From the NCBI GenBank assembly GCA_038280095.1, contig JAYPYG010000002.1:1-60915 (forward strand): a DNA stretch of 60,915 bases. The letters are read 5' to 3'. Positions 1 to 60,915 of the stretch are shown here, one piece after another. This DNA comes from Fidelibacterota bacterium. GTDB taxonomy: Bacteria > Fidelibacterota > Marinisomatia > Marinisomatales > Marinisomataceae. Numbering within the stretch: position 1 is the stretch's first letter; each line of letters opens with the position of its first letter. The notes below the pieces were generated by a model, which saw only the letters and a list, made by a program, of their open reading frames with translations, did no database searches and had not been told where the DNA came from. Made by a program: the position numbers and the translations under genes.

Positions 1-1
1 A

Positions 2-1972
2 CCTTATGTTATCATTGAAGAGATTAATTCAAATGTTGATGAGAAAAATTGGGCAGTTACAGATTTTAATGGCGTATTTACAATTAATGCATCTAATACA
101 GCTCAATTGTCTTTTGAAAGAATAGGCTTCAAAAAGGCTTCACTTGCAATAAATGAAATCAAAGGAAAATCAATTGTATTGTTAAATGAAGATATTGAAC
201 TTGAAGCAGTTGATGTATACGGCTCTAATAATGACCAATATTTAAAAGATAAGACATCTTTAAATAATTTAGGAAGTTATTCCAGAGGTGGTTCTCTTAA
301 TCAGATTCCATCACTAGAGATGAGAACTTATGGCGGATATGCTGGTGTAACATCAGCATCATTTGATGGTGGATTTGCTAGACATACTAAAGTGCTTTTT
401 AACGGTGTTGATTTAACAGATGCAATGAATGGACAAGTAGATCTTTCTACCTTGCCATCCTTTGCCTTAAAATCTGTCAACTATAGACTGAACTCAGGGA
501 CCAAATATGGTTCTGGTTCTATAGATGGTTCGCTAAATATTAATAACAACGTAACAGAAAATAATGTGTTTTTCAGTGTTGGTGACTATGGATTTTCACA
601 ATATGGAGCAAATTATTCCATAAATAGATCAACATCAAAAAGGAATATAATGTTTGGTAAAACATCTTATGATGGTGATTATAAATTTAATGATTCAATT
701 AATGGACAAAGAATTAGGCGCTTAAATAACTATTTAGATCAATTTTTTCTAGCTGTTGATAGGCAATTTATAGTTAGAGATGATTTTATAGTAAATATGT
801 TTACTCTGAAAACTGAAAATACTCGCGGAGTAGCTGGAAGCACTAGCTTTCCATCTGATAGCGCAACGAGAACTGATGACTTTGAACTATTTGCATTATC
901 ATTTAATAAATTTTTTAAAAAAGGCTCATTAAACATTTCGATGAATAGATCAGATAACAATCAAGTTTATGATGATTCTAATGGGTCTTTTCCAACTCTT
1001 AGTGAACATAAATTAGAATATTCATTATTTAAAGTTGATGGAAAACATTCAATAAGTCCTTCATTAAATTACGAAACATCATTTGCTCAAAAAACAGAAC
1101 GCGTCGATAGCAGTGATCTTAATAGACGCGAATTAAAAACTACTTCTTATACATTATCTGGTAATTATGTTAACATTGAAAAAGACTATAAATTATCTCC
1201 ATCAGTACGATTTGATTCAAGAGAAGAAAATAAAAAATCTACATTTAACTTAGGATTTGAAGCCTTGAACCAATTTGACAATTCGAATAGTTCTTTTGAT
1301 TTTAATTTAGATGTAGGTTCTTCATTTCAATTTCCAACAATGAATGATTTGTTTTGGCCAGATGGATTATATAGTGGAGGAAACCCTGAATTAAAACCAG
1401 AAGAAAGTGATTATAAAGCTTTTTCAATTTCTAATCAATCTTCATTAGGTAAAATAAAGTTAACTGCCTCATTTAAAGACTATAGAGATTTGATAGTATG
1501 GCAACCCAATGAATCTTTTAAATACGTTCCAATTAACGTATCCTCAGCTGAAAGAACATCATATAATTTACAATACTTAAAAGAGTTTTTACGAGTGCAA
1601 ATGCAACTAACATATAATCTTTATGACTCTTTAGATAAGGATATGGATAAAAAATTACTTTATGTGCCTGATTCTTCAGCAAGCTTGCTACTTATTTTTA
1701 AACAAAATAGCTCTACTAAGTTTTCGTTAAATTATAAATTAACAGGAGATAGAATTTTACAATATGGATCTGATTGGGCAGATCAAGTAAATGATAAATC
1801 TTTTGGACTATTAAGTTTTGGATTTTCAAAAAAAATAGTAATTGGAAATAGCAAGAATATAGTTTTGGCTAATTTGACTATAGATAACCTTTTAGATGAA
1901 GAATACATCTCTACAATTGGATATCCTGAACCAGGAAGAAGTGTGAACTTTACTTTAGAGTATAAAATCTAA
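2..1972 (+). CDS. TonB-dependent outer-membrane receptor (BtuB-like), 5'-partial
   Basis: Plug-like motif HTKVLFNG..GQVDLSTLP..GSGSIDGSLNI and barrel C-terminus LTIDNLLDEEY..YPEPGRSVNFTLEYKI. The frame is open from base 2 (PYVIIEE..AVTDFNGVFTI), so the true start is upstream of the window, not the TTG at 107. Confidence 0.85.
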   Translation, partial: PYVIIEEINSNVDEKNWAVTDFNGVFTINASNTAQLSFERIGFKKASLAINEIKGKSIVLLNEDIELEAVDVYGSNNDQYLKDKTSLNNLGSYSRGGSLNQIPSLEMRTYGGYAGVTSASFDGGFARHTKVLFNGVDLTDAMNGQVDLSTLPSFALKSVNYRLNSGTKYGSGSIDGSLNINNNVTENNVFFSVGDYGFSQYGANYSINRSTSKRNIMFGKTSYDGDYKFNDSINGQRIRRLNNYLDQFFLAVDRQFIVRDDFIVNMFTLKTENTRGVAGSTSFPSDSATRTDDFELFALSFNKFFKKGSLNISMNRSDNNQVYDDSNGSFPTLSEHKLEYSLFKVDGKHSISPSLNYETSFAQKTERVDSSDLNRRELKTTSYTLSGNYVNIEKDYKLSPSVRFDSREENKKSTFNLGFEALNQFDNSNSSFDFNLDVGSSFQFPTMNDLFWPDGLYSGGNPELKPEESDYKAFSISNQSSLGKIKLTASFKDYRDLIVWQPNESFKYVPINVSSAERTSYNLQYLKEFLRVQMQLTYNLYDSLDKDMDKKLLYVPDSSASLLLIFKQNSSTKFSLNYKLTGDRILQYGSDWADQVNDKSFGLLSFGFSKKIVIGNSKNIVLANLTIDNLLDEEYISTIGYPEPGRSVNFTLEYKI

Positions 1973-3594
1973 TCGTCAAATTCCCAGATAACACCAAATG
2001 TTAATAGGCTACTCATTGGGTCAAAATATTCATGATTTCTTAATGAGTAGTTTTCGTCTGTGCTGAACTTATTCAATGCATTTTGAAGTCTAACAGTAAG
2101 TATTACATCAGATATTGAAATATCAGCATTTAAAGAAATATTAATATAATCATCATAATCTATATTATTTCTTCTTTCTGGCATATTTTTAAAATAATTA
2201 AAACTCATTTCAGAATTATTTTTTGACATGTATTCTAAGCTCAGCTTTCCATTTACCCCCAGATTATTTTTGACCAATGATAAATCATATAAATAATCAA
2301 GTCTGAGAATATGCTTTCTATTTGAACTTATTAGACTATCATAAAAATTATAAGAATGATTAAAATTTAACGATCCATACTGCAATGGAATTTTAAAGTT
2401 TGATTGAATAGACATCATATTATCATCAATAAACTCATATCTATCAGATTCTGGAATGATAACCTCTCCCAATTCAATCGGTACAATAACATTATTAGCT
2501 TCAACATACTTCAAAGAAGCTGAGAAATCTATTTTGGTATTAAAATAATATGTAAGTGATAAGTTTTTCCATTCTTCAACTTTATTTCCTCTAAATCTTC
2601 CCTTACCATCAAAATCATAAACATCAAAAAGAACCATCGAATGCTGATTCCTTGTTTTAAAAACTACATCAAGATTTCCAAATATATTTTTATAGTATAT
2701 ATTTGGCTTGACACTGTCTTCAATTAAATCAATGCCATAAACAATTTCACCAACTGGATAGGAACTTCCTTTAGACGTTGGAAAGTTATTAATTTGTGTA
2801 GTGACGGTTAAGGCATTCAAAGAAAATCCATTTGAAGATCTTTCATCAAAATAATAACTATTATTAAGAACAACATTTAGAGCTAAGAAGTTATTTTTTT
2901 GAATTGAAGCTTTCAATCTATTTCTCTCTAAATCATATTTATTATTAATCGCATATTCATTAAGAAGTAAGGATTCAAATTTACTTACGTGATTTAATTG
3001 TAAATCAAAATTGTAATCATTTTTAATAAATTTATTTCCAATTGTTAGTGATAAAAAATCGGAAAATTCACTATTTAAAGACGAGTCAAACTCAGTAGAG
3101 TTAAAGTTAAATTGTGATTCTTCCCTAAAGTATCCAACAGAAGAATACAGTTTATTTTTATCAAATTTTTTTGAATAATCAAATTGATAAAATAAACTTA
3201 ATGGAGGATTTTCCGCATTTGAAAATTCTGAATACTGACCAAAATAACTTTTCTTTGATCCTGAAAATTGAAATGTTTCATTAGGAGAGTGTTTTTTTAA
3301 TCCAACGCTCAATTTATCATATCCATAATCACCAAATTCATAAATGAATTTACTTTTCACATAAGATGAATCTTTTGGAAGTGCTTCAAAGTTTAATTTC
3401 TCAAATTTATTCTTAAAATTCTTAGTAGATCTATCAATCAACAAATTGTTAAATGATATATCAGAATTCCAAATAAGCTGATTGTTTTCCAAAGGGACTG
3501 CAAATTGTTTAGAGATATCAAAAGGAATACTTTCTTGTGTAAAAACAATGGAAGCTAGAAAAGAAAGTGAAACATAAAATTTTTTATGATTCAT
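1969..3594 (-). CDS. Putative outer-membrane beta-barrel protein (putative porin)
   Basis: Signal peptide, amphipathic strands, C-terminal LLTFGVIWEFDD resembling FCB-group putative porins. Confidence 0.55.
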   Translation of the reverse strand: MNHKKFYVSLSFLASIVFTQESIPFDISKQFAVPLENNQLIWNSDISFNNLLIDRSTKNFKNKFEKLNFEALPKDSSYVKSKFIYEFGDYGYDKLSVGLKKHSPNETFQFSGSKKSYFGQYSEFSNAENPPLSLFYQFDYSKKFDKNKLYSSVGYFREESQFNFNSTEFDSSLNSEFSDFLSLTIGNKFIKNDYNFDLQLNHVSKFESLLLNEYAINNKYDLERNRLKASIQKNNFLALNVVLNNSYYFDERSSNGFSLNALTVTTQINNFPTSKGSSYPVGEIVYGIDLIEDSVKPNIYYKNIFGNLDVVFKTRNQHSMVLFDVYDFDGKGRFRGNKVEEWKNLSLTYYFNTKIDFSASLKYVEANNVIVPIELGEVIIPESDRYEFIDDNMMSIQSNFKIPLQYGSLNFNHSYNFYDSLISSNRKHILRLDYLYDLSLVKNNLGVNGKLSLEYMSKNNSEMSFNYFKNMPERRNNIDYDDYINISLNADISISDVILTVRLQNALNKFSTDENYSLRNHEYFDPMSSLLTFGVIWEFDD

Positions 3595-4465
3595 CTCTTC
3601 TCATAAAATTAATTTTAGAATCTATAAAATTGATAGAATGTAATAGTATTGCTTCAAGCGTTTGAGGCTCTACAGGGCTTTGCCACTCTTTTCTTCCTTG
3701 ATACGATAAAATTAAATGTTCTAAACTAAGCTTATCATCTTCTGGAAAATTTTTAACTTCAGAAATATATTTATTAACAATATCTCTTGAAAGTATAGCA
3801 TTTCCAACTAAAGATTTATGATTTGATTTAGAGATTGAAGAACCAAGATTAATAGAATAAAGCTTACCAATCTGATGAAGGCATACTCCAGATATTAATA
3901 AATCTATATCAATATCATAATGTGAACCAACTTGCTTTGCAATTTTTAAAAGTGATACTGTTTGCTCAATTAAACCATTTTGATAATTGTAATGATATGA
4001 GATGCTAGCAGGATAAACTTTAAACTTTTCCTTATGGTCTCTTAAGATATTTTTTGTGACTTTTTTCAAATGGTTCTTTGAAATTAAGTTTACTTCTTTA
4101 GTCAATTCTTTCCATAGTTCACTTGGATTTTTTTTAGAAGTTGGAATCAAGTCAGATGCTTCGAATCCATATTTTTTATATTTTTTCTCATTAGCACGAG
4201 AAATATTATCAATTTTGATTAATACATTTTCTCCATATTGATATGTTACACCTTTTACAGCTACGGGATCTCCATTACTAAACTTTTTAGAAAGTTTTTG
4301 AACATTATCCCATATTCGTGCTCTAATTAAACCCGACTTATCTTGCAAAAGTAAATTTAAATAGGTTGAACCGTCTTTTTTCTTCAGTGATTTTTTTTCT
4401 AAACATAAATAGAATCCTTGGAGCTTCATATCAGCAACCATGTTTGAAATAAGAATGGATTTCAT
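3584..4465 (-). CDS. YhaM/Cbf1-like OB-fold + HD-domain protein with a degenerate catalytic site
   Basis: OB fold (YLNLLLQDKSGLIRARIWD) and YhaM-type C-terminal motifs (PAS..H, LH.IGK, HLILS..G..EW.SP..P.T.EA.LLH). Start moved to the ATG at 4465. Confidence 0.85.
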   Translation of the reverse strand: MKSILISNMVADMKLQGFYLCLEKKSLKKKDGSTYLNLLLQDKSGLIRARIWDNVQKLSKKFSNGDPVAVKGVTYQYGENVLIKIDNISRANEKKYKKYGFEASDLIPTSKKNPSELWKELTKEVNLISKNHLKKVTKNILRDHKEKFKVYPASISYHYNYQNGLIEQTVSLLKIAKQVGSHYDIDIDLLISGVCLHQIGKLYSINLGSSISKSNHKSLVGNAILSRDIVNKYISEVKNFPEDDKLSLEHLILSYQGRKEWQSPVEPQTLEAILLHSINFIDSKINFMRRDES

Positions 4466-4469
4466 CTTA

Positions 4470-4934
4470 TTAATTTTTTGAATGTGCACAATTGCTATCT
4501 TTGCAAGTACCAGATAATTGATGTACGCGTTTTGTAAGGCTCATATTTAAGTCATCAGCAATTTTCTTTTCGATTGAGGGAATTTTATTATCATAAAATT
4601 CAAATATTTCTCCGCAATCTTCGCAGACAATATGATCATGATTTGGAGTAATTGTTTTTTTATTGTGCTCATAAAGAAATTTTCCGCTATCTAAAGTTAT
4701 TTTCTTTAAAAGATTATGTTTTACAAATACATCAATTGTTCTATATAATGTGGCTCTTGAAACATTAATTTTCTTTTTTTTGAGATCGCTAAGAATGGTT
4801 TCAATATCACGATGACTATCTGTAGAACAAAGCTCATCCCAAATGTCAAGCCTTTGTTTAGTAGCTCTCAACCCTTCGCTTTTGAGGACGGCTTCAACTT
4901 CTATATGAAATCTACATGGTATTAAATTCTGCAT
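4470..4934 (-). CDS. fur: Fur-family transcriptional regulator
   Basis: GLRATKQR, VSRATLYRTI, YE, HDHIVCEDCG..EF. The cognate metal (Fur/Zur/PerR) is not determined. Confidence 0.9.
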   Translation of the reverse strand: MQNLIPCRFHIEVEAVLKSEGLRATKQRLDIWDELCSTDSHRDIETILSDLKKKKINVSRATLYRTIDVFVKHNLLKKITLDSGKFLYEHNKKTITPNHDHIVCEDCGEIFEFYDNKIPSIEKKIADDLNMSLTKRVHQLSGTCKDSNCAHSKN

Positions 4935-4960
4935 ACATCAAATTACACTAAATTGATTTT

Positions 4961-7126
4961 TTAATCTATTTTTTTTAAACGAGCGTACTTAACAATTAAT
5001 TTTTTTCTTAAACCACCATCAAATTCAACACCAACTTTTTGATTTTCACCTGAACCACTCAAAACAAGAATGGTGCCTATTCCAAAGAGATTATGTTGAA
5101 CTTGATCTCCAATTTTAAAGTCATCAAACTCTGTAACTGTTCTTGAAATTTGAATTTTTTTCTGTTCTCCAGTACCAACAATTCTTCGAGTATAAACTGA
5201 TTTATAAGATTTAACTTTTATAACATCTTCATCAATTTCATTTAAAAAATCTGATTGAACAAATGATGTGGTATTCATAGCTCCAAATCTTCTTCTGTAT
5301 TTTGCATTTAAAAGATATACCTGATCCATAGCTCTTGTCACCGCAACATAAAACAACCTTCTTTCTTCTTCCATTTGATCGGGTCCATCATCAATTCTAA
5401 CTAGCGGAAAAAGCCCTTGTTCAAGTCCAGCAATAAATACTGTTGGAAATTCAAGACCTTTTGCTGCATGCACTGTCATTAGTGTAATAGAATTATCTTT
5501 ATCATCCCATTCGTCAATATCAGTAAACAGGGAAATCTCTTGAAGAAAGTCTCTTAAATTCCCGCCAACTTGATCAGAAAATTTATCGACTGATGCTTTA
5601 AGCTCTTGGATATTATCATATCGATCTTGTTCAACAGGATTGTTTTTATAATAATTTTCAATATTAAACTCTTCTAATAAAGTTCTTAATAACTCCTTAG
5701 GGTCAAGTGTTTCTAGCAGGCTACTGAATTTTTTAATCGAGGCTAGAAAACTTTCAATTGAATCTTGTTGTTTCCCTCTCAATTTCAAATCTCTAGAAAA
5801 TTCTAAACTATCAAAAAGTGAAATTTTCTTTTTGGATGCTAACTCAACAAACATTTTTATTGATTTTTCTCCGATGCCTCTTACAGGAAAATTAATGATA
5901 CGCCTAAGAGCTACATCATCATTACTATTTGCCACCAAAGTTAAATATGCTAACACGTCTTTAATTTCTTTCCTATCATAGAATTTCGTCCCACCTACAA
6001 TATTATATGGGATTCCTTCTTTTACCATTGCTTGCTCAATGGATCTTGACTGTGCATTGGTTCTGTATAAAACGGCAAAGTCTTTAAAAGTACTTTTATT
6101 AATTTTTATTTCAGACTTAATTGCATCGCATATAGCATTTGATTCTTCTTCATCACTTCCAGTGGAAATCAGTGAAATCTTTTCTCCCTTTCCTCTTGTT
6201 GCTTCCAATTTCTTTTCAGCTCTATTTTTATTATTAGAAACAACAGACCAAGCTCCATCAAGAATACGTTGAGTTGATCTATAATTTTTTTCAAGCTTAA
6301 TCTCAATATTTTTTGAGAATGTATCCTGAAAGTTGGTAAGAATATTATCAATATTAGCTCCTCTCCAACCATAAATGGATTGATCATCATCACCAACTAC
6401 AGTAATATTTTGATGTTTTCCAGCTAATAAAGATACAATTTCAAATTGCGGTGAATTGGTATCTTGAAATTCATCAACTAATACATATTTCCATGTGCTT
6501 TGATAAAAATTCAAAATTTTAGCATTTTCTTTTAACAATCGAATTGGGAGCAGAATTAAATCATTAAAATCTAGTGCATTGTTAGATTTTAATTTTTCAC
6601 AATATGCCTTATAAACCTCAACAATTTTTTCATCCTCAAATGTTTGAGCTTTGGATTCTACATCTTTAATTGAAAGATTATCATTTTTAAACTTATCAAT
6701 TTGAACTTTCAAGAAACCGACGTTGAGCTCTTTAAATTCAGAAAGATTCAAATTTTCAACAACCTCTTTGATAACAGATTTTTGATCGGAAGTATCGTAA
6801 ATAGTAAAGTTAGAATTATATCCTTCATCTAATGAAGAAATATGCATTCTTAACATGCGAGCACCTATAGAATGAAATGTTCCAACATTTACTCCATCAC
6901 AAGATATGCTTTCTTGAATTCTTAATTTCATTTCTGCAGCGGCTTTATTGGTGAAGGTTAATGCTAATATTTCTTCTGGTTTAAAAAGCTTTTCTTTGAT
7001 TAAATGCCAAACTTTATAAGTAAGTACTCTTGTTTTTCCACTTCCTGCTCCTGCAAACACTAGAACAGGTTTATTTACTGTTTGGACTGCTTTTAGTTGT
7101 TGAGTATTTAAATCTTGTAACTTCAT
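4961..7126 (-). CDS. pcrA: ATP-dependent DNA helicase PcrA/UvrD
   Basis: AGAGSGKT, VDEFQDTN, VGDDDQSIYGWRGA, NYRST, TVHAAKGLEF, EERRLFYVAVTRA, C-terminal Tudor-like domain. Confidence 0.97.
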   Translation of the reverse strand: MKLQDLNTQQLKAVQTVNKPVLVFAGAGSGKTRVLTYKVWHLIKEKLFKPEEILALTFTNKAAAEMKLRIQESISCDGVNVGTFHSIGARMLRMHISSLDEGYNSNFTIYDTSDQKSVIKEVVENLNLSEFKELNVGFLKVQIDKFKNDNLSIKDVESKAQTFEDEKIVEVYKAYCEKLKSNNALDFNDLILLPIRLLKENAKILNFYQSTWKYVLVDEFQDTNSPQFEIVSLLAGKHQNITVVGDDDQSIYGWRGANIDNILTNFQDTFSKNIEIKLEKNYRSTQRILDGAWSVVSNNKNRAEKKLEATRGKGEKISLISTGSDEEESNAICDAIKSEIKINKSTFKDFAVLYRTNAQSRSIEQAMVKEGIPYNIVGGTKFYDRKEIKDVLAYLTLVANSNDDVALRRIINFPVRGIGEKSIKMFVELASKKKISLFDSLEFSRDLKLRGKQQDSIESFLASIKKFSSLLETLDPKELLRTLLEEFNIENYYKNNPVEQDRYDNIQELKASVDKFSDQVGGNLRDFLQEISLFTDIDEWDDKDNSITLMTVHAAKGLEFPTVFIAGLEQGLFPLVRIDDGPDQMEEERRLFYVAVTRAMDQVYLLNAKYRRRFGAMNTTSFVQSDFLNEIDEDVIKVKSYKSVYTRRIVGTGEQKKIQISRTVTEFDDFKIGDQVQHNLFGIGTILVLSGSGENQKVGVEFDGGLRKKLIVKYARLKKID

Positions 7127-8112
7127 CTATTCTTTCTTTTGTTAATTTTATAAATCCTTTTTGCCTCTTCATGATCTTTTTCATTCGTTGTAAATGCATG
7201 CGACCCATCTCCTTGTGCAACAAAAAATAAGAAATTGGTATCTTCAGGATATAATGCTGCTTTAATTGATGCAATGCCTGGGTTATTTATTGGCCCAGGA
7301 GGCAACCCATAATTCTGATACGTATTGTAATCAGACTTAATTCTTAAATCTCTATTAGATAATGTTTTTGGAGGACCTGGTATTATATATTGTATCGTTG
7401 GGTCGGCTTGTAGTTTCATATTAATTTTTAATCTATTATGATATACTGAAGAAATTGTACTACGCTCACTATCAAGCATCGCTTCTCCTTCAATAATCGA
7501 CGCCAAAGTTACAACTTCATGTACCGAAAATCCTAATTGATTCGCTCTATCTTGTAAATTTTCATCAAATTTTTTCCAAAATTCTGACAACAAAATATCT
7601 ATAATTTCTTCTGGAGATGAATCATGATATAAATAATATGTATCTGGATAAAGATAACCTTCAAGCGATGAAGCATCCACTTTATATTGTTCTAAAATCT
7701 CAGTTGAATTAAAATATTTATTAAAATCATAATCTGTATTCAATAATATATTAATATCTTTGAAGAGATTCTTTGATTGTGAACCTTCCGGTATTGTTAG
7801 TTTTAATTTTATTGGACCTTTATTAAAAATGAGATCAATTAATATAGCGTCTGATACCTTTCCATCAATTAAAAATCTACCGGTTGGGATCTTTGATGCC
7901 AACCCTCTGGTGATAACTTTAAGCTTAAATATATTTTGATTTACTATAATTTCATTTTCCAATAATAAACGAGAAACTGAATTCAATGACATCCCTTTTT
8001 CAATAGTTATGATAGATAAATTTATTTCACGATTATTAACTGAAAGCATACTTGTAACAAAAATAATAAGTATTGTTATTGCTATAGATAAGGTAGTATT
8101 TATTTCTTTCAT
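7123..8112 (-). CDS. mltG: Endolytic transglycosylase MltG
   Basis: N-terminal TM, LEGYLYPDTY, LASIIEGEA, LQADPT, YNTY..GLPPGPINNPG. Confidence 0.95.
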   Translation of the reverse strand: MKEINTTLSIAITILIIFVTSMLSVNNREINLSIITIEKGMSLNSVSRLLLENEIIVNQNIFKLKVITRGLASKIPTGRFLIDGKVSDAILIDLIFNKGPIKLKLTIPEGSQSKNLFKDINILLNTDYDFNKYFNSTEILEQYKVDASSLEGYLYPDTYYLYHDSSPEEIIDILLSEFWKKFDENLQDRANQLGFSVHEVVTLASIIEGEAMLDSERSTISSVYHNRLKINMKLQADPTIQYIIPGPPKTLSNRDLRIKSDYNTYQNYGLPPGPINNPGIASIKAALYPEDTNFLFFVAQGDGSHAFTTNEKDHEEAKRIYKINKRKNR

Positions 8113-8205
8113 CTGAGGGCTAGAAATTACCTTATTTCTTATTTCAAATCAATGGATGTAATAATATTTTTGCAAACAACAATTATCGCAACTAACTTTC
8201 CAATT

Positions 8206-8421
8206 ATGGAAAACAAAAATAAAAAAACTTTACGGTTTTCATGGCCATACAAAAGAAAAAATTATGTTTTGTTTGGTGTTGGAGTTTTCGTTATAATTGT
8301 GGGTTATTTGATAATGTATTCAGGAGAAGTAGATAGTTTTCAAAGCTTAGTTATTTCTCCACTACTTTTATTAGCTGGCTATTTGGTTATAATTCCAATG
8401 GCTTTGTTAAGTAAAAAATAA
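8206..8421 (+). CDS. Small membrane protein, DUF3098-like
   Basis: Two TM segments, K.NY.LF.VG..VI.VGY..M and .SPLLLL.GY pattern. Start taken at ATG 8206 (the ORF track gives 8152). Confidence 0.7.
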   Translation: MENKNKKTLRFSWPYKRKNYVLFGVGVFVIIVGYLIMYSGEVDSFQSLVISPLLLLAGYLVIIPMALLSKK

Positions 8422-8424
8422 TTT

Positions 8425-8498
<74 letters not shown>

Positions 8499-8507
8499 CA
8501 ACTTTCA

Positions 8508-9587
8508 ATGAAAAAAATTTTCCAAGTAGGTGCTGGTCTTGTAGGAAAAACAATGGCACTTGATTTATCCAAAAATTATGAGCTTCATCTTGGTGACACC
8601 AATTTAGATTTGTTAAATGAAATCAAATATGAAGATCAATCAATACATATACAAAAAATAGATATTCAAGATAAAGGAAATTTTCGCACATGGATAGCTG
8701 ATGCTGATATCGTACTTTTGGCTGTTCCAGGATTTTTAGGATTTGAAGCTTTACGTTCAATTATAGAGTGTGGAAAAAATGTTGTTGATATATCTTTTTC
8801 TCCAGAAAATGTTCTTTCGCTTAACGATTTGGCAATAGAAAATGATGTTTGTGCCGTTGTAGATGCAGGTGTAGCTCCAGGTATACCAAATTTTTTACTT
8901 GGATATTGGAATGAAAAAATTAAAGTGAATTCCTTTGATTATATGGTAGGAGGCTTACCAAAAAATCCATCACCTCCATATAATTACAAAGCTCCATTTT
9001 CTCCCATAGATGTCATTGAAGAATATACTCGACCTGCAAGAATGATGATTAATTCTAAAGTGGAAATGAAACCTGCGCTATCAGAGATTGAAGAGTTTGA
9101 AATAGATGATGTAGGAATGTTAGAAGCATTCAATACTGACGGTCTGCGTTCATTATTAACTACAATGTCACACATACCAAATATGAAAGAAAAAACCTTA
9201 AGATACCCTGGACATGCTTCATTAATACAATCAATGATCGATAGAAATTTATTTGATAAAAATAATTTTGACCATACAGTTAAAAAATTATTTACTGAAT
9301 GGAAACTAGAAAATCATGAACCAGAATTTACAGTGCTTGATATAAATATTTATGGGGAACAAAATATCCATTATCATCTTTATGATGAAATGGATATGCT
9401 TTCAAAATTTTCTTCAATGGCTCGAACAACTGGATTTACAGCTACTGCAACAATCAACATGCTATTAAATAATCTTTGGTCAAAAAAAGGTGTTTCCCCT
9501 CCTGAGGTTGTTGGCGCTAATGAGTCTTGTATTAATTTTCTCTTTGAATACCTATCATCGAGAAATGTAAAAATAATACAATCTTAA
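8508..9587 (+). CDS. Saccharopine dehydrogenase / lysine 6-dehydrogenase family protein
   Basis: GAGLVG Rossmann motif, DAGVAPG, VGGLP, FSP.DVIEEY, LEAFNTDGLRSL, EKTLRYPGH, MARTTG. Confidence 0.88.
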   Translation: MKKIFQVGAGLVGKTMALDLSKNYELHLGDTNLDLLNEIKYEDQSIHIQKIDIQDKGNFRTWIADADIVLLAVPGFLGFEALRSIIECGKNVVDISFSPENVLSLNDLAIENDVCAVVDAGVAPGIPNFLLGYWNEKIKVNSFDYMVGGLPKNPSPPYNYKAPFSPIDVIEEYTRPARMMINSKVEMKPALSEIEEFEIDDVGMLEAFNTDGLRSLLTTMSHIPNMKEKTLRYPGHASLIQSMIDRNLFDKNNFDHTVKKLFTEWKLENHEPEFTVLDINIYGEQNIHYHLYDEMDMLSKFSSMARTTGFTATATINMLLNNLWSKKGVSPPEVVGANESCINFLFEYLSSRNVKIIQS

Positions 9588-9626
9588 AACATTATAGATA
9601 CTTTGATATAATTTATTTATATCAAA

Positions 9627-10598
9627 TTATATTAATTTTGTTTGATATAAATCATGTAGTGTAAGTAAGCCAAGACACTCTTTTTTACTATTAACAATGG
9701 GTAAAACTGATATTTGTGAGTGTCTGTCTTCCATAATTTTCATAGCATCCAAAATTGAGGTTGAAGGAGTAATTGAAATAGGATTAGTATTTATAAAATT
9801 TTTTATAGAATCGTTTAAATCATTACTTGAAGCAATAGACTTTCGTAAATCACCTTCTGTCAATATACCCTTTAATTGATTACCCTCTAATTGAAAAGCT
9901 ACACCTAGAGGTTTCTCAGTCATTTTTGCTGCACAAGAACTTATAGAATCATTATCAACTATTTGAGCAACATCATCGATATAATGCATTACACTTTCTA
10001 CTCTAAGTGCCAATTGTTTTCCTAATTCTCCACCAGGATGATTTTTTGCAAAATCTTCTTTATCAAAACCTCTTTGAACCATCAAGACCGATGCTAAAGC
10101 ATCTCCTATAGCCAAAGCAACTAGAGAGCTTGTTGTAGGTACAATACCGAGAGGGTCTATTTCTTTTTCTACTGTTCCATCTAAAACGATATCAGCGTTC
10201 TTTGCAATAAATGAATCAATATTTCCAACAATTGCTATGATTGGAGATTTAAATTCTTTAAGTATAGGAATCAATTTGACTATTTCTTCAGTATTACCAC
10301 TTTTAGAAATTAAAATAGTAGGGTCTCCAGGATTATAGATTCCTAAGTCTCCATGAATTGCCTCTGCAGCATGCATGTAGACACTTTGCGTGCCAGTGCT
10401 ACATAAAGTTGCAACTATCTTTTGCCCTATTAGACCAGATTTTCCCAAACCGCACACAACAAGTTTTCCTGGGTGATTAAAAATTAATTCTGAAGCTTGT
10501 TGAATATCATCGTCAATTCTTTTAGACACTTCTAAAAGTTGAGAAGAAACACTCTCAAGAATTGATTGTGACAACCCATGTATTTCACTTTTTCCCAT
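9627..10598 (-). CDS. kdsD: Arabinose-5-phosphate isomerase (SIS + 2 CBS domains)
   Basis: GLGKSGLIG, EAIHGDLG, ISKSG, PTTSS, GDALA, NHPGG.LG, CBS pair. Confidence 0.95.
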   Translation of the reverse strand: MGKSEIHGLSQSILESVSSQLLEVSKRIDDDIQQASELIFNHPGKLVVCGLGKSGLIGQKIVATLCSTGTQSVYMHAAEAIHGDLGIYNPGDPTILISKSGNTEEIVKLIPILKEFKSPIIAIVGNIDSFIAKNADIVLDGTVEKEIDPLGIVPTTSSLVALAIGDALASVLMVQRGFDKEDFAKNHPGGELGKQLALRVESVMHYIDDVAQIVDNDSISSCAAKMTEKPLGVAFQLEGNQLKGILTEGDLRKSIASSNDLNDSIKNFINTNPISITPSTSILDAMKIMEDRHSQISVLPIVNSKKECLGLLTLHDLYQTKLI

Positions 10599-10658
10599 AC
10601 AATCGATAATATAAATAGTTTTTATGGAATTGTGACTGATAAATTTGTAGTATTGCCG

Positions 10659-11423
10659 ATGAATATTTTTATTACAGGAGCCAGTAGTGGTATTGGAGAA
10701 TATGTTGCTTACGAATATAGCAAAAGAGGTGCAACTATTGCACTATGTGCTAGACGTAAGAAAAAATTAGAAAATATTGCTCAAAAGTGTGAGACTTTAG
10801 GTGCAAAAATATATACCTATTCAGTAGATGTCACAGATCAACATTCAACGAAAGAGTCAATTGAAGATTTTCTAAGTAAAGTTCCTACAATTGATTTGGT
10901 TTTTGCAAATGCTGGTTTAGGATTACTTGATTTTGTTGAAAAAGGAGATCCTTCAGTAATGAATGATATGATTAATACCAACGTGATTGGTGTAAATAAT
11001 ACTGTTGTACCGTTTATACCAAAAATGCTTGAACAATATAGTGGACATATTGCTGTAGTAGGTTCAGTTGCAAGTTTTGTTGCGTGGCCTGGTTCAGGAG
11101 CATATGCTGGTTCAAAATGGGCTGTAAGAGCGTTAACAGGTTCTTTAAGAAATTCTCTACCAAAACAAATAGCTGTTACTTTAATTTGTCCAGGATTTGT
11201 ACAAAGTGAAATGACAGATCCTGTTGAATTTAAACCGTTCTTAATTGGTACAGAAAAAGCAGCAAAAAAAATAGTTCGTGCATTGGATAAAAAAAGAAAG
11301 GTATTTATTTTTCCTTGGCAATGGAATATAGTGGTTCTTTTTAGAAAACTAATCTACGTATTCATGGGAAAAGCATTTCAAAAAAAACACGATAAGTTTC
11401 GATTAAAGAATCAATCTAACTAA
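10659..11423 (+). CDS. SDR family oxidoreductase
   Basis: ITGASSGIG, NAG, S..YAGSK, CPGFV.SEMT. Start moved to ATG 10659. Confidence 0.92.
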   Translation: MNIFITGASSGIGEYVAYEYSKRGATIALCARRKKKLENIAQKCETLGAKIYTYSVDVTDQHSTKESIEDFLSKVPTIDLVFANAGLGLLDFVEKGDPSVMNDMINTNVIGVNNTVVPFIPKMLEQYSGHIAVVGSVASFVAWPGSGAYAGSKWAVRALTGSLRNSLPKQIAVTLICPGFVQSEMTDPVEFKPFLIGTEKAAKKIVRALDKKRKVFIFPWQWNIVVLFRKLIYVFMGKAFQKKHDKFRLKNQSN

Positions 11424-12249
11424 TCAGCTTAAAGGCTACATAAAATAATAGCAATCCAGGCAAGAATAGCATAAAACCTATCGCCTCTCCAAAAACCAAA
11501 TAAGAATTTAAAATTGCAATTGGTATAACAGCGTTATTCATCAGCGCTAATTTTTCAGCAGAAACTTTTGTAGCTCCTATGTTCCATGCCAGAAAACCAA
11601 AACCTGTTGAAACCAAACCAAGAAATAATAAAGCCAATAAGTTTGATGTGGTCAACAACTGATTATTATCAGAATTTGAGAGAAAAAATATGGAAGTAAT
11701 TAGCACTGCGCCCAAGAACATTTGTGAAAAATTATGAATGATATCCGTTGAGCTATTATTTGAATGCCATTTTTTAAACATCACTTGACCAAAAGCAAAA
11801 CATATGTTAGCAACTTGAATTAAAAGAAAACCAGTCCAATAATCTATGGGATTAGCAATATTCAATCGCATCATATATGAGCCAATTAAAACTAAAATAA
11901 CTGCAATAAATCCTTTTAAAGAAAAAGATCCTTTGATTAAAAACTGAGAGGATAAACCTACGAAAATAGGAGTTGTTATTGTGAAAGTTGCAATAAGGTA
12001 AGCAGGTAAATATTCGTAGGACTGAATGTAGAAAACATACATAAGTCCAAATTGGCTTGCGCCTATTAATATTAACCTAAGATCGAAACTAAATTTCTTA
12101 AAATTGTATATGGTTAGAGTTGAAAAAAAAATTAGTGCAATTAGATTTCTCATAAAGCTAATAAATGCTGAATCAATACCAGGTAGACCATATTTTATAA
12201 TACCGAAAGAGAATGACCAAAGAATTGATACTATAACGAGATATATCAC
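11416..12249 (-). CDS. EamA/DMT transporter, YigM/BioP-like
   Basis: About 10 TMs. ILWSFSF..DS.F..F.R and IGA.QFG.MY...TP resemble E. coli YigM as I recall it. Confidence 0.8.
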   Translation of the reverse strand: MIYLVIVSILWSFSFGIIKYGLPGIDSAFISFMRNLIALIFFSTLTIYNFKKFSFDLRLILIGASQFGLMYVFYIQSYEYLPAYLIATFTITTPIFVGLSSQFLIKGSFSLKGFIAVILVLIGSYMMRLNIANPIDYWTGFLLIQVANICFAFGQVMFKKWHSNNSSTDIIHNFSQMFLGAVLITSIFFLSNSDNNQLLTTSNLLALLFLGLVSTGFGFLAWNIGATKVSAEKLALMNNAVIPIAILNSYLVFGEAIGFMLFLPGLLLFYVAFKLIS

Positions 12250-12483
12250 TCAGACCCTTAAATCATCAATTAGCTTTGCAAGCCTATAGTCTTTTTCTGT
12301 GATTTCACCAGCATCATGTGTTGTCAATGATACCGTAACTTTGCAATAACCAATAATAATATCAGGATGATGATTTTCTTGTTCAGCTAAATTTGCAATT
12401 TCATTTACAAAATCTATGCCATCTAAATAATTATTAAATTCAAAAGTTTTAGAAATTGTTTTATCTATTTCGTTCCACTGCAT
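12250..12483 (-). CDS. phhB: Pterin-4-alpha-carbinolamine dehydratase
   Basis: F.F.NY..G..FVN.IA.LAE.ENHHPDI....V.V.LTTHDAG.ITEKD..LA. Confidence 0.95.
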   Translation of the reverse strand: MQWNEIDKTISKTFEFNNYLDGIDFVNEIANLAEQENHHPDIIIGYCKVTVSLTTHDAGEITEKDYRLAKLIDDLRV

Positions 12484-12484
12484 A

Positions 12485-14275
12485 CTAGAATGGCCAAATC
12501 ATAGGAATCATAATAACTGAAATAATCCAAAGAATTATTCCTAAAGGTAATCCAACTTTAATGTAATCGGAATATCTATATCCTCCAGGACCAAACACCA
12601 TCAAATTTGTTTGATATCCTACTGGAGTAATAAATGAAGCTGACGCTGCATAGCAAACAGCAAATATAAAAGGCTTTGGATCAAATCCGAAACTTGCTGC
12701 TAGAGATAATGTAATTGGGGTCATAATAATTGCAGTAGCAGCATTTGACGCAATCTCAGTAAGAATCATAGTAATAAAATATATTAATGCTAACAATAAA
12801 TACGGAAGTATATCAGCAGGAAATAAGTTAACAAAGCTTGAGATTGAATCACTTATTATAACATCTAATCCTGTTCGTTGAATTGCTGCTCCCATAGGAA
12901 GAAATGCAGCAATCACTATAATAACTTGCCAATGAATTGAGCTATATGCCTCATTTGGAGTTATTACTTTTGAAAGCAATAATGCAATTACACCGAGAAT
13001 AACACCAACAACAATAGGCACAATATCAAAAATAGCCAATGTTACTGCTAACAATATAGATGCTAAACTAAGCCACCAAAAAGGATGTCCATCAAGCGAT
13101 CCATCCACTTTACCCAATACAATGAATCCTTCCTTATTAGCTAGCTGATTAATTCTATCTTTTGGGCCATAAACTAATAACGTATCGAAAGGCTTTAAAA
13201 TAAAATGAGCCAGTTTTCTACGAATGATTTCCCCTTCTCTTCGTATTGCTAAAACAAAACTTCCGAAAGATCTTCTAAAATTAGCTTCTTGCAAAGAAAG
13301 ACCTATTAATTCTGAATTGTCAGTAACTAGACATTCAGCTAATATATTATCCTCCTGCTCTAGTTCATCTTGTGTAAGTTTTTCATCAGCTAACATAACC
13401 AAATTTTCAATTTCTTTTAGTCTTTGAAAATTATCAAACGAACCTTTTACAAAAAGTATGTCATCTTCTTGGATAACCATATTACGAAGATTAGAATTGA
13501 TGATTTCACCATTCCTTAGTACGTCTAGTACTATCACATCATAGTTTTCATTTATTTTTCTATCTAGTAATGTTTTACCCGTGAGGGGTGAATTTTTAGA
13601 AACTTTAAATTCTGTTAAATAACCATCCAATCTATAATCTTCAATACTTGATGATTTTGCTACTCTTGTTGGCAAAAGCTTATATCCAATAGTAAAAATA
13701 TATAATAAACCAACTACAAATTTTATAATTCCAAACTTAGCAAACTCAAGCATACCTAGCGACACTTGACCATTGGAAGAATCAACTAAAATCGAATTAA
13801 CAATTAAATTTGTAGATGTACCTACTAGTGTTAGAGTACCTCCTAAGATAGCTGCATAACTCAATGGAATAAGTACTTTAGATGGACTTATGTTATATTT
13901 ATCAGCAAGCCGTATAGTTACAGGCATAAAAATCGCTACAATAGCAGTATTATTGACTACTGCAGAAGCTACTCCAATGGCAAATAGATAAGCAATCATA
14001 CCTAAAACTCGAGATTTATCTATCAAAGAATTGATGTTTATTATTAAATATTCTAGTACATGTGATTTTTGTAAAGCATGACTTAAAATAAATAAGCAAG
14101 CTATTGTAATGACTGCAGGATTAGAAAATCCTGCAAGACTTTCAGTAGGACTTACTAATCCCAGAATTAGTAACAATCCTAAAACTAATAATGCAGTTAC
14201 ATCTATTGGAAATAATTCTGTAACAAATAATACTAAAGCTACCAAAATTATTGCACCTAGGAATAAAATTTCCAT
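12485..14275 (-). CDS. SLC13/DASS-type permease with TrkA-C domains
   Basis: GFSNPAVIT, VNNTA.V, PLSYAAILGG.LTL.GTSTNL, two TrkA-C repeats, TP.GYQTNLMV.GPGGY. Start at ATG 14275 because the upstream in-frame part lies inside tRNA-Leu. Confidence 0.9.
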   Translation of the reverse strand: MEILFLGAIILVALVLFVTELFPIDVTALLVLGLLLILGLVSPTESLAGFSNPAVITIACLFILSHALQKSHVLEYLIININSLIDKSRVLGMIAYLFAIGVASAVVNNTAIVAIFMPVTIRLADKYNISPSKVLIPLSYAAILGGTLTLVGTSTNLIVNSILVDSSNGQVSLGMLEFAKFGIIKFVVGLLYIFTIGYKLLPTRVAKSSSIEDYRLDGYLTEFKVSKNSPLTGKTLLDRKINENYDVIVLDVLRNGEIINSNLRNMVIQEDDILFVKGSFDNFQRLKEIENLVMLADEKLTQDELEQEDNILAECLVTDNSELIGLSLQEANFRRSFGSFVLAIRREGEIIRRKLAHFILKPFDTLLVYGPKDRINQLANKEGFIVLGKVDGSLDGHPFWWLSLASILLAVTLAIFDIVPIVVGVILGVIALLLSKVITPNEAYSSIHWQVIIVIAAFLPMGAAIQRTGLDVIISDSISSFVNLFPADILPYLLLALIYFITMILTEIASNAATAIIMTPITLSLAASFGFDPKPFIFAVCYAASASFITPVGYQTNLMVFGPGGYRYSDYIKVGLPLGIILWIISVIMIPMIWPF

Positions 14276-14278
14276 AAG

Positions 14279-14360
14279 TACCGTGGAAAGGACTCGAACC
14301 TTCACATCTTACGATACTGGTTCCTAAGACCAGCGCGTCTACCAATTCCGCCACCACGGC
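14279..14360 (-). tRNA. tRNA-Leu(TAG)
   Basis: GCCGTGG/CCACGGT acceptor, GGAATTGGTAGACGC D-arm, CTGGT-CTTAGGA-ACCAG, long variable arm, GGTTCGAGTCC. Confidence 0.96.
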
Positions 14361-14402
14361 ATATTTATCGAAATATAAAGATAAAAAGTAAAAAAAGTTT
14401 AC

Positions 14403-15575
14403 TTAATGATTGATAGCTAAATCAAGCTCAGAAATTAAATCTTCTACATCCTCAATACCAACAGAAAGCCTTAATAGATTTTTTGTAATTCCCAACTTTT
14501 CTTTTTCTTTCTTTGGAACAGATGCATGAGTCATAGAATAAGGACATGAAATTAGAGTCTTTACTCCGCCCAAGCTCTCAGCTAAAGTAATAAAGTTTAA
14601 TTTCTTTGCAAATTTGTTAACATTTACTTTACTATCGAGTTCAAAAGAAATGATTCCACCGAAAACTGATTTTCCTTCAGGGTTCTTCTGTTGTTTTTTT
14701 GCTATTGCATGTTGCGGATGATCTTTAAGTCCTGGATAAATCACTCTTGTAACTTTTTTATGATTTTTAAGCCAATTTGCAATGATCATCGCATTGCTAA
14801 AATGTCTTTCTACCCTCAATGATAAAGTTTTAACAGAACGAAGAAGTAGCCAAGCATCAAAAGGGCTTGGCAAAGCTCCTGCAGTATTTTGAATTAAAGT
14901 AATTTTTTCTGCAGAACTCTTATCGTTAACCATTAGTGCCCCACTTAAAATATCAGAATGACCTCCAATATATTTTGTAGTACTGTGCATGACAATATCA
15001 GCGCCAAGATTAAGCGGCTTTTGTCCACAAGGACTCATAAAAGTATTATCAACACTTACTAAAATATTTTTAGGCTTACATAGCTTACTTACTGAAGAAA
15101 TATCTGCAATTTCAAGTAATGGATTACTCGGTGTTTCTAAGTGAATTAATTTTGTATTATCCCTAATTGAATCTTTAATAGTCTTTAAGTTTGTAGTATC
15201 AATAAAGTCAAAATCAACTCCATTATCATTCAATACTTTTGTAACAAGTCTAAAGACACCGCCATATACATTTTGTGAAATTAAAACATGATCTCCTGGC
15301 TTAAACATTAAAAATATTGCCGACATAGCTGCCATGCCAGATGCGAAAGCAAAAGAAAACTTTGCATCTTCTAACATTGCAAAATTTTCTTCTAAGGCAT
15401 CAATTGTTGGACCTCCAGTTCTCGAATAAACAAATTTCTCAGAGCTACTAAAACTTGGCTGTCTAAAAGTTGAGGTTAAATGAAGAGGAGTAACTGCAGC
15501 GCCTGTTTCATCAATTTTGTTACCAGTATGAATAGATTTTGTTAAGAACTTTGTATTTTTTTTATTCTTAGCCAC
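14403..15575 (-). CDS. Cystathionine gamma-lyase/synthase (Cys/Met metabolism PLP enzyme)
   Basis: YSR.G.PT, FASGMAA, ETPSNP, VDNTF, HSTTKYIGGHSD (PLP lysine), AESLGG, LRLSVGIE. Confidence 0.93.
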   Translation of the reverse strand: MAKNKKNTKFLTKSIHTGNKIDETGAAVTPLHLTSTFRQPSFSSSEKFVYSRTGGPTIDALEENFAMLEDAKFSFAFASGMAAMSAIFLMFKPGDHVLISQNVYGGVFRLVTKVLNDNGVDFDFIDTTNLKTIKDSIRDNTKLIHLETPSNPLLEIADISSVSKLCKPKNILVSVDNTFMSPCGQKPLNLGADIVMHSTTKYIGGHSDILSGALMVNDKSSAEKITLIQNTAGALPSPFDAWLLLRSVKTLSLRVERHFSNAMIIANWLKNHKKVTRVIYPGLKDHPQHAIAKKQQKNPEGKSVFGGIISFELDSKVNVNKFAKKLNFITLAESLGGVKTLISCPYSMTHASVPKKEKEKLGITKNLLRLSVGIEDVEDLISELDLAINH

Positions 15576-18500
15576 GAGTATATCCTTTCATTAAATACTG
15601 ATCAATTTTTTTAAATTTTACTTTAACTCTTTCACCTGATGGAGCAATAAGTTCGACTTTATCATTTCTTCCAAGCTTTAATTCAGATTCATTTGACATA
15701 TCTTCCCTTGGAGGAATATTTTTAGGGATTTCATTTGAATCACTTTTTACTGCTTCATCATGTTGAAGTTGAATATTTTTTTGTAATGGATTTTGTTGAG
15801 TCTGAACTTGGTCGCTCACTTGCGCATGAAAAACTCTTTGAATAACAGTGCTTCTTAAGCTAACCATTAATTCTTGAAAAAAGTTATAAGATTCAGATTT
15901 ATATTCAATTAATGGATTTTTCTGTCCATAAGCTCTTAACCCTATCCCTTCTCTTAGTTGATCCATTCCCAATAAATGATTTCTCCATTTTTCATCAATA
16001 GTTTTTAGTACGATAAATTTTTCAACTTTTCTTAATAACTCTGAAGGAATAACATCTTCTTTAAGTTTATAATATTTTAATGCTTCCTCATTTATGTAAT
16101 CAATTAGCTCATCTAAAGATTGTAAAGATTCAATTTCATTAACATCTATGTTGACAAGTAAATTACTATTTAGCTGTTGATTAATACTTTGCCAATCCCA
16201 ATCTTTTATTTGCTTAAAATCTAAATCTCCGACAATATCAAAAATAAAATCTTCAATAAACTCATTTATAGTATCTTTAATCGATTCAGAAAGAAGTGCC
16301 TTGTTTCGTAAATCATATATTATTTCTCTTTGCTGATTTAAAACATCATCATACTCTAACAGATGTTTTCTCATTGCAAAGTTTCTTTCTTCAACTTTCT
16401 TTTGAGCATTACTAACACCTCTATTCAACATCCCCGCGCTTAGCTCTTGATCTTCATCCATTGAGAGTCGATCCATGTATGTTGCAAGTCTATCCATATT
16501 AAATAGTCTCATCAGGTCATCTTCTAAAGAAATATAAAATCTTGAAGACCCATTATCACCTTGTCTTCCAGATCTACCCATTAATTGCAAATCTATCCTT
16601 CTTGACTCATGTCTGGCTGTACCAATTATATGTAACCCTCCTAACTCTTCAACGCCAGGTCCTAACTTAATATCTGTTCCTCTACCTGCCATATTAGTAG
16701 CAATAGTAATTGATTTTTTTAAACCAGCTTGAGCTACAATTTGCGCTTCGCTTTGATGTTGCTTTGCATTTAATACATTATGAGGAATTCCTTTTTGTTT
16801 TAACATTTTTGAAAGTAGTTCAGATACCTCAACAGAAACTGTTCCAATTAAAACTGGTTGGCCTTTTGAGTAATATTCACTCACTTCTTTTATTACTGCC
16901 TTGTATTTTGCTTGCATTGATTTATAAATGACATCATTAAAATCATTTCTCTTAATAGGTCTATGAGTTGGAATTACAGTAACTCCAAGATTATAAATTT
17001 TTTCAAATTCAGCAGCTTCTGTATCAGCGGTACCTGTCATTCCAGATAATTTATCATACATTCTAAAATAATTTTGAATCGTTATTGATGCTAAAGTTTG
17101 TGTTTCTTTTTCAATTTTAACGTTTTCTTTTGCTTCCAATGCTTGATGAAGACCTCCGCTAAATCTTCTTCCTGGAAGAACTCTTCCTGTAAATTCATCG
17201 ACGATTAATACTTGACCATTTTGAACAACATATTCAACATCTTTATCAAAAAGAGTATATGCTTTTAACAATTGACTAAGATAATGAATCTTACTACTTC
17301 TTTCAGAATGCAACTTATATACCTTTTCTTTTTGTAATTGTTTTTGTTCATCTGAAAGATCTTGCTCATCAATATCTGAAAGCAATTCGCCTAAATCTGG
17401 AATAGTAAATGCATCTTTATTATCAGGAGATAATGCTTCTCTACCCTTATCTGATAAATCAACACTATTTGATTGTTCGTCAATCGAGAATAATAAATCT
17501 TCATCCAATAAATAAGTTTTCTTCTCTGCAATATATTCTGATTCCACAGCATTCATCATCTTAATTGTTCCCTGCTCTTGGAATAAATCTTGTAGTTTTT
17601 GAAATTTTGGTAACCCTCTTTTAGCCTTTAGAAGAAGCAATCCAGCTTGTTGTTTTTCATCATCAGATAGAGTTTCATTTTTTAATAATGTTTGCGCTTC
17701 AGAAACAAGTGTACTAATTAGTTGAGTTTGTTTTACAACAAGAGATTGTACAGGTCGCTTTAAATCTACATAAGATTGATTAATTTTTGTCTCAACAGGA
17801 CCAGAGATAATTAAAGGTGTTCTTGCCTCATCTATAAATACACTATCAACTTCATCAACAATTGCATAATTGTGCTTTCTCTGCACCAAAAATTCACTAT
17901 CAATAGTCATATTATCTCTTAAATAATCAAACCCAAATTCATTATTTGTTCCATACGTTATATCACAATTATACGATGATTTTCTTTGTTCAGGGTTCAT
18001 GCTATTTAAAATAAATCCAACAGATAATCCAAGAGTTTCAAAAACTTTTCCCATCCATTCTGCGTCTCTTTGCGCAAGATAGTCATTTACAGTAATCACA
18101 TGAACACCTCTTCCTGAAAGAGCATTAAGGTAAATTGGAAAAGTAGCTACCAGTGTCTTACCTTCTCCAGTCTTCATTTCTGAAATCTTTCCTTGATGTA
18201 AAACTATCCCACCAATTATCTGTTCATCATAAGGAATCATTTCCCACTTAATTTTTTGACCAACCACTTCCCATTCCTTGCCATACAAAAGTCTGCAGGC
18301 ATGTTTTACAAGAGCAAAAGCTTCGATTAAATGTTGTTCTAAAACATTTTCTGCAATTTGAGATCTTATTTTTTTTAGCTCTTTAGAGTCATCTATATTA
18401 TTGAGCTTTTTACTTTCTTGCTCAGCTATGGATTCTTTGATTACGGTTTGTAATTCTTTTGTTCGATCTTGTAAATAGGATAAATCTTTTCCTTTAAGAG

Positions 18501-18594
18501 TGGCATAAAATTCATTTACTTGCTTTACAATAGGTAAAATTTTCTTTATTTCCCTATCTGATTTTGTTCCAAATATTTTTGTTAAAATACCCAA
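15568..18594 (-). CDS. secA: Preprotein translocase ATPase SecA
   Basis: MKTGEGKT, VDEVDS..IDEARTPLIISG, TNMAGRGTDI, GRSGRQGD; TTG start. Confidence 0.98.
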   Translation of the reverse strand: MGILTKIFGTKSDREIKKILPIVKQVNEFYATLKGKDLSYLQDRTKELQTVIKESIAEQESKKLNNIDDSKELKKIRSQIAENVLEQHLIEAFALVKHACRLLYGKEWEVVGQKIKWEMIPYDEQIIGGIVLHQGKISEMKTGEGKTLVATFPIYLNALSGRGVHVITVNDYLAQRDAEWMGKVFETLGLSVGFILNSMNPEQRKSSYNCDITYGTNNEFGFDYLRDNMTIDSEFLVQRKHNYAIVDEVDSVFIDEARTPLIISGPVETKINQSYVDLKRPVQSLVVKQTQLISTLVSEAQTLLKNETLSDDEKQQAGLLLLKAKRGLPKFQKLQDLFQEQGTIKMMNAVESEYIAEKKTYLLDEDLLFSIDEQSNSVDLSDKGREALSPDNKDAFTIPDLGELLSDIDEQDLSDEQKQLQKEKVYKLHSERSSKIHYLSQLLKAYTLFDKDVEYVVQNGQVLIVDEFTGRVLPGRRFSGGLHQALEAKENVKIEKETQTLASITIQNYFRMYDKLSGMTGTADTEAAEFEKIYNLGVTVIPTHRPIKRNDFNDVIYKSMQAKYKAVIKEVSEYYSKGQPVLIGTVSVEVSELLSKMLKQKGIPHNVLNAKQHQSEAQIVAQAGLKKSITIATNMAGRGTDIKLGPGVEELGGLHIIGTARHESRRIDLQLMGRSGRQGDNGSSRFYISLEDDLMRLFNMDRLATYMDRLSMDEDQELSAGMLNRGVSNAQKKVEERNFAMRKHLLEYDDVLNQQREIIYDLRNKALLSESIKDTINEFIEDFIFDIVGDLDFKQIKDWDWQSINQQLNSNLLVNIDVNEIESLQSLDELIDYINEEALKYYKLKEDVIPSELLRKVEKFIVLKTIDEKWRNHLLGMDQLREGIGLRAYGQKNPLIEYKSESYNFFQELMVSLRSTVIQRVFHAQVSDQVQTQQNPLQKNIQLQHDEAVKSDSNEIPKNIPPREDMSNESELKLGRNDKVELIAPSGERVKVKFKKIDQYLMKGYTRG

Positions 18595-19017
18595 TTATAA
18601 CTCCTTGTAAATTGAGTCAAGGACACCGTTAACAAATGAAGTACTATCTTCTGAGCTAAATTTTTTAGCATTTTCTATAGCAGAACTAATAGTAACCTTG
18701 TGAGAAATATCATATGACTTTAGATGAATCATTTCGCATAAAGACATTTGCATAATTAGTCTATCAATTACATTTAATCTATCTACTGTCCAATTATCAA
18801 GATTACTTTCAATATGTTTATCTAAATCATCAGAAAATTCGATTGTTGAATTAAAGAGTTCTTCTACAAATTTTTTAGTCATTTTGTCAAATTCATATCT
18901 TATCAAAATATCATGTAAGACTTTTTTTGCTTCCTCATTTGATACATGCTTTGCATAAAGTGCTTGTAATACGGCCTCTCTTGCTAACTTTCTTTGCTGT
19001 TTGTTACTTTTTGCCAT
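18595..19017 (-). CDS. nusB: Transcription antitermination factor NusB
   Basis: RKLAREAVLQALY, W...RL..IDR.I, FVNGVLD. Confidence 0.95.
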   Translation of the reverse strand: MAKSNKQQRKLAREAVLQALYAKHVSNEEAKKVLHDILIRYEFDKMTKKFVEELFNSTIEFSDDLDKHIESNLDNWTVDRLNVIDRLIMQMSLCEMIHLKSYDISHKVTISSAIENAKKFSSEDSTSFVNGVLDSIYKEL

Positions 19018-19024
19018 GATGTAG

Positions 19025-20089
19025 TTACTGATGATTCCAATTAATATAGTCTTGAATTCGTCTTTCAGCTAAAATGTTAGCTGCTTCAAGTGTCGAAATA
19101 TTATTATTTATCGCGTAATCAAAAATTTTTGTTAAAATATGGTAGATACCCTCAACTTGAAATTTTGCCTTTTCTTTGTTGTAACCCTGAAGTTCATTTG
19201 CAACATTCATTAATCCACCAGCATTAATTACATAATCAGGTACATACATTATTTGTTTTTCTTTCAATAACTTTGAATCTCTATCTTCTTTTTCTAACTG
19301 ATTGTTAGCAGCACCAGCAATAACACTACACTTTAAACTTTCAATCGTAGTGGGATTGATAACAGCCCCCATTGCGCATGGAGAAAAAACATCTAAGTCC
19401 ATTGACATTAGCTCATCAGCACTTACTGGATTAACACCAAATTCATCTTTAACTCTTTCAAGTGATTCTTCATTAATATCATTTCCATATATTTCTGCAC
19501 CTTCACTTTTTAAGTGAGAACACAAATAATATCCTACCTTACCAAAACCTTGAACACCTATTTTAAGTCCATGTAATGATTGAATATTTAATCTTTTTTT
19601 CAATGCAGCTTTCATTCCAACAAAAACTCCTAAAGCTGTAAGAATAGATGGATCGCCGCTTCCTCCCATTGCTCTTTTGATTCCAGTAACATGCTCAGTT
19701 TCCATTCTAATAAATTCCATATCACGGACAGTCATGCCAACATCTTCAGCAGTGATATATTTACCCCCAAGACTTTGTACAAATTTCCCAAATGATCTCA
19801 AAAGAACTTCTGATTTATCTGAATTTGGGTCTCCAATTATTACAGCTTTTCCACCACCTAAATTTAAATTAGAGATAGAAGCTTTATATGTCATACCTCT
19901 GGATAATCTTAAAACATCTACAAGCGCATCTTCTTCACTTTTATATGGATACATTCTACATCCTCCTAAAGCAGGTCCTAAAACAGTATTATGTATTGCA
20001 ATTATTGCTTTTAATCCAGAAGATGGATCATTGCAATAGACAACTTGCTCATGATTTTTATCAGATATTTTTTCAAAAATTTTTGTCAT
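19025..20089 (-). CDS. ldh: Leu/Phe/Val amino-acid dehydrogenase
   Basis: GPALGGCRM, RLSRGMTYK, GGGKAVI, YITAEDVG, QGFGKVG, IAGAANNQL, YVPDYVINAGG. Confidence 0.93.
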   Translation of the reverse strand: MTKIFEKISDKNHEQVVYCNDPSSGLKAIIAIHNTVLGPALGGCRMYPYKSEEDALVDVLRLSRGMTYKASISNLNLGGGKAVIIGDPNSDKSEVLLRSFGKFVQSLGGKYITAEDVGMTVRDMEFIRMETEHVTGIKRAMGGSGDPSILTALGVFVGMKAALKKRLNIQSLHGLKIGVQGFGKVGYYLCSHLKSEGAEIYGNDINEESLERVKDEFGVNPVSADELMSMDLDVFSPCAMGAVINPTTIESLKCSVIAGAANNQLEKEDRDSKLLKEKQIMYVPDYVINAGGLMNVANELQGYNKEKAKFQVEGIYHILTKIFDYAINNNISTLEAANILAERRIQDYINWNHQ

Positions 20090-20098
20090 TATGATTTC

Positions 20099-21046
20099 CT
20101 ATTTATTCTTGGATTTTGAATAAGCGTCAATGATATCTTTTACAAGATGATGTCTTGCAATATCATGTTCACTTAGTTTTACAATCCCAATATCATTAAT
20201 ATTTTTTAATATTTTTAAAACATCAATCAATCCAGAATTAGACTTTGTCGGTAAATCGATTTGCGATTCATCACCAGTTATTATCGCTCTTGATTCAATT
20301 CCTAATCTTGTTAGAAACATTTTCATTTGAATCGATGAAGCATTTTGAGCCTCATCAAGAATCATAGCTGAACGATTGATGGTTCTGCCCCTCATATATG
20401 CCAATGGTATTATCTCAATAATACCTCTATCTAAAAAATTTTGAATTTTATTTTTTGGTAATAATTCATGAAGTGCATCATATAATGGTGCAAGATATGG
20501 ATCAATTTTATCTTTAAGGTCCCCTGGAAGAAATCCTAAATTTTCTCCAGCTTCAACAGCAGGTCTACAGAAAATAATTTTTTCAATTTCATGTTTTTCA
20601 AGTAACGATAATGCATATGCCACAGCAAGGAATGTTTTCCCCGTTCCTGCTGGACCAACAGAAATAATAATATCGTTTTTGAAAAAAGATTGAACTAATT
20701 CTTTTTGACCATCAGTTCTAGGAAAAACTGGACCCTTTTTACCATAAAATAATACGTTCTCAATGGATCCATTAGGTTTAGATGATGGTTCTGATGCATT
20801 TAAAGCAACTAATTGTGATATATCTTTTTGAGATATGGTATTACCTTTTTTAATTGAGTCAATCATTTGATTTAAAACTGAATCAAAATGATTTATGTCT
20901 TTTTTTAGGCCTTGGCAAAAAATATTATTTCCTCTAACATTTAATTGAAGAGGAAATTGTTTTTCTAAAAAAATAATATTTTTATCACCAACTCCATACA
21001 GACTTGTTAAATCTACGCCTTTTATTTCAAACGTTTTTTTCATCAT
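20099..21046 (-). CDS. phoH: PhoH-family ATPase
   Basis: [47 protein letters not shown]. Confidence 0.95.
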
Positions 21047-22778
21047 CTAAAATCTTTATTCCAAGTTCATTTAATTGTTCTTCTGAAACAATGTTTGGAG
21101 CTTCTTCCATCAAAGCAGATGCTGATGTTGTCTTTGGAAATGCAATAACGTCTCTAATATTTGTCACTCCTGCTAACAACATAACTAATCTATCTAACCC
21201 AAATGCAATACCACCATGTGGAGGAGTACCATATTTAAGTGCATCTATAAAAAATCCAAATTTTTCCGAAATTTCCTTATCAGATAGATTCATTATTTTA
21301 AATATATCTTTTTGTAATTTATGGTCATGGATTCTTATTGAACCTCCGGCTACTTCATATCCATTAATTACTATATCATAGCCTTTAGAAATAATATCTC
21401 CAGGATTTGATATGACATTTTCTATATCAGAATCTTTTGGAGCAGTAAAAGGATGATTTACAGAATCAAATCTTTCAGTCTCATCATTCCAATCAAATAA
21501 AGGAAAATCTACAATCCAAACAGGAGCAAAGAGGCTATTATCCTTAAGATTTAATATATCACCAAGCCTACTTCTTACTTTTCCAAGAATTTTGAGAGAA
21601 TTATTTAGATTATCACCAATCATAAAACATATTGAGTTATCCTTAATTCCAAAATTGCTAATGATTTCATTACGAAGTTCAGAATCAAAAAATTTAGAAA
21701 TTCCACCCTCAAAATCACCATTATTCACTTTATACCACGCTAGTCCTTTAGCACCAATTGATTGAGCATAAGCATCCATTTCATTTATAACTTTTCTGGA
21801 AAATTTATCAGCTTCTTGAATATGAATCATTCTTACAGCCTCGCAAGAAGAAAATGCTTTAAAATCAGATTTGTCTGAAAAAGGTTTGAAATCATTGATA
21901 AGCATTTCAAATCTTAAATCAGGCTTATCAGTACCATATTTTTCAATAGCTTCTTTGTATGGAAGAACTGGAAAATCATTTAAATCTACATTGATTATAT
22001 TTTTAAATACTTTGATAATTAAATTTTGAACTAAATTTCTGACTTCATGTTCATCAACAAAACTCATTTCTAAATCAATTTGAGTAAACTCAGGTTGACG
22101 ATCAGATCTTAAATCTTCATCCCTAAAACATTTCACGATTTGAAAATATCGGTCTAAGCCTGAGATCATAAATAGTTGTTTATACATTTGTGGAGATTGT
22201 GGTAACGCATAGAATTGACCGTTGTGAACTCTGCTTGGCACTAAATAATCTCTAGCACCTTCTGGAGTGGACTTCATCAACACTGGTGTTTCAATCTCAA
22301 GAAAATTATTTTCTGATAAGAAATTTCTTACTACCTGAGCTGTTTTATGTCTTATAATTAAATTATTTTGGAGAGAAGAATTTCTAAGCTCTAAATATCT
22401 GTATTTCAATCTATGCTCTTCAGATGATGCTTCCCGATCTTGTATGGATAGAGGCATAGGTTCAGCTGTACTTAATAAATCAATTCTTTCAACTAAAACT
22501 TCAATTTCACCTGTTGATAAATCAGGATTGATTAAATCTTTTTCTCTTGCAGAAACTTTACCGGATACATGAATAACATCTTCATTTGACAAGGTTTTAC
22601 CAATTTCAATTAGCTCATCAGAACTTAGTATAACCTGAGTTTTACCAAAACGATCACGAATATCTATAAATATTATCTGACCATGGGTTCTTATAGAGTT
22701 TACCCATCCTGAAAGCTGAACGGTCTTGTCAATATGATTATTATTCAGTTCACCACAATTATGTGTTCTAATAGTCAT
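21027..22778 (-). CDS. aspS: Aspartate-tRNA ligase
   Basis: [59 protein letters not shown]. Confidence 0.98.
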
Positions 22779-22795
22779 TTATAATAATCTAATAA

Positions 22796-25337
<2,542 letters not shown>

Positions 25338-25338
25338 A

Positions 25339-26856
25339 TTAGAAGCTCTTCTTGAATTCCTCTATTGCCTTATTCATCTTTTCGCCAAGATCGTCTGAAA
25401 TATCTCCTGAGCTATTTATTTCTTTTAAGCATTCAGAATGTTTTGATTCAAAATGCTCAAGAAGACCTACTTCAAATTCCTTAACTGACTCTAATTCAAT
25501 ATCATCTAAGTAACCCTGACTCGCAGCATAAATAATTGCAACCTGCTTTTCAGTTGTCATTGGTACATATTGATTCTGTTTTAGAATTTCAACCATTCTT
25601 CTTCCTCTTGTAATTTGAGCTGCAGTTGACTCATCCAAATCTGAAGCAAATTTTGCAAAAGCTTCCAATTCTCTAAATTGGGCTAAGTCTAACCTTAATT
25701 TACCTGCAATTTTTTTCATAGCTTTAATCTGAGCACTACCACCAACTCTTGAAACAGATAATCCAACATCAACTGCTGGTCTAACTCCTCCGTTAAACAA
25801 GTTTGTATCTAAATAAATCTGTCCATCTGTAATTGATATTACGTTTGTTGGAATATATGCAGATACATCACCTTCTTGAGTTTCAATAACTGGAAGCGCT
25901 GTAAGAGAACCAGAGCCTAAATCTTCTGAAAGCTTTGAAGCTCTTTCTAACAATCTACTATGTAAGTAAAATACATCACCTGGAAATGCTTCTCTACCCG
26001 GAGGTCTTCTCAAAACAAGAGACATCTGCCTATATGCAGTAGCTTGTTTTGATAAATCATCATAAACAATTAAACCGTGCATACCATTATCTCTATAATA
26101 TTCTCCCATAGCACAACCTGAATAAGGAGCAATATATTGTAATGGAGCTGGATCAGAAGCATTTGCTACCACAACAGTTGTATACTCCATTGCTCCGTTA
26201 GCTTCAAGCTCAGCAACAAGCTTAGCAACTGTTGATGCCTTTTGACCAACAGCAACATAAACACAATATACTGGGCTATCTGAACTATGAGTGGATTTTT
26301 GATTAATAATAGCATCAATTGCAATTGCTGATTTTCCAGTCTGCCTGTCACCAATAATTAGCTCTCTTTGACCTCTACCAATTGGAATCATGCTGTCAAT
26401 TGATTTTAATCCAGTTTGTAGGGGTTCTTTAACTGGAAATCTTTGCATAACACCTAATGCTTTTCTTTCAATTGGTAAAGTTTCTTTAGCATTGATAGGG
26501 CCCTTACCATCCATTGGCTGACCTAGAGGGTCAACGACACGACCTAAAAGTTCTTTACCGACTGGTACTTCGACAACTTTACCTGTTCTTTTAACGGTAT
26601 CACCTTCTTTTACAAGACTACTATCACCAAATAATACTGCACCAACATTTTCTTCTTCTAAATTTAAAGCCATTCCAAATACATTATTTGGAAACTCAAC
26701 GAGCTCAGAACTCATTACACTTCCAAGTCCGCTTGTTCTAGCAACACCATCGCCAATTTCTAAAACTTCGCCAACTTCATTAACATCAACACTTTCATTG
26801 ATATTTTTAATCTGACTTCGTAGCAAATCACCGATTTCATTTGTCTTAATATCCAT
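25339..26856 (-). CDS. atpA: ATP synthase alpha subunit
   Basis: [41 protein letters not shown]. Confidence 0.99.
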
Positions 26857-27399
26857 TTATACCCCTACTAATTTTGATTTTGCGTTTTCTAATTTTGTTT
26901 GCAGACTACTATCGTATAATGTGTCGTCTACTTTAATTTTAAGTCCCCCAATTAAATTTTTATCAACATCAAAGTTGATATCAATTTTCCTATTGATAAG
27001 TTCACTCAAAGAATTAGTTATATCATCTTTTTGATCACTATTCATTTCATTTGAAGAAACCACTTCAACAAATGCGATATTTAGTTTTTGTTTTGATAGT
27101 AATGTAAAATTCTTGGAGACATCTTTTAATAAATTAATGTCATCATTTTCTATTACTACTTTTAAAACTTCTACTAAAATAACACTCATTGAGCTTGAAA
27201 CAGCTTTCTCAAAAAGACTCATTTTTTCTACGCTATCAACAGTCTTTGATTTGAAAAAAGTGTTGATAGATAAATCGTCTTTTAATGAAGCATTAAATTC
27301 ATCCAATCCTTTTTTAACACCTAAAAAATCATCAAATGAATTAACGGCATCATTTAACAAATTAGAATAAATGTTTATCTTTTTAAGATTTTGCTTCAT
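26857..27399 (-). CDS. atpH: ATP synthase delta subunit
   Basis: VD.NLIGGLKIKVDD.LYD.SL; operon position. Confidence 0.92.
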   Translation of the reverse strand: MKQNLKKINIYSNLLNDAVNSFDDFLGVKKGLDEFNASLKDDLSINTFFKSKTVDSVEKMSLFEKAVSSSMSVILVEVLKVVIENDDINLLKDVSKNFTLLSKQKLNIAFVEVVSSNEMNSDQKDDITNSLSELINRKIDINFDVDKNLIGGLKIKVDDTLYDSSLQTKLENAKSKLVGV

Positions 27400-27889
27400 C
27401 TACTTTCACTGCTTCTAATGATGATTTAATAAACTTACTATTGTCATCATCTTTAACATTCCTTTGTAAAACTTTTGTAGCTAATTCTAGACTAAGGTCT
27501 ACAACTTCTTCCTTAATTTCTTTAATAGCTTTTTTCTTCTCAATCTCTATCTTTGACTTTGCATCATCAAGAAATTCATTAGATTTTGCCTTTGCATCAT
27601 TAAGTATTTTGGCTGCGGACTCTTCAGCTCTAAGCTTACTATCTCCTACAATCGCTTTACCTTCTTTTTTGGCCTCATTAAGTATTTTTTCAGACTCATC
27701 TTTAATTTGTTCAAGATCGGTCTTAGCACTTTCTGCCATTTTAAGAGATTCTGCAATATCTTTTTCTCTTTCTTCTAAAAAGTCTAAAAGAGGATTCCAT
27801 GCATACTTTCTTAATACAAAAAGTACTGTCATAAAAATAACTAATGACCAGATATATGTGCCTAGTTCTGGCGTTAATAATGGATTCAT
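27383..27889 (-). CDS. atpF: ATP synthase b subunit
   Basis: N-terminal TM, KYAW.PL...LEERE..I, coiled coil. Confidence 0.95.
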   Translation of the reverse strand: MNPLLTPELGTYIWSLVIFMTVLFVLRKYAWNPLLDFLEEREKDIAESLKMAESAKTDLEQIKDESEKILNEAKKEGKAIVGDSKLRAEESAAKILNDAKAKSNEFLDDAKSKIEIEKKKAIKEIKEEVVDLSLELATKVLQRNVKDDDNSKFIKSSLEAVKVDEAKS

Positions 27890-27907
27890 ATTATTTCCTT
27901 ATTTTAA

Positions 27908-28090
27908 TTACAGAACTAGTGATAATAATCCAAGCAAAATTGCTGCACCTTCAACTAAAATAGCTAAAAGAAATGTTTGTGATCTTATTTCTCCAGCTGC
28001 TTCAGGCTGTCTTGCAATAGCTTGAGCTACTCCATAACCAATTAATCCGATACCAATTCCGGCACCAATTACTGCTAAACCTGCTCCCAT
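27908..28090 (-). CDS. atpE: ATP synthase c subunit (60 aa)
   Basis: GAGIGIG, ARQPE loop, conserved Glu in VEG; AAGGAG RBS 7 nt before the ATG. Confidence 0.95.
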   Translation of the reverse strand: MGAGLAVIGAGIGIGLIGYGVAQAIARQPEAAGEIRSQTFLLAILVEGAAILLGLLSLVL

Positions 28091-28110
28091 AGTGAGACTC
28101 CTTTTTTTTG

Positions 28111-29082
28111 TTAGTGATCTACGTGTATAGCCATTCCAATAAAAACGGCTGTTAATAATGCAAAAACATATGCTTGTATTACTGCAACTAACAGTTCAAG
28201 CATAGTTAATCCTAATGCAAGTGAGATTGAAAAAGGAGCTATTCCGAAACCAGCTAAACCTCCCAATTCTGCAGTTGCACTAAAAATAAATGTTATAAAA
28301 ATTATTAAAGCAATATGTCCACCCATCATATTTCCAGCTAGCCTTAGAGTCAAAGCAAGTGGGCGAATAAATAATCCCATGAATTCAATAGGCACAACAA
28401 CGAAATATAGCGGCCAAGGTAATCCAGAAGGCGCTAAATTTTTCCAATGCTGCACAAAGCCATATTTTTGAATTCCAGCAGCAATAAAAGCAACAAATGT
28501 AATAGTAGCTATTGCAAAAGTCACATTTACATTTGCTGTAACTGTGTGGCCACCTTTTGATAATAAATATAATATATTGTCTTTACCTAACATTTCAGCT
28601 TTGTATCCAATTTTGCCTATCAATCCTGTTAAATCAAAAATTGGTATCAGTCCTAAAACATTTCCAAAAAGAACAAAAAAGAAAATTGTATAGACCAAAG
28701 GCGCCCATGATCTATATTCTTTATTTCCAATAAAATTTTTAAGAACATCGTCTCTTAAGTAGATAACAAACATTTCAATAATACTCATAAACTTATTAGG
28801 GATATTTTTCTTATGAGAAATATAACCTTGAATTAATGTTACAATGGTTGAAACCACTATAAAGGAAACAAAGAAAAGTAAAAAAACGTGCTTTGAAATT
28901 CCCAAATCAATATAAAATAAGGATTCACTAGAAATGCCAAAAAAATTAGAAATCTTTTCTGAGATTGTATTTAGAAATTCAAATTCAAAGATGTTTTTTT
29001 TGCTGTTTGCAACGTGATCAATAGCATATTGAGGGGCTTGATCCATTGTCCATTCTTTTCCAACTTTTTCAGCAATAAACAT
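28111..29082 (-). CDS. atpB: ATP synthase a subunit
   Basis: TANVNVT, RPLALTLRLAGNM.GH, E.LVA.IQAYVF.LL. Confidence 0.96.
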   Translation of the reverse strand: MFIAEKVGKEWTMDQAPQYAIDHVANSKKNIFEFEFLNTISEKISNFFGISSESLFYIDLGISKHVFLLFFVSFIVVSTIVTLIQGYISHKKNIPNKFMSIIEMFVIYLRDDVLKNFIGNKEYRSWAPLVYTIFFFVLFGNVLGLIPIFDLTGLIGKIGYKAEMLGKDNILYLLSKGGHTVTANVNVTFAIATITFVAFIAAGIQKYGFVQHWKNLAPSGLPWPLYFVVVPIEFMGLFIRPLALTLRLAGNMMGGHIALIIFITFIFSATAELGGLAGFGIAPFSISLALGLTMLELLVAVIQAYVFALLTAVFIGMAIHVDH

Positions 29083-29136
29083 CGCCGAAATATAAATAGA
29101 AAGTTGTAAGGAAAAACAGAAAAAAAAGAGTAAATC

Positions 29137-29334
29137 TTAATTATTATTTTTTACATGCTGATATGCACGGAAAGAAGCATGAAAAACTCCAATAATAATT
29201 ACAAAAATTTTCCAAAAATCGTTAAAAAAAAAATAAGCTATTAAAAGCCAAGATATAATAATTCCGATGAATTCAAAATAGACCGAATAACTTTCAGCTA
29301 AAATAGAACTTAGTTTCTTCTTTTTACTCATCAA
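29137..29334 (-). CDS. Small 2-TM protein, probable AtpZ/AtpI-type accessory
   Basis: Two short TMs, directly upstream of atpB. Confidence 0.5.
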   Translation of the reverse strand: MMSKKKKLSSILAESYSVYFEFIGIIISWLLIAYFFFNDFWKIFVIIIGVFHASFRAYQHVKNNN

Positions 29335-29668
29335 CTATAATGTCACATCTTCCTGAAAATTGAGCACCATCTTCAATGGTAAGAATTTTATACTTTAGAT
29401 TTCCAAGAAGCTCACATCCTTTTAGAAGTTCAGCTGGACCATTAATGAATGCATCACCCTCAATATAACCATTAATTTGAATCATTGAAGCTTCAACATC
29501 ACCGTATATTTTTCCACTTTTTGCTAATTGAATAGCTCCGTTTGTTTTAACAGAGCCTTTTATCTCTCCATAAATGGTTACATTGCCATTTAAAAGCACA
29601 TTACCATCAATGGCTACATCTTCAGCAATGATTGTTTGACTATTACTTGCTTTGGATTGAATTTTCAT
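29324..29668 (-). CDS. Bactofilin (polymer-forming cytoskeletal protein)
   Basis: TIIAED..I.G......I.G.I.G.V beta-helix repeats ending IEDGAQFSGRC. Confidence 0.92.
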   Translation of the reverse strand: MKIQSKASNSQTIIAEDVAIDGNVLLNGNVTIYGEIKGSVKTNGAIQLAKSGKIYGDVEASMIQINGYIEGDAFINGPAELLKGCELLGNLKYKILTIEDGAQFSGRCDIIVDE

Positions 29669-30399
29669 TGAGATAATTTATCGGATTTTAAGTTAAAATC
29701 TTCAAAAAAATTAATTGGATCAATAGAATTTCCATCTTTCCAAATTTCAAAATGTAAATGAGGACCGGTGGACATTCCAGAATTGCCTAATTTAGCAATT
29801 ACGTCTCCCGCTTTAACTGTATCCCCTTTTTTAAAAAAATTTTCCTGATTATGATAATAATGTGAGAGATACCCATTTTGATGATCTATAATAATAAAAT
29901 TTCCAAAATCATCTGAAAAATCACTAAAGACTATTTGTCCATCCGCTGTTGCAAAAATAGGTGTTCCTTCAATATTTACAACATCTATTCCAAAATGTTT
30001 AGTTTCTGTATCAAATGTTTTACTAATCAAACCATCTGCAGGCTTAACTGTGGGAAGATTATTTGCCAAGAAATATCTAATGTTGTTTTCATTTAAATCA
30101 TTACCCTTTTCTGTGCCAATAATTGAATCAATATAAGATTTCATTAAGGCAATCTCTTCAATCGATTTATCAATGTTATTAATGATTTCTTGTTGCTGTT
30201 TTATTTCTTTGTTAATTGTTGAAACTCTTAAGTATTCTTTCACAATTGGCGATGAAAAATATAAAAGCGTAATTGAACCAAGAACCATTATTGATAATAC
30301 TATAATCGATGAAATAAATGTTAATCTACTAAATTCTATTTGCCACGATTTATCTGAAAATGGAGATATAAATAAAATTTTATATTTACTTAATTTCAT
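29665..30399 (-). CDS. M23-family metalloendopeptidase, membrane-anchored
   Basis: TM plus coiled coil, HFGID (HxxxD), STGPHLHFEI (HxH). Confidence 0.92.
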   Translation of the reverse strand: MKLSKYKILFISPFSDKSWQIEFSRLTFISSIIVLSIMVLGSITLLYFSSPIVKEYLRVSTINKEIKQQQEIINNIDKSIEEIALMKSYIDSIIGTEKGNDLNENNIRYFLANNLPTVKPADGLISKTFDTETKHFGIDVVNIEGTPIFATADGQIVFSDFSDDFGNFIIIDHQNGYLSHYYHNQENFFKKGDTVKAGDVIAKLGNSGMSTGPHLHFEIWKDGNSIDPINFFEDFNLKSDKLSQ

Positions 30400-30403
30400 A
30401 AAA

Positions 30404-31234
30404 TTAATCAGACTTAATTGATTGTAGCTTATCTAATACCCTGCTAACTGTTTTTTTACTAAAATTAATCTTAATAAAACCTTTTTTGGTTTTAGCATTT
30501 TGATTAATAACTACTTTTTCGCCAATCAATCTTGAAAGTTTATCTTGAATGTTTTGTAATTGAGGAGAAACCTTTCTTTTTGAAGCTAGTTTCTCTGTTT
30601 TACGAACTGATATCTTCTCTGTTAATAGTTTTTGCCAAAGCTGAAGCATGCCTTGAGTAGTTTTTCTCTGTAAAATTGCTCTTGCTTGCCCTGCATTAAT
30701 TTCACCTTTTAAGATACTATCTTGGATTTGATCAGGAAGCTTTAATAGTCTTAAAGCATTAGAAACTGCAGGCCTTGATTTACCAACGGTTTTTGCTATT
30801 TCAGTTATTGAAGATTGTAAATTTTCTTGAAGATATTTATATCCTTTTGCCTCTTCTATTGGGTTAAGGTCTTCTCTTTGAATATTCTCAATCAACGCCA
30901 TATACATTACATCTTTAGTTGTATCTACATCGATAACGTAAGCTAAAATTCTCTTTTTGTTTAATAGTTTGTGGGCTCTATATCTTCTTTCACCAGCTAC
31001 AATAATATATTTATTGTAAACTTTTTTAACAGTAATTGGACTAATCAAACCTTTTTCATCAATGGATTGAGCTAGTTGTTTAAGAGATTTGTCTGCAAAA
31101 TTTTTTCTAGGCTGATTAGGATTGGGTTTAATTTTGCTTAAAAGAATACTGCTTTGATTAAAATCTTCTAAATTATTCTTTGAAGGAGTTAAAAGAGCTC
31201 CTAAACCTTGACCGAGCTGTTTATTTTTTTTCAT
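30404..31234 (-). CDS. parB: Chromosome partitioning protein ParB
   Basis: LG.GL.ALL, PNP.QPRK.F, AGERRYRA, ALIENIQREDLNPIEEA, GKSR..VSN.LRLL. Confidence 0.96.
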   Translation of the reverse strand: MKKNKQLGQGLGALLTPSKNNLEDFNQSSILLSKIKPNPNQPRKNFADKSLKQLAQSIDEKGLISPITVKKVYNKYIIVAGERRYRAHKLLNKKRILAYVIDVDTTKDVMYMALIENIQREDLNPIEEAKGYKYLQENLQSSITEIAKTVGKSRPAVSNALRLLKLPDQIQDSILKGEINAGQARAILQRKTTQGMLQLWQKLLTEKISVRKTEKLASKRKVSPQLQNIQDKLSRLIGEKVVINQNAKTKKGFIKINFSKKTVSRVLDKLQSIKSD

Positions 31235-31985
31235 TAATTATCTCCAATGCTAAGTCCATATAATCTTTTGCACCCGAACAATTTACATCATACATAATTG
31301 CAGGTTTTCCATCGTATGGTGCTTCAGCTAATCTTACATTTCGATTAATTTTAGTTTTAAATAATTTATTTTTAAAATTTGTTTTTAACAAACTCTCAAC
31401 TTTTTTAGAAAGTCTCAGTCTCTTTGTATGCATTGTAATCAGTAATCCAAGGATATTTAGCTTATCATTTATATTCTCTTTAACAATTTTAATTGTTTCC
31501 TGTAGACTTCTTAAACCTTCAAGTGCAAAAAATTCGCTTTGAATAGGAATTAAAACATCAGTTGAAGCAGTTAAAGCATTTAATGTTAAAAGACCTAAGG
31601 ATGGAGGACAGTCTATTAGGATATAGTCATAATTTTTTTTCACCTTATTTATCAAATTTAATAACTGCTTTTCTCTATTTGGCAATGAAACCAGCTCTAC
31701 TTCACAGCCAACTAAATTGGTGTCTGATTTAATAAAATCCATATATTCAATAGATGTGTTTGAAATAATGTCTACTATTTTTTCATTTCCAGTAATTGCA
31801 TCATAGATTGAAAATTCATTATTAATATCAAAATCATTTAATCCTGTTGTAGCATTGGCTTGAGGATCAAAATCAATTAATAAAGTTTTCTTTTCTAAGA
31901 TACCTAAGCTAGCAGCTAAATTAATTGCAGTAGTAGTTTTGCCTACTCCCCCTTTTTGATTTATTATGGAAATAATTTTTTTCAT
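31221..31985 (-). CDS. parA: Chromosome partitioning ATPase ParA/Soj
   Basis: NQKGGVGKTT, DPQANAT, DCPPSLG, EFFALEG, RNVRLAEAP. Start moved to ATG 31985. Confidence 0.97.
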   Translation of the reverse strand: MKKIISIINQKGGVGKTTTAINLAASLGILEKKTLLIDFDPQANATTGLNDFDINNEFSIYDAITGNEKIVDIISNTSIEYMDFIKSDTNLVGCEVELVSLPNREKQLLNLINKVKKNYDYILIDCPPSLGLLTLNALTASTDVLIPIQSEFFALEGLRSLQETIKIVKENINDKLNILGLLITMHTKRLRLSKKVESLLKTNFKNKLFKTKINRNVRLAEAPYDGKPAIMYDVNCSGAKDYMDLALEIINEKK

Positions 31986-32063
31986 ATGAATGAAAAATTT
32001 AATTGGTAAATAAGGGTAATACAAAGTTTTTAAAAAATCATTTTATCTGACTTAACTTTAAGA

Positions 32064-33014
32064 GTGAAAGAAAGAATATTAATTACTGGACACAATGGCG
32101 AATTAGGTAGTAAAACACTTAAAGAATTAGTTAGCATAGGTAAATCGGTTATTGCTTTAGATATAAATGATCCAAAAGAAAAAATTCATTCCGTTAAATA
32201 TATCAAAGACACTATAACTAATGAACAACTAATAAATTCAATATTTAACGATTATCATATTAGTGAAGTTTATCACTTTGCTGCACTACTAAGCCAAACA
32301 GCTGCTCAAAACCCTGAATTAGCATTTGAAATAAACGAAAAAGCATCGAAAGACTTAATTGATTTTTCGTACAATTTTGGAATAAAAAATAATTGTTTAA
32401 CCAGATTTTTTTTTCCTAGCTCAATTGCTGTTTATGGTCCAAGAAAAATTGAAAATGCTTCGGAGCAAGATATTATTAAACCCACAACAATTTACGGAAA
32501 TAATAAACTTATCATTGAGCAATATGGAACTAAACTACATGAACAAAGTCTATTTAAAAAAATTGGATTAGATTTTAGATCAATTAGGTTTCCAGGAGTA
32601 ATAAGTTATGATACTATTCCATCTGGAGGTACTACAGATTATGCTCCACAAATGATAAATAATGCAAAAAAAGGTGAAAAATTTGAATGCAAGTTATCTC
32701 CAAACACAAAACTACCATTTATAGGGATAGATAAAACAATATCATCTATTATTGACATGATGAATTTAGAAATAATCGAGTCTAAATTGAGAGCATTTAA
32801 TGTTCAAGAAGCTAGTTTTTCTGTTAAAGAACTAAGTGATTTCCTATCACAAAAATTTCCTTCTTTTCAAATTACGTATAATGAAGATAAAAGTTTTCAA
32901 TCAGTTGCAGATACATGGCCCTCAAGTTTAAATTGTAAAAGAGCGAATAAATTTTGGAATTTCTCTAAAGAAAAAGACTTTGAAGTGTTTTTGGAAAAGA
33001 TAATTAATAAATAA
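32064..33014 (+). CDS. tdh: L-threonine 3-dehydrogenase (extended SDR type)
   Basis: GxxGxxG, SSIAVYG, YxxxK, R.PG.IS...GGTTDYA; adjacent to kbl. Confidence 0.82.
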   Translation: MKERILITGHNGELGSKTLKELVSIGKSVIALDINDPKEKIHSVKYIKDTITNEQLINSIFNDYHISEVYHFAALLSQTAAQNPELAFEINEKASKDLIDFSYNFGIKNNCLTRFFFPSSIAVYGPRKIENASEQDIIKPTTIYGNNKLIIEQYGTKLHEQSLFKKIGLDFRSIRFPGVISYDTIPSGGTTDYAPQMINNAKKGEKFECKLSPNTKLPFIGIDKTISSIIDMMNLEIIESKLRAFNVQEASFSVKELSDFLSQKFPSFQITYNEDKSFQSVADTWPSSLNCKRANKFWNFSKEKDFEVFLEKIINK

Positions 33015-33016
33015 AT

Positions 33017-34195
33017 ATGAAAGAAATAGATCAAATATTACAATCTCAGTTAAATGATATCAAAGAGCAAGGTACCTTTAAAGAAGAAAGGGTAATTGAA
33101 ACCGCTCAAAAATCAGAAATAAATGTAAATGGCAAAAAAGTACTAAACTTTTGTGCAAATAATTATTTAGGTCTTGCAAACAATAATGAAATTAGAAAAG
33201 CAGCTATGCAAGCTATTCAAGAGTGGGGTTTCGGCTTAGGTTCAGTCAGATTCATATGCGGAACACAAACAATACATAAAGAATTAGAGCAATCAGTTAG
33301 TAATTTTTTAAACAAGGATGATACAATTTTGTATTCTTCCTGCTTTGATGCAAATGGTGGTTTATTTGAAACAATCTTAGGTGAAGAAGATGCTGTTTTT
33401 TCAGATGAGCTAAATCATGCTTCAATTATTGATGGTATCAGATTATGTAAAGCTCAAAAGTATAGATATAAAAATTGTGATATGGAAGATTTGCAAGAAA
33501 AATTAAGTAATTCAGATTCAAGGGTAAAGCTGATTGTTACAGATGGAGTTTTTAGCATGGACGGAACAATTGCACCTGTAGACTTGATTGTTCAATTAGC
33601 CAAAAAATATAATGCATTAGTTATGGTAGATGATTGTCATGCTACTGGCTTTATTGGAACAAATGGAAAAGGAAGTGGAGAACATTGTGGAGTTTTAGAT
33701 GAAGTTGATATTATTTCTTCAACTTTTGGTAAGGCTCTCGGAGGAGCATCAGGAGGATTTATCTCTGCATCAAAAAATATTGTAGACACGCTTAGACAAA
33801 AATCTAGGCCTTACCTTTTTTCAAATAGCTTAGCACCAGCATTGGTAGTAGCATGCTTAAAAGCACTGGAAATAATCAATAATAAAAAAAACCTTATTAC
33901 CAAGCTTCATGATAATACATTATACTTTAGAGAACAAATCAATGAAATTGGCTATGAAGTAAAAGGAGATTCTCATCCAATTGTCCCGATAATGATTTAT
34001 GATGCTAAGCAAGCAGTTGCTTTGTCTGAAATGTTATTAGAAAAAAATATTTACGTAATTCCATTTTCATTTCCAGTCGTTCCAAAAAATCAAGCAAGAA
34101 TAAGGGTACAATTATCTTCTTCTCATACCATGGATCAATTAAAACATTCAATAAGTGCTTTTAAGGAATGCGGTAAAGCTCTAAATATTATTTAA
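33017..34195 (+). CDS. kbl: Glycine C-acetyltransferase (2-amino-3-ketobutyrate CoA ligase)
   Basis: NFCANNYLGL, SVRFICGTQ, SCFDANGG, DDCHA, STFGKALGGASGG, RPYLFSN. Confidence 0.96.
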   Translation: MKEIDQILQSQLNDIKEQGTFKEERVIETAQKSEINVNGKKVLNFCANNYLGLANNNEIRKAAMQAIQEWGFGLGSVRFICGTQTIHKELEQSVSNFLNKDDTILYSSCFDANGGLFETILGEEDAVFSDELNHASIIDGIRLCKAQKYRYKNCDMEDLQEKLSNSDSRVKLIVTDGVFSMDGTIAPVDLIVQLAKKYNALVMVDDCHATGFIGTNGKGSGEHCGVLDEVDIISSTFGKALGGASGGFISASKNIVDTLRQKSRPYLFSNSLAPALVVACLKALEIINNKKNLITKLHDNTLYFREQINEIGYEVKGDSHPIVPIMIYDAKQAVALSEMLLEKNIYVIPFSFPVVPKNQARIRVQLSSSHTMDQLKHSISAFKECGKALNII

Positions 34196-34239
34196 AAAAA
34201 TAGTGAAAAAATATCTTAATGTGTTAAATTCTCTCACTT

Positions 34240-36036
34240 ATGGATAGTTCAATAAGAAATAGATTATTAACAATATTGTTTGTTTTTGGATTGGGAATTT
34301 ATGCTCTTCTTCCATCACTTAGATATTCATTGATGGATGAAGAGAAAAAATCAAATCTTTCTGATAATCAAATAGATTATTTTGAGTCAAGAAGTATCAA
34401 ACAAGGATTAGACTTAAAAGGTGGAATTTATATTGTTCTTGAAGTTGATTTGCCGCAATTGATTGACAACTTAGCTAAAAACAAGGATAAAAATTTTAAT
34501 GAGTTTTTAATTGATTTAAAAAGTGAATATAATAACTCTTCAAGTGATTTTTTTACTGTCTTTGAAAATTTAGCAGACGAAAAGGAATTAAAACTTCCAA
34601 GATATTTTATTAATTACGGAAAAACTAAAGACCAAATAATCACTCAACTATCTTTACAATCTGAAGATTCAATTAAAAGAGTTATTGAAATTATTCAAAA
34701 TCGTGTAGACCAATTTGGTGTGGCTGAACCAACAATTCAAAAACAAGGAAATAATAGAGTTATTGTAGAGCTAGCAGGAATTGAAGATTCAGAAAGAGCT
34801 AGAGATCTTCTTCAAAGTACAGCATTATTAGAATTGATGATTGTTAAAAATGTTGAAAGTACAAATGCAATTATTAGACAAATTGATAGTATTATGACAG
34901 TTTCTAATGATAATGATGTTAAACAAAATGATCAAATTAATGAATTATTTGATTCAAGCTCATCATCTGAACTAGGATTTTCTTCATTGCTGATATCAGT
35001 TGGAGGAAACCTGGCAATTGCTTCACAAGACTTGAGTGCTCTAAAAGATATTTTATCTAAAGAAGATGTTAAACAAATTTTAGATGTAACCAATAGTACT
35101 ATTTTAACGAGTGACTCTTCAATTAAGCTTGTAAATGAAATTGGTGAAGAAGAAGAATTTTATACACTATTCCACTTATTTAATAATGCTGAGCTTACTG
35201 GAGGAGTAATTGAAGATGCTCAAATGAGATTAAGTCAAGCAGGAGTGACTGCTGGACAAGCTGTTGTTGAAGTTGAAATGAATAGTGAAGGTTCAAGAGA
35301 ATGGGCTAGAATTACAGGTGCTAATATAAACAACAGAATTGCTATTGTACTTGATAAGAAAGTGCATATGGCTCCTGTTATAAGAAGTCAAATTTTTGGC
35401 GGAGGAACTGTTATTGAAGGATTAGATTCAATTGAAGAAGCTGAAGACATAGCTATTGTTTTAAGAGCGGGTGCTTTACCTGTTCCTGTTACAATCGCTG
35501 AAGAAAGAACTGTTGGAGCATCTTTAGGAGCAGATTCAATTAGTAAAGGTACACTATCAATGGCAATTGGTTTGCTACTAGTGGTATGCTTCATTGTATT
35601 CTACTACAGGATGTCAGGTTTAATTGCAAGCTTCTCTGTTATGTGGACTCTAATTTTATTGTTAGGTGTCTTAGCCCTTCTAGAAGCAACGTTAACTCTT
35701 CCTGGAATCGCAGGACTAATACTAACAGTTGGTATGTCAGTTGATGCTAATGTTATTATTTTTGAAAGAATTAAAGAAGAATTGCGTAATGGGAAATCAG
35801 TTAGATCCGCTATTGATTCAGGTTATGAAAGAGCTATTAGAACAATTGTAGATGCTAATTTAACTACAGGTATTGCAGCAGCAGTACTTTATCAATATGG
35901 TAGTGGTCCAATAAAAGGTTTTGCAACTGTTCTCTTCTGGGGAATTATTGTAAGTATGTTTACTGCTATTATTGTAACAAGATTTGTGTTTGATTTTGTA
36001 ACAACGAGAAAAAATATAGAAAGACTGAGTATATAA
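34240..36036 (+). CDS. secD: Protein translocase subunit SecD
   Basis: GLDLKGG, NRVDQFGV.EP, LRAGALP, LPGIAG.IL.VGM.VDANV.IFERI. Confidence 0.97.
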   Translation: MDSSIRNRLLTILFVFGLGIYALLPSLRYSLMDEEKKSNLSDNQIDYFESRSIKQGLDLKGGIYIVLEVDLPQLIDNLAKNKDKNFNEFLIDLKSEYNNSSSDFFTVFENLADEKELKLPRYFINYGKTKDQIITQLSLQSEDSIKRVIEIIQNRVDQFGVAEPTIQKQGNNRVIVELAGIEDSERARDLLQSTALLELMIVKNVESTNAIIRQIDSIMTVSNDNDVKQNDQINELFDSSSSSELGFSSLLISVGGNLAIASQDLSALKDILSKEDVKQILDVTNSTILTSDSSIKLVNEIGEEEEFYTLFHLFNNAELTGGVIEDAQMRLSQAGVTAGQAVVEVEMNSEGSREWARITGANINNRIAIVLDKKVHMAPVIRSQIFGGGTVIEGLDSIEEAEDIAIVLRAGALPVPVTIAEERTVGASLGADSISKGTLSMAIGLLLVVCFIVFYYRMSGLIASFSVMWTLILLLGVLALLEATLTLPGIAGLILTVGMSVDANVIIFERIKEELRNGKSVRSAIDSGYERAIRTIVDANLTTGIAAAVLYQYGSGPIKGFATVLFWGIIVSMFTAIIVTRFVFDFVTTRKNIERLSI

Positions 36037-36038
36037 TT

Positions 36039-36962
36039 ATGAAATTCATGGAAAACACTAAAATCAATTTTATGAAGTTCAAATCATTTGGATTTGGTCT
36101 TTCGTCCGTCTTAGCATTTGGATCAATTATACTTCTCCTTATGGGCGTGAATCTTGGCATTGACTTTAAAGGTGGAACAGCAATTGGAGTTAGTTTTTCT
36201 GAGGATGTATCCATACAAGAAGTAAGGGGCTCTCTTAAATCAGTATCTTTGAATGATAGCGTAGTAGATTTAAGTGGAGAAGAAATTAAATATTTTGGAA
36301 GTCAAAGCGATGTTATGATTAAAATAAAGTCTCTTGATAATGAACCTGAAAACTTTGGTCAAATAGTTATTAACCATTTGTATGATTCTATGTCAGCTAA
36401 AGCACCAGAAAACAAAAATGATTTCATTCTTTCACTAGGCTCAGTAAGTCCAAAAGTAGGATCTGAGTTAAGTGGAAAAGCATTTTGGTCTGTTGTATCT
36501 GCTTTAGTCTTAATTCTATTCTATATATCTGTAAGGTTTGAGTTTAGATTTGCTTTAGGGGCTATTTTAGCTCTTGTTCATGATGTTATTATTACATTGG
36601 GAATTTTTTCTCTAACTGGTTTTGAAATTACACTAAGTACGGTTGCTGCTTTTTTAACTATTGTTGGATACTCCTTAAATGATACAATTGTTATTTTGGA
36701 TAGAATTAGAGAAAATATGAAATCCTCTGGTACTGTAATGTTTGAATCAACTATTAATAAAAGCATTAATCAATCCCTAAGCAGAACTTTAATTACTTCT
36801 TTAACGACACTTTTTGTTATTATTGTTTTGCTTGTTTATGGGGGTGAAGTAATAAGACCATTCTCTTTTACTATGTTAGTTGGTGTCATTGTAGGTACTT
36901 ATTCTAGTATTTATATTGCTAGTGCATTGCTTGCAACTATCTACCAATCTTCTAACAAATAA
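36039..36962 (+). CDS. secF: Protein translocase subunit SecF
   Basis: GIDFKGG, HDV.IT, GYSLNDTIV..DRIRE, TLSR-like SLSRT, GTYSSIYIA. Confidence 0.97.
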   Translation: MKFMENTKINFMKFKSFGFGLSSVLAFGSIILLLMGVNLGIDFKGGTAIGVSFSEDVSIQEVRGSLKSVSLNDSVVDLSGEEIKYFGSQSDVMIKIKSLDNEPENFGQIVINHLYDSMSAKAPENKNDFILSLGSVSPKVGSELSGKAFWSVVSALVLILFYISVRFEFRFALGAILALVHDVIITLGIFSLTGFEITLSTVAAFLTIVGYSLNDTIVILDRIRENMKSSGTVMFESTINKSINQSLSRTLITSLTTLFVIIVLLVYGGEVIRPFSFTMLVGVIVGTYSSIYIASALLATIYQSSNK

Positions 36963-37843
36963 TGAATAATAAGATTTTATTTCCATTCATTGCATTGTGC
37001 GTGATTTGGGGTTCAACATGGTATTTCATTAAAATTTCTTTAAATGCTGGAGTTCCACCTTTTTATGGAGTGGGACTTAGATTTCTTTTTTCTGGAATTA
37101 TTTTTTACTTATATATTTATTACAAAAAGCTATCTATACCATTTACCCCGCGAGCAATAAAATTATATCTCTCGTTTGGACTATTAAACTTCAGTCTATC
37201 TTATGGAATGACTTATTGGGCTACTCAATATATTTTTTCTAGTATCTCATCGATTCTATGGGGTCTATTTCCACTCTTTACAAGCTTAATGGCTCATTTT
37301 ATGATTAAAGATGATCCTAATGAAAGATTGAATAAAAATAAAATTGCAGCTCTATTTACTGGTCTAACAGGAGTCATCATCATGAGTGCTAATCAAGAAA
37401 TTGATTTAGCCTCTCAATCGTTTTTGGCAATTCTTGTTTTAATTGCGGTAATTATTATAGCGGCATATCCAAGCGTTCTTTATAAAAAATACAATGACGA
37501 AGTTGGTCCATATCAAATGAATGCTGTTTGTCAGGTATTAACAGGCTTTGTAATGCTTTCTATGTCATTTCTAGTAAAAGAAGATACTTCAGTTATATTA
37601 TGGACAAATGAGCTTATACTTTCAACATTATATCTTATAATTTTTGGAGGATTTATTTCCTGGGGGATTTATTTCTGGCTATATCAATATCTCAACGTAA
37701 CACAAGTTACTTATGTTGCTATCTTCCCTCCAATAGTTGCCATACTACTTGGCTGGGTATTTTTAGGAGAAATACTTACAGCAAAAGAAATTATTGGAAC
37801 CTTATTTATTCTTGGAAGTTCTATACTTATATATAGGAAATAG
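36962..37843 (+). CDS. EamA/DMT family transporter
   Basis: IWGSTW..IK, about 10 TMs, duplicated EamA halves. Confidence 0.9.
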   Translation: MNNKILFPFIALCVIWGSTWYFIKISLNAGVPPFYGVGLRFLFSGIIFYLYIYYKKLSIPFTPRAIKLYLSFGLLNFSLSYGMTYWATQYIFSSISSILWGLFPLFTSLMAHFMIKDDPNERLNKNKIAALFTGLTGVIIMSANQEIDLASQSFLAILVLIAVIIIAAYPSVLYKKYNDEVGPYQMNAVCQVLTGFVMLSMSFLVKEDTSVILWTNELILSTLYLIIFGGFISWGIYFWLYQYLNVTQVTYVAIFPPIVAILLGWVFLGEILTAKEIIGTLFILGSSILIYRK

Positions 37844-37868
37844 AAACTATTTTTTTATAAATTAAATT

Positions 37869-38489
37869 ATGATAGAAAAATTTAAATCAAACTTACTTGC
37901 TGGTATTGCAACTATAATACCTCTTGCTTTAACTGTATACGTAATCCAAGTTATTATAACATTCACGATTTGGATAGGAGGTACAGTAGCTGAGCCATTA
38001 GAAAGATTTGTAAATGTCACTTTTCCTGGCTTTGGTATTATTAGCTCTATCGTTGGTTTACTTATAGTATTTTTTGCTCTCATTATCTTTGGAGCTCTAG
38101 CTAGAAATGTAATAGGTAAAAGAGTTGTAGACTGGCTTGAAAGTATTTTCAAAAAAATTCCTTTAATTGACTCAATATATGGTACTACAAAACAAATTAT
38201 TGAAACCTTTTCAGGATCACAAACTGACTCTTTTCAAAAAGTAGTTTATATAGAATACCCAAGAAAAGGGATGTGGACTTTAGGTTTTGTAACCGGTGAA
38301 TCTGTTAATCAAAATAACGAAGAATTTTATCATTTATTTGTTCCTACAACACCAAATCCAACTTCAGGTTATTTTGTAATTATTGCTAAAGAAGATACAA
38401 CTGCAGCAGATGTTGATGTAGAAGAAGGCTTTAGAATGATAGTTTCTAGCGGTATTGTAGGAAGCCACAAAAATAATATCATTAAATAA
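37869..38489 (+). CDS. DUF502-family membrane protein
   Basis: IP...SIY...KQ, F.KVV.IEYPR.G.W..GFVT, FVPTTPNPTSG. Confidence 0.88.
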   Translation: MIEKFKSNLLAGIATIIPLALTVYVIQVIITFTIWIGGTVAEPLERFVNVTFPGFGIISSIVGLLIVFFALIIFGALARNVIGKRVVDWLESIFKKIPLIDSIYGTTKQIIETFSGSQTDSFQKVVYIEYPRKGMWTLGFVTGESVNQNNEEFYHLFVPTTPNPTSGYFVIIAKEDTTAADVDVEEGFRMIVSSGIVGSHKNNIIK

Positions 38490-38517
38490 AAAAGGAGCAT
38501 CGAAATGCTCCTTTTTT
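38489..38517. terminator. Bidirectional intrinsic terminator
   Basis: AAAAAGGAGCAT-CGAA-ATGCTCCTTTTTTT perfect hairpin with A and T tracts, between convergent genes. Confidence 0.9.
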
Positions 38518-38545
38518 TAATTAAACCTAATAAGATAAAAGTTTA

Positions 38546-38773
38546 TTAACCTCTACCTCTAGCCATAGGTGCGCGAGATACATCACCGTCTTTATCGATG
38601 AAGTATAGGTAACCACTTTCACGTGTTACACCTGCGTCAGCAACTTTTTCAGCATTACCGCCACCAGATCCGCCTCTTGACATACCTGAGCGCCATACGT
38701 TACCATCTTTACCTAAGTAGTATAGATAGCCTTTTTCTTTACTAACACCACATGTTTTTACTTTTTCAGCCAT
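38546..38773 (-). CDS. Small basic protein with two internal repeats; candidate DNA-binding protein
   Basis: AAGGAG RBS, consensus promoter, terminator, two ~33-aa repeats. Confidence 0.85.
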   Translation of the reverse strand: MAEKVKTCGVSKEKGYLYYLGKDGNVWRSGMSRGGSGGGNAEKVADAGVTRESGYLYFIDKDGDVSRAPMARGRG

Positions 38774-38815
38774 TATATTCTCCTTAAAAAGTTTAGTGAA
38801 TAAGCTTATTACAAT

Positions 38816-38844
38816 ATTCTACTACTAAACTCGATTTTTTGCAA
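38816..38844 (-). promoter_or_regulatory. Sigma70-type promoter for the 75-aa gene
   Basis: Minus strand TTGCAA-17 nt-TAGAAT (-35 at 38839-38844, -10 at 38816-38821). Confidence 0.7.
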
Positions 38845-38925
38845 GAAATTTCTCGTCGGAGACCCCTCGGAAGAATTTTACAAAAAAGCTTTAAAATTTT
38901 TATTAATTAGTTAAATTTGGCCCAT

Positions 38926-38999
38926 GCCCCGGTAGCTCAGCTGGATAGAGCAACGGATTTCTAATCCGTAGGTCACAGGTTCGAATCCTGTCCGGGGTA
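38926..38999 (+). tRNA. tRNA-Arg(TCT)
   Basis: GCCCCGG/CCGGGGT acceptor, ACGGA-TTTCTAA-TCCGT, ACAGG-TTCGAAT-CCTGT. Confidence 0.97.
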
Positions 39000-39043
39000 C
39001 GACGACAAACTCCCCTTTTTTAACTTTTTAAAACCTCTAAAAA

Positions 39044-39067
39044 ACCTACTATAGTACCTACTATAGT
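39044..39067 (+). repeat. Tandem 12-bp direct repeat ACCTACTATAGT x2
   Basis: Read directly; each unit contains the palindrome ACTATAGT. Confidence 0.85.
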
Positions 39068-39201
39068 AATTCGGTATTTTCCTCTGACTTTTTGTACTAC
39101 GGAGCTTAATCCGTTGCTTAGAATTGATATGTTAATTTGAGAATGAATCAAGTATATTTATAATATATGAAAAGCACAGGTCATTTAAAAAGGAGATTGT
39201 T

Positions 39202-39354
39202 ATGAAGTATAAAGTTGTTGAAGCAGATTCAAGTAAAGAATTAGCAAGAAGGATTGAGATTTGGCATAGTGAGGGTTGGAAATTAGTTGGTGGTGTATCA
39301 TTTGCTGCTTATGGTATGAACTATTATTATTGTCAAGCAATGGTTAAGGAATAA
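39202..39354 (+). CDS. 50-aa protein, DUF1737-like
   Basis: AAGGAG RBS; MKYKVVEADSSKELARRIEIWHSEGWKLVGGVSFAAYGMNYYYCQAMVKE; below the ORF-track size cutoff. Confidence 0.7.
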   Translation: MKYKVVEADSSKELARRIEIWHSEGWKLVGGVSFAAYGMNYYYCQAMVKE

Positions 39355-39394
39355 TAAACAGTAAAATTTAAGTTTTTTCTCAAGCATACAATCA

Positions 39395-39440
39395 ATTTCT
39401 AATCCGTAGGTCATAGGTTCGAATCCTATCCGGGGTACGA
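39395..39440 (+). repeat. Displaced 3' half of tRNA-Arg (attR-like)
   Basis: ATTTCTAATCCGTAGGTCATAGGTTCGAATCCTATCCGGGGTACGA; no D-arm or 5' acceptor strand upstream. Confidence 0.9.
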
Positions 39441-39461
39441 AATAAAACAGTAAATAAAACT

Positions 39462-40412
39462 TTAGGTATTTATTTCGGGTAACTCAAACGCAACAACTCT
39501 TGCATCATTATCTATTGCATATAGAAACCATTTACCATGCATATATGCTGTAGCAATTCCATCAGTGTAGGAAACATTATCTAAATACATGGTATTAATA
39601 TATTCTAACGATTTACGATCATATAAATGAAAACGATTATCAGTTTTGCTTTGTTCAGTACAAATCCAATATCCATTATTATCTTTATTAATTACTAAAG
39701 CAATCCCTTCAGGATCATTTCCTCTATCAAAATTACCTAAATCTTCTTTTATAACTTCACCAGTAACTAAATCTAAAGCCATAATCTTGTGGTGCTCTTT
39801 CATTTCTTCTGCTACTAACAAAGTTTGATAATATTTATCAGCATGAATACTTTCTACTTGATAAAGCGTTGGGTTTCCTAGTACTGTAGCTCGACTTACT
39901 GAAAATTCATCATTTTCTATGGTAAAATCCCAACTAAGAATGCGGTCTTTTCTTGGATTATTGTATTCATAGCTATCTGTAACTAAAACTTTGTAAGAGT
40001 TGTTTTCCTGCTTGTAGAATGTAATTCCATAAGGGCTGCGCAACTCGTCATTTCCAAAAGTACCTAAAAAGTCTAATGATGAATTAAATACAGCAACCTG
40101 CTTATTATCTCTTTCTGTAACTAAAACAAACTGATCATTAATAGTTGTAATACCATTTGGATAGGCATTTTCCCTCTTAATGGATTTTTTAAACTTTCCA
40201 TTCATTGCACCATATACATGTAGTTCATTTTTATCTTTGACTGTAACCACAATAACGTGCTTTCTCATTAAAAATCCAATACTATCCATACCTGCATCTG
40301 TTATGGACTCTGTTGCAAACATAGGATTTTTTAACGTGATTGTATTCTGTTTAGAATTACATCCGATAATTAATAGGAATGAAAGTGATAGCAAAAATTT
40401 GAAAAACTTCAT
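39462..40412 (-). CDS. Beta-propeller phytase-like lipoprotein
   Basis: Lipobox LIIGC, blade repeats, QVESI..D, DPEGIAL, TDGIA motifs as in alkaline beta-propeller phytases. Confidence 0.65.
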   Translation of the reverse strand: MKFFKFLLSLSFLLIIGCNSKQNTITLKNPMFATESITDAGMDSIGFLMRKHVIVVTVKDKNELHVYGAMNGKFKKSIKRENAYPNGITTINDQFVLVTERDNKQVAVFNSSLDFLGTFGNDELRSPYGITFYKQENNSYKVLVTDSYEYNNPRKDRILSWDFTIENDEFSVSRATVLGNPTLYQVESIHADKYYQTLLVAEEMKEHHKIMALDLVTGEVIKEDLGNFDRGNDPEGIALVINKDNNGYWICTEQSKTDNRFHLYDRKSLEYINTMYLDNVSYTDGIATAYMHGKWFLYAIDNDARVVAFELPEINT

Positions 40413-40415
40413 ACT

Positions 40416-41171
40416 CTATTCTACAATCTCTAATAATTCAATCTCAAAAATCAAGGTCGATGAGGGAGGAATAACATACTCTCCTTTTTGAGGGTCACTT
40501 ACAATACCGGATTTTCCATAGGCAAGATTTTCTGGAATAAATACTTCCCATTTAGATCCAACAGGCATTTTCTGTAAAATTTCTTGCCATCCAACAATAA
40601 CACTGCTAACACCAAAAATTGCAGGTTCACCTCTCTCATAACTACTATCAAACTTATGTCCATCAATAAGATATCCATTATAATGTACTTTTACTGTATC
40701 ATTATAATCAGGTATATCTCCAGATCCTTCAGCTATCATTCTATATTGGATTTGACTTCTAAAAACTCTAATACCCTCTTCTGTTTTATTTTTTTCTAGA
40801 AATTCTTGACCTTTAATTTTATTCTTTCTAGAAAGTTCAGCAGCTTTTTCGGTGAATCCTCTCATTTCATCTCGCTCTAATTCAGCATTCATAATATTAA
40901 ATGCTCTTAATAGCTCATTTCTTGTTGGAGAATCTAACCTTGGTTCTTCTTTCTCCCAATAGTCCAATAATCCTTCAATTATAAGTTTTTGATTAAAATT
41001 AGCTTTAGGTAAATTTTTCCCAATATTTACTCCCACAGAGTAACTTAAAGAATCTTCAAAAGTTATCATCAACTCTTTGTTACTATCACTCACTTGCTCA
41101 TTCTGATTTGAACAAGAAAATATTAACACAGTGAAAAATAGTAATAACCATATTTTTCTATAATATTTCAT
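40416..41171 (-). CDS. FKBP-type peptidyl-prolyl isomerase (FkpA/Mip-like lipoprotein)
   Basis: Lipobox IFSC, SY..GV.IG, V.VHY.G.LIDG.KFDSS..RGEP, VI.GW.E.L, IPP.STLIFEIELL. Confidence 0.93.
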   Translation of the reverse strand: MKYYRKIWLLLFFTVLIFSCSNQNEQVSDSNKELMITFEDSLSYSVGVNIGKNLPKANFNQKLIIEGLLDYWEKEEPRLDSPTRNELLRAFNIMNAELERDEMRGFTEKAAELSRKNKIKGQEFLEKNKTEEGIRVFRSQIQYRMIAEGSGDIPDYNDTVKVHYNGYLIDGHKFDSSYERGEPAIFGVSSVIVGWQEILQKMPVGSKWEVFIPENLAYGKSGIVSDPQKGEYVIPPSSTLIFEIELLEIVE

Positions 41172-41193
41172 TTATCTTTTCTTTTGTACCTAA

Positions 41194-42027
41194 TTATCTA
41201 CCATCATTATAGCCTTTATAATCATCCATCATATCATAAAGACCGTAAAGACTGCTAAATTTAATTAATAAAGAGCTGGGTAATAAAGCTCTTAGTAAAA
41301 CTATCTGATTCATTATCCATGGAACTTTTGGCGAATGAAATCCTAGCTTAATCGCACGATTTACAATCACTCTTGCAACAGCGTCATGGCTCTTAACCCC
41401 CGGTGCTAATAATTGTCCTAAAAAATTAAGCTTAGTACCTTCAAATAATCCTTTTTTTAGAAAGTTTGGGTGAATGGAAGAAAATTTAACACCAGATTTA
41501 CCCATCTTTTGTACTTCAAGTCTTAAAGATTCAGTAAGTCCTGCTACAGCCCATTTAGTAGCAGCATATACTGCTAATTTTGGTGCGCCTGTCATAGATG
41601 ATGCTGAAGAAATATTAATAATATGTCCAAAATTTTTTTCCAACATAGCAGGCATAAATGCACGAATAGTATATATCATTGATGTGAAGTTTACGTTAAT
41701 AAGATTTTCAAGCTCTTCATCGCTTCTGTCAAGCATATATCCTGTATAAACAGTACCAGCATTATTAATTAGTATATCTAAACTACCAAATTTTTCTTTG
41801 ATGATATTTGCATTGCTATATACTTGTTCTTTGTTTGTAACATCACATATTTGTGAAAAAACATCAAATCCTTGCTCTTTAAAATTGTTAACAGTTTTGT
41901 TAAGATCATCTTCTTTGAAGTCCCAAAGAATTACTTTCCCACCTTCATTTAGAACTCTTTGCGCAGTAGCTAAACCTATACCTTTGGCTCCACCCGTGAT
42001 AAGAACAAGTTTATTTTTAAGATTCAT
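41194..42027 (-). CDS. SDR family oxidoreductase (retinol dehydrogenase-like)
   Basis: TGGAKGIG, NNAG, S..YAATK. Confidence 0.92.
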   Translation of the reverse strand: MNLKNKLVLITGGAKGIGLATAQRVLNEGGKVILWDFKEDDLNKTVNNFKEQGFDVFSQICDVTNKEQVYSNANIIKEKFGSLDILINNAGTVYTGYMLDRSDEELENLINVNFTSMIYTIRAFMPAMLEKNFGHIINISSASSMTGAPKLAVYAATKWAVAGLTESLRLEVQKMGKSGVKFSSIHPNFLKKGLFEGTKLNFLGQLLAPGVKSHDAVARVIVNRAIKLGFHSPKVPWIMNQIVLLRALLPSSLLIKFSSLYGLYDMMDDYKGYNDGR

Positions 42028-42043
42028 ATACTAAAATAAAGTA

Positions 42044-43018
42044 TTAAAGACTGGAATACCATTGAATTCCATATGCTAAAGAAACGCTAATCATTAAGCC
42101 TAGCATTAATCTTAAGAAATCCATATAAAGCATTGGGAAAATAGCTTTTTTATGTCTGTCAGTATATGTCAATTTTCCATAACCAATTGACAGCCAAATA
42201 CCTAGTTCTCTTCCAGCTAACATTCCCATAAATACAAAAGTTGTACTCATAGGAATATTATTTACTTCTTTGAAATAATATAGAACAAAACAATAGACTA
42301 AATCGATTAGGGTAGCAGATCTAACATATCGAGTGTTCGTTTTAGATAAAACAATTTCTTGAATTCGCCCACCTCGCTCATAAAACATAAATGCTAAACC
42401 TAATAACATTATTGAAACAACAAATAGCTGGAATTGAAATGTCTGCACCATGCTATATCTTGGTAAGAAAATCATAATATTTGCTAAATCATGCTTTAGC
42501 CATGTTGACCATAGCCATCCAGTAGTTAACCACTGTGCTACTCTCCAATAGTTATTATATTTGTTGTTACCTTTTTCCCCTTCATAAAGGAAATATTTAC
42601 TGATGACATACCATGAACCGCATGCAAACACAAATGAAACAGCATAACCAACAAAACTTTTAATCAACATTTGCTCCATCACTATAGAAGTTGCAAAAAC
42701 AGAAAGTACTAGGAATGTGGTAGAGACTGGAATTTTTAATCTGGTTAATGCCACTAAAACAAGCGGAGCTAATGCATGATACCATTGAATGGTAATTGGT
42801 TCAAATCTATCTAATCTTCCAAATGCTGGATCATTTATTGAAAAACCTTGAATCATAGTAAAAATAAAAATGGAACCCATGTATACAAACATCCAATACC
42901 ACTTGATATCTCTGTTCGAAGAAATATACGTACCGAGGGTTTGAATACTGTCATTTGCAGTTACAGCATACACCGCAAATAAAAAGCCCAATAAAGACCA
43001 TAGTGTTAGAAAATCCAT
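42044..43018 (-). CDS. Polytopic membrane protein, PiT/PHO4-like phosphate transporter candidate
   Basis: About 9 TMs; ANDSIQT.G near the N-terminus and two P.STT motifs resemble PiT signatures. Confidence 0.55.
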   Translation of the reverse strand: MDFLTLWSLLGFLFAVYAVTANDSIQTLGTYISSNRDIKWYWMFVYMGSIFIFTMIQGFSINDPAFGRLDRFEPITIQWYHALAPLVLVALTRLKIPVSTTFLVLSVFATSIVMEQMLIKSFVGYAVSFVFACGSWYVISKYFLYEGEKGNNKYNNYWRVAQWLTTGWLWSTWLKHDLANIMIFLPRYSMVQTFQFQLFVVSIMLLGLAFMFYERGGRIQEIVLSKTNTRYVRSATLIDLVYCFVLYYFKEVNNIPMSTTFVFMGMLAGRELGIWLSIGYGKLTYTDRHKKAIFPMLYMDFLRLMLGLMISVSLAYGIQWYSSL

Positions 43019-43054
43019 TTTATTTATTTCCTTTTATTGAGCCTGACATGCAAG

Positions 43055-43127
43055 CTCCGGAGGAGGGACTCGAACCCCCGACCTGGTGATTAACAGTCAC
43101 TCGCTCTACCAACTGAGCTACTCCGGA
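43055..43127 (-). tRNA. tRNA-Asn(GTT)
   Basis: TCCGGAG/CTCCGGA acceptor, GTGA-CTGTTAA-TCAC, GGTTCGAGTCC. Confidence 0.96.
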
Positions 43128-43202
43128 AGATGGTAGAAATTTTTAATATTATTATCGAAAAAACAAGTATTATTACTTTTATTTTAGATTAAAAAGAAAA
43201 AA

Positions 43203-45071
43203 TTATAATTCGAGCTCAATAAATAATTTTTTTGAAGGATCAAATTGACCATGATTCTGGACATTTTTAGAGATTTCAATTTTATTGCTTGATGACATTT
43301 TTCCAATGTACGCATGGGTAGATTTGATTCCACCTAAGTACCATCTTGTATCAGATATATATGCAAAGTCTCCTTCTTTAGCACTAAGATTTTTCATTAA
43401 ATCTGCAGGTAAATATATTTTATTGTCTTCATCATCCACAACTTTAATCATATCACCATCAACGGTAATTTTACTACCTGCATTTTCATTAATCTTTGAA
43501 CCTTTAAAGAATGCTGGACCATCTTTAATAGTCCATAGAGTTAATCCTTTAATTTGCTCGTAGTGAGACTGATTTGGTTTTGAAGTAAGCAAAGTTACTA
43601 TCACCCCAATGGATGTACAGGCTACTACGTTGTATAATGCTCTAATATATGACCATGGTTTTGCTTCAACATATTCTATCCCGTGTGAAAATGGTTGAAC
43701 AAAAATTTGAGGATACTGAATTCCAAGGAATATAAATGCGGCACCAATAATAAATGTTAAAACAGCTGCTCTTGATGAAAAGCGCTGCCAGAAAATACCA
43801 AGGAAAATAACTGTAACCATTGGTGGAGTCACTACACTATGAAATGCACCATGAGCCTCATAAATGGTTCCATATTGTGCAAATAAGAATGCTGCCTGTA
43901 TCCCAACAAAAGTAACAAGCAAGGAAGTAAACATGGAAACTCTTAGGCGTGTTTTCTCTGAAGGATTCTTGCTTAATGGCGTATATACATCATTAACCGC
44001 TACCGCTGCTGATGCATTAATTTGTGAATCCAAACTGGACATTAAAGCAGCAACTACTGCTGCCACTAGAAATGCAAAAATTGCTTCTGAGTTAGCTACC
44101 AGGGAAGCAACAACAGTAAAAACACCATTTGCACTTCCATTTGGCAATAAATCAGTTATAACACCAGGTGTCATATTTTCCATAGCTCTAGCCAACCAGC
44201 CTGAATTTGAAACTGCAACAGTACCTATTGGCAAGAAAACCAATACGTTCATCATAGTTGCTCTTCTAGCATGACTAACAGATCGAGATGCTAAAAATCT
44301 CATAATTACTGCCTGATTCATAAATGCAAATCCAACTGAACCCACTACTCCATCTTGCCAGAAAATTCCAACAAAGTTAAAGTCAGGTGGAGAGTTAAAA
44401 TCTGCCAATGGTAACTTATTTGTAGGTGACAAATTGCTCCAGAAGAAATCAAATCCTCCTAAATAAGCAATACCCAAACCAAAAATTAGTAACCCTGCAA
44501 ATAGCAGAATGACACCTTGTAAGAAGTCAGTAAATATAATAGCAGTTTGACCACCTAAGGACACATACGTACCCGATATAATAGCTACTACTATAATAAT
44601 AGTATTAATTTCCCATCCTAAAATTGGTTGCAATAATGATCCTAAAGCCAATAATCCAATACCTATATATCCTACCAGGTATAAAAGCATGGTTATCGTA
44701 GATAAATTTCTTACAGTGGAATTAAATCTACGTTCAAAATATTCAGGAATAGAATTAACCTGCATATAATATATAATTGGAATCCAACCAAACAGTAATA
44801 ATGGCATAAAAAACCAATCATTCATATAGGTCATAGTGGATGAAAACCCATATTCAAAACCTTTAGAAGCATATTTCGCAAAACTATGTGATCCTACACC
44901 AGTTGCCAACATTGACATTCCAATTAACCACCATGAAAATCTTCTTCCGCCAAAAAAGAAGTCTTCGGTTGATTGATTATTTCTTGCAAAAAATAATCCC
45001 GCACCTAATACAAACAAAACATAGCCAGCTAAGATAACCCAAAATAATTCTGAAGTAGCAATGGTATTCAT
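43203..45071 (-). CDS. Sodium:solute symporter (SSS) with C-terminal soluble extension
   Basis: EDFFFGGR..W, SIPEYFERRF, GG..A.I.TDFLQ, AALMSSLDS.INA..A....D.Y. Confidence 0.92.
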   Translation of the reverse strand: MNTIATSELFWVILAGYVLFVLGAGLFFARNNQSTEDFFFGGRRFSWWLIGMSMLATGVGSHSFAKYASKGFEYGFSSTMTYMNDWFFMPLLLFGWIPIIYYMQVNSIPEYFERRFNSTVRNLSTITMLLYLVGYIGIGLLALGSLLQPILGWEINTIIIVVAIISGTYVSLGGQTAIIFTDFLQGVILLFAGLLIFGLGIAYLGGFDFFWSNLSPTNKLPLADFNSPPDFNFVGIFWQDGVVGSVGFAFMNQAVIMRFLASRSVSHARRATMMNVLVFLPIGTVAVSNSGWLARAMENMTPGVITDLLPNGSANGVFTVVASLVANSEAIFAFLVAAVVAALMSSLDSQINASAAVAVNDVYTPLSKNPSEKTRLRVSMFTSLLVTFVGIQAAFLFAQYGTIYEAHGAFHSVVTPPMVTVIFLGIFWQRFSSRAAVLTFIIGAAFIFLGIQYPQIFVQPFSHGIEYVEAKPWSYIRALYNVVACTSIGVIVTLLTSKPNQSHYEQIKGLTLWTIKDGPAFFKGSKINENAGSKITVDGDMIKVVDDEDNKIYLPADLMKNLSAKEGDFAYISDTRWYLGGIKSTHAYIGKMSSSNKIEISKNVQNHGQFDPSKKLFIELEL

Positions 45072-45352
45072 GTAATTTTCCTAGTTAATAAAAAGACATT
45101 AAATATATATAAAGATAAAATTACTAAGTATAACTGAGGGTAATCATTCAGGGCTGAGATAGTCATTAATAAGTGAATAGAAGAAACATAAATGAACCCC
45201 CAAATCAAAATCTGAATCCATATCCTATATTGATTCCAGAACTCTTTGCCACCATAAGCTTTAAATACTGCAAAAAGCCCTCCACCAAAAATCAATATAC
45301 CAAAACCATATTGGTATATAAAAGGAAGCCAGGAATGTGAAAATAGATCCAT
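45068..45352 (-). CDS. Small 3-TM membrane protein
   Basis: Hydrophobic; ATGA-type overlap with the SSS gene. Confidence 0.65.
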   Translation of the reverse strand: MDLFSHSWLPFIYQYGFGILIFGGGLFAVFKAYGGKEFWNQYRIWIQILIWGFIYVSSIHLLMTISALNDYPQLYLVILSLYIFNVFLLTRKIT

Positions 45353-45849
45353 TATAGTTCTTCCTTAAATAATTTTAATAATTGCTTATAAGTATCATCT
45401 AACGTTTGAGCCATTACTTTTGTATTTCCAATAACGGGCATAAAAGATGTGTCGCTTTTCCAGCGAGGAACAATATGAAAATGCAAATGAGATTGAATGG
45501 AAGCACCCGAGCCTTCACCTATGTTAGCCCCAAAATTAAATCCATCACAATTAAAACTATTTCTTAATATTTTCATCACTTTTTTAGAAGTAGACATAAT
45601 CTCAGATAAAACTTCATCTTCGAGTTCTTCAAATCTATCAACTTCTTTATAAGGAATAACCATCAAATGTCCATTATTATAAGGATAATAATTCATTATT
45701 ACATAACAATGTTTTGCACGATGAAGGATTAAATGTTCTTTATCGTTATCTTCATTTATAAAATCGGAAAAAATCTTTTGAGAATCTTGCTTCTTATTTT
45801 TGAGGTAATCCATTTTCCATGGAGCCCATAAATGTTTTTGGTTACTCAT
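45352..45849 (-). CDS. HIT-family hydrolase (Ap4A phosphorylase/hydrolase-like)
   Basis: LWAPW, N.YPYNNGHLM, N.G..SGASI..HLHFHIVPRW..D.SFMP. Confidence 0.93.
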   Translation of the reverse strand: MSNQKHLWAPWKMDYLKNKKQDSQKIFSDFINEDNDKEHLILHRAKHCYVIMNYYPYNNGHLMVIPYKEVDRFEELEDEVLSEIMSTSKKVMKILRNSFNCDGFNFGANIGEGSGASIQSHLHFHIVPRWKSDTSFMPVIGNTKVMAQTLDDTYKQLLKLFKEEL

Positions 45850-46124
45850 CTACTATCTGTTTTTGCTTGATTAATTAAATCTCTTAGCATGGGTTTAATA
45901 TAAACATTATCAAGATTAATTTGACTAAAACACTTTGCTAAAACATACAATCTCTGTTCAAGAGGTTTGTGCTTATTGATTACAATAGTATCATCGGAAA
46001 ATAATAAACAGTTGTCACCATTAAAATCACCTTTATCATGTATGATTTTTATGTTACATTTTTCTCCAAGTTCTAGAAAATCTTCTAATAATTGTGTTTT
46101 CTTTTTATCAGGCTTTTTTTTCAT
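45846..46124 (-). CDS. Conserved hypothetical protein (92 aa)
   Basis: Translationally coupled on both sides; KGDF.G..C...IVINK..LDNVYIKP.LR pattern. Confidence 0.7.
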   Translation of the reverse strand: MKKKPDKKKTQLLEDFLELGEKCNIKIIHDKGDFNGDNCLLFSDDTIVINKHKPLEQRLYVLAKCFSQINLDNVYIKPMLRDLINQAKTDSR

Positions 46125-46531
46125 TTACCAATTCCAGTTAAATCACTGCTGCTTCTTTTCTTCTCACCTAAACCATCGACCATTTTAATATTATATTTTC
46201 TCATAACGGCAGTTTCAGGAATTTCTTCCAAAGATCTATCTCCTCCGTTTGCAAAAATATCAGGTTTTATGGCTTCCAAGCTTTTACAAACACTCGCGTC
46301 TGCATCAATACTTAAAAAAACTTCATCAACGCATTTGAGGGCAGCAACAATTTCCATCCTATCTTTTTCATCCATAAAAAAACTGCCCTTCTTCATTTCT
46401 GCTTGATGATTATTGTTTATAATAACAATTAATTTATCCCCCAATTGACTAGCGAGCTGCAAATATTCAAGATGTCCAACATGAATTGGATCAAAATATC
46501 CACTAACAGCTACTACTATTTCTTTATTCAT
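46121..46531 (-). CDS. Stand-alone cytidylyl/adenylyltransferase (TagD/RfaE-II-like)
   Basis: SGYFDPIHVGH (HxGH), R.EIV.ALK.VDEV, KPDIFANGGD, SSS. Start moved to ATG 46531. Confidence 0.9.
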   Translation of the reverse strand: MNKEIVVAVSGYFDPIHVGHLEYLQLASQLGDKLIVIINNNHQAEMKKGSFFMDEKDRMEIVAALKCVDEVFLSIDADASVCKSLEAIKPDIFANGGDRSLEEIPETAVMRKYNIKMVDGLGEKKRSSSDLTGIGK

Positions 46532-47592
46532 TGATTTGTACTCCAATCTTCTATTTCTAATTCCCAATTTGTCCTTAATATTAATGAGTCTGGATAAACA
46601 TAGAATTTTTCTGAGTTACTATCATCTTGCAAATTTCCAGTATCAAGAATCTTATTATTATTTCGATCTTGATAAGCAAGTAATTGATACGTTCCACTGA
46701 TTACATTATCAATTTTAAATTTTCCATCAAAAGATAATTCTGTTTTAAAACTATTATCTTTATTTCTTAATTCAATAACAACAGGAAGAATATAATTGCC
46801 ATTTAGATTACCTACAATATTTGCAAATTGCTCTATATCCTCTTTAATTTTCATGGAATCTGGTTCAACTTCAATTTCCTCAACATTAAAAAAGAAATTT
46901 AAATCTAAAGTATTATCTTTTGTTAATTCAATAAAGCTTTCTGAAAAAAATGATAATTTATTTTTTTCTAATGATAGTTTTGGATTATATAAATCGACAG
47001 CCAGCACAGTGTATTTCTCATATGCTAAATAACCAAAACTAAATTTATCAGTAGATGAAATTATATAATCAGGTTTCCTTGAAAGTAATTCACTCTTATC
47101 AATTATTCCTTTCCATAACAAGATTGAAGGTTTACTGTATGATCCAAATATTTTTCCTTTGATTGCTGCTTGATTGATTGAATTTGAAAGACTTATTGGA
47201 ATAACAATGTTTTCATCTAACTTAACATTTTGCTCATCGGATAAATTGGAATTCAATGATATAACATATGTTTTGTCCTTATCAAGATTGGATGGTAACG
47301 TAATTATTACCTCTTTTCCATAATATTCAAAATCAATTTTTTGATTTACAGTTGGAAAAAGTTCGATTGCGTTTTTAAGAGACTCTTCTTTAATAAACTC
47401 ATTAAAAGATAAGGTAATTTGTTGCCCCTGATTTAGATTAGTTAAAATTGCTGGAGTAGTTGACTTTAATTTTGGTGGATCAGAATCTAAAGGTCCTCCC
47501 TTAGGCGCTTTAACAGATGCACATGAAAATAGAACTAGCAAACATAGAGCTAAGAGTATCTTATTTAATTGATTCAAGAACATCAGATGCAT
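46528..47592 (-). CDS. Lipoprotein with Ig-like (Big_5-type) domain
   Basis: Lipobox LFSC, A....P.GGP.D..PP, L.FNEFI, TY.I.L...L.D. Confidence 0.7.
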   Translation of the reverse strand: MHLMFLNQLNKILLALCLLVLFSCASVKAPKGGPLDSDPPKLKSTTPAILTNLNQGQQITLSFNEFIKEESLKNAIELFPTVNQKIDFEYYGKEVIITLPSNLDKDKTYVISLNSNLSDEQNVKLDENIVIPISLSNSINQAAIKGKIFGSYSKPSILLWKGIIDKSELLSRKPDYIISSTDKFSFGYLAYEKYTVLAVDLYNPKLSLEKNKLSFFSESFIELTKDNTLDLNFFFNVEEIEVEPDSMKIKEDIEQFANIVGNLNGNYILPVVIELRNKDNSFKTELSFDGKFKIDNVISGTYQLLAYQDRNNNKILDTGNLQDDSNSEKFYVYPDSLILRTNWELEIEDWSTNQ

Positions 47593-48016
47593 GTGTTGCA
47601 GTTTTTACTTTACTATAAGCTTGTTCAATCATTCCATTTTCATCTATTAGATAAGATATCCTAAGAATACCCTCATATTCTCTTCCATACATTTTTTTAA
47701 GCCCCCATGCTTTATATTTTTTTAGGACACTTAATTCCGTATCTGATAAAATATCAAATTTAAATTCATTTTTTGTGCAAAAGTTTTTTTGAGCTTTAAC
47801 TGAATCTTTACTAACACCTAAGATAGAAATATTTTGTTTGTTAAAATTTTTGATGAGCTCATTGAACCCTATTCCTTCTTTAGTACAACCACTTGTACTT
47901 GCCTTGGGGAAAAACCATATAAGCAACTTTTGACCTTTAAAATCTTTTAAAGATATAACGGTATCATCCTGATTTGGCAATGAAAACTCTGGAGCTTTTT
48001 GACCAATTTTTAACAT
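47561..48016 (-). CDS. bcp: Peroxiredoxin Bcp/PrxQ
   Basis: G.KAPEFSL, FFPKASTSGCTKE, GVSKD, R.SYLID..G. Confidence 0.95.
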   Translation of the reverse strand: MLKIGQKAPEFSLPNQDDTVISLKDFKGQKLLIWFFPKASTSGCTKEGIGFNELIKNFNKQNISILGVSKDSVKAQKNFCTKNEFKFDILSDTELSVLKKYKAWGLKKMYGREYEGILRISYLIDENGMIEQAYSKVKTATHASDVLESIK

Positions 48017-48019
48017 AAT

Positions 48020-49141
48020 TTAATTCTCATACATTTTTAAATACTTATCAGACCATTTTACAAAAGTATTATTATTAATTTCATTTTTTATTTCATCTAT
48101 CAAATCCAAATAATATGCTATGTTGGTTAAGGTTGCAATCCTCAGTCCAAACATCTCATTAACTTTAAAGAGGTGTCTTAGATATGACTTTGAAAAAGTT
48201 TTTGCATACTCTATTGAACTATGTTTATCTATTGGTGATATATCATTTGAATAAGCACTATTCATAATGTTTATAACACCATCATGTGTGAATATCTGAC
48301 CATTTCTTGCATTCCTGGCGGGCAGCACACAATCAAACATATCTACCCCTCGTAAAATTGCTTTTACCAAATCTGTAGGCTTACCAACTCCCATCAAATA
48401 TCTTGGTTGATCTACAGGCATATTTTTTCCTAATAACTCAACAATATCAAGCATTGGTTCTTTTTTTTCGCCAACTGAAAGTCCTCCAATTGCTATTCCG
48501 CATGTAGCATATGGAAGCATTTGATTCAAACATTTTAATCTTTCTTCTGGATTAATACCCCCTTGAATTATTGGGAAAAGCGTTTGATTGTGACCATAAA
48601 TGCTCGTTTTATCGTTTAGATATTCAAAAGCTTGCTTGGTCCATTTTTCAGTTAAAGTTGATGCTCTTCTAAGCTCTTTTTCAGTGCAATCTGCGGGAGG
48701 GCAATAATCAAAAGCCATAATTATGTCAGAACCTAACTGTCTTTGAACTTCCATAGATTTTTGGGGAGTAAAAAAATGTTCACTTCCATCTAAATGCGAT
48801 CTAAAATTTACACCATCGCTAGTTATTTCGTTCATGTTGCTTAAAGAGAATACTTGATATCCACCACTATCAGTTAGAATGCTTTTATCCCAATTTAAAA
48901 ATTTATGTAAACCTTCATTTTCATTTATAATCTCGGTTCCCGGTCTTAAATATAAATGATAGGTATTTGAAAGCATTATTTGAACGCTCATAGCATTTAA
49001 GTCATCTGGAGATAGCGTTTTTACAACACCATGGGTTCCTACTGGCATAAAAACTGGAGTTTCTATTGTGGAATGATCTGTTTCGATCAAGCCTGTTCTA
49101 GCTAGAGAATTATTATCTTCAGATAAAACTGAGAATTTCAA
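48020..49141 (-). CDS. tgt: tRNA-guanine transglycosylase
   Basis: TPVFMPVGT, NTYHLYLRPG, LTDSGGYQVFSL, GSDI.MAFD.C, GGLSVGE, YLMGVG.P, DMFDCVLP.RNARNG. Confidence 0.97.
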   Translation of the reverse strand: MKFSVLSEDNNSLARTGLIETDHSTIETPVFMPVGTHGVVKTLSPDDLNAMSVQIMLSNTYHLYLRPGTEIINENEGLHKFLNWDKSILTDSGGYQVFSLSNMNEITSDGVNFRSHLDGSEHFFTPQKSMEVQRQLGSDIIMAFDYCPPADCTEKELRRASTLTEKWTKQAFEYLNDKTSIYGHNQTLFPIIQGGINPEERLKCLNQMLPYATCGIAIGGLSVGEKKEPMLDIVELLGKNMPVDQPRYLMGVGKPTDLVKAILRGVDMFDCVLPARNARNGQIFTHDGVINIMNSAYSNDISPIDKHSSIEYAKTFSKSYLRHLFKVNEMFGLRIATLTNIAYYLDLIDEIKNEINNNTFVKWSDKYLKMYEN

Positions 49142-49146
49142 AACAT

Positions 49147-52100
49147 TTACCAGTCGTAACCGAAAGATATTATATATTGAGGTTTTGAATAACCTCCGCT
49201 TGGGTATTTATCCCATGCTGTATCAATTCTAATTAAAGCAAATGGAGTAAAAATTTTGGTTCCGATACCAAAGGTAGTCAATATTGGAGAAGCTTCAGGG
49301 TCTGTAAGCCCATATTTATTTCTAACTAACTCACTATTATTAAATTCATCAGATGAATCCCAGGCTGCTCCAACATCTACAAAAAGATGACCAAAAATAT
49401 TACCAAATCTAATCCTAGCAGGAAAACCTACATCAACATAGTTTACAAATGGGAATCTAAATTCAAAGTTAGCTACAGCTACATTTTCTCCCACTCTTTC
49501 TCTATATCTTGCACCTCTTAATGGAAATACATATTCACTAAAATAAACATCCTCTAGAATGCTTGTATTGTCATAATCGAGGACTCGTTGAGCGTAAAAT
49601 CCTGAATCATCTCTTCCTTCTGTTTGCGTGTCTGAAAAAATCATCATTTGTGAATTTCCACCTAAGAAAAACTTTTGAGGTCTATCTCCAACGCTTTTAC
49701 CCAACATCAACCTTGCCGCTAAACTATAATTTCTGTTAATCTTATAATATTTTCGCATATCAAATTTTAGAGTTTGAAATGGAATAGAATTTGAACCTAT
49801 ATCAGGGCTAAATTGAAATGTAAGATATTGCTTAAATCCATCCACTGGACCAGTATAACCATTAGTAGAATTATCAAATACAAAACTTGTAATAGGAACC
49901 ACTGCTTTTAAATTTTCTTTATAATTTGTTGATGTCTGAAAAGTAAAAATATCAAATTGCTTAATTTCATAATCTACATTTCTAAGTGTTGCTCCAAAAT
50001 CTAATCTCATAAATTTAGAAAAAGGGTATTGTCCGTAAAATCCAATACCGTAATCTCTAAGTTGGCCAATGAAGTCATAATTCATATTATATCCTAAAGA
50101 AAATGTATTAGCCTGTTGAAATAATGTAGTATAATAATTTGTTCTATTTTTTAGATATGCATACTGAACTACTAAATCGCTATTATTTAAATCTAGAACT
50201 AAATTGGTACCAACGTTGATTCTATGATCACCCATTACGTCGCTCCACGATAAGTTTGCAACACCACGAGTTCCAAAAAGATTATCAATGGTTGCTGTAG
50301 TGGCGATATAATCTACAGAAAAATCCGTTTGATATTTTCTTGCTAAATAATCATCCTGAAAACGCAAAGAATCAACTTCTACTTCTTTATTATTATCTTT
50401 CTTATCATTTCTATACTGATAATTTCTGGCAAAAATATATTTGGAATAATCTTCTGGACTTAATGAGGCTTTTTTGCTTGTAAAAGTTCTTAAATCTTCA
50501 AAATCGGTACTGCGGTTTTTATTTGCATAAAATTTTGTAGGCTTAATTTCCTGTTCTGAAAAAGAATTAGGATTATTCATTATATATAAATCCCAACCTT
50601 GTTTCTTAAATCCTGAAAAAACCAAATTATCATTACTATCTAAATCTATCTGCTGAACACCAGTAACAACATTAGTAATTGGAAAAGCTTCATCGTTACT
50701 AAGATTATGTTTAAAAATATTTGTAATACCATTATAGTCTGCAGTATAAAATAAATTTCCATCTGAACTGACAACTGGGTAATTTTCATTATATTCAGTA
50801 TTAGTTATTTGAGAAACTGTATTGGTTTGATAACTATATTGAAATATATCGGTTTGAGAAAAATCTACATCATACATACTGTTAGTGCTATTATTTTGAC
50901 CTCTATCTGAAGTAAAATAAATTATTTCACCATTTGAAGACCAGCTTGGTGAAGATTCTGAAAAAATATCATTGGTAATGTTTGTAACCTCTTTTGTTGT
51001 TAAATCAATAACATAAATGTCACTTGAATCATCCTTGTGACCCATAAATGCAATCTTATTTTCAGTTGGGTGCCATGAAGTAGTAAAAACTCCATCAAGA
51101 TCTATAGGAATCTTTTTATATTTTCCAGATTTAATATCTACAATGATAATTGAATCTTGCTCTCCACTCTTAGAAGCAAATGATATAGATTTTCCATCTG
51201 GTGACCAAGAAATTCCAGGTTGCAACCATTTTAATTCCTCAAAATCTGGAGTAGTATTTCCTCTAATTAGGCGCCTTTTTTGCTTTTCAGAATCAACCTC
51301 ATATAAAATTAAATCCATATAGCCATCTTGGTCAGAAAAGTAAGCAATAGTATTACCATCTGGCGAAAATGATGGGCTAACATTATAAAAATTTCTTGTT
51401 TCAGTTCTATCAGTTATTTTTGTTGAAAAGTCATCAAAATTTTCCCTATTTACTAGGTCAGGCCAATATTCCCTTTTAACAAAATCATGCCAATCTTCAG
51501 TAAGTTTTTCATAATTAACTCCCAAAGCGCTTTCAAAACCGCGCTCATCATTCTGCGCTCTTTTCATTTGCTGAAAAATTTCACCAACTTTCTCTCTACC
51601 ATATTTTTGAGTAATGTATTGCCAAACAGACTGTCCTCCTTTATATGCTAAAATAGAATAATTAAGTTCAGGTATTGAAGGCAGTCTGTCTTCTATTGCT
51701 AGATCTCTTAGTACCATATCTGAATTAGTATCCCAGTCAACAGATAAAAATTCAGCTAAACCTTCATTAGCCCATAGCGGAACTTGAACTCGGATTCTTC
51801 CACTTATCAAACCCTGTGCATTCCCTCCATACACCAGCTCATTTATGGCTGCATGAACGAGCTCATGATGTATTACATGTTCAAACTGTTCATATGAGCC
51901 TTCAAAAGGAATAACAATTCTATTTTTATATAATTCCGTTACTCCCCCAACACCCTCTGACATATATACATTTACAACGTTTGTTTGCTGGAAATCGTTA
52001 TGGGATGTATAAACAATGATTTTAATTGGCTTATTACTTCTCCATCTTAAATGTTTTCCAATTTGCTCGATGGATCTTTCTGCTACTTTAGATGTAAAAA

Positions 52101-52254
52101 TAGCTAAGTCTTTATTATCACCGTAGTAATAAATATTGGTATTTGGACTTACAATGTATTCCCAATCAAAGGATTCATATTGAACCTTATTTTGCCCAAA
52201 ACTTTGTGGATATAAAAGATTAGTTAATAATAATATAGTAAGTATAATGCGCAT
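49147..52254 (-). CDS. Omp85/BamA-family protein with N-terminal gluzincin peptidase and PD40 propeller
   Basis: Signal peptide, HELVH..NEGLAE, five or more PD40-like S.S.SPDG repeats, C-terminal barrel with LRG, EFRFP and FGYDW. Confidence 0.8.
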   Translation of the reverse strand: MRIILTILLLTNLLYPQSFGQNKVQYESFDWEYIVSPNTNIYYYGDNKDLAIFTSKVAERSIEQIGKHLRWRSNKPIKIIVYTSHNDFQQTNVVNVYMSEGVGGVTELYKNRIVIPFEGSYEQFEHVIHHELVHAAINELVYGGNAQGLISGRIRVQVPLWANEGLAEFLSVDWDTNSDMVLRDLAIEDRLPSIPELNYSILAYKGGQSVWQYITQKYGREKVGEIFQQMKRAQNDERGFESALGVNYEKLTEDWHDFVKREYWPDLVNRENFDDFSTKITDRTETRNFYNVSPSFSPDGNTIAYFSDQDGYMDLILYEVDSEKQKRRLIRGNTTPDFEELKWLQPGISWSPDGKSISFASKSGEQDSIIIVDIKSGKYKKIPIDLDGVFTTSWHPTENKIAFMGHKDDSSDIYVIDLTTKEVTNITNDIFSESSPSWSSNGEIIYFTSDRGQNNSTNSMYDVDFSQTDIFQYSYQTNTVSQITNTEYNENYPVVSSDGNLFYTADYNGITNIFKHNLSNDEAFPITNVVTGVQQIDLDSNDNLVFSGFKKQGWDLYIMNNPNSFSEQEIKPTKFYANKNRSTDFEDLRTFTSKKASLSPEDYSKYIFARNYQYRNDKKDNNKEVEVDSLRFQDDYLARKYQTDFSVDYIATTATIDNLFGTRGVANLSWSDVMGDHRINVGTNLVLDLNNSDLVVQYAYLKNRTNYYTTLFQQANTFSLGYNMNYDFIGQLRDYGIGFYGQYPFSKFMRLDFGATLRNVDYEIKQFDIFTFQTSTNYKENLKAVVPITSFVFDNSTNGYTGPVDGFKQYLTFQFSPDIGSNSIPFQTLKFDMRKYYKINRNYSLAARLMLGKSVGDRPQKFFLGGNSQMMIFSDTQTEGRDDSGFYAQRVLDYDNTSILEDVYFSEYVFPLRGARYRERVGENVAVANFEFRFPFVNYVDVGFPARIRFGNIFGHLFVDVGAAWDSSDEFNNSELVRNKYGLTDPEASPILTTFGIGTKIFTPFALIRIDTAWDKYPSGGYSKPQYIISFGYDW

Positions 52255-52400
52255 ATGATTTTATAAGTTAAAAAATTGATAAAGTTTCAAATAATTTATT
52301 TATTCAAAATATTTTTATTATCAAAGATAGTATAATTTAAGACAAAAATTTTAAATTATTAATTCATTGATGCAATTTTTATAAAAGATTAAGTTTTTTA

Positions 52401-53132
52401 ATGCAATTGCCAATCTATTTTTTTGGAGATAATCACTTTTCTCCAACTCCTTCATTATCTAATGAACATAAAATCAAGAAAATGGAAGAGTTTATTCATG
52501 TAATTGAGAAGTCTAAAGGAAGTATCTTTATTATGGGGGATTTTTTTGATTATTACTTCGAATACAATAAAAATAATCCAAATTATTTTGAAAAGATTTT
52601 TTTATTACTAGAAAAAATAAAAAGCAAAGGAATTGAAATATATTTTATAGCAGGAAATCATGATTTTTGGATAGGAAAAGAATTTGAATCACTAACAACA
52701 AAATCTTTTTTAAATGATCAAATTTTATTTGCAGGAAATAAAAGAATTTATGTCACTCATGGAGACGGCATCCTATCTTGGGATAAAGGATATCGATTAT
52801 TAAAGATTATTTTAAGAAGTAAAATTTTTCGTTTTTTATACTCTTTATTACCAAAAAGTATTGCGTTAAAAGTTGCAGAAAAAATTTCATATGAAAGAAA
52901 AGATTCACACAATATTGATAATAAAAAGTTAGATAAAATTCATTCTGAGTTGATTGAATATGCTAGATCAAAGTGGAATAAAGATTGTGACATTGTAATC
53001 ATGGGTCACTATCATCATTCATTTAATTTTAATGAAAATCAAAAACAATTAATTATACTAGATGATTGTTGTGATCAACAATTTAATTATGCCAAATATG
53101 ATGGTAATTCAATTAGTATAAAAAGTTTGTAA
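52401..53132 (+). CDS. lpxH: UDP-2,3-diacylglucosamine diphosphatase (LpxH-like metallophosphoesterase)
   Basis: D.H, GDFFD, GNHD, HGD, MGH.H. Confidence 0.8.
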   Translation: MQLPIYFFGDNHFSPTPSLSNEHKIKKMEEFIHVIEKSKGSIFIMGDFFDYYFEYNKNNPNYFEKIFLLLEKIKSKGIEIYFIAGNHDFWIGKEFESLTTKSFLNDQILFAGNKRIYVTHGDGILSWDKGYRLLKIILRSKIFRFLYSLLPKSIALKVAEKISYERKDSHNIDNKKLDKIHSELIEYARSKWNKDCDIVIMGHYHHSFNFNENQKQLIILDDCCDQQFNYAKYDGNSISIKSL

Positions 53133-54056
53133 CTAAACTTTATTTGCTAGAGTTACCATAATAGCATTTTGGGTATGTAGTCTATTCTCAGCTTGCTCAA
53201 AAACTATAGAATTTTGAGAATCAATTACTTGATCGGTCACTTCTCTACCTCTTTCAGCTGGCAAGCAATGCATAAACATATAATCATTTTTTGCATGTTG
53301 AATCAAATCATTATTTACCTGCAAAGGAGAAAATATTTTTACCCTTTCATCAACTTCTTCTTTTTGACCCATTGATGCCCAAACATCTGTATAAATAACA
53401 TCAGCATCTTTTACTCCCTGAATTGGGTCATGAAGAATATTTATTGAAGAGATATTTTTAGAATTGGCATATGAAATTGTTTCTGCATCAGGTTCATACC
53501 CTTCAGGACAGACGCAAGTGAATTCAAAAGGTAATACTGAAGCTAATCTTATCCATGAGTTAACAATATTATTTCCATCGCCAACATATACAATCTTTAA
53601 ATCACTTAAATTATCTTTTTTTTGCTCCCAAATTGTAAACATATCAGTAAGAATTTGGCATGGATGGTTATAATCAGTTAAACCATTCACAACTGGAACA
53701 GTAGCATGTTTTTCAAATTCCAACATATCATTATGACTATATACTCTTGCCATAATCATATCATTATATCTACTGAAAAGTTGAGCTAAATCACCTGCAC
53801 TCTCACGAGTTCCTAAGCCGATATCTTGGGGAGCTAAATAAATTGCATGCCCTCCCATCCAAGCAAAACCTGTTTCAAATGAAACTCTGGTTCGTGCAGA
53901 AGGTTTTGCAAATATCATAGCCATGGAGTGGTCTTTGAAGGGTTGATAACTTTCTTTATTTCTATATTTAGACTTTAATTCAGCAGCCAATTCAAATAAA
54001 TCTAAAATCTCATTTTTACTAAAGTCATCTACTTTTATACAATGTTTTACGCTCAT
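53133..54056 (-). CDS. argF: Ornithine carbamoyltransferase
   Basis: SARTR, HPCQ, GDGNN, TDVWASMGQ, HCLP, QAENRLH. Confidence 0.95.
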   Translation of the reverse strand: MSVKHCIKVDDFSKNEILDLFELAAELKSKYRNKESYQPFKDHSMAMIFAKPSARTRVSFETGFAWMGGHAIYLAPQDIGLGTRESAGDLAQLFSRYNDMIMARVYSHNDMLEFEKHATVPVVNGLTDYNHPCQILTDMFTIWEQKKDNLSDLKIVYVGDGNNIVNSWIRLASVLPFEFTCVCPEGYEPDAETISYANSKNISSINILHDPIQGVKDADVIYTDVWASMGQKEEVDERVKIFSPLQVNNDLIQHAKNDYMFMHCLPAERGREVTDQVIDSQNSIVFEQAENRLHTQNAIMVTLANKV

Positions 54057-55342
54057 TTTTCTATCCTTTGATTTACATTTTTAATATCTAATAGCTTTCT
54101 ATATTTAGCAACCGTTCTTCTTGCTATTAGAAAATCTTTTTCATTTAATTTCTCTACAATATCTGAATCAGATAATGGAGATTTCTTATCCTCGGCATCA
54201 ATTATTTCAAGCATCACTTTTTTAAGCTCATTCGTAGATGCAGTTTTTCCAGATTTTTTAGTTAATGCATTTGAAAATAAACTTTTTAAACTAATTAATC
54301 CAATTGGTGTATCAATATATTTATTTTTGACCACTCTACTAATGCTTGAAATATCTTTATCAATTTTATTTGCAATGTCTTCTAATTTTAACGGATTTAA
54401 AAATTCACTTTTATTGCTCAAAAAATCTCCCTGCACTAATAAAATCTGCTCAATAACATCCTTGAGTGTATTGGATCTATAATTCAATGTATCTAAAATA
54501 TTCTGTGCATCACTAATATGGTTTTTTAAGAAAGTTTTTTCTTCTTTTGAAGAATTTGAATTCATTGCTGCATCAAGATAATCTTGCGAAATTTGATACT
54601 TATTTAATAGTCTATCATTTATAAGAATCAACCACTTATCTTCTTTTTCCTTTACTATAGCGTCAGGTAAAACATTTTCGATGCCTAAATCATTATCAAG
54701 AATGGGAGAAAAATTTTGATCTGAAATGAATGAAAAAGCTTCATCAATTTCTTTGTCCGTACAATTTATATGTTGTTTTATTTTATCTTTATCCTGATTT
54801 AGAAAATCATTAAAATAATTTTTAACTATCTTGTTTGATAGTGTATTAGAATCTCCAATTTGAAAAGTTAAGTACTCTTTCAAATCTTTGCTTCCTACAC
54901 CCACAGGATTAAGCTCCATTACTTCTTTTCTGACTTGTTCTATTTCTTCAACATCAACATTATGATTATCTGCTATTAACTCTAACTCAATATCTAAAAA
55001 TCCATTCTTATCTAAATTAAATACTATTTCTTTTCCAATTAATTTTGATTTCTCATCAAGATTTGATGTATCAATTTGAGTTATTAAATCATCTGTGATG
55101 TCCCTGCTTTCTGGAATATTTGCTAAGAATAATTCATAGCTACTTTGATCTTGAAATGAATCTACCTGATTATTTGATCTTGATTCTTCAATGCTTTTTT
55201 CTTCAATTACAGGGTTTACTTGTATTTCATTTTCCAAATCTTTTTCAAGCTCATCAATAGATAACTCTAACAGTCTAGATTTTATAATTTGCTGAGGAAC
55301 TATAGATTGTTTTTGTCTAAGCTTGGTAGAAAGTTTGTTCAT
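54053..55342 (-). CDS. rpoN: RNA polymerase sigma-54 factor
   Basis: Region I PQQ..LLEL..NP, P.GVG...L.E.L, SS.SR...KY, RpoN box ARRTVAKYR. Confidence 0.95.
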   Translation of the reverse strand: MNKLSTKLRQKQSIVPQQIIKSRLLELSIDELEKDLENEIQVNPVIEEKSIEESRSNNQVDSFQDQSSYELFLANIPESRDITDDLITQIDTSNLDEKSKLIGKEIVFNLDKNGFLDIELELIADNHNVDVEEIEQVRKEVMELNPVGVGSKDLKEYLTFQIGDSNTLSNKIVKNYFNDFLNQDKDKIKQHINCTDKEIDEAFSFISDQNFSPILDNDLGIENVLPDAIVKEKEDKWLILINDRLLNKYQISQDYLDAAMNSNSSKEEKTFLKNHISDAQNILDTLNYRSNTLKDVIEQILLVQGDFLSNKSEFLNPLKLEDIANKIDKDISSISRVVKNKYIDTPIGLISLKSLFSNALTKKSGKTASTNELKKVMLEIIDAEDKKSPLSDSDIVEKLNEKDFLIARRTVAKYRKLLDIKNVNQRIEK

Positions 55343-56070
55343 TGATCCAATTTAAAATTTTTACCCAAGTATATTTTTCTGACTTCCTCATCATTTGCTA
55401 AGGTTTGGGCATCTCCTGATTTTAATATCTTTCCTCCGTAAAGAAGGTATGACCTATCTGTAATTGAAAGTGTCTCTCTAACGTTATGATCAGTAATTAG
55501 TACTCCAATATTTTGCTGTTTTAGAGAAATAATCATCTGCTGAATATCTTCAACCGCAATCGGATCAACACCTGCAAATGGTTCATCTAACAATACAAAG
55601 TCAGGTTTTAAAGCTAGAGTACGACATATTTCAACTCTTCTTCTTTCTCCTCCCGATAATCCAGCTCCAATATTATTTCTTATGTGAGAAATATTAAATT
55701 CGTTTAGTAGTTTATCAATTAGTTGATTTTGTTCTTCTTTGTTCGGAATAATTGTTTCAAGCACAATTTTCAAATTATCTTGGACACTTAATTTCCCAAA
55801 AATTGATGGTTCTTGAGCTAAATATCCAATCCCCATTCTAGCTCTTTTGTACATTGGAGACTTTGTTATATCTTCATCTCCAAAAATTATTTTACCTGAA
55901 GAAGGCCTTATCATACCAGTAATCATATAAAATGTTGTTGTCTTTCCTGCCCCGTTCGGTCCTAAAAGACCTACGACTTCACCTTTATTTAAATTTAGAT
56001 CAATGTCATTAACGGCATAAAAATCTCCATATTTTTTAACAAGATTTTCTGCTCTTAATACTTTAGTCAT
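55339..56070 (-). CDS. lptB: LPS export ABC ATPase LptB
   Basis: GPNGAGKTT, RARMGIGYLAQE.SIF, LSGGERRR.EI.R, LDEPFAGVDP, ITDHNVRETL. Confidence 0.97.
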   Translation of the reverse strand: MTKVLRAENLVKKYGDFYAVNDIDLNLNKGEVVGLLGPNGAGKTTTFYMITGMIRPSSGKIIFGDEDITKSPMYKRARMGIGYLAQEPSIFGKLSVQDNLKIVLETIIPNKEEQNQLIDKLLNEFNISHIRNNIGAGLSGGERRRVEICRTLALKPDFVLLDEPFAGVDPIAVEDIQQMIISLKQQNIGVLITDHNVRETLSITDRSYLLYGGKILKSGDAQTLANDEEVRKIYLGKNFKLDQ

Positions 56071-56593
56071 TATTAATTCTTCCTCTTGGTTGCAAAATAT
56101 TCCAATCAGTGAGGTCTATATTAGATTTAAATCCAGTTCCATAAAGTGTATCCGTATCTGAAGTAACAAATTTAAGATTTGCATCAGTATAAATTTTATC
56201 AGAATTATTATCCCATGTTAAAGAGTCTGTCATAAGTATTTTTCCATCATCAGAAATGACCATAACACTTCCATAAGCTTTAATTCTATTTTCTTTTTCA
56301 TTTACCATCGCAGATTGTGATTTAATTAAAGATTTATGCTGAAAATCTTCATCAAATAAATCAACATTAACGTTATCATATAGCTCTAATTGTAATGATT
56401 GATTATTCTTTTTTAAGATTTCCGATTTGATTTTTGCAGTAATATTACCTTTTTTTGTTAATGTAATTTCTACATTTGTTGATAATTGATCATGTACATC
56501 TTTTTCAACATTATTGATAACTTCATTTTTTGAACATGAAACAAAAAAAAGCATTAAAAAAATTGTTAATTTTTTGTTTAAATCTAATATCAT
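56063..56593 (-). CDS. lptC: LPS export protein LptC
   Basis: Lipoprotein-like N-terminus, beta-jellyroll pattern L.TDSL.WD...IYTD..G.GF.S; operon context. Confidence 0.8.
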   Translation of the reverse strand: MILDLNKKLTIFLMLFFVSCSKNEVINNVEKDVHDQLSTNVEITLTKKGNITAKIKSEILKKNNQSLQLELYDNVNVDLFDEDFQHKSLIKSQSAMVNEKENRIKAYGSVMVISDDGKILMTDSLTWDNNSDKIYTDANLKFVTSDTDTLYGTGFKSNIDLTDWNILQPRGRINND

Positions 56594-57132
56594 CTTAGCT
56601 CACTAAGTAATTTATCTAATTGTTCAGTAAAATCACCTCTAGATTCAATAAGCAGGTCAATTACCTCTCTTACTGCGCCTTTACCCCCTTCAAGTAAAGT
56701 GGTATAGTGCGAATAATTAGATATATACTTTGGAGCATTTGGTACTGTAACAGCAAATCCAACTTTTTCTAAAATAGGTATATCAATAATGTCATCTCCA
56801 ATGAAACAAACTTCATTATCTAATACCCCATATTTCTTTTTTAATTCATCGTATGCATCAATTTTACGAATTACTCCATTATATACGTCATCAATTTGAA
56901 GCTCTTCTGCTCTTTGAGTAGTTGTAAGAGATTCTCTTCCAGTAATCCATGCAGTTTTAATATTAAGATTCAATAATCTAAGCATTACAAAACCAACACC
57001 ATCAAGAGCATTAAAAGATCTTAACTCATCTCCAGATGTACTTTTAATAAATGATCCATCTGTGAGTACACCATCGATATCACAAATCAATAATTTTATT
57101 TTAGAAAGTGAATCTTGTAATTTTCTATCCAT
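56590..57132 (-). CDS. kdsC: KDO 8-phosphate phosphatase
   Basis: DIDGVLTDG, F...DG, ITGR, GDD..D, GG.GAVRE. Confidence 0.95.
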   Translation of the reverse strand: MDRKLQDSLSKIKLLICDIDGVLTDGSFIKSTSGDELRSFNALDGVGFVMLRLLNLNIKTAWITGRESLTTTQRAEELQIDDVYNGVIRKIDAYDELKKKYGVLDNEVCFIGDDIIDIPILEKVGFAVTVPNAPKYISNYSHYTTLLEGGKGAVREVIDLLIESRGDFTEQLDKLLSELR

Positions 57133-57946
57133 GACTTAAATATGTTTCTCTAAAAGCAATAATAGATGTTAATATTTTTTCAAGTTTATCAATAGGCCAT
57201 TGAGTGCTAGCATCACTTAGTGCATTATCTACATCATCATGCACTTCCATAAATATTCCATTTGCACCTGATGAAACAGCAGCAAATGCTTGGGAAGGAA
57301 TAAATTGTCTATTTCCACCTGTTTTTGATTCATGATTTCCAGGTATTTGTGCACTATGGGTGGCATCAAAAATAACAGGATAACCAAATGACTGCATTAT
57401 AGGAATCGATTTTAAATCTGTAACTAAACTATCAAAACCGAAAGTATTACCTCTCTCTGTTAATAAGATATTTTTATTACCACTTTCTTCTAGTTTATTA
57501 ATGATATTTTCTACTTTATAAGGAGATAGAAATTGTCCTTTTTTAACGTTCACTACTTTGCCAGTTTGCGCTGCTGCAACTAATAAATCAGTTTGCCTAC
57601 AAAGGAATGCTGGAATTTGAATAATATCTACAACATCGCTAACTACATTGGCATGTTCAGGTAGATGAATATCTGAAGTGACCGGAATGTTAAAGTTGTT
57701 TTTGATTTCTTCTAAAATCTTTAATCCAGCATCTAAACCATCTCCTCTAAATGATGAAATAGATGTCCTGTTAGCCTTATCAAAAGAGCTCTTAAAAACA
57801 AATGGGATATTTAGCTTAGATGTAATTTCAGTTATTTTTTCAGCAATGCCGAAACAATGATCTCTGCTTTCAATTACACATGGACCTCCAATGAAAGGTA
57901 TAGCGCTATCTCCAAAAATAATGTTATCTAGCTTTACTTTATTCAT
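57125..57946 (-). CDS. kdsA: KDO 8-phosphate synthase
   Basis: GPCVIES, KSSFDKANRTS, QIPAFLCRQTDL, KKGQFL, ERG, FDATHS. Confidence 0.97.
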   Translation of the reverse strand: MNKVKLDNIIFGDSAIPFIGGPCVIESRDHCFGIAEKITEITSKLNIPFVFKSSFDKANRTSISSFRGDGLDAGLKILEEIKNNFNIPVTSDIHLPEHANVVSDVVDIIQIPAFLCRQTDLLVAAAQTGKVVNVKKGQFLSPYKVENIINKLEESGNKNILLTERGNTFGFDSLVTDLKSIPIMQSFGYPVIFDATHSAQIPGNHESKTGGNRQFIPSQAFAAVSSGANGIFMEVHDDVDNALSDASTQWPIDKLEKILTSIIAFRETYLSHG

Positions 57947-57948
57947 AT

Positions 57949-60225
<2,277 letters not shown>

Positions 60226-60229
<4 letters not shown>

Positions 60230-60537
60230 TGGCTGTCCTTTTTAACTGTTAAGGGGACTTCAATATAATCAGAATTAGAACTTGGGCTGTTTGCTAATAC
60301 ATCTTTTTTATCCAATGGAGATTCATAATTATCCTCTCTTAAAGAGTTTTTCATATCATGAACATTATATAACTCTTCAACATTCTCAGTATCTATCTCA
60401 TTTAATGTATCCATGTAATTAAGAATATTATTCATATCTTGAGTGCGTTTTTTGAGTTCTTCACTGGTTAAAGATAACCTTGATAGTTCAGCCATTTTCT
60501 TTACTTCTTGTTCTGAAATTTTATTTTTTTTAGACAT
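60226..60537 (-). CDS. gatC: Asp/Glu-tRNA amidotransferase subunit C
   Basis: EV.K.A.LSRL, IL.Y...L.E.DT..V, LRED, L.N.P....I.VP. Confidence 0.92.
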
Positions 60538-60596
60538 AAATTATTGTGACAATTTAGATGATTAGAAAGACTACATCAAGAAAAAGGCCATGAAAC

Positions 60597-60914
60597 TTAA
60601 TCGTATCTCATTGAATCTATTGGATTCAATTTTGATGCTTTAATTGCTGGATAAAGGCCAAATATTATACCCATAGTAGCACAAATTTGCAGGCTGTATA
60701 ACACCCATTCATATGGGATTACTGGATCTTGTTCAAGGAAGGTAGCAACTATATTCCCAAAAGATAGTCCTAAAATAATCCCAACAATTCCACCTAGAAT
60801 TGAAATTAAAATTGCTTCAATTAAGAATTGTAAAAAAATATCTACTCTTCTTGCGCCAAGAGCTTTTCTAATACCAATCTCTTTAATTCTTTCTGTTAAA
60901 GAAACTAGCATAAT
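60597..60914 (-). CDS. ABC transporter permease (MacB/FtsX family), 5'-partial
   Basis: IMLVSLTERIKEIGIRKALGA, QFLIEA, GLYPA.KAS.LNPID..R; runs off the window end. Confidence 0.92.
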   Translation of the reverse strand: MMLVSLTERIKEIGIRKALGARRVDIFLQFLIEAILISILGGIVGIILGLSFGNIVATFLEQDPVIPYEWVLYSLQICATMGIIFGLYPAIKASKLNPIDSMRYD

Positions 60915-60915
60915 A

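Follow-up and report, generated by a model that had tools for sequence, protein, structure and literature searches.

A 75-aa open reading frame (ORF) on the minus strand of the window, our term for the whole 60,915-nucleotide stretch of DNA analysed, encodes a small basic protein of two repeats that belongs to a large family of bacterial and archaeal proteins. We propose that this abundant protein binds nucleic acids without sequence specificity and most likely serves as an accessory, DNA-coating nucleoid-associated protein (NAP) beside HU, a reading to which we give roughly even chances. The family is unnamed, has no Pfam model and has no fold match; family and fold are new, and the functional kind is a known one.

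A monocistronic gene for a two-repeat protein

The gene, its two repeats and its expression signals were placed in the window as follows.

38546..38773, minus strand: coding sequence of 75 aa, ATG to TAA (ORF translation, 2540 homologues, dN/dS 0.05-0.10, RNA contigs)
38669..38770, minus strand: Repeat 1, aa 2-35 (repeat-versus-repeat alignment and AlphaFold strands at aa 3-6, 16-20 and 26-30)
38654..38668, minus strand: Gly-rich linker SGGGN, aa 36-40 (sequence; minimum of model confidence, pLDDT ~68)
38549..38653, minus strand: Repeat 2, aa 41-75 (alignments and AlphaFold strands at aa 42-45, 55-59 and 65-69)
38780..38785, minus strand: ribosome-binding site (RBS) AAGGAG, 6 nt 5' of the ATG (sequence; AGGAG-type sites at the same position in 16 aligned orthologous upstream regions)
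38816..38844, minus strand: promoter-like TTGCAA-17-TAGAAT (consensus scan, 9/12 match)
38848..38858, minus strand: conserved block CGACGAGAAAT directly 5' of the -35 element (near-invariant columns of the upstream-region alignment)
38487..38518, either strand: bidirectional intrinsic terminator of an A-run, GGAGCAT-cgaa-ATGCTCC and a T-run (fold dG, shuffles)

Translation of the ORF gave MAEKVKTCGVSKEKGYLYYLGKDGNVWRSGMSRGGSGGGNAEKVADAGVTRESGYLYFIDKDGDVSRAPMARGRG, identical to the protein quoted in the first-pass annotation of this DNA, and a word-indexed search returned 2540 homologues at E<=0.01, counted as clusters at 90% identity. Repeat 1 and Repeat 2 align without gaps at 19 of 33 identical residues and 79% positives (pairwise E 9e-15), far above the chance level, and the repeats are retained in thousands of homologues; the two-repeat architecture with its Gly-rich linker is thus as first described. 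Repeat 2 is the better conserved half, with Y57 and G63 invariant in the family alignment, and the linker varies across that alignment in both length and sequence. With 15 Gly, 13 Lys plus Arg, 9 Asp plus Glu and 7 aromatic residues, the protein has a pI of 9.4 and a net charge of +4. It is basic to a moderate degree only, and the Marinimicrobia form is without a tail. At 75 residues it looks soluble and cofactor-free, and no signal peptide was found in it.

The gene is monocistronic and lies outside any ribosomal or translation operon. Its neighbours are unrelated to it: SecF, an EamA transporter, DUF502, a divergent tRNA-Arg(UCU), a DUF1737 mini-ORF, an NHL-repeat protein and FKBP. In an Rfam scan of the locus the tRNA was the sole match, and sub-threshold matches fell on the terminator hairpin. 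The ORF, its homologues, its own promoter and the terminator support the first-pass view of a genuine monocistronic gene with a small, basic, two-repeat product.

Upstream of the gene, the RBS AAGGAG lies 6 nt ahead of the ATG. The promoter had been called a consensus one; its -35 site is conserved, but at 9/12 the match is not a perfect consensus. Across the 16 aligned upstream regions, the -35 element (CTTGCA or CTTGAC) is almost invariant over diverged Marinimicrobia, and the adjoining CGACGAGAAA block is near-invariant phylum-wide. The promoter of the 75-aa gene is therefore a conserved feature, and the conserved block at 38848..38858 could represent either an UP element or an operator. 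A higher-scoring promoter match (10/12) overlaps the RBS and the start codon, which makes it unusable for this gene, and it was rejected. A caveat to this promoter assignment is that one RNA contig reaches position 38841, inside the promoter-like site.

Downstream, the terminator forms the RNA hairpin GGAGCAU-UUCG-AUGCUCC with a dG of -18.8 kcal/mol (z -4.5), a value equalled by none of 200 shuffles. The hairpin is strong, but it is bidirectional and common to the convergent DUF502 gene (37869-38489, plus strand), and therefore not the 75-aa gene's own. A simple pattern scan had overlooked it.

Transcription at about the level of ribosomal-protein genes

When the ORF alone served as query, 64-84% of the sampled words were present in each of 14 metatranscriptome runs, which came from 11 studies, and with 3.5 kb around the gene as query the maximum in any RNA run was 18%. 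Over 19 kb of the window, the deepest protein-coding RNA contigs were those of the ORF in all four runs compared (X26, X36, X29 and X25, with an ORF contig depth of 5.6 in X25). Taking as the transcript measure the depths of assembler contigs, which pool strains, favour conserved nucleotide sequence and are not quantitative, we compared the ORF with ribosomal-protein contigs of the same genome and run and obtained 43-105 against 22-49 in X26, 11.5 against 5-9.6 in X36, 7.1 against 2-5.3 in X29 and 12 against 4.5-20 in X13. In three of four runs HU mRNA did not appear, and in the remaining one its coverage was only partial. The 75-aa gene is strongly transcribed, at about the level of ribosomal-protein genes: its contig depth matches or exceeds theirs in four metatranscriptomes, and the high expression predicted by the first-pass annotation is borne out at the mRNA level.

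The elevated GC content of the gene had also been read as a sign of abundance. GC is indeed 0.43 in the ORF against 0.30-0.33 in its surroundings, and among the 1150 ORFs called in the 1.1-Mb genome a GC of 43% falls at the 94th percentile. However, GC3 reaches only 0.24, the genome median being 0.21, and the excess therefore comes mostly from Gly, Ala and Arg at codon positions 1-2. The codon adaptation index (CAI), with the S10-spc-alpha ribosomal-protein cluster as reference, is 0.56 and lies under the genome median of 0.625, and we rejected codon adaptation as a simple proof of high expression. The abundance argument from GC is thus weak, although the excess itself stands. Codon choice in the gene is distinctive: C-ending codons for Tyr, Phe, Asn, Asp, His and Ile account for 9 of 14, compared with 22% in the genome and 15% in the ribosomal-protein cluster (binomial p 8e-4), and GGT makes up 73% of Gly codons, compared with 51% in the cluster and 35% elsewhere. 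The same shift relative to the flanking genes was present in 34 of 48 orthologous loci. The codon pattern is unusual, not 'ribosomal-like'.

Strong conservation across Marinimicrobia

Between Marinimicrobia the two-repeat protein retains 82-100% amino-acid identity, whereas SecF, EamA and DUF502 fall as low as 40-75%. We obtained Nei-Gojobori estimates from the same genome pairs for the 75-aa gene and its flanking genes. Both dN (0.02-0.06 against 0.08-0.30, 4-8x lower) and dS (0.19-0.65 against 1.1-3.1, the latter saturated, 3-10x lower) were reduced in the 75-aa gene, and its dN/dS was 0.05-0.10. The gene is under very strong purifying selection. Its replacement and silent sites are both unusually constrained or, alternatively, the allele has recently spread through recombination.

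To define its distribution we surveyed 151 genomes sampled across Marinimicrobia. The gene is present in 90 of them, in almost all cases once per genome and with near-equal profile scores. The carriers include all sampled genomes of the window's order and class with one exception, a 92%-complete genome of the same genus. Streamlined genomes of 0.8-1.1 Mb in the window's genus carry the gene, and six families of the phylum in this survey are without it.

An uncharacterised family in bacteria and archaea

The family is uncharacterised: whether the query was the protein itself, a profile of the family or one of a single repeat, nothing in Pfam, NCBIfam or the PDB sequences matched significantly. 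Weak matches to FaeA, glucansucrase, LRP6 and 9erw_E were set aside as hairpin-motif noise, and following up 9erw_E with a four-repeat relative was negative. The best matches of the word-indexed search were 80-100% identical 'hypothetical proteins' of Marinimicrobia, Neomarinimicrobiota and Fidelibacterota. A phmmer search, exhaustive over 1.84 billion representatives, placed at least 845 clusters at 50% identity in the family at E<=1e-3 and 186 at E<=1e-10, and a scan of one genome per species located at least 577 family loci. No phage or plasmid homologues were found by tblastn.

The family extends well beyond the phylum of the window. Small-genome marine Thermoplasmatota have copies that are 72% identical to the bacterial protein; a contig with one of them, of 76 aa, also encodes aIF2alpha, PAC2 and GGGP synthase and is truly archaeal. 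Micrarchaeota and uncultured Thermoplasmata have a Lys-rich 71-aa form with a pI of 10, and a Woesearchaeota member (L080) was also identified. With the family found on bona fide archaeal contigs as well, the 'bacterial counterpart' of the first-pass annotation proved too narrow a term. In Polyangia (Myxococcota), a 78-aa core that is 97-100% identical over more than 120 clusters precedes a Lys/Ala/Pro tail whose length varies. Gene contexts vary in these other lineages, with no conserved neighbour that would suggest a partner, and tRNA genes adjoin family genes in both domains (tRNA-Arg in bacteria, tRNA-Ser in archaea).

The repeats were paired in all members inspected, and the pair occurs together with several kinds of additional sequence. 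Histone-H1-like AKKAPAKK tails were seen in P0161, P0185, P0188, P0204, P0237, P0251 and P0252, as well as in an entire Polyangia subfamily. The repeat pair is fused to an HNH nuclease in P0249, to ASCH in P0224, to zinc ribbons in P0143, P0150, P0153, P0180 and P0244, to GAF and a prokaryotic RING in P0244, and to HEAT repeats and SHOCT in one member each. A TonB_C-containing membrane protein is also among the proteins bearing the pair, and inspection by eye put the repeats on the predicted cytoplasmic side in the membrane proteins P0121, P0155 and P0235. The most telling of these fusions are the H1-like tails and HNH, which point to DNA, and ASCH points to RNA. ASCH, HEAT, SHOCT and the membrane-protein fusions are no specific pointer to DNA.

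A predicted six-stranded fold

With a 37-sequence alignment, AlphaFold2 modelled the 75-aa protein as six strands at a pLDDT of 88.8 and a pTM of 0.75, and only the linker and the C-terminal end were uncertain. A lone repeat, modelled from a 22-row alignment, reached a pLDDT of 76 and a pTM of 0.40, keeping its hairpin and losing the first strand. From the poor folding of the lone repeat we infer that folding requires the pair as a unit, in agreement with the pairing seen in relatives. The two-repeat model had no match among solved structures. The first-pass annotation had named similarity to a DNA-binding fold as a check on its proposal; the structure model and the profile searches, together with the searches of Pfam, NCBIfam and PDB sequences, revealed no resemblance to a fold known to bind DNA or RNA.

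A candidate nucleic-acid-coating protein

We reasoned that a protein of this kind probably coats DNA or RNA. In the mechanism that we propose, the two 34-aa repeats would co-fold into one compact six-stranded beta module with an internal two-fold pseudo-symmetry. Each half would carry a conserved aromatic hairpin (G-Y-L-Y-F/Y ... D-K-D-G) with Lys and Arg residues beside it (K22, R28 and R33 in repeat numbering), giving two equivalent aromatic and basic faces. These faces could contact the backbone and the bases or grooves of DNA, or single-stranded nucleic acid, in the manner of other small beta-sheet chromatin proteins and cold-shock proteins, and in other lineages the Lys/Ala/Pro H1-like tail on the module would lend extra affinity. 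Nucleic-acid binding, the binding faces and a preference for DNA over RNA are each what we infer for the two-repeat protein, the last because of the H1-like tails and the HNH fusion in relatives. The 72% identity across bacteria and archaea favours a ligand that the two domains share and speaks against a lineage-specific protein partner.

Published criteria for NAPs are small size, basic character, abundance and a single-gene operon (PMC7613761). The two-repeat protein is small and basic, is encoded in a single-gene operon and is abundant at the mRNA level. The architecture of its gene, which is monocistronic and lies between a conserved promoter and a strong terminator, is typical of nucleoid proteins. 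The proposal of a novel NAP in the first-pass annotation thus survives in part: H1-like tails, HNH, ASCH and zinc ribbons suggest putative nucleic-acid binding, but no known binding fold was matched.

HU/IHF would share the proposed functional class with the two-repeat protein, which has no Pfam match to the HU/IHF family (PF00216) and is unrelated to it in fold. We considered and rejected the idea that the two-repeat protein replaces HU, as HU is present in 151 of the 151 phylum genomes sampled, including the window's own, where it is encoded by a separate gene (G000:C33:13541-13810). Because this genome keeps HU, the two-repeat protein does not serve a cell devoid of HU, and it would be an addition, not a replacement. 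Two or fewer HU-family copies were counted in 82 of the 90 genomes with the two-repeat protein and three or more in 57 of the 61 without it, a split that is suggestive and phylogeny-confounded, in that it follows family lines and may reflect very few evolutionary events. The cold-shock domain (CSD, PF00313) likewise has no Pfam match in the two-repeat protein and is encoded by a separate gene elsewhere in the genome. Replacement of CspA was rejected as well, with a CSD in the same genome and no complementary pattern. Since HU and CspA are both present, there is no functional gap for the two-repeat protein to fill. Lys/Ala/Pro tails also extend actinobacterial HU, for example mycobacterial HupB/MDP1, and Hc1-type proteins; the same AKKAPAKK kind of tail is found on the Polyangia proteins and other relatives of the two-repeat protein.

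Comparison with other small proteins

Sul7d (Sso7d/Sac7d) and Cren7, small beta-sheet chromatin proteins, are generally described as contacting nucleic acid with a face of the sheet on which hydrophobic or aromatic residues are flanked by Lys and Arg. They resemble the two-repeat protein in length (~60-75 aa), basic character, abundance, monocistronic genes and an all or mostly beta structure. Sul7d and Cren7, however, are SH3-like barrels, and in the two-repeat protein a three-strand unit is duplicated internally; they are crenarchaeal, whereas the two-repeat family occurs in mesophilic marine bacteria, Polyangia, DPANN and Thermoplasmatota. With reference sequences of the two proteins, hhalign gave probabilities of 0.2% for Sul7d and 0.1% for Cren7 against the family.

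The first-pass annotation had compared the repeat with the crenarchaeal chromatin protein CC1, and we regard a tandem-duplicated bacterial homologue of CC1 as very improbable. The likeness is general: CC1 is highly expressed, and the two-repeat protein is likewise small, basic (pI 9.4) and beta-rich (six predicted strands), with RNA at ribosomal-protein level. CC1 is described as a 56-aa monomer with a pI of 10 that binds ssDNA and dsDNA with similar affinity (PMC4200833, PMC7613761 and PMC2275093); the CC1 of Thermoproteus tenax (Luo et al. 2007, cited by PMC4200833) has the UniProt accession G4RKF6. Its reported range covers Thermoproteales and Desulfurococcales, with jackhmmer matches also in Nitrosopumilus maritimus, and in some genomes it co-occurs with histones and MC1 (PMC2275093); Pfam is without a CC1 model (PMC7613761). 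That range differs from the Marinimicrobia, Polyangia, DPANN and Thermoplasmatota in which we found the two-repeat family. A single-domain monomer of ~56 aa also differs from a 75-aa protein whose two 34-aa repeats are modelled as one folding unit, with the lone repeat at a pLDDT of 76 and a pTM of 0.40. Nothing in the sequence supports homology, CC1 being compared by its published description only, and no profile similarity linked the family to Sul7d and Cren7, the other small crenarchaeal beta proteins compared.

A candidate NAP of Methanomassiliicoccales (WP_019177984.1/AGI86273.1) has 70-74 aa, a pI of 9.6-9.9 and a monocistronic gene, makes up 1.3% of the M. luminyensis proteome, has a predicted novel fold, and is found throughout its order and is common to archaea and some bacteria (Hocher et al. 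2022, PMC7613761). It is like the two-repeat protein in size, high pI, monocistronic gene, novel predicted fold and sharing between archaea and bacteria. We searched 301 Thermoplasmatota genomes with the family profile at E<=0.001 and with mcrA as a marker, and identified 46 with mcrA and 18 with the two-repeat family, without overlap. As 0 of the 46 mcrA-positive genomes match, we rejected the identity of the two families, which are set apart here by their distribution. Searches from the archaeal-like and tail-bearing subfamilies led to Micrarchaeota and Thermoplasmata MAGs and to Polyangia, not to Methanomassiliicoccales.

The repeat also has a look-alike in the choline-, cell-wall- and glucan-binding repeats of the CW_binding_1 type, which share with it an aromatic strand, a D-x-x-G turn and a second strand (compare '...GNWYYLDKNGNM' with '...GYLYFIDKDGDV'). 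The best matches to this type were non-significant (E 0.14-0.4), with no Pfam match. CW_binding_1-type repeats are ~20 aa long, extracellular and arranged in long arrays, whereas relatives of the two-repeat protein place their repeats in the cytoplasm.

Alternative readings of the two-repeat protein

One alternative, which we consider unlikely, is a protein that binds RNA, either as a chaperone or as a factor associated with ribosomes or mRNA; it would coat or remodel single-stranded RNA through the aromatic hairpins and would not organise DNA. Sequence and model together suggest exposed aromatics on beta-strands with flanking basic residues, and aromatic beta-strand residues with basic flanks are the classic means of single-strand binding in CSD and RRM proteins. 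ASCH, a domain usually linked to RNA, is fused to the pair in P0224; transcript level follows that of ribosomal-protein genes, tRNA-Arg (bacteria) and tRNA-Ser (archaea) genes adjoin family genes, and the protein is conserved to a very high degree, similar to that seen in the translation machinery. Set against these observations, the commonest informative fusion is the H1-like Lys/Ala/Pro tail and another is HNH, both of them DNA-oriented, the gene stands outside ribosomal and translation operons, and CspA is already in the genome. Movement between bacteria and archaea at 72% identity speaks against a domain-specific ribosome site, and a generic RNA binder could still have moved in this way.

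Quite doubtful, in our assessment, is an adaptor for proteins or small ligands, such as a stress protein or a docking regulator with no nucleic-acid role, whose repeats would act as beta-hairpin units for interactions in general. Fusions to HEAT, SHOCT, GAF with the prokaryotic RING, and TonB_C-containing and other membrane proteins would suit an adaptor, as would the weak, non-significant look-alikes (YWTD blades and hairpin repeats that bind sugar or choline) and the failure to match nucleic-acid-binding folds. Yet cross-domain transfer at high identity, H1-like tails and HNH are hard to fit with a specific protein partner. No conserved neighbour offers itself as that partner, the gene being monocistronic in Marinimicrobia and its contexts differing in other lineages, and expression at ribosomal-protein level would be unusual for a regulator.

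Possible implications for prokaryotic chromatin

The usual bacterial chromatin families are HU/IHF, H-NS-like proteins, Fis, Dps and Lsr2. In its broadest form, our proposal of an accessory DNA-coating protein would make the two-repeat protein the founding member of a new chromatin or nucleic-acid-coating class, with a pseudo-dimeric six-stranded beta fold not seen before, exchanged between bacteria and archaea, and a major nucleoid component in SAR406, Polyangia, DPANN and marine Thermoplasmatota. We put this extension forward tentatively, as possible and somewhat on the unlikely side.

SAR406 (Marinimicrobia), a marine phylum abundant worldwide, is among the most numerous bacterial groups in the dark ocean. 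The two-repeat gene is among its highest-transcribed and most conserved genes and is kept in 1-Mb streamlined genomes, and the alignments obtained here would allow a Pfam family to be built. Should the protein bind DNA, prokaryotic chromatin biology would gain a fold and a cross-domain family, both new; should it bind RNA, it would count as an abundant RNA chaperone of a new kind. In both cases it is among the highest-expressed 'hypothetical proteins' of ocean metatranscriptomes.

Silent-site divergence and codon usage

The two-repeat gene (38546-38773, minus strand) has diverged far less at silent sites than its neighbours. When genome pairs were formed between the window and loci L005-L071, which are homologous loci in other genomes, dS of the two-repeat gene was 0.19-0.65. 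For the adjacent genes SecF, EamA and DUF502 (36039-38489), the same pairs gave dS of 1.1-3.1, which is 3-10 times as high. This low dS could reflect selection on silent sites, acting on either translation or mRNA structure; alternatively, it could reflect an allele that spread lately via recombination.

The codon choice of the two-repeat gene departs from the highly-expressed pattern of its own genome. Codons ending in C make up 64% of its Tyr, Phe, Asn, Asp and Ile codons, versus 22% genome-wide and 15% in ribosomal-protein genes, and half of its Arg codons are CGC or CGT, whereas 86% of those in ribosomal-protein genes are AGA. As a separate observation, two contigs of the same genome that lie outside the window (C6 and C36) carry dozens of small ORFs with 65-86% C-ending codons, a usage very unlike the remainder of this 31%-GC genome. 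These small ORFs could be phage DNA, foreign DNA or a binning contaminant.

Promoter surroundings and neighbouring genes

The features upstream of the two-repeat gene are as follows:

38800-38870: copies of the motif CG(A/T)CGAG within this interval, directly upstream of the -35 element
38926-39000, plus strand: tRNA-Arg(UCU), divergent from the two-repeat gene
39202-39354, plus strand: 50-aa ORF with a DUF1737 match (E 3e-7, above the gathering score)

The motif copies recur in the matching region of loci L013, L020, L046, L051, L054 and L056, and many genomes that do not belong to the window's genus have a further copy (CGTCGAGAG) directly past the -10 element. Placed around the conserved promoter in this way, the copies form an operator-like arrangement. 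The divergent upstream tRNA-Arg(UCU) is kept in most of the Marinimicrobia checked (loci L001-L056); the DUF1737 ORF sits in the spacer adjoining this tRNA gene.

Other family members and HU copy number

Within the Polyangia subfamily (P0406-P0525), more than 120 clusters (at 90% identity) share a two-repeat core of 78 aa with 97-100% identity. Almost the only difference between these clusters is how long their Lys/Ala/Pro tail is, for totals of 100-135 aa. These proteins join an unusually frozen core to a fast-changing tail. In contrast to the monocistronic gene of Marinimicrobia, the 70-aa family member P0190 lies inside a conserved gene row on metagenome contigs (L081-L083), in the order DUF726, 176-aa unknown, P0190, HD-domain protein, 254-aa unknown.

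Among the sampled phylum genomes (G001-G150), HU/IHF-family genes were present in at most two copies in 82 of 90 genomes with the two-repeat protein, and in at least three copies in 57 of 61 without it. This split runs along family lines.

Archaeal copies

One archaeal copy was placed as follows:

L070, 4001-4225 (Thermoplasmatota MAG contig JAYYHK010000093.1): copy of 76 aa that has 72% identity with the bacterial protein

In this locus, as in a second archaeal locus (L066), tRNA-Ser(UGA) directly follows the two-repeat gene, and these archaeal genomes also contain open frames of 269-273 aa that include the two-repeat module. Because the 72%-identical copy shares its contig with aIF2alpha, PAC2, ThrRS and GGGP synthase (likewise L066), its placement indicates inter-domain transfer of the two-repeat gene between marine Marinimicrobia and marine Thermoplasmatota.

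What the first reader, a model, noticed from the sequence alone, without database searches (positions are those of the whole stretch)
38957..39440. tRNA-Arg micro-island with a covarying att duplication
A 46-bp repeat begins at the anticodon loop, the crossover position of a known class of tyrosine integrases. The two copies differ at only two positions, and these form one compensatory T-stem pair (ACAGG/CCTGT versus ATAGG/CCTAT). That means two functional tRNA 3' halves of different origin (host and element attP), not random decay. Only about 390 bp lie between them and there is no integrase, so this is either a collapsed island or a minimal non-autonomous cassette mobilised in trans.
Basis: partly seen in the sequence, partly recalled or inferred. 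Interest (0 to 1): 0.7.

Follow-up and report, generated by a model that had tools for sequence, protein, structure and literature searches.

The report
Integrase-less gene cassette at tRNA-Arg
A 0.44-kb one-gene insert sits behind the tRNA-Arg(TCT) gene of a tiny-genome marine SAR406 bacterium. It belongs to a large family of integrase-less single-gene cassettes that stack up at this tRNA and probably borrow the integrase of rare 6.5-12 kb circular elements carrying the same tRNA half.

Summary

- **The repeat.** tRNA-Arg(TCT) lies at 38926-39000. Its 3' half from the anticodon loop on (38957-39002) recurs at 39395-39440. The only two differences form a compensated T-stem pair.
- **Both alleles are real.** Both T-stem alleles occur in intact tRNA-Arg genes of related genomes. 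They also occur in the attP sites of free circular elements.
- **The insert is a standard cassette.** It has a conserved leader, a 2 x 12-nt tandem repeat, an inverted anticodon-arm copy and a promoter-like site. It carries one ORF (DUF1737, 50 aa) and a conserved trailer. I recovered 59 such cassettes, holding 42 cargo families, in arrays of up to four tRNA halves.
- **Occupancy varies.** 11 of 38 genomes of the genus carry cassettes and 1 of 38 carries the matching integrase. A near-identical lineage (L082) has the same flanks but different cassettes, and the breakpoints map to the starts of the two halves.
- **No resident integrase.** The window's genome has only XerC/XerD-like recombinases.
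- **Likely helpers exist.** Contigs of 8.6-22 kb without recognisable host genes encode integrase, resolvase and excisionase. At least one is an ~11.2 kb circle. Each carries an attP made of the bare tRNA half flanked by arm repeats that resemble the cassette repeats.
- **Cargo capture.** The DUF1737 ORF plus its ribosome-binding site is 91% identical to a chromosomal gene that lies next to MAPEG in relatives.

This is a new variant of tRNA-linked additive islands.

The parts
38926..39000 (+). Intact tRNA-Arg(TCT). It acts as attL: the 5' part is resident and the 3' half (T-stem ACAGG/CCTGT, T-loop TTCGAAT) was probably supplied by an incoming cassette.
   Evidence: ARAGORN; Rfam tRNA, 74 bits. 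Against the near-identical lineage L082, the first difference is at 38983 in the T-loop.
38957..39002 (+). Repeat copy 1: the att core, running from the anticodon loop to the tRNA 3' end.
39000..39166 (+). Conserved cassette leader (P'-arm-like). It starts CGACGACAAACTCCCCTTTTTT, which looks like a tRNA trailer or weak terminator.
   Evidence: 57 of 59 cassettes start with CGACGACAAA. There is only one copy in the window's own genome.
39044..39067 (+). Perfect tandem repeat, ACCTACTATAGT x 2. Candidate arm-type integrase binding sites.
   Evidence: 46 of 59 cassettes have a 2 x 11-12 nt tandem repeat at nt 42-48, falling into about 12 discrete types. Similar 12-nt-period repeats flank the attP of integrase-bearing elements.
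39097..39118 (-). Inverted copy of the tRNA anticodon arm. The minus strand reads AGCAACGGA-TTAAGCT-CCGTAG. It may be an extra core-type site.
   Evidence: AATCCGTTG is present at nt ~96-108 in 52 of 59 cassettes. It pairs with the tRNA arm in a fold with z = -4.7.
39137..39164 (+). Promoter-like site, TTGAGA-16-TATAAT. It lies just upstream of the position where cargo ORFs of other cassettes start.
   Evidence: 11 of 12 consensus matches. A conserved TATATTT box lies before the cassette ATG in the alignment. Median ORF start is nt 155.
39167..39205 (+). 12-codon remnant ORF at the standard cassette start position. It overlaps the DUF1737 start through a shared ATGA.
   Evidence: Read from the sequence and from the alignment of cassette leaders.
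39189..39358 (+). Captured cargo module: a ribosome-binding site plus the DUF1737 ORF (39202-39354, 50 aa).
   Evidence: Pfam PF08410, E = 3e-7. It is 89-91% nucleotide-identical, over exactly this span, to a gene upstream of MAPEG in contigs L141-L151, which have no tRNA half or leader. It is absent from 60 relatives.
39355..39394 (+). Conserved cassette trailer (the part of the P arm nearest the core), …TTTTTTCTCAAGCATACAATCAA.
   Evidence: Shared '…TCTCAAnnATACAATCAA' ending with G014, G035, L082, L097, L110 and L128 cassettes.
39395..39440 (+). Repeat copy 2 (attR). This is the displaced resident tRNA 3' half, with T-stem ATAGG/CCTAT.
   Evidence: The same half and the same downstream flank occur in L082. 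The allele is found in intact tRNAs.

Best explanation
**What it is.** The interval 39000-39394 is a non-autonomous integrative gene cassette inserted in the tRNA-Arg(TCT) gene of a streamlined SAR406 (Marinimicrobia) bacterium.

**How it got there (inferred).** A tyrosine integrase recombined the cassette's attP-like site with the tRNA at the anticodon loop. That site consists of the trailer, a tRNA 3' half and the leader. The cassette's own half now completes the tRNA. The lineage's original half (ATAGG/CCTAT) was pushed about 440 bp downstream.

**What the cassette carries.** It has no recombinase. It has two tandem arm-type repeats, an inverted anticodon-arm copy, a promoter-like site and one cargo gene. 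The cargo is DUF1737, picked up as ORF plus ribosome-binding site from a chromosomal locus of a related lineage.

**The family.** It is one of at least 58 distinct cassettes with unrelated cargo that stack in arrays at this tRNA.

**Likely source of the integrase (inferred).** The enzyme comes in trans, or in cis after tandem insertion, from rare 6.5-12 kb integrative elements. These encode an integrase, a serine resolvase, an excisionase-like HTH protein and a ParB-DruA protein. At least one of them assembles as an ~11.2 kb circle. Their attP is the same bare tRNA half flanked by similar 12-nt repeats.

**Shown versus inferred.**
- Shown: anatomy, family membership, population polymorphism, attP-bearing elements, origin of the cargo.
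- Inferred: the crossover position, the role of the repeats as arm sites, and mobilisation by the identified integrase family.
For: **Repeat and alleles.** establish the repeat. In 50 intact tRNA copies and 4 attP copies the T-stem is always fully paired, with three alleles (ACAGG/CCTGT, ATAGG/CCTAT, ACAAG/CTTGT). Uncompensated changes occur only in distal copies.

**Cassette family.**
- There are 60 intervals bounded by tRNA halves, all in direct orientation.
- 57 of 59 start with the same leader, and 57 of 59 have their longest ORF on the + strand.
- The median ORF start is nt 155.
- The 59 cargos fall into 42 families.

**Turnover.**
- The same cassette occurs in different contexts: G018 and L125, G019 and L090.
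- G000 and L082 are 98.4% identical up to the tRNA, 78% identical in the leader and unrelated in the cargo. They are 119/120 identical again from 39395 on. Both breakpoints therefore fall at the starts of the two halves.

**No resident integrase.** G000 has only XerD-like and XerC-like proteins. 11 of 38 genus genomes carry cassettes; 1 of 38 carries the integrase.

**Autonomous relatives.**
- A 6.55-kb integrated element lies in the single-cell genome AG-895-O20.
- A homologous integrase and resolvase abut a half followed by cassettes in L096.
- 14 integrase clusters exist.
- Contigs L155-L162 have attP between the excisionase and integrase genes.
- Wrap-around overlap of L159 and L160 gives a unit of about 11,179 bp.
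- Their G+C is about 30%, like the host.

**Arm repeats.** Repeats next to the integrases (TACAACAAA, TACAAGAAA, CCTACAACA, AACTACAAAAC) match the cores of about 30 of 59 cassette repeats.

**Cargo capture.**
Against: - No excision product, empty site of this exact lineage or circular cassette was seen.
- No integrase with the window's own repeat type (ACCTACTATAGT) was found.
- Cassette leaders share only motifs, not overall sequence, with the arms of the autonomous elements.
- Cassettes carry repeats only on the P' side.
- Across pairs of the same cassette, which flanking half allele travels with it is inconsistent. Homologous recombination or gene conversion therefore also acts on the arrays.
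- The window comes from a fragmented genome assembly, apparently metagenome-derived, and its internal junctions are seen only in this assembly.
Confidence: 0.7

Rival explanations
1. The cassettes no longer move by site-specific recombination. The array is a recombination hotspot where cassettes are swapped, gained and lost by homologous recombination between the repeated tRNA halves and conserved leaders, after DNA arrives from relatives.
For: - Each cassette is flanked by about 80-200 nt of conserved sequence.
- T-stem and T-loop alleles are shuffled among copies without a consistent rule.
- The same cargo occurs with different repeat modules in otherwise identical leaders: G018 and L125, L089 and L121.
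- 37 of 38 genomes lack the integrase.
Against: - The two units of the tandem repeat stay identical within a cassette and fall into discrete types that resemble the arm repeats of real attP sites. That points to selection for protein binding.
- The breakpoints between G000 and L082 coincide with the starts of the two halves.
- Free elements with the same core exist.
Confidence: 0.2
2. Collapsed island: the insert is what remains after deletion of most of a larger integrase-bearing element or prophage.
For: - Integrase-bearing elements do use this site.
- Degenerate halves and leaderless segments exist in some arrays, for example the second interval of L082.
Against: - There is no remnant of integrase, resolvase or ParB-DruA.
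- Leader and trailer match the uniform cassette architecture, not the arms of the autonomous elements.
- Independent deletions would not give 57 inserts with an ORF starting near nt 155.
Confidence: 0.07
3. Assembly artefact: the second half or the DUF1737 segment was joined in by mis-assembly of a mixed population.
For: - The genome has 80 contigs, and DUF1737 has a 91%-identical paralogue-like gene in relatives.
- 44 of 64 whole metagenome contigs break within 130 nt of a half, so this locus is hard to assemble.
Against: - The tRNA-leader junction and the terminal-half-flank junction are reproduced in the independent contig L082.
- The same architecture occurs in a single-cell genome and in many samples.
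- The DUF1737 module is 9% diverged from the other copies. Its borders are not repeats that could mislead an assembler.
Confidence: 0.03

Closest known systems
Additive flexible genomic islands at tRNA genes (Alteromonas, PMC4898812; 'Ca. Methylopumilus' tRNA-Lys island with recurring 20-bp tRNA-end repeats, PMC10872708)
   Same: - A hotspot at a tRNA gene.
- A variable number and kind of gene cassettes among close relatives.
- Repeated tRNA 3' fragments.
- Cargo rich in unknown, defence and surface genes.
   Different: - Here each unit has a defined, conserved architecture: a 42-nt half starting at the anticodon loop, a ~155-nt leader with tandem repeats and a promoter-like site, usually one ORF, and a ~35-nt trailer.
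- The candidate helper elements with a matching attP were identified.
Tycheposons of Prochlorococcus (bioRxiv 10.1101/2020.12.28.424599)
   Same: - A streamlined marine bacterium lacking the usual mobile elements.
- Integration at tRNA genes, including Arg-TCT.
- Partial tRNAs scattered in islands, tandem insertions, and cargo or defence genes.
   Different: - Tycheposons are defined as carrying their own recombinase and often replication genes.
- The window's element has neither.
- No primase, helicase or polymerase was recognised in the autonomous relatives.
- Homology to tycheposon hallmark genes was not tested.
CIMEs, the cis-mobilizable elements of streptococcal ICEs (ICEberg 2.0, PMC6323972)
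   Same: - Flanked by attL and attR of an integrative-element family.
- Devoid of recombination and transfer genes.
- Expected to move with a helper after tandem accretion. Such accretion is seen in L096.
   Different: - CIMEs are deletion derivatives of ICEs.
- These cassettes form their own uniform lineage with many cargos, and their leaders are unlike the helpers' arms.
Integron gene cassettes
   Same: - Arrays of mostly single-ORF cassettes in one orientation.
- One recombination site per cassette.
- A very diverse cargo pool (42 families in 59 cassettes).
- A tyrosine recombinase as the likely engine.
   Different: - There is no resident IntI or attI, and no attC hairpin sites.
- The recombination site is a tRNA 3' half with lambda-like arm repeats.
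- Each cassette has its own promoter-like site.
Lambda-type attP organisation, and tRNA-targeting integrases that cross over in the anticodon loop (established knowledge; Islander, PMC4383910)
   Same: - The identity block runs from the anticodon loop to the tRNA 3' end.
- The element restores the tRNA.
- Clusters of direct repeats lie on both sides of the core in the autonomous elements.
   Different: - In the cassette the repeats are reduced to two tandem units on one side.
- An inverted anticodon-arm copy is added.

Membership tests
tRNA-gene-targeting genomic island (Islander definition, PMC4383910) | Regenerated intact tRNA gene plus a displaced 3' fragment in direct orientation marking the two ends | tested here: met
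tRNA-gene-targeting genomic island (Islander definition, PMC4383910) | Integrase gene inside the island | tested here: not met
   The 392-bp interval has no recombinase ORF. The genome has only XerC/XerD-like proteins.
tRNA-gene-targeting genomic island (Islander definition, PMC4383910) | Variable occupancy of the site among relatives, including empty sites | tested here: met
Non-autonomous att-flanked element (CIME-like) | Flanked by the att sites used by an autonomous integrative-element family | tested here: met
   The same tRNA-Arg half is the attP core of elements L155-L162, and it bounds the integrated elements in G011 and L096.
Non-autonomous att-flanked element (CIME-like) | Lacks recombination and transfer genes | tested here: met
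Non-autonomous att-flanked element (CIME-like) | Derived from the autonomous element by internal deletion | tested here: not met
   The cassette leader (CGACGACAAA…) is unlike the helpers' P' arm (ctYtctct…ttgatattacttgactta). Only repeat motifs are shared.
Non-autonomous att-flanked element (CIME-like) | Actually excised or moved by a helper's integrase | not testable with these tools
Tandem accretion of a helper plus cassettes is seen in L096.
Integron | Resident IntI integrase next to attI | tested here: not met
   Integron-integrase models score far below their cut-offs on the only two tyrosine recombinases.
Integron | attC sites (imperfect inverted repeats) bounding promoterless cassettes | tested here: not met
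   The boundaries are tRNA halves. Cassettes have promoter-like sites.
Integron | Arrays of co-oriented, mostly single-ORF cassettes with diverse cargo | tested here: met
Tycheposon | Integration at island-associated tRNA genes (Arg-TCT is one of the seven) | tested here: met
   definition taken
Tycheposon | Element carries its own tyrosine or large serine recombinase | tested here: not met
   The window's cassette has none. Its autonomous relatives carry a tyrosine integrase plus a small serine resolvase.
Tycheposon | Replication module, and hallmark genes shared with Prochlorococcus tycheposons | tested here: inconclusive
   No primase, helicase or polymerase was recognised in the scanned ORFs, and most have no family. 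No direct comparison with tycheposon proteins was made.
Additive flexible genomic island | Hotspot at a tRNA whose cassette content differs between close relatives, with recurring tRNA-end repeats | tested here: met

The most novel reading that the evidence does not exclude
SAR406 genomes of about 1 Mb run an integron-like gene-sampling system built on a tRNA gene. It uses a large pool of promoter-bearing single-gene cassettes. Each cassette carries a miniature lambda-type attP: a tRNA 3' half, two 'address' repeats in about a dozen specificity classes, and an inverted anticodon-arm site. Cassettes are inserted and removed by integrases of transient circular episomes that the host does not keep. 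New cassettes arise by precise capture of an ORF plus its ribosome-binding site into the scaffold. A second hotspot of the same design at tRNA-Pro suggests that the scheme is general in this lineage.
Probability: 0.4. Interest if true: 0.8.

Novelty: new variant of a known kind. Interest (0 to 1): 0.68.

Why it matters
Streamlined ocean bacteria have few recognisable mobile elements, yet they have large flexible gene pools. How single genes get in and out is poorly understood.

This locus offers a concrete and testable mechanism:
- a defined cassette scaffold;
- candidate helper episomes with a matching attP;
- discrete repeat classes that predict which integrase moves which cassette;
- a caught-in-the-act example of cargo capture, a step that remains obscure even for integrons.

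The compensated T-stem alleles also work as natural barcodes of cassette traffic between lineages.

Tried and rejected
- **Viral contigs.**
  - There was no match to the cassette junction or to the ATAGG half.
  - The only hit to the ACAGG half was a 38.5%-G+C phage-like contig with a complete tRNA-Arg next to an unrelated integrase. I judged it unrelated.
  - The integrase found no relatives there.
- **Rfam.** The region holds only the tRNA and no known RNA family for the leader.
- **More of the 361-kb contig behind L096.** It could not be fetched because the record is not held.
- **Which flanking half travels with a cassette.** Pairs of identical cassettes disagree with one another. Only the same-lineage pair G000 and L082 gave a clear answer.
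- **DUF1737 structure.**
  - The model has a beta-alpha-beta-beta fold, pLDDT 83.
  - No PDB match reached E <= 0.001, so the cargo's function stays unknown.
  - PHROGs gave only weak hits to families of unknown function.
- **XerC/XerD as the cassette recombinase.** I considered this but have no evidence for it. The site is unlike dif, and dedicated integrases with a matching attP exist.
- **Cargo homing endonucleases as the motor.** LAGLIDADG, GIY-YIG and HNH cargos exist, but only in a few cassettes.
Full report
**1. Observation**

The window is a roughly 31% G+C bacterial chromosome piece. It is contig C13 of a 1.1-Mb, 80-contig genome. ARAGORN and Rfam find one tRNA-Arg(TCT), at 38926-39000.

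A 46-nt direct repeat lies at 38957-39002 and 39395-39440 and matches at 44 of 46 positions. None of 100 shuffles of the window gives even one match at up to 3 mismatches. Identity starts at the anticodon loop and ends 2-3 nt past the tRNA.

The two differences (C38975T, G38989A) convert the T-stem ACAGG/CCTGT into ATAGG/CCTAT. The second copy has no tRNA 5' half. The 392 bp between the copies hold one credible ORF, 39202-39354 (50 aa, DUF1737, E = 3e-7), and no recombinase.

**2. The site is a cassette hotspot in the whole genus**

In 36 genomes of the same genus (0.7-1.1 Mb), ten besides the window's own have two or three direct copies of the tRNA-Arg 3' half. The copies are 0.4-6.6 kb apart, and several contigs end exactly at the repeat.

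Fetching these loci showed unrelated cargo between the copies:
- a C5-methyltransferase plus R.HinP1I (G018);
- GmrSD_N plus HNH (G019);
- zinc ribbon plus DUF805 (G033);
- several lipoproteins (G014, G022, G032);
- unknown proteins (G035, G023);
- in G011, a 6.55-kb element encoding a 411-aa tyrosine integrase next to the distal half, a serine resolvase, a ParB_N-DruA protein and an HTH_17 excisionase-like protein.

G017 and G031 lack the cassette junction: their tRNA-Arg is followed directly by the flank and 93-aa gene that lie beyond the last half in G011 and G014. In G027 the tRNA directly abuts the GDSL-type hydrolase gene. G011 is the single-cell genome 'Candidatus Marinimicrobia bacterium AG-895-O20'. 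This fixes the taxon as SAR406 and shows that such inserts exist in single cells.

**3. A uniform cassette architecture**

A metagenome scan with the junction 'tRNA end + CGACGACAAAYYCCC' returned 72 marine contigs. Together with the genome loci, these give 60 intervals bounded by tRNA halves, all in direct orientation. Sizes are 374-2257 bp, plus the 6.55-kb element. Arrays hold up to four halves.

Of the 59 small intervals:
- 57 begin with the same leader;
- 57 have their longest ORF on the tRNA's strand, with a median start at nt 155;
- 46 have a perfect or near-perfect 2 x 11-12-nt tandem repeat at nt 42-48;
- 52 have an inverted copy of the anticodon arm (AATCCGTTG) at nt ~96-108;
- they end in a conserved trailer (…AATTTTCTCNTCGAGAAGTCAACGAT or …ATACAATCAA).

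The 59 cargos fall into 42 families. They include restriction-modification, GmrSD, N6-methylase plus Schlafen/AlbA_2, DUF4379 zinc-finger arrays, HNH, GIY-YIG and LAGLIDADG nucleases, Ig-domain lipoproteins and small membrane proteins.

The window's insert has every element of this architecture:
- leader, 39000-39166;
- ACCTACTATAGT x 2, 39044-39067;
- inverted arm, 39097-39118;
- TTGAGA-16-TATAAT, 39137-39164;
- trailer, 39355-39394.

It is therefore a member of this family and not a random remnant. In the genus, 11 of 38 genomes carry at least one such leader junction. 44 of 64 whole metagenome contigs break within 130 nt of a half, as expected for a locus that varies within populations.

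**4. The two T-stem alleles**

I tabulated T-stem states across all copies:

| Copy type | Number | T-stem state |
|---|---|---|
| Intact tRNA | 50 | All fully paired: 45 ACAGG/CCTGT, 5 ATAGG/CCTAT |
| Distal (displaced) | 85 | 77 fully paired; 8 with single uncompensated changes |
| attP | 4 | All fully paired: ACAGG/CCTGT, ATAGG/CCTAT, ACAAG/CTTGT |

ARAGORN calls intact tRNA-Arg(TCT) genes with the ATAGG/CCTAT allele in G027, G033, L090 and L122. The exact allele of the window's second copy (ATAGG, T-loop TTCGAAT) is the working tRNA allele in L090. The compensated pair thus reflects two functional alleles.

**5. A natural experiment: L082**

Contig L082 belongs to a near-identical lineage. 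Against the window, identity by segment is:

| Segment | Identity |
|---|---|
| Upstream flank, 36619-38925 | 98.4% |
| tRNA 5' part | 100% |
| 3' half | One difference, at 38983 in the T-loop |
| Leader | 78% |
| Cargo (a 91-aa gene, a degenerate half, then another segment) | No similarity |
| From 39395 onward | 119/120, then 95.2% over 3.8 kb |

L082 has the same ATAGG half and the same flank 'cgaaataaaacag'. The exchanged segment therefore begins between 38957 and 38983 and ends at 39394/39395, that is, at the starts of the two halves.

This is the pattern expected for integrase crossover in the anticodon loop. It also identifies the distal ATAGG copy as the resident half. The half that now completes the tRNA came in with a cassette.

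**6. Where the recombinase is**

The window's genome has only two tyrosine recombinases, which match XerD and XerC models. It has no relative of the G011 integrase or resolvase. The G011-type integrase is present in 1 of 38 genus genomes.

A 53%-identical integrase with its resolvase abuts a tRNA half that is followed by two cassettes in the 361-kb contig behind L096 and L101.

The protein database holds 14 clusters of this integrase, at 53-100% identity. Their contigs (L155-L162, 8.6-22 kb, about 30% G+C) have no recognisable host genes. Their gene order is HTH_17, a 70-aa ORF, integrase, resolvase, several unknown ORFs, then ParB_N-DruA.

Between the HTH_17 and integrase genes lies the bare tRNA-Arg 3' half. 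It is preceded by …AAAGGA or …AACGGA instead of the tRNA 5' part. It is flanked on both sides by 12-nt-period direct repeats: TACAACAAA in L159-L162 and TACAAGAAA in L155-L158. This is an attP.

L159 wraps around on itself over 1,037 nt, and L160 over 135 nt. Both give a unit of about 11,179 bp, so at least this element is circular or concatemeric.

The integrated G011 element has CCTACAACA repeats clustered at both ends. L096 has AACTACAAAAC x 3 next to the integrase.

The tandem repeats of the cassettes fall into about 12 discrete classes. Each class is shared by cassettes with different cargo. The cores of about 30 of 59 match one of the four repeat types seen beside an integrase. I read them as arm-type sites that let cassettes use these integrases. 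This is an inference.

**7. Origin of the cargo**

The DUF1737 gene is absent from 60 related genomes. It has 81-88% identical homologues in metagenomes. There it lies upstream of a MAPEG gene, in contigs that are 78-94% identical to contigs C68 and C26 of the window's own genome. Those contigs have no tRNA half or leader.

Nucleotide similarity to the cassette (89-91%) is confined to 39189-39358. This span covers the ribosome-binding site, the ORF and 4 nt more. Upstream, at the standard cassette start position, a 12-codon remnant ORF remains (39167-39205). The cassette scaffold thus acquired a chromosomal gene as a precise ORF module.

The protein's function remains unknown. The model has a beta-alpha-beta-beta fold with pLDDT 83, and no significant PDB match was found.

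**8. Mechanism and rivals**

*Best explanation (confidence 0.7).* This is a non-autonomous integrative cassette. It was inserted by anticodon-loop recombination. Its movement depends on integrases of the episome family described above, supplied in trans or in cis after tandem insertion as seen in L096.

*Rivals:*
- **Homologous recombination alone (0.2).** Supported by shuffled alleles and by repeat-module swaps within otherwise identical leaders.
- **Deletion remnant of a larger element (0.07).**
- **Mis-assembly (0.03).**

**9. Comparison with known systems**

The phenomenon belongs to the known category of additive flexible genomic islands at tRNA genes (PMC4898812). The 'Ca. Methylopumilus' tRNA-Lys island with recurring tRNA-end repeats is one example (PMC10872708). 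It also parallels three other systems:

| Known system | Why this is not a member |
|---|---|
| Tycheposons of Prochlorococcus | No recombinase or replication genes of its own |
| CIMEs of streptococci (PMC6323972) | Not a deletion derivative of the helper |
| Integrons | No IntI, attI or attC |

What is new is the defined miniature-attP cassette scaffold, the discrete repeat classes, the matching episomes in SAR406, and the documented capture of an ORF. I rate it a new variant of a known kind, with interest 0.68.

Noticed in passing
Own genome, contig C17:13943-18531 (outside the window): A second hotspot of the same design. tRNA-Pro(TGG) is followed by a terminator hairpin, a tandem repeat AATGGTGTTAAT x 2 and a single 1406-aa lipoprotein ORF. 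Then comes a perfect 43-nt copy of the tRNA-Pro 3' half, which also starts in the anticodon loop. There is no integrase.
   Followed up: partly
Own genome, C46:14580-14654 and C72:1-54: The 3' 54 nt of tRNA-Arg(ACG) recur, 100% identical, at the very start of contig C72. This is either another tRNA-linked island or a contig overlap.
   Followed up: no
L159, L160 (also L155-L158, L162): An integrative episome of SAR406 that assembles as an ~11.2-kb circle (L159, L160), and related 8.6-22 kb contigs. They encode a tyrosine integrase, a small serine resolvase, an HTH_17 excisionase-like protein and a 591-aa ParB_N-DruA fusion. Most other ORFs have no family. No capsid, terminase or replication gene was recognised.
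   Followed up: partly
window 39395-40412, compared with L045 and L047: The window's genome lacks the 93-aa gene and the GDSL-type hydrolase that follow tRNA-Arg in most relatives. The terminal tRNA half directly abuts the NHL-repeat lipoprotein gene (39462-40412).
   Followed up: partly
Cassettes in L038, L042, L112, L122, L123, L129: Different lipoprotein cargos share an almost identical signal peptide (MRKILFIIPFFLWTC…) that starts at the conserved cassette ATG. The leader plus signal peptide seems to act as a reusable module.
   Followed up: no
Cassettes L074, L078, L123 (first cassette): Some cargos look like homing endonucleases: GIY-YIG plus NUMOD, LAGLIDADG plus HTH, and HNH. These could themselves promote cassette spread through DNA breaks.
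   Followed up: no
L067 (IMGVR_UViG_3300035204_001150): A phage-like contig of 38.5% G+C with a complete tRNA-Arg whose 3' half matches the host's, next to a 314-aa integrase-like ORF. It is probably unrelated to the cassette system.
   Followed up: partly
window ~38810-38850, and the same place in all relatives: A motif AAATTTCTCGTCGGAG lies about 80-110 nt upstream of the genuine tRNA. It resembles the cassette trailer motif AATTTTCTCGTCGAG. Its meaning is unknown.
   Followed up: no
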